NCBI GenBank assembly: GCA_010093705.1
Contig: MU006112.1
Coordinates: 1-64,000, forward strand
Origin: Patellaria atrata CBS 101060
Lineage: Eukaryota
Length of the DNA: 64,000 bases
Direction of reading: 5' to 3'
Part shown: piece by piece, positions 1 to 64,000 of the stretch
Position numbering within the stretch: position 1 is the first letter of the stretch
How the letters are laid out: each line of letters opens with the position of its first letter
Notes under the pieces: model-generated
Seen by the model: only the letters and a program-made list of their open reading frames with translations
Database searches by the model: none
Told to the model about the DNA's origin: nothing
Program-made: the position numbers and the translations under genes

Positions 1-2
1 GG

Positions 3-110
3 ACTGGTGGCGAGGATGTTACGGTCGTGGCTGTGCCGGGCGTGCTGAGGTATTTGGATGTTGAGTTGGCGAGTATGGGGATCAAGATGAGGTTTAAGGT
101 TGAGCCGTAG
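3..110 (+). CDS. RPA135: RNA polymerase I second-largest subunit, C-terminal end (partial, gene begins before window)
   Basis: The frame from base 3 reads TGGEDVTVVAVPGVLRYLDVELASMGIKMRFKVEP*. This resembles the Rpa135 C-terminal motif (V.IP.VLKYLD.EL..MGI.....VEP). Confidence 0.85.
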   Translation, partial: TGGEDVTVVAVPGVLRYLDVELASMGIKMRFKVEP

Positions 111-851
111 AGAGGGCTTAGGGGATGGCGCGTTTGATGCAGGGGTGTGCAATTGGATGGAGATGTGGTGGGCAGATCTAGTGGCTAGTACGTTCGAGTT
201 GAGTTTTACTTTAAGGGTGGAAAATAGTTTAGAGAGTGAGTGTGCGTGTTAGGATCGTGTTGCGTTACTTTGAGACCGGCGAAACTTCTATATCAGACCT
301 GTTACTTACCTTCCTAATGGAGCAGAATGCTTATTTCTATATAATGTACAGTAGATGCCTTCTCTTTGCTGATTGATCAATATGCTAATGCACCAGAATT
401 GCTTCTATTTCCACATCGGGGGCCAGAAAGTGGTATGTAAAGTGATATATTTCTAGGATATATCCTATTATGGAATTCTCCCCGGGAGAAGCTTTTATGA
501 CAACGCATTCTACATGGTGTGGCAACAGCTTAGATCAGATGTCAATGTATATACTATTTCACTCCGACAAAGAGCAGGAAGATTCTATGCATGCATAAGG
601 CTGTAGAAACACTTTTGATTTGTGATTCTATCTTGCTTACTTAGCATAGCTTCAACAGTTTATTTCTTGCAAGCTGATGACTAGGGCGTTGGGGTGCCTT
701 GGCCATAAACATCCGTAACCGTATGGTCCTAGCGATTACCAAACCTAACTTACATGAACTGAAGGTCGAAAGTATTATCTACTATGGCTTCCCATGTTTT
801 ATGTCCCGCCGAATATCAGGGTGCAGCGAGGACCACACCATCTCCGTATCA

Positions 852-2946
852 ATGGAGGACTCCAATAACTGGTTCGCTGGTCAACACCAAAGTTGGCCAG
901 ACTACACTGCAACGGACTATATGATCTATGATAACGATGATGTTTCATCGAAAGATTTGAATCAAATACAACAGTATGAGGGCTCTACTATGCAGGTTGT
1001 ACCATTTGAAGAGTCGGTTTGGTCAGTAGCCGTGTTAACATATGCAGCCCTAAACATCACTCGTTCCTGACTCTAATAAAGTAACATCGTATAGGTGGGA
1101 TCGGTTTCCGATAGACGCTACTCTCAGTCTCCAGCCTGGTAATTTTGAGAATGTTACGCAAACGTCCGCCCAAACGGGCCATGTCCCTATGCAGTCGAAT
1201 GAGATTCAGGGCGTCGATAGTGTCTCTTCACTATTCTTGAACCCCTTACCAACTTTGGATGACATGGGAAATCATGATACGTTCATGATCGATTTCGACG
1301 ATATTTTCACATTAGACTATTCGCCAGAAGAGCAGTCAAAAGAGAATAATAATAATCGAAACCGTCCGCGCAAAAGACTACCCGACCATGCTCGGACTAC
1401 CCTGCAAACTTGGTTCCTCGAGCATGAGGATGACCCCTATCTCGGCAAGGAAGAGGTTTACAACCTCTCTCAAAAGACAAATCTGACAGAAAAGCAAGTA
1501 CGAACGTTCTTTGCGAATCTCAGAGCGCGAAAACAGCCCCCGGTGGTCTCTCCGAAAGGAACTGATTATCCAGAACCACAAACCATCAAAGAGAAACCTT
1601 CAGTGGACGCTCATGCACAACAAGACCCGATGCAGCGATTCCTATCCAGTTCACCGGAGGATGAAGGGATTCCAGAATCCACCCTGAAACGAGCATCAGC
1701 GGACTACAAACCTGCAGCGCTACAGCAGAAATCCAGCATCCGTGGAACAGAAGCAACGAAACCTGACACTATGTCCATCGCAGACACTACGATGGGCAGC
1801 AATTCTGGCTCGAACTCCTCTCACGCTTCTTCGCATGCAAGCATCGATTCAGCTACCAATCGCGCCCCACGTCGAGGCCGCAAAAGACATCGCGACCCTT
1901 TCAAACCCACCGTCAAACCAGTCATCAGAGCCCGCACCGACCCGACCAAAATATACCAATGTACCTTCTGCCCGCGCGACTTCGCCCAAAAGTACGACTG
2001 GCGCCGGCACGAAGAATCCGTCCACCTCCCCCAGACAGAATGGGTCTGCATGCCCAACGGCCCTGCCATCCGCGGCGAACCAAGCGGTCCAACATGCGGT
2101 TTCTGCGCCTTCTGCGACCTCCCCAACCCTCCCGCCGACCACTTCGACACCCACAACTGCGCGGGATGCCTCCAGCTCCCGCTGATCTCGCGCACCTTCA
2201 CCCGCAAAGACAAGCTCCTCCAGCACGCGAACCAAGTGCACAAAACCCCGCAGCTATCGCGGCACATGCAGGAATGGCACCGTCCCGTCTCGCGCTCGAT
2301 ACACCTGTGCTGCGGGCTCTGCGGGCTCGCCCTCCCCACCTGGTCCGCCCGAATCGACCATATAGCCTCGCACTTCCAGAGCGAAATCGACATGAGTTTC
2401 TGGATGGGGGCGCCGGGGGGGGTGACACCGCTCCCTACCACCTTATCTCCCTCCGCAGCCCTCCCACCCGGAAATCAACAGCCCATCAACCCCACCATGG
2501 GAATGACCTCCCCGATCCTCCCCACCCTCCCCACTCCCCCGACCCCGACGGACCCCCATCCAAACCTCTACTCCCCACTAACATCCCTTTTTGCACGACC
2601 CCCCGTTCCCTGGACAGACGGCAAGGTACCAATGGGCCTGCATCCCTGCGTCCGCTGCCGCCTCGGATTTCACTTCTACATCGAGGCACTCTGCCACGAG
2701 CGCCAGGTCCACGGGGTCTGGAAGCTGCGGACCAGGACGTTCGAGCAACTCGATGTGCGGGTCCCCGGGACGAGGGGGGGTTTAGGTGGAGGGAGGGGGA
2801 AGGGGGTTGGGGTTAGGGAAATGGGGAAGGGGAAGGTGAGGGAGAGATTGGGCGGGGAGGTTGCTGGGTTCGCGGGGGCGGGGACGGCGGGCGTGGTGGG
2901 GATGGTGAGGAAGAGGTTGGGTGGGGTGGGTTTGGGGGATGGGTGA
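852..2946 (+). CDS. Homeodomain (TALE-like) plus C2H2 zinc-finger transcription factor
   Basis: Homeodomain RKRLPDHARTTLQTWFLEHEDDPYL...QVRTFFANLRAR. C2H2 fingers YQCTFCPRDFAQKYDWRRHEESVH, FTRKDKLLQHANQVH and CGLCG...RIDHIASHF. An upstream exon (852-1021) joins in frame through a GT-AG intron at 1022-1094. Confidence 0.85.
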
Positions 2947-5106
2947 TGGTAGGATGGGGTGAGGTTCGTGTGTTTTGTGGGATGGAAGAGGGTTTTATGT
3001 TGATGCGTCGGCAGTTCACTGGCTGGAGGTTTGTGACTCCACCTCGAAGTTGGGCTGGGCGGTAAAACTATATTTGTAGAGATTGGTAGGCATGGCCTGT
3101 AGAAGACACAACGACTCTTGAACTATTTCATAATAGGACGGCGGAGACGTGAGGATGCTCCATAGTCCTCGGATTTTCGACATTGGAGTTGAAAATACTT
3201 TAACCCGTTTTCGCTGGCTTGTTATCACCGGTGTGGTACTGGATATAGATGTATGATTGTCGTCTTTAATTTCCGTCATGTAGCTCAGAGCAGGTTTAGT
3301 AAAACGGGACTGGCCTGATTTCTACTAACTACCTTAGTACCGATAGATCGAATACAAAAGTAGTATCTTCTGATTGCTCTTTGATATGTTGATTAAGGAG
3401 GGCGATCATTCCACTAGTCGTCTGGTCTGGCATTTTTATGTCATTGTGAATACCTAGTTGCTATCGTAACACCTCCCAGTAACCATGTTCCTACAGTTGG
3501 GAGCTAGGAAACCGTTGGAGTGTATTCTCTAGCTCTGGCTTTGAACCGTCCTGCACCTTTTAGGCTCTTTCAATTTTTTTTATTAGAATAATATTATTGA
3601 TAGGTCCCTCTTTTTTTATCTGCGCAAATATGGATGACTTTCGTTTCCGCTCTAGTTCTACAGGTGTTACCTACCGTATTGGATCTCATAGATATTCAGA
3701 GGGAAATTGTGCTAGTCTTCCTTTTCAAATAGGGGAGTTGTCTCATAGTGTTTCCGCCAGGCATATAACAATAAGGTAAGATTTGTTCGAACTTTACCAA
3801 TCGCATGTTTGCAGGTACTCTTGATATATCAGGTCGTAGGTAACACCCTGTACATGGTCCATTAAAGGATTAAAATCTAGCTTAGATAGATGGTAACGTC
3901 CAACTTCTGGAGGCGATTTGAGCCAGGCCCGATTTGAAACAGATATGATATTAACTTATGTCAATAGGAGTCTATAAGGGATGATTAGCAAAACATGATT
4001 TGGCGATGGTGCGAAAAGGGATATTGGACTCCTTCCATGCAGAGGAGTAGTAAAATTTACGTTACATACTCTAAGGGGCACCGTCGATACGTCTTAGTCT
4101 TTCATTTATTTGACTCTCCAGCCTTGATTCAGAAATAATGAAATATTCAGCGTCTATATCTCAGTTCGACATTGCTCGCTGCATTTCCGCGTCTCCCTAA
4201 AGGGGTTTCCTGGTCCTGATCCTCCGTAGTTGGCCTTGCCCATACGCTCCACGTCCACCTCCTCCCCAGTCGTGTGATGAAATGGGGAATTCAGCCATCG
4301 CGGGGGGAACGTGAGTGAATATACCAAACACGGTATGCTGAAATCTGACGCTAGAAGGTAACGATGTGCCACCATCTAAGCATGAGAATAGTTTCCCGAT
4401 GAGACTGTTCGCAGATACAAATTGCGTAATAGGAGCGAGCAAAAGAGTACCTATAGAAAGTACCTAGAACTAGTACTCGATGGAAATTGGTATGGTTGGA
4501 TACCGATATACGCAGAGTGACAAGATGCTGCTCCTCTATCAACCAGTGCCGGGTAAGCCCAACCACTGAGGAGAGTTTGTAGTGGTTAGAGAAATAGAGA
4601 GAACAGGATTTAGTTCTAATAAGGTAGCTCGCCTAATAAGCAATAAGCATAATAGACGTTATATAACCTTGGCTCCTTTGACTTGCAGCGGCACTATCCG
4701 CATTCTCCTTGCTCTTGCAAGGCGGCAAACCACAAAGCATCAGCGACAAAGCACGACAGAAAAGTGTTACAGGTTCGCTTCAGGGAAAGTTTTTAGGCAT
4801 ACACCCACTCGTCGTCCCACGCCACACCACGGCCATCTCTACAAGTCGATAGCACACAAGGATGACTGATGTAACACTTGTACGGATCACCAGCCAAGGT
4901 GCATAATTCGGTTGGGCAATCTGCAGCTTTTCATACTTTCCGTTAAACAAAGAGACCCCCTTGGCTCTTACGCACATCCACTCCCGGCGACGCTTTTACC
5001 GACTAGGAGAATCTCCAATCTAAATCGAAGTGGGCGCCGCGAGCAAGTAGCGGGCACGAACACACGACGTATCGGAACATCCAATGGTTTCATCTGTCTG
5101 ATTCAG

Positions 5107-6347
5107 ATGGATTACCAAAACGGCTACAATAGTCCGTCGCAGCAGCATTTCTTCAACCCAAACGCCCTTCACGCCCAGCCCTTCCAGACTCCTCCACAAC
5201 CGACTCCTTCCTCTTCACCTTACCCTGACCCGCGCGCTCGCTTTGCTCTGCAGCAAGGGCAGCACCAGTACAATGGCGCTCCAGAAGGCTTTCCCATGGC
5301 CGCTTCAAACATGGGCGGTGGGATGATCAACTCTGCAGGCGGTGGGGTCCATATGATGCAACCTGGTCTTCAGCAACAGCAACAACAAGCACGAGGTGAG
5401 TGGAAGATGAGCCCTATGGACCATCTTATTTTCAGCTTCGACGACTTAGATGAATATGTACGTCTGTACCGTATTGCGTTCCCGCTGACAACCCCTCTTA
5501 GTCCACCAAAACATATACACTACCGCACCGTACTCTCAGACTATACCAAGTCCCGCTCTATCGGCAGCACCGCAATTCTCACAAAACAAGACCATTTCTC
5601 CAACGCATCATAATTCGCCATATGCTGCTCCCCCGGCCCAGCCTCACCGAGACTCGGTACCATCTCAACAACAGCTACTTCAGCAGCAAAATCAGAATCA
5701 AAATCAACAGCAACAACCACAGCAGCAGCCGCAGCCACAGGTACAACAGCAGCACAACAGTATGGCGGCCCCACCGCCTCCCCAGAGCCACCAGCACGCG
5801 CAATATCCGGCGATGAAACAACTTCCTCCGCAACCGTTATCGCCAAAATCTCAAGCTCGTGAGAAAGACCGCGTTACTCTCCTGCTCAATATAAACAAGG
5901 AGCTTTTCCATGAGATCCTTAGACTTCAAGAACAAGGCAAGGCGGGTTCAGTAGGACAGCAGCAACAGCAAACGAAGGATGATGGAAACAAAAGTCCAGG
6001 GGTCAACAAAGCGGCCTCGCAGGAATATATCGAGTAAGTGCTATTTCTGACTTTCTAAATGGATCCATTACTAATCCCTTATCTTCAGTTGCATGCGTCG
6101 TTTACAGGCGAACTTATCGTACCTCGCTGCCCATGCTGAACGATCCTATAAGCCTAATCCTAATATTCCGCCAGGGCCGGCTATAATGACAGCACCAGTC
6201 AATTTTCCTTCTCTGGTGGAGTTATACGCAAACCTTCAGAATCTCTTCCCGGGTTGGAAGGGACAGCAAGCAAAGGCTTCACCTGGGCCGCAGTCTACTC
6301 AGGGTATGCAACCTCCTACTTCGACGCAAACTGGGGGTTCTATCTAG
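5107..6347 (+). CDS. Q/P-rich protein with C-terminal SS18/SSXT-like helical domain (putative chromatin-remodelling coactivator)
   Basis: Three exons with in-frame introns at 5396-5501 and 6034-6088. Poly-Q tracts. The motif LLLNINKELFHEILRLQEQGK...YIDCMRRLQANLSYLAAHAE resembles the SSXT domain. Confidence 0.65.
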
Positions 6348-7447
6348 ATATCGTCTCATTTGTGTAATAATACCCAACCGTAGAATGTGTATTGCAAAAA
6401 AGGGGGTACCTGGATCTTCTTGTTTGATGGTGTCTTTGGCGCTGGACCATATCTCACGTATATCGGTAGAAACAAAAGCGCGTTTTTATTCTTTTGAAGT
6501 GGGGAGCTTTTGTTCTAATAGGCAGGCAACGATAGAAATAATGTTTCAAAGGTCTGATACCGTATGCAATATCTGTCGAACCTTTCATGTTTATCAAATA
6601 TAGAGCTTGGGACGATGGGACCGAGGCAAGCCTGAATTTTGATGTTACAATATGACTCGCGAACCTTTTAGCATCCCACTTGAATCATCAGGGCCTTCAC
6701 TATTTTCAATATCGGTTACATAAATACAGTATACGGATAAACGTCTTCGACTTCCCTAACGGAACCTACCGTTCTTGAAGTCGAACTATATGAATGAGTT
6801 GTTGATCAGGAACATACTTCAACAGTCAACACGCTTCTACCTATCAACTCTCCGTACGTCTAGAGACATGTGATATAACATAGAAATCAAACAGTCATAT
6901 ATGACTTCGAAAGCCCCTCGGTGTCGAGATCCGCCCTGCTCGCGATCAGAAAACAAGGCCTTGTACAGTACTGTATCGGTACTGTACATATCTCTAAAGG
7001 AGACCTTAGCAACTGCTATATTAGGGGTTGGAGCCCCGCTGTTCATTCTAACTTCTTTAATAGATCCTCTCTTACTTGGGGGTCGAATCTTAAGGTATAG
7101 CTTTGGATAAAGTCTGTGGTCTTTTGCTATCGATTATATATAGTATAGTACAGTATTGTCTAAAGATATCTCTGATACAACCATGTTACCTTTTTGTACT
7201 ATATGGACTACTTAGAATTGCCATTATGTATTCTCTGAACAAAGAACTTAAGCAGAGATTGTCATGATAAAGGGGCTTGTGAGGTGAAGGTGAGGAATGC
7301 GGAGAGAGATGTTGCGGGGCTTTGTCGGCTCTCGCTTGGAGTGCCAAGCGCCCACCACTCTCCAAATCTACAACTCCTTCATGTTATGACTTTGACAGTG
7401 ACTCCGCCAGCACACACCCATCGACCCGCCAACAACAATCATCCAAA

Positions 7448-8375
7448 ATGTGAGAATAACAGTCGAATGAGTTTTGAAAGCAGATGTTATGGGATGCCCG
7501 AGGGTTGTAGGCGAATATTTGCCACATCTTCGTGTCTCTACCCCTTCATGACTCCGCATTTCATTTCTAGTTGTGATAAGGCACCGTTACTGACGAAAAC
7601 TCTATCAGGGTCAACCTTCGCACTCAGAAGCGCCTGGCGGCTTCAGTCGTTGGTTGCGGAAAGCGCAAGATCTGGCTGGATCCAAATGAAGTCAACGAAA
7701 TCTCCAACGCCAACTCCCGTCAAACCATCCGCAAGCTCGTTGCCGATGGCCTCATCATCCGAAAGCCCGTCACTATGCACTCCCGTGCTCGCGCTCGGGA
7801 ACTGACCGCTGCACGACGAATAGGTAGACATCGAGGTTTTGGTAAGAGGAAAGGTACAGCAGATGCTCGTATGCCAAGGTACGGATACCCCACCACAAGA
7901 GTCATAGGGAGATACACGTCAGGCTATAAGATACACGATTGGAATGGGAGGACATGTGGAATTGGTTATATTTAGGCTCGATTACTGATTCTTTTTCTTA
8001 CAGCCAAGTCCTATGGATGCGTCGTCTCCGTGTTCTTCGCCGACTTCTTGTGAAGTATCGTGCCAGCGGCAAGATCGATAAGCACCTTTACCACGAACTA
8101 TACCATCTCTCCAAGGGTAACACCTTCAAGCACAAGCGGGCTCTCGTAGAACATGTACGTTGCACTGGATGACATGATGACATATTCATCACGGGTTTCT
8201 AATTTTTTTCTTATAGATCCACAGGGCCAAGGCAGAGAAGCAACGCGAGAAGGCACTCAAGGAGGAGATGGACCAGAAGCGTGCCAAGAACAAGGCTGCA
8301 AGAGAGAGGAAGTTGGAGCGTGCGGCAGAGAAGAGGGCGGCATTGACGGCAGAGGACGACAAGGCATCGAAGTAG
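7448..8375 (+). CDS. RPL19: 60S ribosomal protein eL19
   Basis: The start codon is split (AT|G) by intron 7450-7609. The product reads [28 protein letters not shown]...[46 protein letters not shown]. Further introns lie at about 7879-8003 and 8156-8217. Confidence 0.97.
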
Positions 8376-8885
8376 ATTTGACTCATGAGTATGATTATAG
8401 GGATAATTGCATATGGCGTGGTTTCTTCTTCTCCTACTTCACGATGATGGGCGTAGACTCCGCTCTCGCAGTACTCGGAATATCTGGTGGTATGGGTTCC
8501 TGTAGGTATCTGGGTCATACCCCAAAAAGAAGCTTTCCCACCAATGGTGATTATCTCCAACTGATGGAATTAACAATCTTCCGTGACCCTTTTGATGCTC
8601 ATCATGTATACCCTTAGTGATAATGACTCAATCAGTAATCTCTCACCATCCACTCTTGCCAAGACTATTTGATACACCATCCGTATTCGTGGCTGATATT
8701 ACGACCGTGCTCCTCTATAATGAATAAGGTGAGACGAGAAGCTTAGATGGAGCTTCTATCACCACCCAGAAGTATAATGCATTCAGTGGTTAACACTCCT
8801 GTTGTTCCAATGTATTCATGAGTCTGTATCTTCATGATTGAATCAAGTTAGCCTGGTGTTCAAGGACGTAGCGAACACGCCAGAT

Positions 8886-10963
8886 ATGCCATCAGCTGCA
8901 TTTAGTCGGGGCAAAGATGTCCATTATGATCCAGTTGCACAGCAGGATATAGGGGATCCTATTGTAAATGAACCTATCCGAGGGTATGTCTATGTATTCC
9001 GATAACTCCAGTGACATACCTCACTTGATGGTGTATTTTCTCACAACCGTTATATTGAGATTATCTAATATTGATAGGGCTCGGCACAGAAGAAGCTTCG
9101 AAGCAGATCAAGAACTCCATAGCTTCGAAACTTGGGATAATTTCGATGATCCATCAGATGACGAGGGCTATGATATTGGATTTGATCCTAAAACAGACCA
9201 AAAGCTCAGAAGAGTATCTGATATACTTCCCTGGAGCACTTTCCTCATAGCTACTGTTGAACTCTGCGAACGTTTTGCATACTATGGACTGTCTGGTCCC
9301 TTTCAAAACTATATTGCAAATTCCTACCATGACCCGAACGGTCTTCCTGGGGCCATCGGTAGGTTGAAACTGGAAATGATGTGGTTTCCCGTTATCACAA
9401 CTAAGTGTACTAACTCATCTCTTCAGGACTTGATCAAAGCGGTGCTACAGCCCTTACAAACTTCTTCCAGTTTTGGTGCTATGTCACACCTATCTTGGGC
9501 GCCATCGTTGCAGATCAATATCTGGGGAAGTATCGGACCATTGTCATCTTCTCTATCGTCTATGCAACTGGTGTTTTCATACTGTTCTTAACATCATTGC
9601 CTTGGTCAGTCGAACATGGATATGCACTCACTGGGCTGGTCGTGGCTATGATTGTCATCGGGTTGGGCACAGGGGGAATCAAGTCAAACGTGTCACCCCT
9701 TATCGCAGAGCAATACAAGGCAACGGGACCATTCGTTAAAACATTGAGGACAGGTGAACGTGTCATTGTCGATCCAGACTTGACGGTGCAGAGGATCTAC
9801 ATGGTCTTTTATATGTGCATCAACATCGGATCCTTAGCTCCAGTTGCGACTACTCTATTGGAGAGGAACGTAGGCTTCTGGAGCGCCTTTCTAGTCCCGC
9901 TTATCGTATTCCTCGCAGGCTTTTCAGTTCTCGTAGGCGGAAGGAAGAAGTACATCGTCAGTCCCCCAACCGGAAGCATCATCACGCACTGCTTCAAAGC
10001 CCTATGGATCGCCTGCAAGAACGGCGGCAACCTAACAGCAGCAAAACCATCCTACCAAGCTCAAAACGGGCGCAAAGAGAAGACGCCATGGGAAGACAAG
10101 TTCATCGACGAGCTGAGGCGTGCAGTCCAGGCTTGCAAAGTCTTCGCCTTCTATCCCATCTACTGGGTCTGCTTCAACCAGATGCTGAACAACTTCATCT
10201 CCCAAGCGGGCCAGATGGAACTCCACGGCATCCCCAACGACATCATGCAAAACCTCGGTAGGTCCTATCTCCCCCTTCCCTTAAAAAAAAAAAAAAAACA
10301 AAACAAAACCAACCTCCAAAAACAAAATAAAGCCTAACCTAACACCCCGTAGACCCCCTAACAGTAATCCTCACGATCCCCCTCCTCGACCGCCTCCTCT
10401 ACCCCCTCCTCCGATCCTACTCCATCCCCCTCCCCCGTCCCCTCCTAATAACCCTCGGCTTCCTCCTCGCCTCGGCATCCATGCTCCACGCCGCCCTGCT
10501 CCAACGCCACATCTACCATTCACCCCCCTGCTACACCTCGCCGTCCTCCTGCGCCGCCGCCCTCATCCCCCCCTCAAACACAAACCCAAACCCCACATAC
10601 CGCCCTAACTCCGTCCACATCGCCCTCCAAGCACCGGCCTACATCCTCATCGGCTTCTCCGAGATCTTCGCCTCCGTAACGGGCCTCGAGTACGCGTTCC
10701 TGCACGCCCCGCCGCAGATGAAGAGTCTGGTCATGAGTCTCTTCCTGTTGACGTCGGCGGGGGGCGCGGTGTTGGGAGCCGCGGTGGCGCCGTGGGCGCG
10801 GGATCCGCATTTGGTGGGGGTTTATGGGGGACTGGCTGCGGTGTGTGGGGGTGCAGGGGTGGTGTTTTGGTTGTGTTTTCGGGGGGTGGAGGGGGAGGGG
10901 GAGATAAGGGGGGACGAGGGGGTGCCGTTGACGGGGGTGGAGAGAGCGGGGGCGGAGGATTGA
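8886..10963 (+). CDS. PTR2: POT/PTR family di/tripeptide transporter
   Basis: ExxERFxYYG motif (VELCERFAYYG), GLGTGGIKSNVSPLIAEQ, FYMCINIGSL and EIFASVTGLEYAF...APPQMKS. Four introns, starting near 8984, 9359 and 10258 for three of them. The start codon is inferred. Confidence 0.9.
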
Positions 10964-11199
10964 GTTTGTTTGGGGGTTGATGTGGGATGAGGTATCAGGT
11001 TCAAGACGGGGGGAATTGGGAATTATGGGGGGAAGAGATGGGAGGACATATATAATATACTTGTAAATACTTCGTACCGGGATATCAATCTAAGCAAAGA
11101 AATGTTCGCCCTTCCACCATCCCGTTGCCTGAGTATCGTAGAGCTGTCACACTACCATATAACGCCTACACCAACGTAGAACCGGAGACACATCACTAT

Positions 11200-13372
11200 C
11201 TAATAAACCGGCCGTCCCTCATCCCACTTCCTAACCTCTTCGTTCTTTACCACGCTATTTTCTGCACTACCAGACGCCCCGAACCGCCCACTCTCCCTGC
11301 GTGCGGGGGTATCTTCAATCGTAGCCAACGGCCCGACCCACTCCCACACCCTCCCAACATCCCCACTCCTCCCCTCCCTAACCATAGGTCTCACGTTAGC
11401 GTTCCCCTCGACCAACTTCCTGACCCGTTCCCACAGCACGACCCTCCTCTTCTCGCTGAACTCCTCCCTCAGCACATCGTCCCTCAACTGCGCCATTCCC
11501 AACCAGGGCTCTTGCACCGCGCCGGGGCTCATCGCATGCATGGCCGCATGGGTGGCCAGGCGGTCGAGCGCGGACCCAGCGAGGGTCTTGGCGCGGGCTT
11601 CGGTGGCGCGGGAGGAGGAGACGCGGTGCCGGCTGTAGAGCGCGAGGGCCGGGATGAGGAGGGTGATTAGAAGCTTGCGAGAATGCGTGACCAGCGCGCG
11701 GAGGAGGGATCGACGGAGAGAGCAGCCGAGGCTGGCGGCGGTGAGGGAGTGGGAGCGGAGTCTGTGGGCGTGAGGGCGTCTCTGGTTAGTAATGCTCTTG
11801 TCAATATTCGTAATGTTTTTTTTTACCGGGAGCGGGATATTGGGCTGGTAGGAAATTTGTGGCGGGGATTTGGGAAGAAAGGTTATAAGTTTGGGGATAG
11901 CAAGAGATAGAAACTTACCCTACTGGCCCCGCTTTGATTTCATCACGTTGGACAATATCATCGATAGCGCCTTTCCAGAGTTCATCAAACTCGGCTTGCG
12001 ACCATTTCTTCGACAGACCTTGGGATGTAACACTCCTCAACTCCTCTTCAGTCATCTCGGGACTCTTTACATGATGGCCGGATTTGTCCTTCTCACCGCA
12101 TTCGAATGCGGCATTGCGCTCTCGAAGTTTCATCGTAGCCCTATCCGCCACTGACTTGATTCTACGAGCTTTCTCACTGTCTGGTTCACATGTTGGAGGT
12201 AATGGAACAACGCCCCCAATGGAAAGGGGATGAGGCCTGAGAACAAAGTCTTTCTCACACTCCGTCTTAAGGTCCGAGTAGCAGATCGCATGTGAAGGAC
12301 ATGCCTCGCAAGAAGGTAAGAATTCCCTTGCCCATTCCGGAATCTCCTGTCCAGCAAGTGAAGTAGATTCGCCCTTCCCAACTCCGCAATATCCGACTTC
12401 GAGCTTTTCCTGGCGCCATAGAAATGCCAGAACACTTAGAAGGATCATGAGTATCGAGACTGGAGCAGCTGTAGATACTCCAGACGATCGATGTTTTCGT
12501 CGACGTGAAGGGAGAATGTCGGCTTGGCCAGCTTTGGCACGCTCACGTATGAGCTCTAACTGCTCTTCAGGTGTGAATTCTTCACCCGCTACTACGCCAT
12601 GGTCGTCAACAGACTCTTCCTTCTTGGTTTTCTTGAATGAGACTTCAAATGTTTTTCGCGATGGCACAATGATTCCGTCTTTGGCCTGTGGTCTTGTCGG
12701 AACGCCCTCTGTCCTCCTTCTACTAGAGCTCTTCGGTCTCTCCTTCACATGTCCAAGGGTGGTACGCCTCCTGTAGTCCTTTGATTCGGGAGCTGGTGGC
12801 GAACTACCACTTTGGAATGGATTGTCTGCGGTGAAAGGGCTTTCCGCATCATGTCTATGCCACGTCTCAGGTTCGGTATTTTCTTCCTTGATTTCTCGTT
12901 GAACACTATTCCTCGACCTCCGCACGGCTGGGCGCAAATCCGGTTCTGCATCGGCGGGGAGCGCATGCTTAGTCGACATCTTTTTGGCTGGTGCTCTTGC
13001 AGTCGATGTGCGCGAGGCTGTAGACATTTCTGTATCCGCTGTGCCCGCCCTCATTGACCGTCGCGTGGAGCGCGTCGTTTTAGGAGGTTTCGGTAAGATC
13101 GTGTCCTCATCTTCCTCGTCTACCGTGCTATCTTGACTAGATGGTACATCCTCTATTCCTCTAGCTGACCGTTTTGTCCGCGAGTGAGATTTGAGTAACT
13201 GCTTCGCTTTTGACGCGACACTCTTATTGAAGAGTTCGATTAGGTCTGACTTCTTCGCGGATGCTGGGTAAGGTACATCATACTCAACTAAGATCGATCG
13301 TAATCGCGGGACTGTGAGCGACGCTGGGTCGAAGTCTGGCGCGAGATATGCTACGTCTGGTTCGAAAGACAT
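11200..13372 (-). CDS. SRC1: Inner nuclear membrane HEH/LEM-domain protein Src1/Heh1 (MAN1-like)
   Basis: N-terminal HeH domain FDPASLTVPRLRSILVEYDVPYPASAKKSDLIELF, then TM1, a Cys-rich lumenal region (CEACPSHAIC), TM2 and an MSC domain (QLRDDVLREEFS...LWERVRKLVEGNANVR...VWEWVG). Intron 11918-11762 restores the frame. Confidence 0.9.
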
Positions 13373-13993
13373 GGTGAGCTTGGACGGAAAGTGACGTAGA
13401 TAGCTTTGGAATTAGCCAGTCGAAACAATGGTGAATGAGTACGAATATGAAAGTCCGCGCTCTAATTAAAGCAATAAGTTCCAAGTTGGAGAAATAAGAA
13501 GAGAGAAAATAGAGTTGGAAGAGTAGAGGAGCTATCTTATCGTGAAGCGGGATGCGCCCGCGTGCGGTTGAGAATAACAATGGAAGGCAACCGTGGTTGT
13601 GCCAAGCAAACTTTGGTTTTAAACTTACATTACTGTACGTCCGATACTTTCAATACGGACCTCGTACGCCTCAGTAAGGTATGGAACAACTTTTTCTCTA
13701 ATACAGTAAACATGCGTTATACCGCGATCAAGACCGTGGTAATATCTTCTTGTATTAGCGTATATCAGCCTTACTGTATGCTTAAGGTACCATCAATGAA
13801 GACTTACAATTAAGCTGTACAGATGGATCAAAAGTAGGAAAATTGGTATTCTTGAACAACATAACTGCGTGTACGGCAAGCATATAATACCCGAGGAATG
13901 CTAACCACGACTAGGGAGGATATATATTCAATGATACTACTATAATTCATAGGGATATCAGCCGTTAAGGTAACTATTACCGCAGCAACAAAA

Positions 13994-14933
13994 CTATTGC
14001 TTCAAGTACTCCTCAAACCACTGCACCGCCTGCAGAAACGCCTGTTCCTTCGCAAATTTCTGCACCTTATTCTTTGGATCGCCCCTCACTGCAAATCCAT
14101 GCTGGACGCCGGAATAGAGATTGATCTGCCATGGCGTCTTCTTCTCGCGCAGTATCTCCTCAGACTTACGACGGAGCTCGACCGTGAATATCTCATCCGT
14201 TTCTGACCACATCAATCAGTCTCTTACTATTTCCCCATAACTGCGACTGAGTTATACTACTCACCAGCAGCAACGATACTCAATGGCCCATACGCTCCCC
14301 TGATCTCCTCCTCGGTCACAAAGCTCGGATGCGCCATAAAACCAACATCGATCTTGCCCTCTTTCAGGTATCTTGCGACATACTTCCCGCCAAAACAATA
14401 ACCGATTGCACCGACCCTCTTAGCACCTAGCGGCCCACGTAGCTCATTGAGCGCTGCCTCGACGATTGGGTCGACCCTCTCTGTACCGTGACCCTTGAGC
14501 CATTCGGGAAGAGAGAAGCCGCCGGGTTTGTTGAGAGGGACGGGGTCGCCATGGAAGAGGTCGGGCATCATGACGAAATAGCCGTTGGCGGCGAGTTGGT
14601 CCGCGATGCTACTGCCTGTCAGTATCGGTTCTGCTAAACGCCCATACGAGTCCCATGTGGAATGGTATTTGTGCTACAGAAAGTGGGTGGCTCGTACAGT
14701 TGCGGATTAATAAAGTCAATTCCAATGACATCCGTAAGTATGAGAATGGCGTTCTCAGTACTCCCATCTTTGGGATAAGAGTAATACGTGCGAACTATCT
14801 CCCTTCTTAGTTTCCTCTCTAATTCTAATTCCAACAATCACATACCGTCACCAAGACTGTTAATTTCTCCGACTGATGATCCCTCATGCTTGACACCGGC
14901 GTAACAACAAGCTCCCGGAGGATTGGATGCCAT
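13994..14933 (-). CDS. Dienelactone hydrolase family protein (Aim2-like)
   Basis: N-terminus MASNLPGACCYAGVKHEG, nucleophile GYCFGG, AHPS motif and YSGVQHGFAVRGD. Multiple short introns. Confidence 0.9.
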
Positions 14934-15640
14934 ACTGATCGCCTCGAATCAATTTACTGTACTTATGAAATGTGTAAAGTGCTTTGGATAGTCGTGCGCG
15001 GGAATCAAAATGAGAAGAACTTTATCACATTTATATCATTTTGGGAGCTGCCTTTTAGCGATTGACGCAATCAGATATCGCATCCGATGCACCATTACAG
15101 ATCCCGGTAACGGCCCTGAGAAATATCGACAAGGGTCTGCTGAAGCCCCACTTCAACGTTGCCGCGGCTTAAAAGCGGACTTTATAATCCAAATATATCC
15201 GTTCACGTTGTATTTCCCCTATTCATATCTATAATGCAACCGGAATATGGATGGTAGCTGGGTGAGATTCCTCATGATAGTAAGGTAACATTGCCTCACG
15301 CCCATCAGCAGTAAAATAGCTAAACCTGCGAAGCTATTACTGAGAGAGCCATCTCCGAATATATCACCCTTGAGCCGGTAAGAGATTATCTAGCAGCGTT
15401 ATATCGCAATGGAGGGTACGGGGAAGAGGACAACACGGCTTGGATCGATGAGCATTATTCGTTCGTGTACATGATGGTGAATATGTCATCACTGTGATTA
15501 TTTTTGGACCTCTAATCCCACCGAGACTTCCCAGCCGTCGACATCTCATCCACTACTCATCAATTGTCGGCAAGGCCTTAAACCCACATACATCACGAAA
15601 GCCAATCGCCTAGAGAGACCCATATGCAATAAGAAAGCAT

Positions 15641-16743
15641 CTAGAACACTAAAGCAGCACCCTTCGTCTTCTTGTCACCACTATAACGACACAAGTCAGT
15701 AAGGATGATTAAAAAGAGTACGATATGTAGATTGACGTACCCTAATTCGAAGTGCTTGCATCGCTTGAGCGCCAGTTGAGCCTTGGTCTTGCATTGTGTG
15801 CATTCCAATCTCAACACGACCTTCTTTGTTGTCTTTGCCTTCTTGTGGAAAACGGGTTTAGTCTGACCACCATAACCACTCTGTTTTCTGTAGATGCGAA
15901 GTTAGCGAACGAGCTTATCTTCATAAAAGAAGTATTCAATTGTGAATAGAGATTGTACCAATAAAGTGCAAGGCGAAGGAATAATAAATGAAAATGGGCT
16001 AGCTGTCGCCTAAACCCGGTCTTTGGGACACACGCGGAAACCGGAAGTTTGGTTGTGATGTATTTGGGTGGAAAGATGGAGGAAAACAAGTAGTCGACGT
16101 CTGGAAATATAAAATAGTGTGTGTGCTTACCTATCGTAACGCCTCTTTCCCTGGGCGAATAAGGAGGCCTACAATATCAGACCTATCCTCTTCCTATTTA
16201 GGTAATACACCATACCTTGCCAGCTTTGTATTGTGTGACCTTATGTTGAGTGTGCTTCTTGCAATCCCTGCCTTTGCAATAGGTGCGCCTAGTCTTGGGA
16301 ATGTTGACCTAATAGAAGACTATAGTCAGTATCTGCTTTCGTCTCGAAGGTCTGTAAGAGCATCTGGATTCGAGAGACTGGCGCCCAGAGCGGTGGAGCA
16401 CAATATTCGGCCGTTGTACATCTTTTCACATTGAATGATATGTTCCGGATGATTCGCAAAGTCAGACCGTCGCTAATCGATATACATTCAACTCTATCTC
16501 TCACACGCCACTAGCTTCTCTTCTTTCCCTGACCTTTGTGACTTCTGCCTCAACCCAATGGTTCATAGAGAGCTGTTTTGTGTGAAATTCTCTTGCAGCA
16601 GCCTGGTTTATGGCCCGGCAGAGATGGTGATGCCGAAGATTGGAGGTTTGGGTGTCCTCCGATTGAGAAATGTACCGGCTGTATCGCAAGGCACCAGTCT
16701 CTGATTGCTCCCAGAAAGATAAACTTGGAGGCGAACTTACCAT
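15641..16743 (-). CDS. RPL42: 60S ribosomal protein eL42 (L44/L36a)
   Basis: The first exon is ATG only. The spliced product reads [106 protein letters not shown]. Four introns, including 16740-16309 (432 nt) and 16130-15888 (243 nt). Confidence 0.97.
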
Positions 16744-16948
16744 CTTGATTGATTTGCAGAGGCCGAAAGTGTTAGGTAGGGCGGTTGTTATCGATGCAGT
16801 TCCAGGACATTGTGGTTGCGGTTGCTCGCCAAATTGGTTTGTGGGGTCTTGGCAAATCCACGTGACAGATATTGTTCGAAGTGCCCCGAGCGTCAAGTAG
16901 TTAGGGTACGCGACCTCCTTCATCCAGCTTCACGTCTGCTCTCTTTCG

Positions 16949-17140
16949 GAAAACTGAACTTCCACCACCTTATTCGAAATTTCATATCGCACACGAATCT
17001 TCGAGATTTTTCATTGTGGTCTTAGAAAAAGTATTAATTTATGCTCTTACTGACTGTTAAGCAAATGATCAAAAAAAATCACGCCCTTTTGAAGAAATCG
17101 GACAGCATTATTTTTTTTTTTGCCAAGTTTTGGGACATAT
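16949..17140. repeat. Solo copy of the dispersed ~150-200 bp non-coding repeat family
   Basis: GAAAACTGAACTTCCACCA...TTTCATATCGCACACGAATCTTCG...AAGCAAATGATCAAAAAAAATCACGCCCTTTTGAAG...GCCAAGTTTTGGGACAT. Block order is the same as in the copies at 52695-53312. Confidence 0.85.
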
Positions 17141-17560
17141 AGTACGCAGGCTCTCCTAGGAGGCCCTTTGACAACGTCCTTAACTTGATATTCTATCTAC
17201 TACCTGATTGTCTAGGAGCCGGGCTGTATCTAAAAGAGATTCCACGTAACAGTAATCTTTTTAAGGCAATAAAAGTCAGAAGAAACAGAAAGGATCGAGT
17301 TTATAAGCTAGCACCGATCACAAGCAATCATTATCTGATTTTGCTCATACCAATGCTTGTACTACCGTATAATGAAACAATACCGAAAGTCGCGTGAATG
17401 AGTACCATATGGGTATCCGCTTAGACCACAAGTCTAACGCTCAAAAAGAATGCTGTAGTCCTCCACCATATGCTTCGTAAAGAATCCCTACTTCCAATTC
17501 CTTACCTTCCCGAATACGCTTTCCAAACCAGTCCTTCTTAAACTCCCCGCGCAAATTCAA

Positions 17561-20500
17561 TCAGAGACTCTCCCACCCCCCATTGTTCACTTCCTGTTCC
17601 AGCTTCCTAGCGACAATTGTTGGAACCTGATGCATCAACCATGCCTGCCTGAGGCTGCCATCATATCTCTTTTGACTTAAGAATAAGCGATGCTTTCGAC
17701 GGATATTATTACTGCTTTCAATTTCACCAAAACGATCAAGGAACGGGATCTGCATGAAGCAACCGCCGTGGCGGTGACTGAGAAGAATCACAGTGAACTT
17801 GCGCAAGTTTAGGAACATGCCCACACTGCCGCCGCACCTGTATGATAGTAATTAGCATTGTTTTAAAGAGATTGAAGACGGATTGCAAGGCTTAATCTTG
17901 GTAAACTTACTGGAGTCTATGCCTTTGAGCTCCCCCCAGTTTATCGACTAAACAGCAAGTCCCCTGGCTACACATCACATCACCACAAAACAAGCAGAGG
18001 ACCGCGTCTGTGATTTCTTTCCCTGTGGTTGGACATCTGGTCGCGATTTGATGGCGCATAAGGTAATCGAACGCTTCAGGTAATCCTATCAGTTCCATGA
18101 TCCCGGGATGACTCAAAGATATAGTTGTGGGTTTCCAACACCTGTTGATGTAAGGGCTTTCGCTACGATTGTTTCCACGAGTATTCGCTTGATTCCAGAT
18201 ATAGTGCTGAATCCATCCATTGACGATGTGCCGAGCAACGATAGCATAGTCTCGGTCTGAGCTGAACATTGCGAAGACCTCATTCAGAGTCGGTAAATGT
18301 AGAAACTGTGTCAAACGGTGGAGCTCGGCAGAATTAGGGTCTGAGCCGAAGGTAGGAAACTCCACACCATATCTGACATTCATCAGAACGAGAGATTTCC
18401 TTAAGAAAGTGAGCGCATAACTGGGTATTAGCATGTGAAGACGGCGTTGGAAAAGTGGATCTCGGTAACCTCCATAGCGATCACTAGGGTCATCAGGATC
18501 TTGAACGGATAGTTTTGCGCGCCCACATTCTTGACCGATGCAAGTCACGAAACGTTCGAAATTGTGTGGTTCATCAGGGCCTGTTTCGAGCTGGATCTCC
18601 TTCTCGACAAGCGCATCGGCTTCCCTGTGCGTCAACGGCATACTACTTAAATCTGCTTGCTCCAGGTATGCGACAACAACACGGACGATCTCGGCGATAT
18701 AGCAGAGCCGCATGATGTGATGAATGTCGAACCGCATCGCCGGAGCTAGGCAAGCAGAGCATTCTGCCAAGAAGATGAAGGAATCTATGGACAACAACGG
18801 TGTAATAGAGATGGTTTCCGATGGCAGTTCCTCGGGGTTATAGACTACCGGATGTCCCAAAAAGAGTTGTTGTAATTGCCTTGTTTGTGTGTCAATATAT
18901 TCCTTTCCAGCTTTATTGGATCCGTTATTCCTAAGACCACCGACAGCCAGATAAGACGATACTGTTTCAGACAAAACTCGGAGATGTGTCAACGATTGCA
19001 TGGATATCTTGTCTAAAAGTGTAGATCCAGAATCAGACTGGGCTCCACGCTGTGCAATCTCAGCTGCTGCTATTGAAAAGCCCAGTGTCCGAGCGAGCGT
19101 ATCTGTATAGGTCAGATCTTCAACGTGTCCAAGAGGAGTATTCGAAGCTTCATGTCGAGTATATAGGCCATTAACCCTCATAGTGTCTCTCAAACGCTGG
19201 TATATTCTTACGAGTTCCAACATAGGCAAAGAATGGCTTGCCGCCTGTCCACCGTCGGATAATACCGGCGCGTGTGGACCCGGCTCATCAAGGGGCATAG
19301 GGATGAATGATGGTATAGATAGTCGATGTTGTACATGTGAAGGGACCACCGGGACATAATTAGACCGTGTAAGATCAGGCAGTTTGTCTGCAAGAGGTGG
19401 TATGATCTCTTGAGTCCCATAGTCTAAGAACAGCCTCTGTAGACGCAGGTTCAAGGATGAAATATTGTCCATGCCTGTTTTTTCTGGGCCTTTCTCGAGC
19501 TTGGAAATCTGCACAGGTACGCCTTGAACCAACCATTCGTCGAAAGGAACTTCGGTTTGAAGGACACCAGGATATGTCAGTACCTTGCCCTTCCAGATCA
19601 CTGGCAAGAATGCATTGCCAAGGGCTTTGCACAACGGGCAGACGAACTCTTTCATATCAGGTCGCTCGGGATGATTTCTTGCAATTTGGTTGATATGCCG
19701 CCGCTGTGTTGCTTGCATGTAACCTTCAAAACATGAATAATGCATCATGTGTGCGCAGCCAATCGTAACGGGTCCATGGTCGGTCATGCCTTTGGGAAAG
19801 CCTTTTCCGAGGCCTCGATATTCTTTGATCACCTGTGTTCCGTCCGGTTGCATACTTTCAACCGTGTACTTATTGCGTCCGGAAACACCAAAGGGTCGGA
19901 TGTCTTCTGCAGATCGGTCAAGGTTGATCGGGCACTCAGCGACCTCAGATATCCAATCAGAGTCGGTTAGATCTGTCTGTCTCATGATGTTACTCTCTGT
20001 CATGAACGCGAACGTTCCATAGAGACGCTCGTCATTGGTTTCTTCTTGACAATAAATGCAAGTTCCCGTCGGATACTTCCATATATGCTCCTCCCCTGGG
20101 TCCATGCTCTCATCTTCTTCTTCTTCGAGATCACTGAAGTCCTCTTCGCCCCAATCTATCGCCTGGTTTGCCATAAAGCTGCTCTGTTGCTCTTTAAATT
20201 GAGCCATCACTCTAGCTTGTCGTTCCAAGGCCTGCTTCTTCTTCAGCTCCTTATCTACCGCAGTATTCGAGGCGGGAGATGCTGTGTCCATTCGGTCTGG
20301 GCCTAGGTTCAACGCTGAGATAGCGGAGGCAAATGCTCTAGGCTGCTTTTGATGTATACGATGTACAATCAGCTTTACCTTAGCCTCGCAGGAGCGGAAA
20401 GAATCCATCGTTGACAGGGTTTGAAGGATGGAAATGATAGTCGAGTTTTCAGGAGACCCAAACGAGGCACGTTTAGTCAATGCCAGATTTACAAATGATA

Positions 20501-23500
20501 ATGAGTCAGGGCCCATATCCGCCTCTGGGGTTGTATCTTCCTTGACGGCTAGGAGAGTAAGATGCAGAATGAAGTGCAAGAATGCTTCTACTCTTGTTGA
20601 AGGTAGGGCACAGACCTCTGAAGACAGCAATGCGAATCTGAGAAAGCTGTATATGATCTGGGCGAAGATTGGTGTTCTGGTAAATGCCGGAAGGTCTTTG
20701 AAGATTCCCGAGGAGATTTCTCGAAGTTTGGGTTCGTACACAACATCCGTTACAGACTTCCCAGAGTTCTTTGCAGCATTCTTCTTGTATATATTCTCCG
20801 CTTCTTCTCGCTGATTTCTCGAATAATGCGCAATATAAGGATCGACAAGCTCGAGATATTCTGGTTTCAGTTCAAAGGTACCAGAGTCTGAAAGTCCTTC
20901 GGGAGGTCTAAACTTCGTCATCTCTCTGAGAATAGGCTCGTACTCTTCTGAACTCTGGGCAGGTTCAGGCAAGTGGCCGTGTATGCTCGAATTGGGTAAC
21001 GGTTTGAAGCATAGAATATGGGCGATTTCTCGTCGAATCAGGTAAGCGCGAGGGTTTGGACAGTCTTCAAGAGGTACAAGATTGGTCCGCTCGCTCAGAA
21101 GAATAATTAGAAGGTGAATGAAGTCCTCCGCAACGTCGATCTTTTGTTTTTCCTCCATCCCTGTTTGAATCTGGTAGTTACCGCGTACCCAATCCATGAC
21201 CTGAAATCGATCTATCATGGAAAGTAGAAAAGTTGCTGGAGAGCACACTATGAGTGCAACCTGAAGCATGAATATATCGCGTTGAAATGCATCGTACCTT
21301 ACCGTGAAACCTCGGTATTGAGTCAATTGGTGGCGAAGGGTGTGACCGTTTCGTACCCACATGTCGTTCTTTATCTGTGGAAACCAGGCAAGGAGCCTTA
21401 AAGGAATTTCGAACATTGCAAGGAGATACTGGTCCGATTGCAAATCCATTATCGTAGCCCTGGGTGGCGATGGTGCTTCTCGTAAGTCCTGTACGGAGAA
21501 TAATAATAGCCCTAGCAATTGTTCACGGTCCATTGCCTTGCCCCGATCTATCAACCATGACAGCATGTAATGTAGCGCATGGTGAAAGCTCATCGGTTCC
21601 TTGTCAACAGAAAAGTTAACAATCTCATACCCAGTACGGCCGAACATAGGGTCAATTGGATCGAAATCGAATGGTTGAAGAGACTTGAATCTGATCGCTG
21701 TTTTCAAATCCGATTGTTGAAATCGGCGACGTTCAGATCCAAGACTGTTGATGATCACAACCTTTGCGGCGTTTCGAATAGCATTGCAGATATACGTAGG
21801 ATCTTGGTCTCGTGTCCAGTGGAACGCTTCGGATACTAAGCGGCAAAGCTTGTTCACTTCCTTAGTTGCAATTGAAGCAGCGACCCAAGCATCACTCTCA
21901 TACTCGACATGCTCTCCAAGGGCTCGAACGGTTGGGCAGATTCCCTGATGCAGTTTTACAACGTCAAGGAATTGTAACAAGTACCTAGACTCAGTACAAA
22001 TTTTCTCCCGGACGTGTTCCAGGTCTAGCATGAACCTCGCGTCAGTATAGAAATGTCCTAAACGGCGGTTATTCACTGCGCCTGATTCGAAGGCAAGTGA
22101 TGCAAGGGGATTAATATCAGATGGGTAAGAGACTTGCCGCGTCGTGAGAAAAGTGTATAGGATAGAGAATAGGTTCGTGAGAAGGTTGCCGCGCTCGGTG
22201 ACTTCAACTGCTATAACTTGAGTATTCAACATATGTGAACTTAATTTAATGATCGAGTGATCAGGTTCCCGATCTGCAATTAGATATAATTGAGCGAGAG
22301 GAGTGTACAAGCCCGCAAAACGAAGGGAGAGCAAACGCTTAAAGGACGGGACTTGAACAGTGTTTCTGACGAGCATATCACGTAGCTCTTTTCGAGCATT
22401 CTTCCACATCCGAAGGTCATAAAGTATGAGGAAGTCGAGTCGTACCCTTTGCCATAAATCCTCATGGGGTTGTAGATCTCTTCTCATATTATACAATTTA
22501 GGTTTTGCCAGCCAGTATTTAGGAGGTCGAACTTGCTTTACTGCCTTGACTCGAACCCGCGTCGTCCTAGGTACGTTCGTGTAAAGAGTCGTGAGGGCGT
22601 CATGAGAGGATTGTGGTTCTCCTTCGTCAGAATCCACAGGAGTCTGAGTCGGATCATTGGCCCTAGGATCTGCTGGAGCTGGTGGTGGAGGAGGTGGAGG
22701 AGGATACCCACCAAACGTCGTGTCCCTATTCTCGGGGCTATCATCTGGTCCGTCTACATCTGACGTATCCATCTCCATGTCAGCGTCTTGATCGATCAGG
22801 TCAACATCCATATCATCTTCATCATCTGCATCTTCCACGTGTTCGTCATCATCATCCCATGCGTCATCATCTTCATCGTCAGCTCCTTGTGGACGGGAAA
22901 CCGTCCTATTACGATTATTAAGTCTTTCCCCTTCAGTCAGATCCTTGTCTTGATCGTCTGGTAAGTCTCGATCATCCCTCTCACGGTCATCGAGTCCATC
23001 TTGCCCGATAGATGCACGATGTGCTTTGCTCCCGACCCGCCATCCTTTGAGCATCTCTTGACAAAGAAAAGTTCTTAGTAAGTTACCGTTCCCATTAATA
23101 TGGAATGAGGCAATATCTTCTAACCATACTAAGATCGTATAGCACATTTGCTCTCGGAAGGTATCCCTAGATGACCTAATCGTCGTAGTTACCTTGATTT
23201 CCTCAATGATTTTGGAGATGTTTAGTAGTTCTTGAAGGTTCTTAGAATGAAGGACAATCGCACGTCCAACCTCATCACATTCTTGAGCTTTTGCAAGCCC
23301 AAATGATTTTCTCTCCTTACATGCTCTGGCAATCTGTTCTTTTAAATCTTGAATTGTATGTTTCTCATCGTTCCATACGATAAGTGAAAACTCTTGCTCT
23401 TCTTCGGAAGCGGGAACATCTTCAGACTCATCTCCATACCATCTAGAATTGAGTCTCGATAGTCTTTCATCCTCTCGTATTGCTATTTCCGCCTTGGGTA

Positions 23501-24110
23501 GGCGTAACTGTTCGGGTGAACAGGAAAATACATCACACACGAAGTCTAATGCTCTCGCAATTGTCATTCGAACGCTCTGGAGTAGATCATCGGGGAGATC
23601 AGAGCCATCTTTACTCTTTCCGGTAGATCTTGATTTGGAGCTAGATAACTCGGAATGAATGCTGCAATGAGGCCGTCGTACCCATGCTTCGTGGTCGCCG
23701 CAGTCGCAACAAGCCGAAGCGTTTAATGCGACTCCGGGAACGACGACGTGGCCTTCATGGTCCGAGGCGAGTAGACATCTTTCACAGAGCACACAACAAT
23801 CATCTACAGTGCAAGTTTTGCATCTGTAGGTAGATTCCCCAGCAGAGAAAAGATGCCCACATGCAGCTCCCCTGGCTCCTTCTGTGTATTCCGAACCAAC
23901 CGTTATTCTATGTGCTTTCTTGAGGTTCCAATCATTAGGAGAGGACCCTGGAGTACCGTTTGGGAAGAATAGATGGAGCCAGTGTCCATTTGAGAGGTGT
24001 GAAAAGAGAAGTTTCAGAAGCTCGGCTTCTGATTGTCCTGTATACCGGTTTCCGTGATGTTTGGGGAGGTCTCGAAGCGCTTTACAGAGGTCTAGTTCCT
24101 TTTCTGACAT
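17561..24110 (-). CDS. UBR1: N-end rule E3 ubiquitin ligase (N-recognin)
   Basis: UBR box (CGHLFSAGESTYRCKTCTVDDCCVLC...HEGH...CCDCGDHEAW), ClpS-like segment WNDEKHT and RING-H2 (CIYCQE...GCAHMMHYSCF...EFVCPLCKALGN). The last exon follows an intron at about 17910-17839. Confidence 0.95.
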
Positions 24111-24750
24111 CGTTATAGCTAATACGTTAGCCTCAGGAGTTCTTGAGATAAAAAATGAGGATACAAATTTCTTTGACTTTGGCTCGGAGCAGTCTGTGAT
24201 TAAAGAGCACTATGACATCGTTATTTTCGAGTCAACTTGAGGCGATAAAGCTCCGCTGCTTTTTTACGCGTGTTTGCCTTTTGGTTGGTAAAGCTCCCGG
24301 TGGTGGCAAGTACATGAGGATTAGAAACAAAAAGGTTTGAGCAGCAGGCGGTACCGTAGTAACCGTACTGTAAGGTACCTGCTCCCGTCTGTCACACAAC
24401 CTGAAGCGAGGGCCGGCCATTGTCCACGCGCCCGCCCTTTTTACTGTATGGCAGTACAGAAGTCACTAGTCACAATAGAAGAATCGTTGGTGATTTGAGA
24501 CTACATAGATAGTGAAATGGGATCTATATGAGTTTTTCAGCTGAGGTAGTATTTTAACTCTCCGTCTTGCCTTTATGCTCAATATGCATTCTTCCAAGCA
24601 ATTAACAAGGATTGCGCTTAAGCTTGTAGCCATTCAAATAGGTTGAATGAATAAAATACAGCAATGTACAACTTCGCCCATGCAAGAAAGCCGCATAATC
24701 TGGTGGCCCTGGTGTGCTTTTGACTGTGCCGCACGCAACTAAACTCTGCC

Positions 24751-25176
24751 TTACTCCTCTTCCGCTTGCTCCATGTATTTGTGTTTAATGTCCTTCCATT
24801 GACGCTAGACAACTGTCAATTCACCGGCATTTCCCTCCCTGTAGGTTGTCGTCTACTCACGCCTCGATTTAATGAGTCCCATATCCTCTCTACGCCAGTG
24901 TCGAAAGCCCTGTGGTAGAGCAGAGGTTAGGTGTTGTACTTTTCAGGTATCGGACTTGAATCCTACATTTGAAATGCGAATGCGCTGACGAAGACTGTTC
25001 CGAGAAAGACAGTGTTTCTTCGCATGAAAGCGCTGTGATATTGTTAGGACGGTTTTCATCGTCGACGGAGGACGTGGGAGACGTGCTTGTAGATACCCGA
25101 TGCAATCTGCGCAAAACTGTGTCAGTGGCAATTGAACACTGAGAGATGTGATATTAGGAGTACTCACGCCTGCCAT
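24751..25176 (-). CDS. QCR9: Cytochrome bc1 complex subunit 9 (65 aa, 5 exons)
   Basis: Exons 25176-25168, 25106-25087, 25032-24967, 24909-24861 and 24804-24751 splice to MAGIASGIYNAFMRRNTVFLGTVFVSAFAFQMAFDTGVERIWDSLNRGRQWKDIKHKYMEQAEEE, with the Qcr9 hallmark N.G.QWKDIK. This requires a GC donor at 25086. Confidence 0.9.
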
Positions 25177-25635
25177 CTTGACGGTCGATGCCTTGCTACG
25201 GAGTAGTGTCTCCTGGATTGTTGGAATGTATGTAGGTGATGTCGATGGAAAAGAGGTCCGGTGGTTGTGAGAAGCCGCATTGAACCTCAAAAGGTTCGAA
25301 AAAGAAGTTGCCTGATTGGCCCGAGCCCAACCCTTCCAAAATGCCTCCCTCTACAACACTAAGATGCTTCAATAACCCTCCTGAGGTAATTGCTACAACC
25401 CGCGAGACTTACCTTCACAAAATACTAGTCATCACTCCAACCTTACTGTGTACTCAAGGCTTTCTCTTTACCTCAAACTCATCATAATCAGGTCACCGAA
25501 TCTCTGCTTATACGGAACCTCATCGACCGGCCTACCCGGTTCAGGAACAAGCAACTACAGTTACAAGGTGGTAAATAAGTAATTCCAAAAAACTGAGCAC
25601 AAGGTTTCTAAAAAACCAAGTGCTAGAATAAGTTC

Positions 25636-26325
25636 ATGACAATGGAACCCACCAACACCTCTAAATCAGGCATACAGACCTCCCCGAGTGGCTCTTCCTT
25701 TATCCCCTCCTCCACACGCGCGGATGGTTCCGTCCGCAAAGAAATCCGTGTCCGTCCCGGATATAAACCCCCTGAAGATGTCGAGGTGTACAAGAATCGC
25801 ACCGCTGAAGCCTGGAAGAACCGTGGCTCTGGAGGTATTCCAGGCGCGGAGAGTCTGAGGAGTAGTACTGGAAACGAGAAAAGTGGGGCGAGCAACAAAA
25901 ACGCAAAAAGGAGAGAGGCAAGAAAACGTGCTGCGGCTGTGAATGCGGAGCAAACTGGCGAGGACAGCGGGAATGCTGATGCCGTACTAAATCCTAGGTC
26001 AATATCACCGCTGAAAGACACGGCATATGCGGGAACAGACGAGACAGCCAAAGAGCGATTACGCCCTCCACAACCAAACGCACAGGAGCAACCGCAAGCA
26101 GTCTCAGAAACCGAGAAGGAGAAATCAGCTCGGAAGCTTATGAAGAAACTCCGTCAGGCACGTGATTTGAAGGATAAGAAAGAGCAAGGAGGGGCACTGC
26201 TACCAGAGCAGTTCGAGAAGGTGATAAAAATCAACGAGTTAATTAGGCAGCTCGATTCATTGGGATTTGATTCACAAGGGGAGAAGAAAAGTGTCACGGA
26301 GGAGAAGGGTACCACTTTCTCATAA
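25636..26325 (+). CDS. PYM1: Partner of Y14 and Mago (PYM/WIBG), exon-junction-complex disassembly factor
   Basis: Mago-binding motif IPSSTRADGSVRKEIRVRPGYKPPEDVEVY and C-terminal KKLRQARDLK...LLPEQFEKVIKINELIRQL. Confidence 0.88.
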   Translation: MTMEPTNTSKSGIQTSPSGSSFIPSSTRADGSVRKEIRVRPGYKPPEDVEVYKNRTAEAWKNRGSGGIPGAESLRSSTGNEKSGASNKNAKRREARKRAAAVNAEQTGEDSGNADAVLNPRSISPLKDTAYAGTDETAKERLRPPQPNAQEQPQAVSETEKEKSARKLMKKLRQARDLKDKKEQGGALLPEQFEKVIKINELIRQLDSLGFDSQGEKKSVTEEKGTTFS

Positions 26326-26722
26326 CAGGCATATCTTGCGGGTACTTCCAGAAGCGCTACAGAAGGTGAGTAAGGAATGTACGGAACGAATACATAATTC
26401 GTTTTCAAGACCAAATCTTGAGTTTCCAGCGAGGCGTTTAAGGATTAGTATGCGAAAAGCATATATAAGGCGTTTGGGGGTACTCGTCAAATTCAAGTAG
26501 ACCATGTAACTGGTATTTATCAACATGCAATCGCATATTGTATCAATTGACGCCCTCCAAGCTCCATGATCCATCAGATTAGGAGCCTCCACCTTGGATC
26601 GAACGCCCTGCAATTAACCTCCCATTCCTTTCTTAAGGTCAAAGACATGTCTCCGTGTAAATGTCACAACGCCATGCTACGATATCCCTTGAATCTCGTT
26701 GAATATACGCGGCCGCAGGTCT

Positions 26723-28109
26723 TCATCCAGCACCCCTAGGCTTTGACTTAGCAGCTTTCTTCTCCTTTGCGGCCGCTTTCTGCTTTTTCTTTTTCTCTTC
26801 GATCTTCTCTTCGTTCTTTCTCTTTAGTGCGGCCTGTTCTTCAGGAGTCCTCTGGACCGGTTTGAAGAATCCTTCTAGACGACTTTGCTGGGCAGACTTC
26901 AAGTTTTTTTGCAACCTTTGGGCTGCACCTCTTACCCTATCTTCATTGAACCCTTTGTCACTGACCAGGAATTTGACAAGGCCCTCGACATCTGGAGCTT
27001 CCCACTTGAAGTCACAGTCAGGATGGTCAGCATCACGGACGTCGGGTTCAAGGAACAGAGAACGAGCATCAGCATATGGCCAATCATCCGGAATAGTGTA
27101 CTTGGAAGACGACTTCATAAACTCCACAACCTTCTCAAGGGTCCCATGCTCACGAATGAGTTTCAATGCTGTGGATGGTCCAACCCCTTTGATGGGGTCC
27201 ACATAATCACAGCCAAGAAGGATACAAAGGTCGACGAACTATATGACAGTCTAGTGAGTATATGCAATTTCAAGAAAGACTGCGCTGGGTTTACCTGAGA
27301 TCTATCCATCTCCAATCCCGCCAAAACCCTATCAAGGTGGATTTCTTGGATCGGCTCCTTCCTCTGCTCACTAAATGTGAGATGGCGAAGGAGAATGGGG
27401 GAATTGAATGTGAGTGTGTCCATATCTTCTGAAGCGGCAGCATAGACCTTCTCAGCGCGAGCTAGGACGGCACATTGCGCCTCTGCTTCGGTCGGCGCAA
27501 TGATATACGGAATACCCATAAGCTTTAGTAACTGCTGACACTCCGCGTTATGTTCCCTCGTGACCCTTACAGTACGGCGAGAGAATCTCTCTACCTCCTC
27601 TGCCGTACCCGTCTCTTTGGCTTCTTCGTGCTGCTCTGCGGCCTCTGCTTTACGCTGGAATCGCTTCGCTAGTTCTCCGGACTTGAGCTTTGGTGGAGCG
27701 CCGTCGAAGACGTAGAGGGGTTTAATGCCATTGTCGACCATACGTAAAGTGCGATAAAACATTCCCATCAGATGTGAGGTCGTCTCTCCAGCGTCACTCA
27801 TCAATTGCTGGCCTTCCGATCGTACCGCAATCAGGAAACTATAAATACTCATAGACCTGGTGGGGAATATTAGGTACAGTTTATTTGGGAGGTAAAGATG
27901 AAAGCTCACGCATCCTACTTCATGTAAGCTTATTCTCTACGCGGTATATATACAACTTACGATGGCCACTTTTCTACCAAACTGATTCTTGATCTCGCCC
28001 ACCTTCACTGCATCGGGGCAATTGTCCTGAATGACCGAGTACAGACCTAAGGGTAGTTAGATCTTATCTTCTAAATGATGGTACCAATTTACAAACCCTT
28101 GATACCCAT
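26723..28109 (-). CDS. FEN1: Flap endonuclease 1
   Basis: MGIKGL...[65 protein letters not shown] and the PIP box QSRLEGFF. Includes a 5-nt micro-exon at 27914-27910. Confidence 0.97.
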
Positions 28110-28227
28110 GTTGAGAGTATTGGGGGTGTCGAGTCTGAGTTAGATGGCAATACCTTAGAGAAAGTTGAGCATGGAAAAAGTTGAGTGACGTGACCGGGGA
28201 GCTTCAATTCGAAGCGCGTTTCAATCA

Positions 28228-28233
28228 ACGCGT
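28228..28233. promoter_or_regulatory. MCB (MluI cell-cycle box) candidate in the FEN1 promoter
   Basis: ACGCGT about 120 bp upstream of the FEN1 ATG, with a near-match GCGCGT at about 28214. MCB elements are typical of fungal G1/S DNA-replication genes. Confidence 0.45.
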
Positions 28234-28582
28234 CTTACCGGGACTAGCGCGCCTTCAGTACTACCTTCCCATCTCATGTTACCCGAGACATATTTTCACA
28301 AAACTTAAATCTTCCTCTTCCAGGTTGTGTGCCGGATTATCGCGTTATATTTATCTTGAAGGTAATAATTAAATTTGAGGAACGTACCTTACCTTAGACA
28401 CTACATTTTCCATTGTACTGGACCTCCCTTACAGTAGCCATGGGGCCAAGATGCCTCGGCTGGACTTTCAGCTCCCGTCTGTGGTATCTCGGACATTTTA
28501 TGGGATTTTGTACTACATCCGTCTTTATATCTAGAAGAAATCCCCGGTTCTCGATTGCTCCACCGCTGCTTGATCGATCATC

Positions 28583-30015
28583 ATGTTGAACCCAATTCGT
28601 AGGCAAGCGGTCAAGCAATTTACTTCTACAACTCGCAACGTCACTTTAGGACGCCGGTATCTCTCCGCTCCTGTAGCATTCGATTGGAGAGATCCATTGG
28701 GGTCTAATAACTTATTCACAGAGGATGAATTGGCAATTGCAGAGACCGCGGAGTCATATTGTCAAGAACGTCTCCTGCCGCGAGTACTAGGTTCGTTCCC
28801 CTTTCCATTCTAGCACACAGCATGCTTATTATCCCAACTAGAGGCATACCGAAACGAGGACTATGACAAAAAAATTCTAGAGGAGATGGGGGAGTTGGGT
28901 CTATTGGGGGCTACAATAAAGGGTTACGATTGTGCAGGTGTATCCAGCGTAGCTGCTGGTCTAATCACACGGGCCGTTGAACGAGTTGACTCGGGATACC
29001 GATCGGGAATGTCCGTACAGAGCTCCTTAGTCATGGGTCCTATTGATGAATTTGGTACAGAGGAGATGAAACAGAAATACCTACCAGGAATGGCAAGGGG
29101 CAAGATTCTAGGATGCTTCGGACTCACTGAACCGAATCACGGTTCCGATCCAGGTAGTATGGAAACTACCGCTAAGGAACACCCTAGTAAGAAGGGATAC
29201 TATTCATTGTCTGGAGCTAAAACCTGGATCACAAACTCCCCCATAGCAGATGTATTGCTTGTATGGGCAAAATTACAATCGACAGGTAAAATAAGGGGCT
29301 TCCTTATTGACCGGGACCAATGTCCACCAGGCACGTTAGAGACACCTGCTATCAAGGACAAAAATGGTCTTAGAGCGTCCATCACGGGCATGATACAGCT
29401 CGATGAGTGCCCCGTCCCTGAGGAAAACATGCTCCCCAACATTGAAGGCTTAAAGGGTCCGTTCAGTTGTCTCAACTCCGCGCGCTTTGGTATTGCCTGG
29501 GGAGTAGTGGGCGCATTGGAAGATTGCATTGCCCGAGCTAGAGAATACGCACTAGAGAGAAAGCAGTTCAAGGGGAACCCGCTTGCAAAATATCAACTAG
29601 TGCAAAAGAAACTTGCTGACGCAGCTACGGATGCAGCTTATGGCATTGCAGTAGCAACTCAGGTTGGGAGACTCAAAGACGAAGGGAAGATTGCGCCAGA
29701 AATGATATCGATGATCAAGAGGCAGAACTGCGACAGGGCTTTGGTGAATGCGAGAGCGTGAGTCTAAGGGTCATATGCCTAGGCACCAAGTCCATTAGCT
29801 AATTGTTGTAGGCTTCAAGAAATCTTTGGCGGAAACGCTGTTAGCGATGAATATGGAATTGGCCGACATGTAGCGAATCTCTTCGTAACGCAAACCTACG
29901 AAGGACAGAGTGACATCCACGGTGAGCCTTACAGAGAGCAGTACAAGCAACGGCTAACGATGTTATAGCACTCATTATTGGCAGAGCAGTCACTGGAATT
30001 CAGGCCTTCTGTTAA
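28583..30015 (+). CDS. GCDH: Glutaryl-CoA dehydrogenase, mitochondrial
   Basis: Mitochondrial presequence, [48 protein letters not shown] and TYEGQSDIH. Three introns. Confidence 0.95.
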
Positions 30016-30700
30016 CCTGTAGATATTTCGTCCTGACTGTATATACGATATCGGATACGTAGGGTTCTGATGTGTTTCGTTCCGTATTTTCATATCGATC
30101 ATGGCGATGTGGGTAGCTGTTTTATGTTTGTTTTCGGCCTCTCGATACATTCCAGTATAGATGGTATGATGATTGTTATTCAGTACTCCACCTATCGATT
30201 GAGCCATCAGGAGCACGCGATCTGGCAGTGCCACATCCATGAGGACCTTAGGCGCGTATGGGTGATGAAACCGTGTGGGAATCACCTCAGTCGAGACACT
30301 CAACGTTTTGATGACCACATAGTGCACAATAATACGATTCCGCTACCTCAAGCTGGTCGTTCGGCGAGTCACGACTTCAATTATCAAATGCTTGGTCAGT
30401 AAGTTTGGAAATGAAGATCATTATTACTCTTCCTGTGACTCCGGCATTCGTTGTCTTTCTCTTTTGCTAGCGAGCGGCAAATCATGACAACGCACGGACC
30501 GTTGACGGAGGCTTTGGCCAGCTCCTTGTCCGCGCCTCAGCCCAAGCAAAACCATCACTTTCTTCCCAAGCAAACCAGGCCTGCCCCTCTTACCTACATT
30601 CACCACTTCCTTCTCCAACATTCACTTCACTCATAAGCTGCCTTCACCCTTCAAACCTCCCAAGATTCCTAGGTGTTCGGTCCTATAAGAACCTTCTAAA

Positions 30701-30791
30701 GTACGTTCGTGTAGTTTAACCCCGAAACTGCTTATCTGGAAGTGACTACCAACAAGCGGTCTGGCTAACTCTTTGATTCCGTAACCTGCAG
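30701..30791 (+). other. Probable 5'-UTR intron of UBC4
   Basis: GTACGT donor, GCTAAC branch point and CTGCAG acceptor, ending about 100 nt upstream of the ATG at 30890. Confidence 0.6.
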
Positions 30792-30889
30792 CCGAGTTCT
30801 AACTTCTTCATCTACGTCGAAGAGCGTCACCACTCATCTTATCCTCTACAAAAAGTCAAACTCCCACAAACCCACACTCGCTATCAGAC

Positions 30890-31720
<831 letters not shown>

Positions 31721-32514
31721 CCAATCCCTTGGTCGGCGCAAGCGGTTGACGGTGCGAGGGATAAGTTTCTTAGCGATGGTGACCTCATTCACTATGGGCG
31801 TGGGGACGCAGAGCTGGCATAATGTTATGCGGGACGATGCATATCGGAATATACTCTTCATGGATTAGGTTTCTCTGAAATACTTCCCCCTGTGCGTGTG
31901 TGAAGGTTGCGAACACCTTTCTTAACCCCCTTTCTCTTTTTCTATGCGGTTCTCTCTGCTTAAGGGGATATGTCTTCTTTCCTCTTTGCGGGTAGATCGA
32001 AATCATCAGTTTCCTTCGATGCATATTGGGCTCCTTATTTCCTCCAATGGTACATGCGTTTATGGGGGGTTTTATATGAATTTGCATATCTAGATCATTG
32101 ATTAACCTGTTCATTAACGATTATTATGAGGCTTTGTGATGCGGCTTATAGAATATAACGTTCTATTCATTGGGTCACCAAGCCGGAGTCGGCCTGTTCC
32201 CGAACAGTTTTGAGGTCTTCACCATGCATTTGCTAGTTGCAGAAAATGTCGAAGCATATTCTTACCAGTCGAGGGGCACTGGCGGGAAATGTTGGGTTCT
32301 CAAATGGCAGTGAGGCCGTAGTCTTATGACCTAACTTACGTCAGATGGGAGCCCAGTGTGTAATAAAGATTATTGTCTGATTATCTAAGGGCACGTGCTG
32401 TCTAGAATAGTTGGCTATTGATTGGCCCAAGGCCCCTTCATCCGCTTTAGAACGATTCTACCGTACCTCCAATATCAAACAACAAACTAAAACACCACCA
32501 ACAATCTAAATATT

Positions 32515-34160
32515 ATGGCATCAGCTGGTTCTACAGAGAAATCAAGAGACATCGAAAAGATACTAAACCAACTCGAGGCAGACTTAGCAGAACCGCCTCC
32601 AGGTAAGCTTCATGTTATTCAAAAGAAAAATTATCTTTGCTCTCCCATTGTTAGCACATGTGATTCTTTATCCTAACCTTTAAGTTGATTAACATCGTAG
32701 CACACGATGGACTTCTCGAAAGACTGAGATCCCATATAACCAGACCCATTGGTCTTGGCCCGCTGAGTACGAAACGGGGGATCTCAGTCCTCCTTCGCTA
32801 TGCCTTTGACTCAGCCTCGTCAACGAGCAATCGTAGTGCTCGGAGGTGTCTAAGTAATGTCTTACTTCTAGTTCCAGCATCGAGACAGCATCTTGCCGAT
32901 AGTGAGTATGTAGGACATGTTGTTAATGCTATGAAGGTTTGTTTAGCCCCTTTGAGACACGATTCGTTCTTGATTTTTGGCACAGTTTAGTTCCTATATT
33001 GGTACTAATTCGTCCTTAGAGTGAAGATCTAATGGACCAACTAATCTCTGCGAGAATTTTATTTCTCTGTACCTTTGTTACCACATTTGACTTCGAGGCT
33101 TTGTTTGAAGAACATCACATCTCTGGGATTATCAACACAGTGAGTTCAATATCACTCCCTTATCAACCGTACATAATAACCGAACTTTCAGACGCTATCC
33201 CGATATTCCGAATTCATTGGTACAGGTCCGTCCTCCTCCCGACATGGGCCTTCATCAATCATGGCCGCGTGTGATGAGGTTCTAAAACTTCTCTACACCC
33301 TCATTGCGAAGCACCCATCAAGCGAACCCCTGTTCTCATCTTCTGTTACTCCTGTCCTTAAACTCTTCACTTCATTTTCATTAGCTTCACCTCCTTTGCA
33401 ACCCCCTATTTCTTCGCTGATAAATGCGCTCTCTATCTTACCACTACCAAAACAAAGTGATAATGCTTCCGGATTTACCGACTTATTCCCTGAATCTGAT
33501 TCTCATATCATCGTTGATCGCTTGGACAACATTTTACTCTCGACTATAGAAAGTTCAACACCTTCCGATTTAGATGCTCAGATATCCCCTCTTATCCAGA
33601 GCCTTCTCCGTATTGCAGAGGTTGCGCCAGCGAATCTAAAGACACATTTACAGTCCCAGTTGCTCCCGTCCTCGGAAGATCGGGAAAAAGTTCTCGGAAC
33701 AGGAGATTCGTTGCCAATGCGACTTCTACGCCTGACTAACGTACCCAGTGCTCCTCATCTGATGGAGCTCATTCCAGCTCTTCTGTTCGAACTCTCAGAT
33801 AAGGATCCAAGGAAGCTTGTCCAAAACATTGGATACGGGTATGCGGCAGGGTACTTGGCTTCACAGTCCATCAAACTCCCGGAAGATGCGCTTAGTTCCG
33901 CATCGGATAGGAGCAGAATCACTGAATTACCGGAGGGTGAGGACGAGTTAGAGGGTGATATTCCCGTCAATCCCATTACGGGGCAGAGGTTAGACAGAGA
34001 AGCAAAGGTTGAGATACCCGAAATGACGGATGAAGAGAAGGAGAGGGAGGCGGAACGCTTGTTTGTGCTGTTCGAACGGTTGAGAGCAACTGGAGTTGTA
34101 GATGTGGAAAATCCTGTGGCTCAAGCTGCTAGGGAGGGGAGATTAGAGGAGAAAGCGTAG
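32515..34160 (+). CDS. RIC8: Ric8/synembryn G-alpha chaperone/GEF
   Basis: ARRCLSNVLLL, ARILFLCT, LLFELSDKDPRKLVQNIGYGYAAGYL and VNPITGQ...EMTDEEKEREAERLFVLFERLRATGVVDVENPV. The 5' exons are inferred. Confidence 0.92.
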
Positions 34161-35051
34161 ATATCCTTGAAAGGGGTAGAGAGGCCAACTCTAGGACATG
34201 GGATGAGCTTCTACTCCTATGCGGTGGTTGGAAACATTGGTTATTTCCGCTACTTCTTTTGAATATGCCCCTGGACTGGCAAGGTTGTCACGTGAATCTT
34301 GACACTGGCTAATTGATATGTATCAAACGCCTTCTTGACTCTTCATTTCCTATATAGCAGAGTTCAGACGGGAGATACCATACGGGAGACAAGCAATGGG
34401 CCGAAAGGGGGAATGACCCGAAAAGGGAATGACCCTAAAAGGAAAGGGTTAGCAACCGAATGGTACAACCCATATTTGTGAACTCCTGATGCAACCAGAG
34501 GAACTGAATTATTCTTCAAAAAGAAATATAAGGGTAGTAAGGTATAGAATATCACCTTAATACTTCACCAACTTTGGATAGATCCATAGCTCAGCGGAAA
34601 GCCCACTCCCTACTTTTCGTCCCCCCGACTTTTGTCCCAAGAATCTTGTTACCGCTAAACCCGAAACGACAGGGCTGGGTCCACATCTTCTGGAGAGACG
34701 CTCCGAAACTGCAGCGCAACAAAAAGGAAGGACTCAATCCATCCAGAGGACCCTACCGCCATTGTCATGAATGATTGTCGATACTACGTCTACGAAACAA
34801 ACTTAAGACTACTTTGAATGGCACGCGCGACGTCGTACATCAAATCAGAGTTCCCGCCTCGTATCTCCCATGACCACATCCTCTGTGGTCAATCATCAGC
34901 CGTCATCAAACATCCGATGAGCGAGTCTCTACATCAATTATCGAGGCAAATTCTACGATAGCTCTGGATAGCTGTCGGTGCTGCTCCTAGCAGCTCTTTG
35001 CTTTGGAATTTACATGAGCGGAGGCTGTAAGGCGCCTTAAGACTGAGCATT

Positions 35052-36273
35052 ATGGGCTCTCGCACACCGAGCGACAGTCGGTTCACAGATCGGTCGACAC
35101 CGCTCACTCAGATGGGCAATCTTTCTTCAAATGGCTCTGATGGATCGAATGTGAGTAATGGGAAGTCATTCGCCCAATATTGAGGGTACTGCTGACACCT
35201 TTCATCAGCCTTCCACCCTTCTAACACCTCCGCCGTCAAATCTTTCCAAGTTCCGAGATGTAATATGCCAGCCCATTCTCGCTTCCTTTATTGCAGGAGG
35301 AGTTGCGGGTGCAGTTTCACGGACGGTTGTCTCCCCGCTGGAACGGTTAAAGATTCTCTTTCAAGTTCAAAGTGTAGGACGAAACGAATATAAAATGTCT
35401 GTACCGAAAGCCTTAGGGAAGATGTGGAGGGAAGAGGGGTGGAGAGGATTCATGGCTGGTAACGGTACTAATTGTATACGCATTGTCCCCTACTCGGCGG
35501 TACAATTTGGGTCGTACAACTTTTACAAACGATTCTTCGAAAGTACCCCTGGAGCCCCTTTGGACGCATACCAACGATTAGTATGTGGTGGTTGTGCAGG
35601 AATTACGTCAGTCAGTGCGACGTACCCGCTTGATATCGTACGGACACGACTGTCCATTCAGTCCGCGTCGTTTGCTACCCTATCGTCGCAGGGCCGTGAG
35701 AAGTTACCTGGAATGTGGAGACTCCTTGTTCTCATGTACAAAACCGAAGGAGGTATTACAGCCTTGTATCGCGGCATCATCCCCACCGTAGCTGGGGTTG
35801 CACCATACGTAGGTGAACCTAAAGGATTTTACTGCCTTTGACTAATATCGTTATAGGTGGGGTTGAATTTCATGACCTACGAAGCTATGCGTCAATATTT
35901 CACACCTAAAGGGCAAGATAATCCAGGACAGCTAGGGAAGTTAGGAGCTGGTGCAGTAGCTGGGGCCGTCGCGCAGTCAATCACGTATCCATTGTGAGTC
36001 TGGACCCTAGTACGAGGGATTGACTTTTAGCTAACTATTCTTAGCGATGTGTTGAGACGAAGATTTCAGATCAACACCATGTCAGGGATGGGCTACCAGT
36101 ATAAATCGATATTCGATGCTATCAGAGTCATCTTGAAGCATGAAGGCATCAAGGGTTTCTATAAAGGCATTACGCCGAACTTACTAAAAGTAGCCCCGAG
36201 CATGGCTAGTAGCTGGGCGAGCTTTGAACTCACTCGGGATTTCCTCACAGGCCTAAAAGATTACGATCTGTAA
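35052..36273 (+). CDS. Mitochondrial carrier (SLC25A42/YPR011C-like nucleotide/cofactor carrier)
   Basis: Three carrier repeats with Px[D/E]xx[K/R] signatures (SPLERLK, YPLDIVR, YPFDVLR) and AGNGTNCIRIVPYSAVQF. Introns start near 35151, 35809 and 35994. Confidence 0.9.
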
Positions 36274-36782
36274 TGGCCATATTGATCCGAAAATTAGGCC
36301 CGGTATCCATTACACGCAAATCCTTTTCTTGGCGGAGCATAGCATCTAACTGGTCATAGATTAGACACTTCGAGATATTAGAGGAGTATATCACTCCTGC
36401 TGTAGATATATATTTTTGATTCATTTAAGCGCATTGGGTGGATGGGTTGGAATCATGGTCTAGCGGGATTTGGCGTAAAACGGGATATCTATTGCTAGAA
36501 GATCTAGTAAGGTTATTATGATTTACATTAAGATAAATAGCATGTACACCAGGTAATCACATGTTTTGATCTTCCAAAGTGCAGAATATTCACAATCGAC
36601 ACTTCATACGAAGTACTTCCCAATGGAGTAATGCGGAAAAGTTCCGCCGTAGAACTAGACTAATGTCCCTGGTCCCTTGTCCCATGGTCGTCAATTCTTT
36701 GCAGCCCTACGCGATGTATGCGGCTCTACCGAGTAGTTTTTCAAGTAACGACCATTCTCATTGTCATCATTAGATTTTGCAA

Positions 36783-38898
36783 ATGTCCTCACGTCGGGCA
36801 TTATCTTTGTTCGTATGTCCTTTGGCTCCGTTTTTAATCCCATCATCGGCGCGTTATACACTCAAACAAACCCTTCGATACTCGTGGATACAAACAACCT
36901 CGAGAGGAGTTGCGTCTAAATCTCGACGAAGAAAAGTACAGATACCTAGGGGTCAAATCGAAAGTATAGATAAGAATAGAGAAGTAGGATTTTGTGAACT
37001 CATATCGTTGAGCAGCCGTACTAAGTGTTTTGTAGGTTCTTGACCAGTATCGCGCCTCTATTCGGTCGAGGTCCCTCAGCGATGTTATCCGTCTCTATCC
37101 AGGGGTCGCAGAGAAGAGATTCCTTACAGTCTCCGATGCATCGGAGACAATAGGGTTCGTACTCAACTTCTACCGGACCACACCAGACGCATTGAAGCCC
37201 AAGATAAAGCCAGAATTACTCGCCTTTGCAGAATCATTAATCGAAGACTTGAAGAATGGCCGCCTACCATCCCGTAGCGATGTCCTCGTGAAGATTATCT
37301 CTTTCTTAAAACACACGGAGGAGTATGAGATAGGTGAACACTTTTGGGCGTGGGTTGTACAGCAGGATGACGAGTTTGTTTCCCAACATGTGTACGGGGC
37401 TATGTTGGAGCTATTAGCATTTCAGGGGAGGAAATCGCTCGAGGAACTTGAGGATATGTATCAACAGGCACTTAAACGATGTCCTGGCACATTTGCCGCA
37501 TATCACCTATCACCGGAAGCTATAGTCCCGGATCGCTCGCAATACCTGGATCTCAAGGGCCTATCAATGACACTTCTTCAAGGCATTATCACGGCTAGAG
37601 ATTGTCATGGCGATTGGCGAGGTGCGTATTTAGGTCTAGATACCGCACTCCGGCTCTATCCTACTCAGTGTCCTACAAGAATATTCGAATTATTCATCTA
37701 CAATCGCCCGTCTCCTGGGGAAGCATATGACGTCTTCCTACTTGCGTGCCGATCAGGTCACAAATTGCGCCCGGAGATACTACTAGCTGTCTTGAACAAA
37801 CTTGCAGCCTTTACGCTCAACAGACCTGAGTTGTCTGTGACTACGTATCTCGGATTCGCAAGGGCTATGCTAAACGCCATGCGTGCGCATGTTGGCGTGG
37901 GCGGAGTCATCAATAAATACCACCTCAACAAACTTGTCGCGATGCTATCACGTGCCCTCCCAAATGAAGACAACTCAGGAACCTCGGACGAGACATACAA
38001 CGAGAGCATCGCATCAGCAGGCTACTCCATCACGAAAATATGCCTAGAAGCCGGTATCGAGGCAGACATCACCATCTTCAACACCCTCATCCACCTAGGC
38101 GGTGCAGCAAAACAACCCCAATTGAGTCTCACCGCAGTTCAGGACATCGCTGACCTACAGCTCGAGCCCACAAAGATTACCTACCGAACTTTGCTCCTTG
38201 CCGCAGGCTATAACTGCAAACCCAAGGCCATCGAGCAGAGCTGGAGAACTTTAGTCGAAGCCTCGGAGGCGCAACGCCAAGCGCTCGACGTCACGGATTG
38301 GAAAGCACTGGCTACGGCTTGCAGGAAAGCAGATCACCGAGAATTCATACAGGACCAGAAACAACAGCAAAGCCACACCATGACCGACGCCATCAAGAGG
38401 GAAATAGCAAGAGAGCTTGGACGCTCCGACCGCACCGTCTCGCCCAAACTAGCGGGCGACGATCCAGCGAAGATCAAAGCCCTCACCGAGGACCTCGTTG
38501 ACAGAGCCGCGGGAATAGCGGAGATGATGAAGACTCGGCTCTCATCGGACTTTTACAACCATCCCATACCCATGACGCTCGATCTGGGCTTCTCGCTCGG
38601 AAGGGAAGAAGACCTGCGCGCGATCTACGACGAACTGACGACGGACCCGCAACAGGTTGCGTCTGTAAGGACGGGACCGAAACCGACGAGCACCACCGGG
38701 TTCCCGCTCGACGAGCTCAGATTCCGCAATTGGCTCTCCGTCAACAATCTCCTCGCGCAGGCTGAGGCGACTCAGGAGGAAAGGCATGTGCCAGACGGTA
38801 CCGCGCCGGATGAGGTAGGTACACCCGACGAGGGGGACAGGACCGCGCGCTTGGATGCGTTGAGGCGGCGTATCTTGCGGCTTCGGGGCCGGAAATAA
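36783..38898 (+). CDS. Mitochondrial pentatricopeptide-repeat-like helical protein
   Basis: Arg/Ser-rich presequence, PPR-like repeats (ADITIFNTLIHLGG, PTKITYRTLLLAAG, HVYGAMLELLA) and a C-terminal GFPLDELRFRNWLSVNNLL motif. One intron at about 36984-37036. Confidence 0.65.
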
Positions 38899-40248
38899 AA
38901 TGGATATCATCTGCGGTGGTTGTGCAGTGTAGGGTAGATTTGTATGATATGTTGTTTTACACTCTTGATTCTGGAAATCGTGATGATGGGTGTGTTGGTG
39001 ATTGAGGAGTTCTAGAACAAGCATGGTGTCGATCAGTAACAACAACGGTGCGGTTGATCGACGTATACCCGTACATGGATGGTGAATCATTCGTTATAGT
39101 GCACACCCATATATTGTCTTTTGTGAATGATACCATGGAGAATTTCCGTACTCAGAGATAACGCAGGGCTCTGCAGACACACTTTTGAACAGGGCCACCG
39201 GCCACGTCAAGCGCGCAGGTACATGCACAGGGTTAATAGGTACGTTCGGCACGCTGCATGCATATGTAGAGTTGCGATTTGCGCTATCGGGAGAATTGAG
39301 GTGATAAGGGCGGGAATGGGGTGGTGGCGTAGTGGGTTTGCTATTACTTACTTTATAAATGTGCGAACGCGGTGAGGGACGTGATAAGAAATGGACAAGT
39401 CTATGGGTGGATCGTATGGAATTTCTTGCGGTCTGCATGTCTCGCTGATGACTGCGCGCCGGGGAAAGGACTGTGTGGTGAAGATAACTGGGTCTGGTAT
39501 TCATTTACGAGGTTCCGCGGAGGGCGTGGTTGGTGGAATGCGAGGGCGTGTGCACGAAGGTACGTCGGGATAAAAAGATAAAATGAGTACAAATGCACAG
39601 ATGAGCATGATAGGAGACGAGAATAGCGATCAAAGTATTTGACTCCTTATGGAGAAATTCGATTCGAATAATGCGATAGAAGGGTATGGTATGTATCTAT
39701 AGCCGAAAGAAGAGACAACTTGCGCTGCGAGTATCTGATCGCTGCTGCGCGCCATCAGGGTATTACCAATGTATAAGAAAAAGTGGGAAAGCATTATGAG
39801 GTATATAGATCCAAAACGACAAGAATAGAAGATAACAATAACTGCCCGCTATGGAGGAAGTAGAGAAACAGATAAGATGTTCGCTGCAATGACTTTCCAA
39901 AACGAGAAAGCAGTTCCGAAAAGACACAACCACAACCAAAAGTAAAGAAGTCCCTCGGTAAACAGTAAGCCAGATTCCCAGACGCACAATGCGTTTCATC
40001 TCTCCCCTCATGCGAGGAGAGCCCCTTCACCGCCCCGATGATAGCCTGAACTCCAATGCTAAAGCGAGTCCCAAGCTTTTAGTTTGACAAAGAGAAGGAG
40101 AAGGCGGTAGCAGAAAGCGCATTTGCTCGCTATGCTCGCAACCAATTCCCATAAAGACAAGACGCCAGACCCATTAAGAACACCGCACCATGCAAGCTTT
40201 ATTCCTCAGCCGTAGTAGAAAGGGTTGAAGATTGCCGTCAGGAAGCGC

Positions 40249-40503
40249 TCAGGCGCCGACGGTAGCTTGCTCGGCTGGTCTTGTAAGAGACCAAGTACTC
40301 GGGGTCTGCGGTCTCGAGGAGCCAGATGGGAATTCGAAGCCCACAGGGGATGGTGGCGGTGCGGGAGTCTCTTCAATCTGAGATGAGCGTGCAGAATTTG
40401 GTTTAGAGGCTTTGAAGGCGGCGGAGACGTCGTGACCAAGAGTGCTGTGAGTGTACAGCGAGAGGCGCTGGCGGGGATTGGTGGATGATTGAGAGGTGGA
40501 CAT
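40249..40503 (-). CDS. Small 84-aa Ser/Pro-rich hypothetical protein
   Basis: The ATG sits in a strong AAAATG context after a C/A-rich leader, with a TATA-like TTATAT about 150 nt upstream. The product is MSTSQSSTNPRQRLSLYTHSTLGHDVSAAFKASKP...PPPSPVGFEFP. I recognise no family. Confidence 0.5.
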   Translation of the reverse strand: MSTSQSSTNPRQRLSLYTHSTLGHDVSAAFKASKPNSARSSQIEETPAPPPSPVGFEFPSGSSRPQTPSTWSLTRPAEQATVGA

Positions 40504-43500
40504 TTTAGTTATTTGAGATTTTGGATGAGTTGAGAGGTTGAATTTAGGTTTAGGGTTCGGTTGACCAGAGGCGGACTGAGCGAAAACGCAAGTTTTGTAG
40601 TGATTGATAGATTTTAGATTTCTTGAGACGACGGAGGATGACCCTTTCCTGATATAAGAGCCTTGGATTTTCCAAGGTTCGAATGTTTTTTTGGACCTGT
40701 GGTGCCAGCAGATCAGTATACTTGTTCCTGCGTAGGGATGTGTTGGCATGCAGTTGGGCTTACGGGATTGCTTATTACTGGGCAAGGCAGTCTTATCTTT
40801 AGTAGACGCAATCTAACGATTGAATACTTGTATCAGGACTGCGGGAATAAGAAAGTACAGCAGTGGAAGTGTAATAGATTGATAACAGGTTTCGGGAAGC
40901 TTGGTGGTGACTTTATATCTGATATGCAAAAAAAACAAAACTCAAGAATCAAAAGCAAGAGCAACTGCAGCATCCAAGGAGGTTTAAGTATTTTGGACAG
41001 CTTGCTCACCGCAAATCCTGACTCGCATAAAAACAAAGCAAGCTAGATCTTAAAGAAGTCTGGGGAACACTACCGGAGTTTTGAGATTAGGGGATAAAGA
41101 GTGTCCATATCCCCACGCGAGATTCTGGGCTCCGTGTGGATATGTCTTTTGGCCCGATTCCCCAGTTGATCCCTACCCCCACTCATAAGTTTTCGGAAGT
41201 ATGGGATGAGAAAGACCATCAGTGCCATGCCCGGGTGTCGACGGCATCGTGTTTGACATTGTAGGGGGGTGGAAATGCTATTGCTCTGGTTGCGATTTGC
41301 TTGGGGGCTGCCTTGCCTAAAGTATTAATCTCTACCGGCATGATGCAAGGAAGACCAATTAAGGTCCAACAACAAAGACCATGGGCCCAGTTAGTGGCAC
41401 CTTTCAAGGTGACATTTCAGCCATGCGCGTCAGAGAAACTGATGAGAGAGGGGCAGAGTGGCAGACTGGTATTATCACCAACAGCCTTCTACCGGTGTTG
41501 TCACCTCGGTATCTCACCCAGTAACGGGGTAAGAAGTTTGAGTAACGGTCCAACTTGTTCGATATGTTATACTGTATGTGATCCGGATGTCAGCAAACAG
41601 GGCAGGACCTGCTGTCATCTATCCAAGCCCTTTTCGTTAATCACCATTATTCGCCGCAAGGAGCACGCAAGGGAAGCGAGCATCCTTGAATTGTAACGGT
41701 GATACGACTTCCTTTATTTTTCTGAGCCTGAGCTTTCCCGACAGGGTTTGTGAAGTGTGGGAAGAAGGGGGTGAAGGAGACTCTCGCATCGACATCACAT
41801 CGCACATCGCACATCGCACATCGCCTTATGCAAGGCTGGACAACTTCCCCACGTCGTACGCGAGCGCACGCTTCCCCGTCGTTGGTCGGAATGTGCGACC
41901 AGAAGTCCCAGAAGCGTCTTCGCTCCCGAGAGTCCGGGTCCGGGGAGAGGCCTGTCATGGAGACATGGGACTCATCGTCCTCTTGGTCCTTTCTGCAGTT
42001 GACGGGGCTGCATTTCTTCCACACACACACATCTCACCGCCGTCTGGTTGAGCACAAGTTTAAGAACAACTTGCATATCGATGCTTTTCTAGTCCTCCCA
42101 GACCGACTTGTCCAATCTTGAGATGCTCCGATATCTGTCATGAGTCTTCGCCGCATCACCCTCCGCTCGCTCATTGACGCTGATATGAAGCCAACTCTTG
42201 TCACTCTATTATTGAACACTCTTTCAGTAATAGAGCTTTGTCCCCCATACTATGCCGAAATATTATATCAGCTCCGACGTTCCGGAAGTCCAGAGAGCAT
42301 TGAAAATTCGAAATAATTCCCCATACTGCTCTAATAACGCAGCTACCAATAGCAATAATATTCTAGAAAATATAGTCCCCCCTGAACTTATTTCGCTCCA
42401 AGGATCGAAGCAGCCATCCTGAAATAGTGCCGGGCTGACGCGTGGTAAACGCTTCCTAGCCCTAAAACTGACAGCTCTTCCTCCTTCCATCAGTCCAAGT
42501 CAGGGATTTCCGGTCGCAAATCCCTCCAGAAAAGTGTTAAGAAGCCGTCCGGGGAGAGGTGCGCCGGCGAGCCTAAAAGCATTCCATCTCGTCCAGACGG
42601 CACATCACCTGCTAACGTTAAACGGGCTTCTGGAAAATCGTATTCTTCCTTTCGTGCCTTTACAGAGCCGGACGTTTTGTTCGCTAGCATTCTAAGCCGT
42701 TTTCCGCCATATGGCTTGACTCGTTTTGCCTGTACAACTTGTTACTCGCCGTCCGGGGTATTATCCAGAAGTTGGAGCGCATATGAATCATCTGAATATT
42801 AATCGCTCGAGTTTGCCCCCAGGAAACAGCTGGCAAGATTCGTAAAATCTCTTTCTGTGCTATATCAACCGTTTGTGTTCTGTATGGTTGTTTTGCTGCA
42901 AAGAGTAACTAGTCGCTATGCAAGCTGTTCTTTAGTTAGCGTCTCATGCCTTTACGGCCTGCTCTTTGCGGTACAACGTTGCCAATGTTGATTAGATTAA
43001 TTGCATACGATGGAGCGGTCCGCAACATGGGACCGGGAAATGACTGGAAGGGGAAAGATAGTCAGATTTGATTCCTTCCAGCCTTCTCCAGACCGCATGA
43101 GACAGCTGCATTTCGCCTTCATCAAAGAGAATATGTGGTGTAGCCTTACCCTCATTATTTTCGTACTCTGCATAAGGGATGAGTCGCATCCACTGAGAAA
43201 AGGGGATTTTCTTTGTCTCAAAGCCGTGTCTGAGCAACTCGGATGCCACCGAAGTAGAGAAGATCGCCGGGAGAGAATTTCCAAAGACTCTGTTCTGCTC
43301 CACAACTTGTGATCCACGACGCTGCATTCGTTTGGGTCGATTAAGCTGTCAAAAGCATAGCGGTGTTTCACTATCCAGTCCCTTTTCCTGATTGAAAGAG
43401 AGTCGAAACGTCATCGCATTTCTGAAGTTAGCATGACTCGGAACTTCAATCTTGGGTCTTTTCCATCGTCGATTTCTAAATTTTAGGAATTAGGATCTGG

Positions 43501-44167
43501 TGGATGGATATGCTGGAGTTGCGTTGGTGGCTTTTGACGTGATTCTGGTCGTGCTGCTTTTCTTCAGTAGAAAACTTGCTGGTTGTACGTCCTTACCTAC
43601 GTTTACGGATATTTGCAGTTTAGGCACTCACCGCTCGTACTGCTAAGAATGTATTACACCATACAAATAATAAAGTAATCAAACTGAAGTCAATGGACCT
43701 GGCAGAGCTATTAATGATCAAGGACAAATCGACGTTTCTTTGGCAAGGTTTTTCAAAGAATGCTCGACTACGAGAGTTAATCCGGCAAAAGTAGCACGGC
43801 CAAAGAGCCAACAGCAAGGAACAAAACAACCAAGGTCTCCAATATGGTAGTTTCCATAAGAAACGGATCTTTACCTATCAGAGGTATCATTTTGGGTCAT
43901 TATTCGGCTCTAGATATAGCCACAACCGGTTTATCAGATCAAGGGACGGCAGCGGTTTTTCACATCTAAGAGATTATCAACCAACTCCTAGTCGCTAAAG
44001 ACATCTTGATTGTCATGATCGGTCATAGAAGGTTATTGCCGTTCGTTTGACAGAGACACAAATTCCGATTTTCCGACCTGTGCTGTGGTATGCTCCATAC
44101 AATGAGACGCAAGTGTAATAGAAGTTTTCCATCCATCTGAACAAAGAGAGTCTCCTCAAATAACTCT

Positions 44168-44972
44168 CTATACCTTGAAACCCCTTGATCGTCTGCGACC
44201 ACGAGCCCTCTCGAATTTCCTGCCTTTGCTCGCGACATATGGCTTCTATAAACATATTAATATCAGTCCACCATTTTGACTTCGAAGAGTTTCATACCTT
44301 ATGGGAGTGTGGTCCGAAGCCAAAGTGCTTCACGGCCTCTCTGGCATTCTTTGGTCCTCGGAGGAGTAACGTGTTGGCGCCAGTTGGGGCACGAACGGCA
44401 ACTTGATCGAGAGTGAGGGCCTCGCCTCCAGCAGCAGTTATTCTAGCTCGCGCAGTGGCGGTGAATCTAAGAGCTGCAATTGACAACTTGGGAACAGTCA
44501 ACAGACGGTTGTCGTCAGTCACAGTGCCCACAACTACGATCGTCTTTCCCTCGTGAGCCTTGGCAGAATATGAGTTCGCGGCGGTTGCAACGATACGAGA
44601 GATGGACAATGGTGGTCGGTTGATCTTGGACATGAAAAGACGGCGGAGGACGGTTTTGTTAAAGGGAGCGTCGGTACGGCCTGATCAGTACTTGTTAGAT
44701 TTTGCCAATCGCCGGAAGTATTTCAATCTTATAACTAACGGGCAAGGAATCGGTAAAGCTTCACAAGCAGCTTAAGATAGCTGTTGTCGCTCTTAGGGGC
44801 CTTGCGGTGAGTGCTCCGCACATGGTGGGCGTCCAAATCGATACCTGTGTGAAGGTGCAAGTGTTAGCCATTTGTTTCGCCTCTCTCCATGCGCATTTCC
44901 TCAATCCGGTCTGTCCCATTATGACATAAACCTTGTGTGCAGAGTGAGAATATGAGGACTGAACATACCCAT
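44168..44972 (-). CDS. RPL18: 60S ribosomal protein eL18
   Basis: [45 protein letters not shown]...[13 protein letters not shown]...[10 protein letters not shown]...[25 protein letters not shown]. Three introns. Confidence 0.97.
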
Positions 44973-45223
44973 GGTGACTATGTTTGTGGGCGGTGGTTAG
45001 TAAAATGTCGTCGTCGTCAAGTCGTAGCAGACGTTGTGTGCGAAGTTGAATCTTTGATCGCTTAGCCACCCAAGAACGTATTAGCGTCTTGGCTTGATTA
45101 ACATGCCTGGAAAGACAGAACATCAACCAGGAACAGATGAGAACGCAGTATCCAAGCGATTTCATTCTGTGAACGTACAATACTGCAGCTTCTACGAGAA
45201 AGTGTTAAATACTCCCGCGCAAT

Positions 45224-45876
45224 ATGGCTCCCAATCTATCCCTCTTCTCTGTCAATGCCATCCTTATTCTAGCCACAGACGATTCCTCCAGACTACTCGC
45301 GAAATACTATTCTGCACCGCATCCACCTACCGGAACTCCTGCTGGATCAACAAATTATCCCGGAGCGAACCCATATCCAAATGTTAAAGATCAGAAAGCT
45401 TTCGAAAAGGGCTTATTAGAGAAGACGGCTAAACAGACCAGTGATATCATACTCTATGATAACAGAATCATAGTCTTTAAGATGGAAAGCGATGTTATGC
45501 TATACGTGGTTGGGGGTGCAGACGAGAATGAAATCTTGATATATAATGTTATTCTGGCTCTGCGGGACTCTCTCAACATTCTCCTAAAGTATGTGTTCTG
45601 AGCTCAATGTCAGCACTGGTTCTAAACATATCCAGGAACTCTACAGACAAGAGGACCATCGTTGAGAACTACGACCTAGTCTCCTTAGCGATTGACGAGA
45701 TCGTGGATGATGGTATTGTTTTAGAGACAGATCCCATCGTGGTTGCATCGCGAGTAACACGACCTCCGGCCCAGGATATGCCAAATATGAAGAGCATCGA
45801 TCTTTCAGAACAAGGGTTAATGAATATGTGGGACCTTGCAAAGGCCAAGGGATTGGAGCGGTTACGGCAAATGTAG
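45224..45876 (+). CDS. RET3: Coatomer subunit zeta
   Basis: RLLAKYY...DQKAFEKGLLEKT...DKRTIVENYDLVSLAIDEIVDDGIVLETDP. One intron at about 45589-45635. Confidence 0.95.
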
Positions 45877-46403
45877 GCGTGCATTTGAAACGGCGTTCTA
45901 GGAGTTTGAAGCCTTCTTTGTTGAAAGCATAAGCATCCCCGGATCAAGCCTTGAGCAGGGCGCGATGTTATTGTGTGGTACTAGGGAGAGAAGGAGAATA
46001 GCGGTCAAATACTTGACGTATTCTCACAAGCTCGCTTTATCCAGTTCTAACGAATTGGTGGAAGCTGGATCCAGCAGAGAGCGCAGAGTAAATCATCTGA
46101 ATATGTTAGAAGACTGGAAGCCCACAAGCCAGTGTTTGCAAATACATGCATGGATGGGGCGTTCGTCTTCATAGCTTATGAATATTATGGGGACACGTTT
46201 CTTTGGTCTATTCTCTGTTTCATTAACTCCTTACCTGACCGTACCTGATCTCGCGGGGCTTTTTTTAACCCTTGAGCCACATCGCGCCACACCCCACGTT
46301 GATCCTCGCCCGCCTTCAGATGACGCATGTTGATCTCGTCTCGATACAACCTTTGCAGTACTGTTCTTTCCGCAACGTATGGCTATTGACATAGTGCACC
46401 GGC

Positions 46404-49400
46404 ATGAAGCAACGATTCTCTTCCCTAGATGTTAAAGTATGCGCCTTACCACACCCCGGAAGCCATGGAAGCTAACAGTATAGGTCATCGCTCATGAACT
46501 ATCAAAACGCCTTGTCAGCCTTCGAGTGTCCAATATATACGACCTCTCCACCGTAAGGTATCCGGCTCCCAACTGATCTATCAGTACTAAGAATCTATAC
46601 ATAGCGCATATTTCTGTTAAAATTCCAAAAACCTGACCACCGGGAACAATTAGTGGTCGACTCCGGCTTTCGATGCCACCTTACAAGCTTCGCAAGGGAG
46701 ACCGCCGCAGCGCCCTCTCCATTCGTTGCGAGGCTACGAAAGTTTCTACGGACTAGACGAGTCACTGCAGTCTCTCAAGTCGGAACGGATCGAATACTTG
46801 ACTTCCAGTTCTCGGATGGACAGTACCGGCTGTTCCTCGAATTCTATGCAGGAGGTAATATTATACTTACCGATGGGGAACTGAAAATTCTTGCATTACT
46901 TCGGAACGTTGATGAAGGCGAAGAGCATGAAAAGTTACGAATTGGGTTAAAATATAATCTATCCTTACGGCAAAACTATGGAGGAATCTCACCATTAACG
47001 AAGGAGAGGCTAAAAGAAGGGTTACAAAAGTCGATCGAAAAGCAAAGTGATGGGACAGCAAAGAAAATCAAGAGCAAACCAGGCGATGTTCTTAGGAGGG
47101 CCCTCGCTGTGTCCATTACTGAATATCCGCCTATGTTGGTTGATCACGCCCTGCGAGTTAAGGAATTTGATAGGAGCACCACTTTAGAACAGGTTGTTGA
47201 AGACGAATCGTTACAGGATAAGCTCTTAGAAGTTTTAGAAGAAGCAAAACGCGTAATTACGGATATTACTAGCGCTGAAACTACAAAGGGTTACATCATT
47301 GCGAAGCATATCACCCCTGAAGGGAGCGCGTCCGATAATTCAGTCACATCAAATAAGAACTTGAAATACGATGACTTCCACCCCTTTCGTCCCCGTCAAT
47401 TTGAGGATGATCCGGCCAAGACGTTCTTAGAGTTTGATGGCTTCAATAAGACCGTCGACGAATTCTTCTCATCCATAGAGGGTCAGAAATTGGAGAGTCG
47501 CCTTCAGGAGCGGGAAGAAAATGCAAGAAAAAGAATTGCGAAGGCACGGCTAGATCATGAGAGACGAGTCGGTGTGCTTCAACAGGAGCAGGAGCTCAAT
47601 ATCCGCAAAGCTCAAGCGATTACTGCAAACCTTGATCGGGTAGAGGAGGCCAAAGCTGCTATAAATGGGTTGATCGCCAAGGGAATGGACTGGGTAGAGG
47701 TGGATCATCTGATAGAAAGAGAGCAAAAACAGGGCAATCCGGTCGCTGAAATAATAAAGTTACCCCTCAAACTCTACGAGAACACTGCTACGTTTCTACT
47801 TGCTGAGAAAGGGTCCCAGGATGAGCTAGACTTCGAGGGCGAAGAGACTGACAGTGAACCTTCGGATAGTGAGGAGGAAGAGCACGAAAAAAAGTCGAAG
47901 GGAAACACTAGTAAAGCTCACGATAAGCGACTCACTGTAGACATTGATCTTGCGCTTTCAGTTTGGGCGAATGCGAGTCAGTATTACGATCAGAAGAAAT
48001 TCGCCGCCGTTAAAGAGGAGAGAACCATCGCCGCTTCTACAAAAGCATTGAAAAGCACTGAAAAGAAGATTGAGGCAGATCTGAAGAAAGGATTGAATAA
48101 AGAGAAAGACGTTTTGCGACCTGTACGGAAGACCTACTGGTTTGAAAAGTACGTATACTTCATATCATCAGATGGATACTTAGTCCTTGGTGGCAAAGAC
48201 GCACAACAAAACGAGATTCTTTACAAACGATACCTCCGGAAGGGTGATGTGTATGTCCACGCAGATCTACATGGAGCTGCGTCTGTCATTATAAAGAACA
48301 GCCCGTCGACGCCAGATGCACCAGTACCACCCTCTACTCTGTCACAGGCAGGCAATCTTGCTGTGTCAACATCAAGTGCCTGGGATTCTAAGGCTGTAAT
48401 GTCCGCTTGGTGGGTCAATGCGGACCAAGTCTCCAAAACCGCGCCGACCGGCGAGTACTTATCCACTGGCGGATTCATGATCCGCGGGAAGAAGAATTTT
48501 CTTCCTCCAGCTCAACTGCTACTAGGTTTCGCAGTTATGTTCGAGATCAGCGAGGAAAGTAAAGTAAACCATGTAAAGCATCGGTTAGAAGATGCTGCAC
48601 CATTTTCGAACGATGATAAGATGGGAACAGGTACCTCATCAGCATTAGCAGCCAATACCGACGAAGATGATAAACCTTTAGATGACAGTGATAGTGACGA
48701 GGACTTTCCGGATGCTAAACTTGAATCAGCGTCCGAAGATGAGGATGAGGAACTCACAACAAACCCTCTAGAGGGTACTCGTGAGAATGACACACCTCAG
48801 AATCTGGGGAACGGCTCCGAGATTGAGCAGAATGCTAGCGTAGGCGAAGAGTCCACTGAATCTGAAGGAGAAAGTGAATACGGTCATCAAAATACTACCT
48901 CTGAACAGAAACCCAAAGCATCAACACGCCACTCAGCTCGCGAAAGACGACTCCTTCGCAAAGGTCCAAATCCCGCCACGGAGTCGCAACCCGATGTTTC
49001 ATCCGAAGCTCAAGATGACGCAGACAACGACTCCCAAGCGCCCACTTCAGCCCCAACCTCAACCCAAACTCCAAAACCGAAAACTGCCCCTCTCCCACGC
49101 GGCAAACGCGGTAAAGTAAAGAAGCTCACAACAAAATATGCCAACCAAGACGAGGAAGAACGCGAACTCGCGCTCCGCCTCCTAGGCTCCAAAGCCTCGA
49201 GAGAGCAACCCACCGATAATACCGACAACAAGAAAGCAAAAGAAGAGGAAGCCGCCGCACAGAAGCAGCGACGAAGGGAACAGCACCTCCGAGCCCAAGC
49301 CCTGGGAAAGGCCTCGGAGGAAGCCCGTCGTCGAGAGAACGAGGGCGAAACCGAGGGTGGCGACGCCCTCGTCGACGAAGAAGCCCTCCGTCTTGAACAA

Positions 49401-49808
49401 GTCGGTCTCGATGCTTTCGTCGGCCGTCCCCTGCCAGGCGATGAAATTATCGCCGCGATCCCTGTCTGCGCCCCGTGGGCGGCGTTGGCGAACTACAAGT
49501 TCAAAGCCAAACTGCAACCTGGCTCCGTCAAAAAGGGAAAAGCGGTCAAAGAGATCTTGTCGAGGTGGGATGTTGCGGCGAAGGAGCCGAAGAATGTGGA
49601 TCCGAAAGCTGAGGATGGGGAGAAGATGTGGCCGAGGGAGATTGAGTGTATCAAGGCGTGGAAGGAGGTCGAGGTTTATGGCGTCGTGCCGGTCAAGATG
49701 TGTAGGGTTATGATGGGAGATCCGAGGAAGGATGGGAAAGGGGGTCCCGGGGGGAGTAAGGGGAGCAGTAAAGCGAAGAGGGGAGGACGGGGGAGTAAGA
49801 GGAAATAG
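46404..49808 (+). CDS. RQC2: Ribosome quality control subunit Rqc2/Tae2 (NEMF)
   Basis: MKQRFSSLDVK|VIAHEL...RVSNIYDLST across two short introns, GTDRI, WFEKYVYFISSDGYLVLGGKDAQQNEILYKRY, VHADLHGA, VSKTAPTGEYL and a C-terminal PVCAPW...KLQPGSVKKGKA. Confidence 0.95.
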
Positions 49809-50011
49809 GGATGGTGGGGTAGTGGACAGTAGATTGGTGTAACGAGTGTAGACTAGATTCCATCAAGAGGAACTCTATAGAATGGAAAAAGCATTCATGT
49901 ACCATACTTATGAAGTGCTCCACAGACAAAATACATGTGATGATCCTGCTGCCGCAAGTTACGGTAGGGACAAGTTTCCGCACGTACGACGTTAGTATAT
50001 CTGAAAATAAG

Positions 50012-51171
50012 TCTTTCGAAAGAGCACGATTTTTTTTGTGGTCAGTTGCTTAAGGGTTACCAAATAAGAAAATCAATATAATTATCTAAAATCTCGCTTA
50101 AAAATGGCAAAGAATCATGTGCGATATGAATTTTGAGGTAAGATAGTGAAGTTCACCTGTTTCTCATCTGGTCTTCGGAGCACGCGAACGTTGTCGCCTC
50201 GCCCTGCCATTTTTTAAGATATAAACGCATGAAATTTTTTTTTGGTCATTCTAAATAGGATAAGAAACCGGTATGGTTATCTAAGATCACGTTAAAAAAA
50301 ATAATGAAGATTCATGTGCGATATGAGTTTTGGATGTGAAGTTCAGTTTCTCATCTGACCTTAAAGAAACATGGTAGGAATGAAGTCGATACACGGACCA
50401 CAGGCACGAGCAACATCCCAAATCTTAGCATATTCTGGCAGTGGATGAGCCTTCGAAAACTCAAGGAATTTTTTGATCATTAGTTTAACCATGAGTAGGG
50501 AAAGGAATCGATATAATCTAAGATCTCGCTCAAAAGTGGCGAAGATCCATGTGCAACATGACTTTTGAAGATAAAGTAGTGGAAGTTCAGTTTTCTTGTT
50601 TCTAAAGAGACCACACGGTATCCGTGTCAAGCAGACTTGCGCTGACCCGTAGATAATTAACCGTTCCGGGCACTCCTCTCGGGAGTACACCACGGGACGG
50701 GACTACCAGCACCATATCCGAGATCTTGGCATGGAAATACCAGCAGATATTCTTTGAACGACCGTGAATTTTTTTTGGTCATCTCCTTAACGGCTTCAAA
50801 TTTATTAAATTCTTATGCATATTTAGAATCGCCTCAAAAAATGTGATACATTCATGTATAAAATGAAGATTTTAGATATAATGATACAAGTTCAGTTTCC
50901 CCGAGAACGACTGCGCACAGGGCGGCTTAGACGGTAACCATGACGCGCGGGGATGCACCGGATGCCACCCGACCCGATGAACATCCGATCCATACCTTGG
51001 CACACAATGGAATCCCTTCGAAACGGTGATTTTTTTGGTCATCTCCCTAATAGCTAGGAATATAAAAAGTCTAAATAGTTCTCTATAATTCCCTCAAAAA
51101 ATCAGACCGATCCGTGTGCAGTATGGAATTTTTAGATTTTTTTTTAGATATAGTGGTGGAAGTTCAGCTTC
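50012..51171 (+). repeat. Tandem array of 5 diverged ~150-200 bp repeat units
   Basis: Blocks CTTCGAA..CGTGA-T(7-10)-GGTCA ... ATCTAAGATCTCGC..AAAA ... GATTCATGTGCGATATGA.TTTTG ... GAAGTTCAGTTTC recur. AAGTTCA falls at about 50149, 50339, 50583, 50888 and 51160. Confidence 0.88.
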
Positions 51172-51837
51172 TAACAAGACGAGACGGGTACCTTATTCTG
51201 GCTCGCGTGGCCGCCCTCATCTACGCGGCTCTATGTGCAGCTCTTCACAACTCAGACGGCGAGAGTTAACTAAATCTATGGGACGTCTGCGGAGCTAGAT
51301 TCTCTAATTCAGCGTGTGCGCTCGGTGTGAGAGCGCGCTTTGTGACCCTCCTTATTAATATCACTCCAAGCACTGTGCTAGCATTTTGTCACGATTATCA
51401 TCAGTCTTAAGTGCCACGATGGTCGAGATACCTGCAAATCTAAAAATCTCACCTCTACCCAGCTGTGAAACCATCCAACTCCCGAGAGCCGCCTGTAAAG
51501 AACCGAAAAGGAGAATATCCAAAGTCTCCCCGAGCTTCTTTGAAAGGAGACCCTATTCCTAACTGCACTAGCACGGGTTCCAACTCATTTACTATACTTC
51601 CTCTCATAGCCCGCGAATACCGTACTGGCCCGGATGGAGACCTTTTAGTTCCGACCCCATGCAGCCATGAAACCATCGAAGTTCTCGTGACAACCCTTAA
51701 TATAAGGAAAGTCACAGAAGTCCTCAAGAAGGTTTGTCCACAGTTGGGCGGACGCCGTTGGGAAGTCCCCGTTGTATCCAATCGAGCGTGGCTGATCACT
51801 CCATCGACCTGCACCTGGTTATCGATATGTAACCTAT

Positions 51838-52553
51838 TCACCCCTTAGTAGCCGTTGGCCGACACTTCTTCTGCCCATCCTTCTCCACGGTCCCAATAGT
51901 CCTAGCTTGCTCATCGCAATACTTCGCCATGAAGGTGTCTTTTTCCGAGAGACCGTGTGGGTTGTGTGTCGTCCAGTGTATATGCACGGAACCCGATTTC
52001 TGCATTAAAAGTCAGTTTCGATAGAGGAAAGATAGGACGTGGGCCCAGGGGTGCGGGGTTGCGGGATGAATAAGGTGATGCAGAAAGGAGGTACGGAGAC
52101 CAATATTACGTACGAGTAACATCTCGGAATGATGATTCTTAGCTTTACTCCTTATACCAATAGTTTGCGCAAAATCCTATCTCCTTATCAATATTCCATG
52201 CTTACACGACATTGTACTATACAAGTACACGCTTCTGAATAGAGATAGCATACCAAAACTTTAGTATAGGTCTTGAAATAGTATGTCTTCTCAATCCCTA
52301 TCCGGTCGTCTGAGAGCTTCCACTCTGCGTCTAGTAATGCCGATACTTCTTCAGCCATGGCGCTTTTGTCCGCTCCAGAGCTGAACTGAGGATTAGTGCT
52401 CGCCATTCTCGCGGAAAAGTAGGAGACCCGACTGGTAGGTGATTGTATACGGCGGATGGTAGGTAATTGTAAAGGTATACGGTGGATGATAGGTATCTGT
52501 ATACGGTGGAAGGGGGTGAAGAGGACGGTTGGAGGTGATTGCGGGATAGGCAT
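51838..52553 (-). CDS. Pterin-4-alpha-carbinolamine dehydratase (PCBD/PhhB family)
   Basis: The spliced product contains WKLSDDRIGIEKTYYFKTYTKVL|DFAQTIGIRSKAKNHHSEMLL|KSGSVHIHWTTHNPHGLSEKDTFMAKYCDEQA, with the NHH and WTTH..GLS..D motifs. The start could be 52553 or 52406. Confidence 0.88.
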
Positions 52554-52694
52554 GGAGGGTTGCTGGGACGGGGATGTTCAATGAGGGTTCGAAGATCGTG
52601 TTGAAGCGTTGAAGTCGGCTCATAGTTAATGATTCCCATTTCAGGTTAGTCACTAATCTGATCTAAGTTGAGCACATGCTCTTTTCCTCTGACA

Positions 52695-53312
52695 GAAACT
52701 GAACTTCCATCATCTAATCCAAAAATTCATACCGCACACCAATCTTCAAGATTTTCTATGAGCATTTATAGTTCACTAGTTAAGTTTATTCTATTCCTAG
52801 CCATTGAGTAGATAACCTAAAAGAATCATGTCCTTTCGAAGGTTTTCTTGCACGCCAAAATTTTGGACATCCATCCAGCTCGTGCTGGTGCACATTCCCT
52901 CGCGCGTTCTGAAACTGAACTTCTCTTACCATATTATTCCAAAAGTTAAAATCGAACACCAATCGTCAACATTCTTTATAAGCATCATAGATAACTAAAT
53001 AGAACGATCCTATCTCCAACCGTTGCGCAAATAACCCAAAAAAAAATCACGTCCTTTCGAAGCTGTTTTATATATGCCAAGATTTTGGATATCCGTCGGG
53101 CAGCTCCCCATCAACGCGCCTCCGCTGTCAGAAAACTGAACTTCCATCACCAAATCTCAAAATTTTCATATAGCACGTCAATCGTCGAGATTTTTCGTAA
53201 GGATCATAGATAACAATATAAAAAAATCCAATTCCCAACCATTAAGCAAATGGCCCCAAAAAAATCTCGTCCTTTTTAAACAAGTAAGGATTTTGGCCAA
53301 GATTTCAGATAT
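52695..53312 (-). repeat. Tandem array of 3 repeat units in inverted orientation relative to 50012-51171
   Basis: GAAACTGAACTTC starts at 52695, 52911 and 53131 (period about 216-220). Each is followed by CGCACACCAATCTTC-like, AAAAAAATCACGTCCTTTCGAAG-like and GCCAAGATTTTGGA-like blocks. Confidence 0.88.
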
Positions 53313-53447
53313 GGGTCACTCTGGTGATAGTAAGGTACGTCAGGTGTAATGCCCTTATCATAACCTCGAAAAAGATCATTATCATTAGTAGTGTATATGA
53401 GAGATTTACAGTATATTCCAGACGAAACGATGAGTTATGCCGGCCAT

Positions 53448-55403
53448 CTACACACCCAGAACGTAGACCACAACCACCGCCACAGCGCTCCATCCTTCCC
53501 TCACCCCTAGCTTGACCGCTGCACCAGATGTTGTAGCAGCTGCACCATCGCCCGTGCTCGTTGCGCTTTCTTCCATCTCTGTAGTTGTCGTAGGCTCTAC
53601 AGTTGAAGTAGCAACACTACTCGAGGTGGACGTGCGGCTTGATCTAGAGCTAGAGCTAGAGCTAGAGCTAGAGCTAGATGTGCTCTCCTCAACGTCATCC
53701 GGTCCATCGAAAAGCTCTTCCCCATCGCTCACTCTGGTCCACGCAAGCTCATCGCCGTCACCATTGACAGCTTTTGCCCGTATGTAATCCTCGAGGTCTA
53801 GTTCCTCAAGATCGATTGTGGTCTCGAAACCGGTCCGCCTTGCGGTCGTTACGTTCATCCACGTCGTGGCGTTAGAACTATCTGCAGTATACAGTACCCA
53901 TTCTTCAACGTCTGTGGCGCCGTTCCAGGAGAAATATGCCTTATTTCCATCCTTATTCCAGTGAATATCTGGGAGGGTGAGTGGGAGACCTTGCCACGGC
54001 AGCTTGTATGTGCGGTAGGAGTTTATAACGTTGCCGGTTGCGTATTGGACATCAAGGAGTATGTTTCCTTCAGAGTCACATTCCGTGAAGAATGGTTCAC
54101 TCCCATAGCCGACAATGAAGTTGGTATTTTCGTCACTTGGATCTACAGCTTGCAGACTTCCCTCGTATTGCCCGAATGTTTTCGCAGCGTTGGTGAAGTC
54201 GGTGATGAGACGGACGGTGCGCGCGTCTTGGTCCACATCAAGGAGCAGGCCTCGGGAATAGTCAACACCTTCAGTAGGACCGTTGTCAAAGAGTGTCATG
54301 CGGGTTTGCTCATCATTCAACCAGCGGGCATCGTGTTGAAAGGCGAATACAGCGGCATCTTCGACATCAAAATCTGATCTTCTACCGTTGAGACGCCAAA
54401 GAATCGTCCCGTCCGGACCGGAGATCTTGAAGATACAGCTCATTACACGTGCGGACACAAGATAGTCGCCATTTTGATCCTTTGCAATAGAATTGATGTG
54501 AAAGTAGTCAAATGGAGCTTCTTCCGAACCGCCGGAACCGGAGAGAGTATTATATGTTTCATTAATTAGGACGTGGTTTGTAGCATTCCATTCGAAGATG
54601 AGTTCCTAGATGATTTAGCCTATCCGTTGATACTATGTTGGTCATTTTCTCTCGTGTAACATACCCCTGTTGCAATATCAACCTCCTGGAACATGCTGTC
54701 CAATACCCAACCATCGGAAGGACCACCGACACTCGATAGATCGTATTGCTTCGGAATGTAAAGTGGAAAGAGAGCGGTATCATCCTGTGTAATCGTAAAT
54801 TCATGAAAGTCGGCTAGGCCAGGAAACCGGGGAGCGGAGACACGTGCTATTTCAACGTAAGACTGATTTAGTATCAGGAACGATCCGTGTCCATAACCTG
54901 GTGAACTTTTAGCTTCCTCTCGTGGACCTTGATTAATATAACTCACCAGAGATGAAATCCCCTTGCCAAAATGTTATGACCGGCTCCCCTTGATATGTCT
55001 GGGCTCTGAAATCGAATGTCTCGGTGTAGTCCGCCGTCCAAACAAGGCTGCCCATTCGTTCCGGCGACATATCTACGGATGGTAAGAAACATCAGGTCGT
55101 GGAAGGTATTTCTTTGATCAGTTGAGTAGACTAACCTACAATGACTGGAAAGTTTTGTTGTGAGGACGGTTGTCCATCTATGCCGAGGAAGTATAAGCCA
55201 TCCGCGAGGCCGGACTGGTTTGAGTTGATCTGAAATATAGGAGGTTTCGCCTGGGTATTTGACTTGTAAGTTTGAAATGGAGTTCCTACTGAATCTGCGC
55301 TGCTATAGCTATCATAGTCGGTTGAAACCGTATCTTGAGCTCCTGCGATGTTCAACGAAAGGTGTAGGCTAGCTACCAGCAGCCATAACGACGGTAATCG
55401 CAT
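53448..55403 (-). CDS. Secreted, probably GPI-anchored arylsulfotransferase (ASST family)
   Basis: Signal peptide MRLPSLWLLVASLHLSLNIAGA. Motifs DFHEF, FDYFHINSIAKD, AFQHDARW, LFDNG, SYRTYKLPW, SWNGAT and RTGFET. Ser/Thr-rich stalk and hydrophobic C-terminus. Three introns. Confidence 0.88.
53643..53678. repeat. (CTAGAG)n hexanucleotide microsatellite encoding poly-Ser in the ASST stalk
   Basis: tctagagctagagctagagctagagctagagctaga. Confidence 0.9.
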
Positions 55404-56424
55404 TTGAAAGTGATAGAGAGGACTGAAGCTCAGTTCCAAATAAATGGAAAGTATAACAATGAAAGATAGACCTTGACAGACACTCAAAGGCAAGGAAACA
55501 ATATTATTCGAAAATTGGACTGAAGGGAAGCTATCCCTACCTATGTACCTACGAGCTTATTGGAGTACCTTTTGGTGCCTTTTGTAGGTAGCTTGCTTAA
55601 GCAGCTACGCGTCAACAAGGTTCTAGGCATATTTCAAAAGCAGAAGAACTTTACATCACCTGCATCAAAACCATGGTTCAAACGGGAATGCGGCATACTA
55701 AGTTGGTGAGATAAATGATACCCAGGTATTGAGGATTGGCTACTTGAATGACTGTGTCCAGCCATGGAATAAGTTGACGTCGGGCCAAGCATAGTGGCTT
55801 ACCATACTATCGAGGGTTGGAATGCGGGTGTGGATCAGCTCGTCAAGAACCAAGATCCTTAATAAGGTACCTAGCTTGCATCTGGAAAGACATGGGGAAC
55901 AGGATGATACACCTCCCGGATGCGGGAAATTGTAAATGGAAATGAGAACGTGGGAGTGTCGACCGTTTCTGTTCGATGATAACCTGGTTGCTCAAGGCCT
56001 TGAAGTTTCTTATCAAACTCTCAGCCTCTCAGCTTCCCCGCTTCCGTCTCGTCTAACTGAAAGACAGCTCACGCCACACTTCCAATAATGTGCGCTCGTA
56101 AGGTAGGTATACAGTAGTTTTTGGACGGAACATTTTTAGGAAGCGCTCTTATTTTGGCAATATTCAAGAAGCTGTAGATATCGGTGATCAGGGTAGAATT
56201 GGAATCATTTGTTGGAAGCTATATATACAGATGGATGAGGCGCTTCTCGAGCAGGCTTGGATCCAATGTTAACACACCATCTTTTCGTCGATCTGGTGAT
56301 ATTCAATAACTGACTGCTCGACCTTTGATACTGCGCCGGATCCCTTATCGTACAACCATAAGGTATACGCCTGTAACGTAAATGATACAAAAGAAAATCC
56401 GATGCTTCGAAAGGTAAGCGGAAG

Positions 56425-57657
56425 TCATGACTTGCTCTCTTTCTCCGCTTTATTAGCTAGGTCTTTTGCAGCCTCGCTCTTCTTCGATAGAACTTGTTGA
56501 ATCTCGTTCACGGTATCCTTCAAAAGCTTCTCAGCATCCTTTCCATGCTTCTGAGCCACTTCCGACAGCTGATTCAACTTAGGGAGGATCTCGCTCGCCC
56601 CGGGAATTTGTTTGAAGTATCCCTCAAGACCCTGAAGACCCGAACCGCTTGTCGCTTTCGAAGCTTTGTCCTTCGCCTTGTTGACGTAGGACTCAAGATC
56701 AGACATATCCCCAGACTCTGCAGCCTGCTTAGTCTTTTCAACAAGCTCCCCGACATTTCCGTTCTTCAGTGTATCGGCGTTCTTCTCGACTAGCTTTTTG
56801 ACCTGAGGATTTTTGTCGAGGTATGGCTTTGCTTTTTCCATACCCTTCTTCCATGCCTCATCACCTAGCTTTCTGAGTTCTTCAACCTTCTCTTCCAGCA
56901 GTTTCTTTGCCTTCGCGATGTTCTCCGCACTCAACCCGCCTTTGACGATATCCGCTACTTGATTCCAGGTTTCATCGACCTGTTTCTTGATCTCCGGTCC
57001 ATAGTTGTCACTCATCTCCTTCAATTGGTCGACACTGCCTCCAAATTGTTGTTTTAACTGAGGGTGATTGTCCAATATTTGTGCCGCAGCATCACCGGCC
57101 AGATCACCAATACGCGACATGTGTTTCTGAAACACGACCCAGGCTTGGCCTGCCGTCTGCCAGTTCAGTCCCTTCTTTGTGACATCTCTCAGTTCATCGT
57201 ATGCTTCGCTCACGATCCTGTCCACTTCCTCACCGTGTTTCTCCCTTATAACATCGAGGTCACGGAATACAGCATCAACGACACCACTTGCGCCTGGTAT
57301 AAAGGCAGCATATGTCTTCGCTGTATGCTTGAGCCAGTCAAGGGCCGCATTCGGCTCCGGAGTAGTTTCTTTGAGCTTTTGCGTTGTCTGGTTGAAGTAT
57401 GATTTCACTGCATTGCTCGTTTGAACGAGCTGCTTGGCTCCCGAGAAGTGGTAGTATCCGTAGCCTAGACCAAAAGTGACAACACTGCCCGTAATAGCAC
57501 CGACAAGCGCTGGGTGAAAGGACTGCGGTTGGTCTGGTCCGGCGGTATTGGATTGGTAACGGTATTGCTTTCGTGGGAGACGAATTGCATGTCGTGGAAT
57601 TGCAGTACGGGGAACGGCCGTCCGTGAGGCCCGCAACATCGCTTGTGAAGAAAGCAT
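56425..57657 (-). CDS. Mitochondria-targeted single-TM protein with apolipophorin/LEA-like amphipathic helical repeats
   Basis: 410-aa intronless ORF. It has an Arg-rich presequence, a TM segment (ALVGAITGSVVTFGLGYGYYHF) and a K/E/A-rich helical body. Confidence 0.7.
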   Translation of the reverse strand: MLSSQAMLRASRTAVPRTAIPRHAIRLPRKQYRYQSNTAGPDQPQSFHPALVGAITGSVVTFGLGYGYYHFSGAKQLVQTSNAVKSYFNQTTQKLKETTPEPNAALDWLKHTAKTYAAFIPGASGVVDAVFRDLDVIREKHGEEVDRIVSEAYDELRDVTKKGLNWQTAGQAWVVFQKHMSRIGDLAGDAAAQILDNHPQLKQQFGGSVDQLKEMSDNYGPEIKKQVDETWNQVADIVKGGLSAENIAKAKKLLEEKVEELRKLGDEAWKKGMEKAKPYLDKNPQVKKLVEKNADTLKNGNVGELVEKTKQAAESGDMSDLESYVNKAKDKASKATSGSGLQGLEGYFKQIPGASEILPKLNQLSEVAQKHGKDAEKLLKDTVNEIQQVLSKKSEAAKDLANKAEKESKS

Positions 57658-58237
57658 GGGTACTAATAGAGGATCGAGGTCTCTATTATTTGATAAGAGG
57701 AGGAGGATCTGATAGTAGGAGATTTATGATCGAAAGAACTGCAGCAATGATGAAGGTGTGAGGTTTGAGGCTGATTGATTGAAATGTTTTGGATTGGGCA
57801 ATTAGCAAACTTTATAGTTGCCCAAGCACGCCAGGTAGTTGTATTTGTGTTTACAATGACGTTGTGTGATGCAATAATCTGTGACACAGAAGGCAAAAAG
57901 GAGCTGGAGGCCCATTGAATTCTCGTGGCTAAAATATGACTTAATGACGCGCCTGATCCTAGCTCCGGATATAGACGCGATAGACGCTCTTACCGCCCTA
58001 CTAAAGACGTAGATTCAATACATGTATCTAGAAAGCCCACTGCACTGTACTTTACTAAGTTAATAGCGTTAATACTAGCCATGCACATTGATACTGATAT
58101 AGAATAAGAATAGTGAGTCTGATAGTACATCTTTCCTCAGAATGACGATAAGAATAACACCCCAATGTGTGAACCCGTGAACGAATTTTCTTACGTGCTT
58201 TCTGCGGTGGAGACCTTACATGAATGCAGAATGACGA

Positions 58238-59819
58238 TCAGTCCCTCTTTCTTCTACTCTGTACATCTTCGCTTCTCGAAGGACTACTACTACTAGCCCC
58301 ATCAACGTTAGGATCGTAGTCTTCATTCTCTCGGATCGGAACAGCCGTGGGATTCGCCTCTTTAAGAGCCCCTTTCGCTGTTTCTCCAACTTGTAGTTCG
58401 TCCGACTCATCATCCTCGCTGTCACTATCCTCACTCATTCGTAGTCTTCTTCTCTCCTCATGCTCCTCCTCACCACTGAGATCCTCGTGACCTTCCCCGC
58501 CAGCTGGATCTTTGATAAAGCTATCGATGATATAGTATTGCATGGCATTCATAACCAATGGGAATATAAACATCACAAATGTGATCTGGATAGCTTCGTT
58601 GCCCTCGGTCCAGCGGAGTGCCCAGTCCCCAACCCAGGCAATCCAAGGTAGCAGGGCGAAAAGGAGGAAGACACATAGTTTCATACCGAAGAGGCCAATG
58701 AAGTAAATAAGACATTGTTTCAGCCACCAGGTGTAACGGGGAGGTCGACCGTAATTACCGGACCTGATAGACTCGGGCGGAGTAGCTAGTGGCGTATAGG
58801 AGAAACCAACGTGTAGGAGGCGGAGGAGTATGACGAGGATAGGGATACCGATAGTCGTCTATGCGATGTAAGTTTGCGGTGACTGCTAATTGTACTTATA
58901 GGTCGGCTTACATCAATGAAAATATTAAGTAAATAAAATGAACAAGGATTAGGTTGACGACCGTCTTGAGCTTGCGCATGGGTTGCTGCATCCTTGGCGC
59001 TTGCAGCAATGTCCAGACTACCAGATGAAAGCATGGACATGAAGAGATTCGCAACATGCAGTAAGACAGAACCAACAACTTGTTTAGAAACGTCAAATGA
59101 CCAGACTTTCACCGGTCTACGCGGCCTTTCACGCCAGCGCTTCCATACCAACGATAGGACGGCCAAGCCACCTAAAGCTGCTTGAACGAGAAGTGCGAAG
59201 TTTCCAAGAAGTCGACAATCGTTATCCGTTTCAAAAATGGATGCTTTATTGGGCTGTGAACTGCTCGACGCAGAAGTGGAGATCGAGTTGGTAATCGATG
59301 TCAAGGTCGCGCTTGGTCTCGCCGTCAAGACAGCTTCTAGATCTACTCCTTTGATGCCCATAAGTTTTGTCTCAAATACTAGCATAATATAGTCAGTCTT
59401 CATGCTTCTCTCGCCCATTTTCAGTTGATCTCCGACCTACTTAATGTGCTATCAGGGGGTATAGAGCCCATATCTTGACTGCCATATCCCATCTCAGGCG
59501 GTATTGTCAACTTTCTCTCCTCGCCTATACACATATCGAGAAGTCCATGATCCCAGCCCGCTATCACCTCGCCCTCACCAAGGTGGAACGTGAACGGACT
59601 TCCCCGCTTGTAACTCTCGTCAAATTCACTACCATCACTCTCTAACGTCCCACGATAATGCACTGATATTTCATCCCCCCTTTGAGTTTTTCTTGTGCAA
59701 TCAACTGGGTATATTACTTCAATACCGACTTCGGCCAGGCAGGTGGGGAGTAGTGTGGACAGTAGAACGGAGAAGAGTGCATATCTCGGAATGGCAGGCA
59801 TAGCTGAGGGGAGCCGCAT
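58238..59819 (-). CDS. Fusion protein: signal peptide, FKBP-type PPIase (FKBP2/Fpr2-like) and STIMATE/DUF3661 multi-pass membrane domain (488 aa)
   Basis: Exons 59819-59441, 59378-58912 and 58858-58238 join in frame. FKBP motifs [53 protein letters not shown] are followed by [12 protein letters not shown]...[21 protein letters not shown]...[17 protein letters not shown]...SGNYG.PP...WLKQ...[18 protein letters not shown]. Confidence 0.85.
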
Positions 59820-61203
59820 GGGCGGCAGGTAAGATCTGGTGGCTAGGTTCTTGAGTATATCATCCAGCTTCTGGAGACGTCGAGTATTGAGGCCCTGATC
59901 GTTTGAGGGATCACCCGAGCAAAGGAAGTTGTAGGTGGCGTTAAGACGGGGGCCTAGGACAATCACAGGCTAGAAAGCATGGAGGGATATAGGTAGACGA
60001 GCTCCTTGACAGGATATTTATCAACAGCGTATGTAAGTCAGAAATAAATGTACAGAATACTGAAAACAAAGATAAAGATATCACAGATCTAGATTCAACT
60101 TGAACTGACAGGAGTTGAGGAGCGCTTGACAGGCGGAGGCGCTTGTCCAAATCCGCATTGGCCGCGGTTGGCATTCTTTATCTGAACCACTCCACCAGGG
60201 TTTCGGCCTCCAACCGTCAAACGGTTTGGACTTGCTGCCGGTGATGGAACCTCGGAATATAAGTCAGCAGACTCCTCAAATACAACTCTGTGGGCGATGA
60301 GACAATTAGTTCTAATTCATTCAGACGAGTAGTGTAAAAGCTATGGAGATCAAATCGAGCACCTTTACAATTAGAATTCCACAGGGAAAGATAACTAGAC
60401 CAACTAGGCAATTCCTCTCACTTTTCGTCGAACGCAGCAACAATCTTACATCCCACATACGACCGTTTCTCTTACGCATTCGTACCACGAGCCTCTAGGC
60501 ATGTCCCCACGTGGTAATTTACCGTACAGTAAACCCAGAGAGAACTCCCGCAATTGTTGGAAATAATGTGTTGCCCCAGTCATGCTCGATTTCCATGTAT
60601 TGTACGGTACAGAGTGAACCAAATCTTCATTTACTGAGTGAACAAGGTATCTCTGAGGACGGGGTTTGCGAGGTCTTATAAAAGTTTGCCAGAAATAAAG
60701 TATGCTCTTGGGTTTGAATGTAAAAAAAAAAAAAGAAAAAAAAAAAGTACAGTACTGTACTGTACCGAGGCTTAAAGTTTCTTACCTCAGTGTTCAAAGT
60801 TCTAGAAAGGTTAGAAAACGGTCAAAAATCAAAAATCGGGTCGATGGACGCATAATGACGGCATTTCGAACATTTTATTTCCCGTTCCCGTTACTCGTTG
60901 TCACCTTAGTTCCGTTGTCACAGATTCCCGGCGGCAGGTACACGACTACTGTACGGTACCTTAAACTGCATCGGCTCAGGGAACAAGCAAGAAAGTAAAA
61001 CAGGTCCAACTTCCTCTAATTCCGACAGTTCCATTTGCACTGTCTACCGCCATCTCCTACTAAACCTATAATTCTTACCTTCTCTCTCGCAATATTTTAG
61101 ATAACGTGTCATTGGTTTTCCTCTTTTTCTTTTCGGAGTTAGTCTAATTGGTTTTGTGACCCGGAAGACCAAGCTCACCAAGCAATTGCTCCCTTGTCCC
61201 AAG

Positions 61204-62860
61204 ATGCTCCCACGATGGGCGATCCTAACAGCAGCAGCCCTTACAGCCTCCACCTACGGCTCTGCTTTGCCTACTGCTGCACCCGTACCCGATAAAGTTT
61301 ACAATGCGCATCCTGCTTTGATTACGCCTTCATTGGTGCAGCGATATCCGACCAAGACTTACAAGCACCGTAGAGACATAATAGATGATATCAGGGGACG
61401 CGTGGACGAAGTCCTCTCAGACTTGGGAGACCTTCCCTCCTATGTTGCTTCAGGTCCGCCCTATATTTTCTAAATGTTAAGCTTACCATCATGACTAATG
61501 AGTTACAGGTGTTGCAAACTTCTTTCAAGACTTTCCAGTTGGAGAAGATGTCCAAAGCTCTCTGAGAATCGATGACGACCAAGTCAGTGCCCTACCCACC
61601 AACGTCCTTAACCTACCACCATATGGAAACTGGACAGATCAAGGGTGGAATGTTCGCTTTCACGGGAACGTCTACAAACAACCGAATATTTCTCGTGAAA
61701 AGTTGGACGATCTAGCAAACATATTCCTAATAGACGTCGACATCGATGAGCTCAGGCCATCGGAGCAGGACCAAGCTCGCAATCTGACATCCGGCATATT
61801 TGTCATACAACAAGGAGATGTCAACGTTACCCTTCATCTTGAGCCTGCTCCTAGTGCTGGATCTGATGGTGAAGAAGGAGGCGGAGGTGCGGTTACCGCA
61901 CCTGGAGGGTCTCAGAACCTTACTCTGCCATATGCAACAACAGACCAGGGCGATTTTGACGTGTTTTTGCCAATTGAAAGCAATGGATTGGAAGCCGGAA
62001 ATGCGACACAAAACATTCAAAGACTCAATGTGTAGGTTCAATATTTTGAGAATCTCTCAATGATTACTGACTTCTTCAGCTATGCCAACGGCAGTGACCT
62101 CGGAAATGCAACAGCATACTTAGTGCCTCCGACGGGCTTCACCATAATTTCCGACATCGATGACATCCTTCGAGTCACCAAAATATACCAACCTAAAGAG
62201 GGCCTCCTCAACTCCTTTGCCCGCCCTTTTACCCCCTGGATGAACATGCCGTTCTACTATGCCAACTGGTCCCGTAGCATTCCCGACTTCCACTTCCACT
62301 ACTTAACCACCACTCCTGAACAGGTTACCCGCAATTACATGGACTTCATCTTCAATCACTATCCAGGTGGTTCCTTCGATACGCGACCGCTCAACTTTAG
62401 CGACATCAGCGCTACCCTCTCCATCCGCAGGTTTCTCTTGGACAAGATCTTTCAGACCTTCCCCCAGCGCAAGTTCATCCTCGTAGCTGATACCAGCAAT
62501 AGCGATGTCATGAAGGCGTATCCCGCCCTTGCTCACGACTACCCGAATCAGGTCCAATGCATCTTCCTGCGCAACACGTCCGCCACGGACGAGGAAGACA
62601 AGTTCCCTTACGATACGACAGGTTTCAAGAACCTGAATCAGCAGACGTACATGTTCTTCAGGACACCGGATGATCTGGCCAATTTGGATATCGTAGGAGG
62701 CCATTGTCTGAATGCTAGTGTGCAGCAGAATGTGACATTTGGTTTACAGGATGAGGTACTAGGAATCCATGGGGGCGAGGATGCAGCAACTTTCTTGGGA
62801 GTCAATGGGTGGTTTACCACGGCTGTCGCGGCTGCGGTTGGGATTTGGTTGGTCTTGTAA
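61204..62860 (+). CDS. App1-like (DUF2183) HAD phosphatase with signal peptide and C-terminal hydrophobic (GPI-like) tail
   Basis: Signal peptide MLPRWAILTAAALTASTYG, IISDIDDILRVT, FHYLTTTP and IFQTFPQRKFILVADTSNSD...YPNQVQCIFLRN. Introns at about 61454-61509 and 62031-62080. Confidence 0.8.
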
Positions 62861-63667
62861 AGGAATTGGTGGGTTCTCTGTACATACTTTCTTTTCTAAC
62901 GAGGGTTGATGAGACATGATAATTGTAGGAATATTAAGTGGCATTACTGGACTCAAAATCTGGAGCAACCCAAGGATCCGGTGTCGTGCCCGTGCACTTC
63001 TACTTGCGCAAGAAAAGGGCAAACCCTCTATACGACTTACTATAACTACGAGACTTCAACCATACTATTAGTGAGAAGGCTAGGCAATATAGACCAGAGG
63101 TATGAATCTGGATTTTGAAAACTTTCGATTCTATCCCGAGTGGCTAATATAGTTACTCAAACTATTTCCTTTCCTTGTCTCAGGTTGCAATATCGCAAGG
63201 GACTCTTGCCTTGATACCGAACATGATTGATTTTATCAATGAATCTTCAGGCCCAGTTGCGGAGAAAGGAAAGTTGAGATGGGGTTGGAGACGCAACACG
63301 TGATGGAAGAAATTAGGTTAAACCAAATCGAGGAAACATATCCCAAATCCCATCCGTTCTCCTCAACCCAAACCAAAGCGGTACGAAATATCCGGCTTAG
63401 CTGCACTTGAATCCCTTGATCGCTTGATAGAAGATCATCGTTATCGGACTGCATCATGTCTTCTGCTCCTCAGTGGATATATACCATGCCTCGCTTTACA
63501 TGCAACCCCGTTCTGAGTGACCACCGGATGCTAATCATGCATTCTATTCTTATTCTTAAGCGTTGTGTTTCAGCTGTCTTCGTTTCCTATATTTCAGAGT
63601 CTTAGAGTATCCTCCATTTCTCTTATAATTCTTGGTTTTATCTTCGCGCAATTGAAGAAATATTGTG

Positions 63668-64000
63668 ATGGATGACATCAGGGTCTGGGCAAGAGATCTC
63701 TGCAACACGGACTGGTTGAGAACCGGTTCCCAGCAAATTCGCCAATATGGCTCAGATAATCAAAAGACTGCTTTATACGGGTTGTTAACCGTAGCGACGT
63801 TCATATGGGCCGTCGCAATCGCCATCAGATGGTTCAAATCGAGTAAAACTGCCCCTAGGCCTTGTCCTCCTGACCTCGAGAAACCCCCTACAACCCCTAT
63901 ATACACAAGCAAGTTCAAAGCCCCAGAACGCGAGCCTGGAGGTACTGACCCCGTCTAACCCTCAACATCTCAATCCCTTCCCCCCATACTGACCAAACTC
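63668..64000 (+). CDS. 5' part of a membrane-anchored protein, possibly DUF3445 family (runs off window)
   Basis: N-terminal TM segment (ALYGLLTVATFIWAVAIAI), then DLEK...SKFKAPEREPG, a GTACTG donor and a CTGAC branch point near the window end. The family guess comes from recalled N-terminal similarity only. Confidence 0.45.

Follow-up and report, generated by a model that had tools for sequence, protein, structure and literature searches.

A dispersed, old satellite-like repeat family with a constrained core in a dothideomycete genome: a candidate module read by a protein on double-stranded DNA

Two short arrays of a non-coding repeat face each other across a PCBD-like gene (pterin-4a-carbinolamine dehydratase) in a stretch of 64,000 nucleotides, hereafter the window, which is part of contig C24 of a 28.7-Mb dothideomycete assembly. 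Do these arrays belong to the gene that they enclose, or to a larger family with a history of its own? The gene, at 51838..52406 on the minus strand, contains introns and was recognised with Pfam PF01329 (E 1.6e-6 for the last exon and 0.052 for the first). To its left lies the main exon of RQC2/NEMF (46653..49808, plus strand) and to its right the last exon of an arylsulfotransferase (ASST) gene (53448..54458, minus strand), both identified by Pfam and both with the 3' end towards the tail of the adjacent array.

Read in the orientation of the 52.7-kb copies, a unit consists of block A (GAAACTGAACTT), a spacer, block B (CATATCGCACA and the next 15 bp), the GAT-rich block C, block D (GACC and an A-tract) and a linker, which holds block E (TGCCAAGAT onward) and block F (ACGCGAC, a decayed dyad); a pyrimidine-rich stretch then leads to the next head. 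Blocks A to D form a core of ~145 bp. The preliminary description held that block spacing is kept throughout. This is true of the central core, where columns 36-80 measure 45 bp in 100/121 copies and columns 80-122 measure 41-43 bp in 113/123, but not of the A-B spacer, which has two modes at 14 and 25 bp (11 bp apart, with 20-21 bp in no copy), nor of the D-E spacer, which ranges from 8 to 58 bp. Both classes of A-B spacer occur within one array in 7/25 cases, and the short one follows subfamily lines to some extent, with 16 changes on the tree and 33 when shuffled.

The linkers, of 66-330 bp (57 measured), are indeed richer in GC than the core (49% and 34%, respectively), but they are not unique DNA as had been thought: since they retain differing pieces of blocks E and F, they are deletion-eroded remnants of one ancestral sequence. 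Moreover, block E occurs upstream of the outermost head in 20/74 arrays (3 in shuffles, 9 on the opposite strand) and downstream of the tail in 32/72, which suggests a partial terminal redundancy; block F follows the tail in 3/72 arrays, at chance level. Truncated units are present in the family, and the array flanks show no sharp end common to the copies. A reading of the bases before the head as a 3' splice site was dropped because the flank is too variable. Several linkers at C3:327470-329050 and C7:194560-194630 carry a GTTGCC-N-GGCAAC dyad beside block F. We take this dyad, or part of block F, to resemble an RFX box; presumably block E likewise resembles a PacC site and block C GATA-type sites.

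Alignment and nhmmer hits place eight units in the window, where they had been reported. The left array comprises five units, all on the minus strand: the outermost at 49990..50164, with a 3-bp insertion in block A and a decayed block E; the second at 50212..50351, with a short A-B spacer, an internal deletion before block D and no block E; the third at 50414..50595; the fourth at 50715..50900, with a block E match at 50713-50731; and the innermost at 50988..51172, whose head is directed towards the central 1.5 kb. Three units on the plus strand form the right array, at 52694..52869 (its head ~290 bp upstream of the presumed PCBD start codon), 52911..53091 (block E match at 53075-53093) and 53131..53311 (block E match at 53295-53313). 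Two opposed groups of five and three units had thus been seen correctly, but on exchanged strands: the motifs as quoted put the 52.7-kb copies on the plus strand and the 50-kb copies on the minus strand.

The eight units align over ~180 bp with E values of 6e-24 to 3e-40, under a model trained on these same eight units. A ninth copy, outside the training set, lies at 16949..17137 on the plus strand (nhmmer E 5e-33); it is a monomer near the family consensus, with a linker remnant (block F) just upstream. The repeat region is spanned without differences by one contig from one sequencing sample, which is probably the source of this DNA and thus not independent; to that extent there is no sign of misassembly. 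Tandem Repeats Finder did not detect the window arrays.

The family extends far beyond the PCBD locus, to which it had first been tied: the search of this genome yielded 138 copies, grouped in 75 arrays of one to six units, and the total is probably about 150 copies at ~80 arrays, as block-C pattern matches fell on known loci in 36/39 cases (compared by eye). A BLAST search with the two window arrays matched many contigs; apart from the arrays themselves, the best matches were 77-78% identical over ~130-145 bp. Genome-wide, the block patterns gave 114, 123, 85, 55 and 39 matches against 12, 9, 2, 4 and 2, respectively, for the reversed-pattern controls. The nucleotide HMM proposed earlier as a check on copy number was run iteratively on 646,508 bases around matches. 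It returned 133 copies, which fall into 70 arrays (41 of them monomers, 29 with 2-6 units), and no hit on reversed sequence. The first three pattern counts and this blank together exclude chance. Five of 15 weaker candidate sites also carried a copy and were added to the 133.

The copy count is based on BLAST, patterns and the HMM on stretches around hits, and the 138 leave aside 15 more candidate sites and one contig end (16 stretches in all). Pattern matches alone point to three further probable loci, at C7:384500, C18:266336-266455 and C24:201583-201644. The distribution is patchy, and C6 (1.5 Mb), C10, C12, C15 and C17 gave no match in two fully listed core searches. Outside this genome, one strict pattern had five hits in metagenomes, none extending past the pattern, viral contigs had no hit to the repeat, and three exact 21-mer hits in prokaryote genomes were taken as chance; these blanks carry little weight, as the RQC2 of the window, whose residues 1-640 are identical to those of an NCBI protein labelled Patellaria atrata, has its next relatives at <=75% identity. 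We found no description of the family in the literature, where supplements of genome papers could list it as an unclassified repeat.

Judged by their divergence, all copies are old. Identity to the consensus is 65-84% (median 75%, 128 copies), and the closest of 7946 pairs are 83% identical. Pairs from the same array average 69% identity and distant pairs 64%; the tree is star-like, with 81-84% of its length in terminal and 16-19% in internal branches, and the subfamily structure is weak and tied to the short spacer. Twelve pairs of arrays lie within 10 kb of each other, six with heads inward, three with tails inward and three in the same direction, hence in opposite orientation in 9/12 cases. 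Head-to-head unit pairs 54 and 103 bp apart exist as well. An inverted triplet (minus, plus, minus) at C1:2095561-2096156 contains a head-to-head and a tail-to-tail joint within 600 bp.

The arrays that face each other across PCBD are an instance of such clustering. The preliminary description had suggested that they could mark a foldback-like unit that carried the enclosed gene, and heads do point inward here and at five other array pairs. We nevertheless consider this most improbable: the 15 left-right unit pairs are 55-71% identical (mean ~62%), no better than the background of 64 +/- 5%, and thus the arrays are not the arms of one foldback unit; the tail-inward and same-direction pairs, three of each, and the monomers, which make up 41/70 arrays, also speak against it. 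The PCBD-like gene is an ordinary neighbour, outside the repeat element.

None of 70 arrays overlaps a predicted coding segment. The 102 nearest coding segments are ordinary genes or lack a Pfam match, include no transposase recognisable by Pfam, and share no obvious common function. Between co-directional genes the head is turned towards the 5' end of the downstream gene in 24 cases and away from it in 10 (p 0.024), or in 21 and 10 at a stricter gene threshold (p 0.07), the gene calls for placement and orientation being those of a rough codon model. This placement and the weak orientation bias would fit a boundary or promoter-proximal role.

Are the conserved blocks then more than remnants of common descent? 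They had been proposed to be constrained modules, and the site rates bear this out. Columns need between 3 and 45 parsimony steps (dispersion 5.3), and uniform rates fall 179 log-likelihood units short of a gamma model; with a gamma alpha of 2.64, the heterogeneity is moderate. The 41 monomers and 63 non-best array copies give concordant site profiles (rho 0.83), which makes search bias an unlikely cause; the profile of within-array pairs likewise agrees with that of the monomers (rho 0.78). In 38 disjoint pairs of array neighbours, sites that are slow in monomers differ in 173/998 comparisons (17%) and fast sites in 292/626 (47%). This contrast holds for each of the four bases, and the same trinucleotide contexts differ several-fold (e.g., TCT, 0.13 vs 0.51).

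According to the alignment column table, the similarity is not limited to the A/T tracts. Columns beyond the two locus-finding patterns are kept as well (G70 in 90% and A78 in 97% of non-best copies), and of ~130 copies, 114 and 113, respectively, retain the two CpA steps of block B. Only four columns exchange G and C while avoiding A/T; three of them (47, 57 and 67) lie 10 bp apart, with no linkage between them. A 10.5-bp period of conservation reaches p 0.02-0.03 by column permutation and ~0.2 by block permutation. The power of WW dinucleotides peaks at 13.5 bp, not 10, which speaks against the nucleosome-length positioning element considered earlier.

Array neighbours thus differ far less at slow sites (17%) than at fast ones (47%), which makes it probable that the constraint persisted after the arrays had formed. 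This would hold only if array neighbours are local duplicates, an origin to which their modest excess identity lends weak support. Their identity barely exceeds that of unrelated copies (69% vs 64%), and they may thus be something other than simple local duplicates; in that case source-copy diversity together with recombination could yield the same profile.

Taken together, the repeat is best filed with dispersed satellite-like repeats that carry conserved boxes, and it is real and larger than first noted. The reading that we prefer, to which we give a probability of about one half, is that of a satellite-like element that once spread and whose core a protein recognises as double-stranded DNA. 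It builds on results given above: how many copies there are, where they lie, how old they are, how site rates vary along the unit, how fixed the core length is and where the linkers come from. An ancestral, lineage-restricted unit of ~250-300 bp would have dispersed to ~80 intergenic sites, perhaps by circle reinsertion or template switching, which is a guess, and would then have multiplied locally into short head-to-tail, sometimes inverted, arrays before spreading ended long ago. The core (blocks A-D) would be a multi-site recognition module for a protein or complex that is specific for sequence and spacing on double-stranded DNA. We propose that this reading by a protein continued after the arrays had formed, so that the core held on to its key bases and its length as deletions wore away the linker (blocks E-F). 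The slow sites would then reflect protein contact, the putative reader being a host chromatin or transcription factor, and the likely role would be that of a weak boundary or promoter-proximal element.

Satellite comparisons fit this placement in part. Head-to-tail tandem units are found in 29/70 arrays, with 2-6 units each; long homogenised arrays are absent from the assembly, where the maximum is six units and within-array identity is 69%. As described in the excerpts of PMC5139131, the bivalve BIV160/Cg170 satellite DNA has units of 150-250 bp that occur as monomers and short arrays outside the main clusters, with conserved segments and fragmented monomers in the flanks, all of which recall the present repeat; in contrast, ours has no long or homogenised array and no Helitron flanks, and resides in a gene-dense fungal genome.

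The main rival sees in the repeat what neutral decay has left of an extinct non-autonomous mobile element, be it rolling-circle, tyrosine-recombinase or TRIM-like; its blocks would be cis sites of the mobiliser that were kept only among active source copies. We regard it as possible, though on balance doubtful. Such a relic would account for a family that is dispersed, single-lineage as far as tested and uniformly old (65-84% to the consensus), with a subfamily signal, truncated units, a partly redundant block E and local clustering in both tandem and inverted form (12 pairs of arrays within 10 kb, nine opposed), in a genome that carries one Helitron relic and three broken DUF3435 relics. However, no fixed ends and, in agreement with the preliminary description, no terminal inverted repeats were found at units or array flanks, where the inverted repeats seen join whole units. 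A target-site duplication appeared in 1/8 cases against 0.5 expected, a weak test as the ends are ill-defined, the 46 kb around the Helitron relic hold no copy, and the 102 nearest coding segments include no transposase. Although terminal branches make up 81-84% of the tree, slow sites remain slow, also between array neighbours.

Known element types agree with the repeat in some respects only. Helitron1 elements begin with 5'-TC and end in CTRR-3' with a hairpin 10-12 nt from the end (excerpts of PMC5148889), and by eye no common end of this kind was seen in the flanks of 41 arrays or in later flank displays. Helitron2/Helentron elements (HINE, DINE-1, FoHeli) are described in the excerpts of PMC4067079 and PMC5148889 as having asymmetric or subterminal inverted repeats with terminal hairpins and termini common to an autonomous Rep-Hel partner, and as inserting into T-rich sequence. 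Their non-autonomous forms share with our repeat a non-coding nature, the lack of a target-site duplication signal and the tandem insertions reported in those excerpts; unlike them, it has neither subterminal or asymmetric inverted repeats nor fixed ends, its only other inverted structure being the decayed dyad in block F, and it shows no similarity to the Helitron relic of this genome. That relic, the sole one found, is a broken Rep-helicase gene in several frames at C9:259300-263600 (PF14214, DUF6570, PIF1). With no common termini, and no hit of the core and start of block E in the 46 kb around the relic (block F lies outside the model), the earlier suggestion of Helitron/Helentron internal repeats finds no support.

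In TRIM tandem arrays, as set out in the excerpts of PMC6934838, a short block can flank both ends and separate the units (TDR(x)-I(x-1)), as block E does here. The two differ in that the redundancy of our repeat is confined to block E, of ~40-60 bp, instead of terminal direct repeats of 100-250 bp on both ends, and in its ragged ends, its missing target-site duplication signal and its few solo copies; no primer-binding site or polypurine tract was seen by eye in the array flank displays. Non-autonomous Cryptons are likewise fungal, lack terminal inverted repeats and have boundaries that are hard to define (excerpts of PMC3212892), but our repeat has no defined terminal direct repeat of 4-6 bp and no recombinase gene beside any array tested. 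A search with PF00589 for a tyrosine-recombinase partner gave no match (DUF3504-type Cryptons lie outside that search), and the three DUF3435 relics (Starship/tyrosine-recombinase type; C37:14792, C5:767840 and C22:301240), with five or four internal stops each, are not at a known array. The terminal inverted repeats and target-site duplication of MITEs were not found at units or arrays, and a tRNA-derived SINE finds no support in the B-box, present near 1/70 arrays against 3.2 matches expected, nor in the one tRNA found by ARAGORN, which is not at an array.

Two further readings give the unit a task of its own. The copies could serve as some of the sequence-defined replication origins of this genome, or the unit could be a selfish, origin-like module that drives its own local amplification, as suggested by their intergenic position, the asymmetric blocks, the AT-rich core (34% GC) with its A-tract, and the close head-to-head pairs and inverted triplet. 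The linker also holds CGCG-type words, which we take to resemble cell-cycle boxes. Yeast origins (S. cerevisiae A/B1/B2; the Y. lipolytica consensus) similarly have ordered asymmetric blocks in intergenic, AT-rich DNA, sometimes as inverted pairs, according to the excerpt of 10.64898/2026.03.10.710760; unlike these, our repeat lacks motif enrichment, is too rare and too patchy, and its copies have a common ancestry over ~250 bp. Of 133 copies, 0 and 4 match the Yarrowia ORC-Cdc6 consensus, where shuffles give ~11. The 11-bp consensus of budding yeast occurs in the copies about as often as expected by chance, and the loci number ~80 in 28.7 Mb, with large contigs devoid of detected copies. Either form of the origin reading thus seems very unlikely, and an origin of standard type, as once considered, finds no support.

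Alternatively, each unit could encode a small RNA or start transcription, the linker acting as promoter. As in fungal core promoters, a pyrimidine-rich stretch and CGCG/CACGTG-like words come before the head, and heads tend to face 5' ends. However, RNAalifold gave no consensus base pair on either strand, single-copy folding is at chance (mean z -0.37 and -0.31, 31 copies), and Rfam returned three hits, the best with E 0.4 and all far below gathering scores. With the B-box below expectation and no tRNA gene beside an array, we hold this reading to be decidedly improbable.

If the constraint is real, ~150 independently diverged copies amount to a natural mutagenesis scan that points to the bases and spacings that matter, and the family would be an example of a repeat retained as a cis-element of the chromosome in a compact fungal genome. 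If it is instead a mobile relic, we are left with an unclassified old fungal repeat of modest interest. A bolder form of the protein-read satellite, which we offer tentatively and rate as unlikely, would have a once-selfish ~145-bp module that spread without an enzyme of its own, has a dedicated sequence- and helix-phase-specific protein complex as candidate reader, and now marks ~80 sites in oriented arrays as boundaries or loading sites. Were this true, it would be a satellite-derived cis-element system in filamentous fungi, where our searches turned up no such dispersed, constrained arrays.

Some minor features lie close to the arrays in the window. Between the head of the left array and the 3' end of PCBD there is a 47-codon ORF with a Kozak-like start (51419-51562, plus strand; no Pfam match); if it is real, both arrays would point at a 5' end. 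Just upstream of PCBD, a degenerate short direct repeat (27 nt, 54 apart) occupies 52433-52513, and a (CTAGAG)x5.8 microsatellite at 53644-53678 corresponds to a serine run in the C-terminal tail of ASST.
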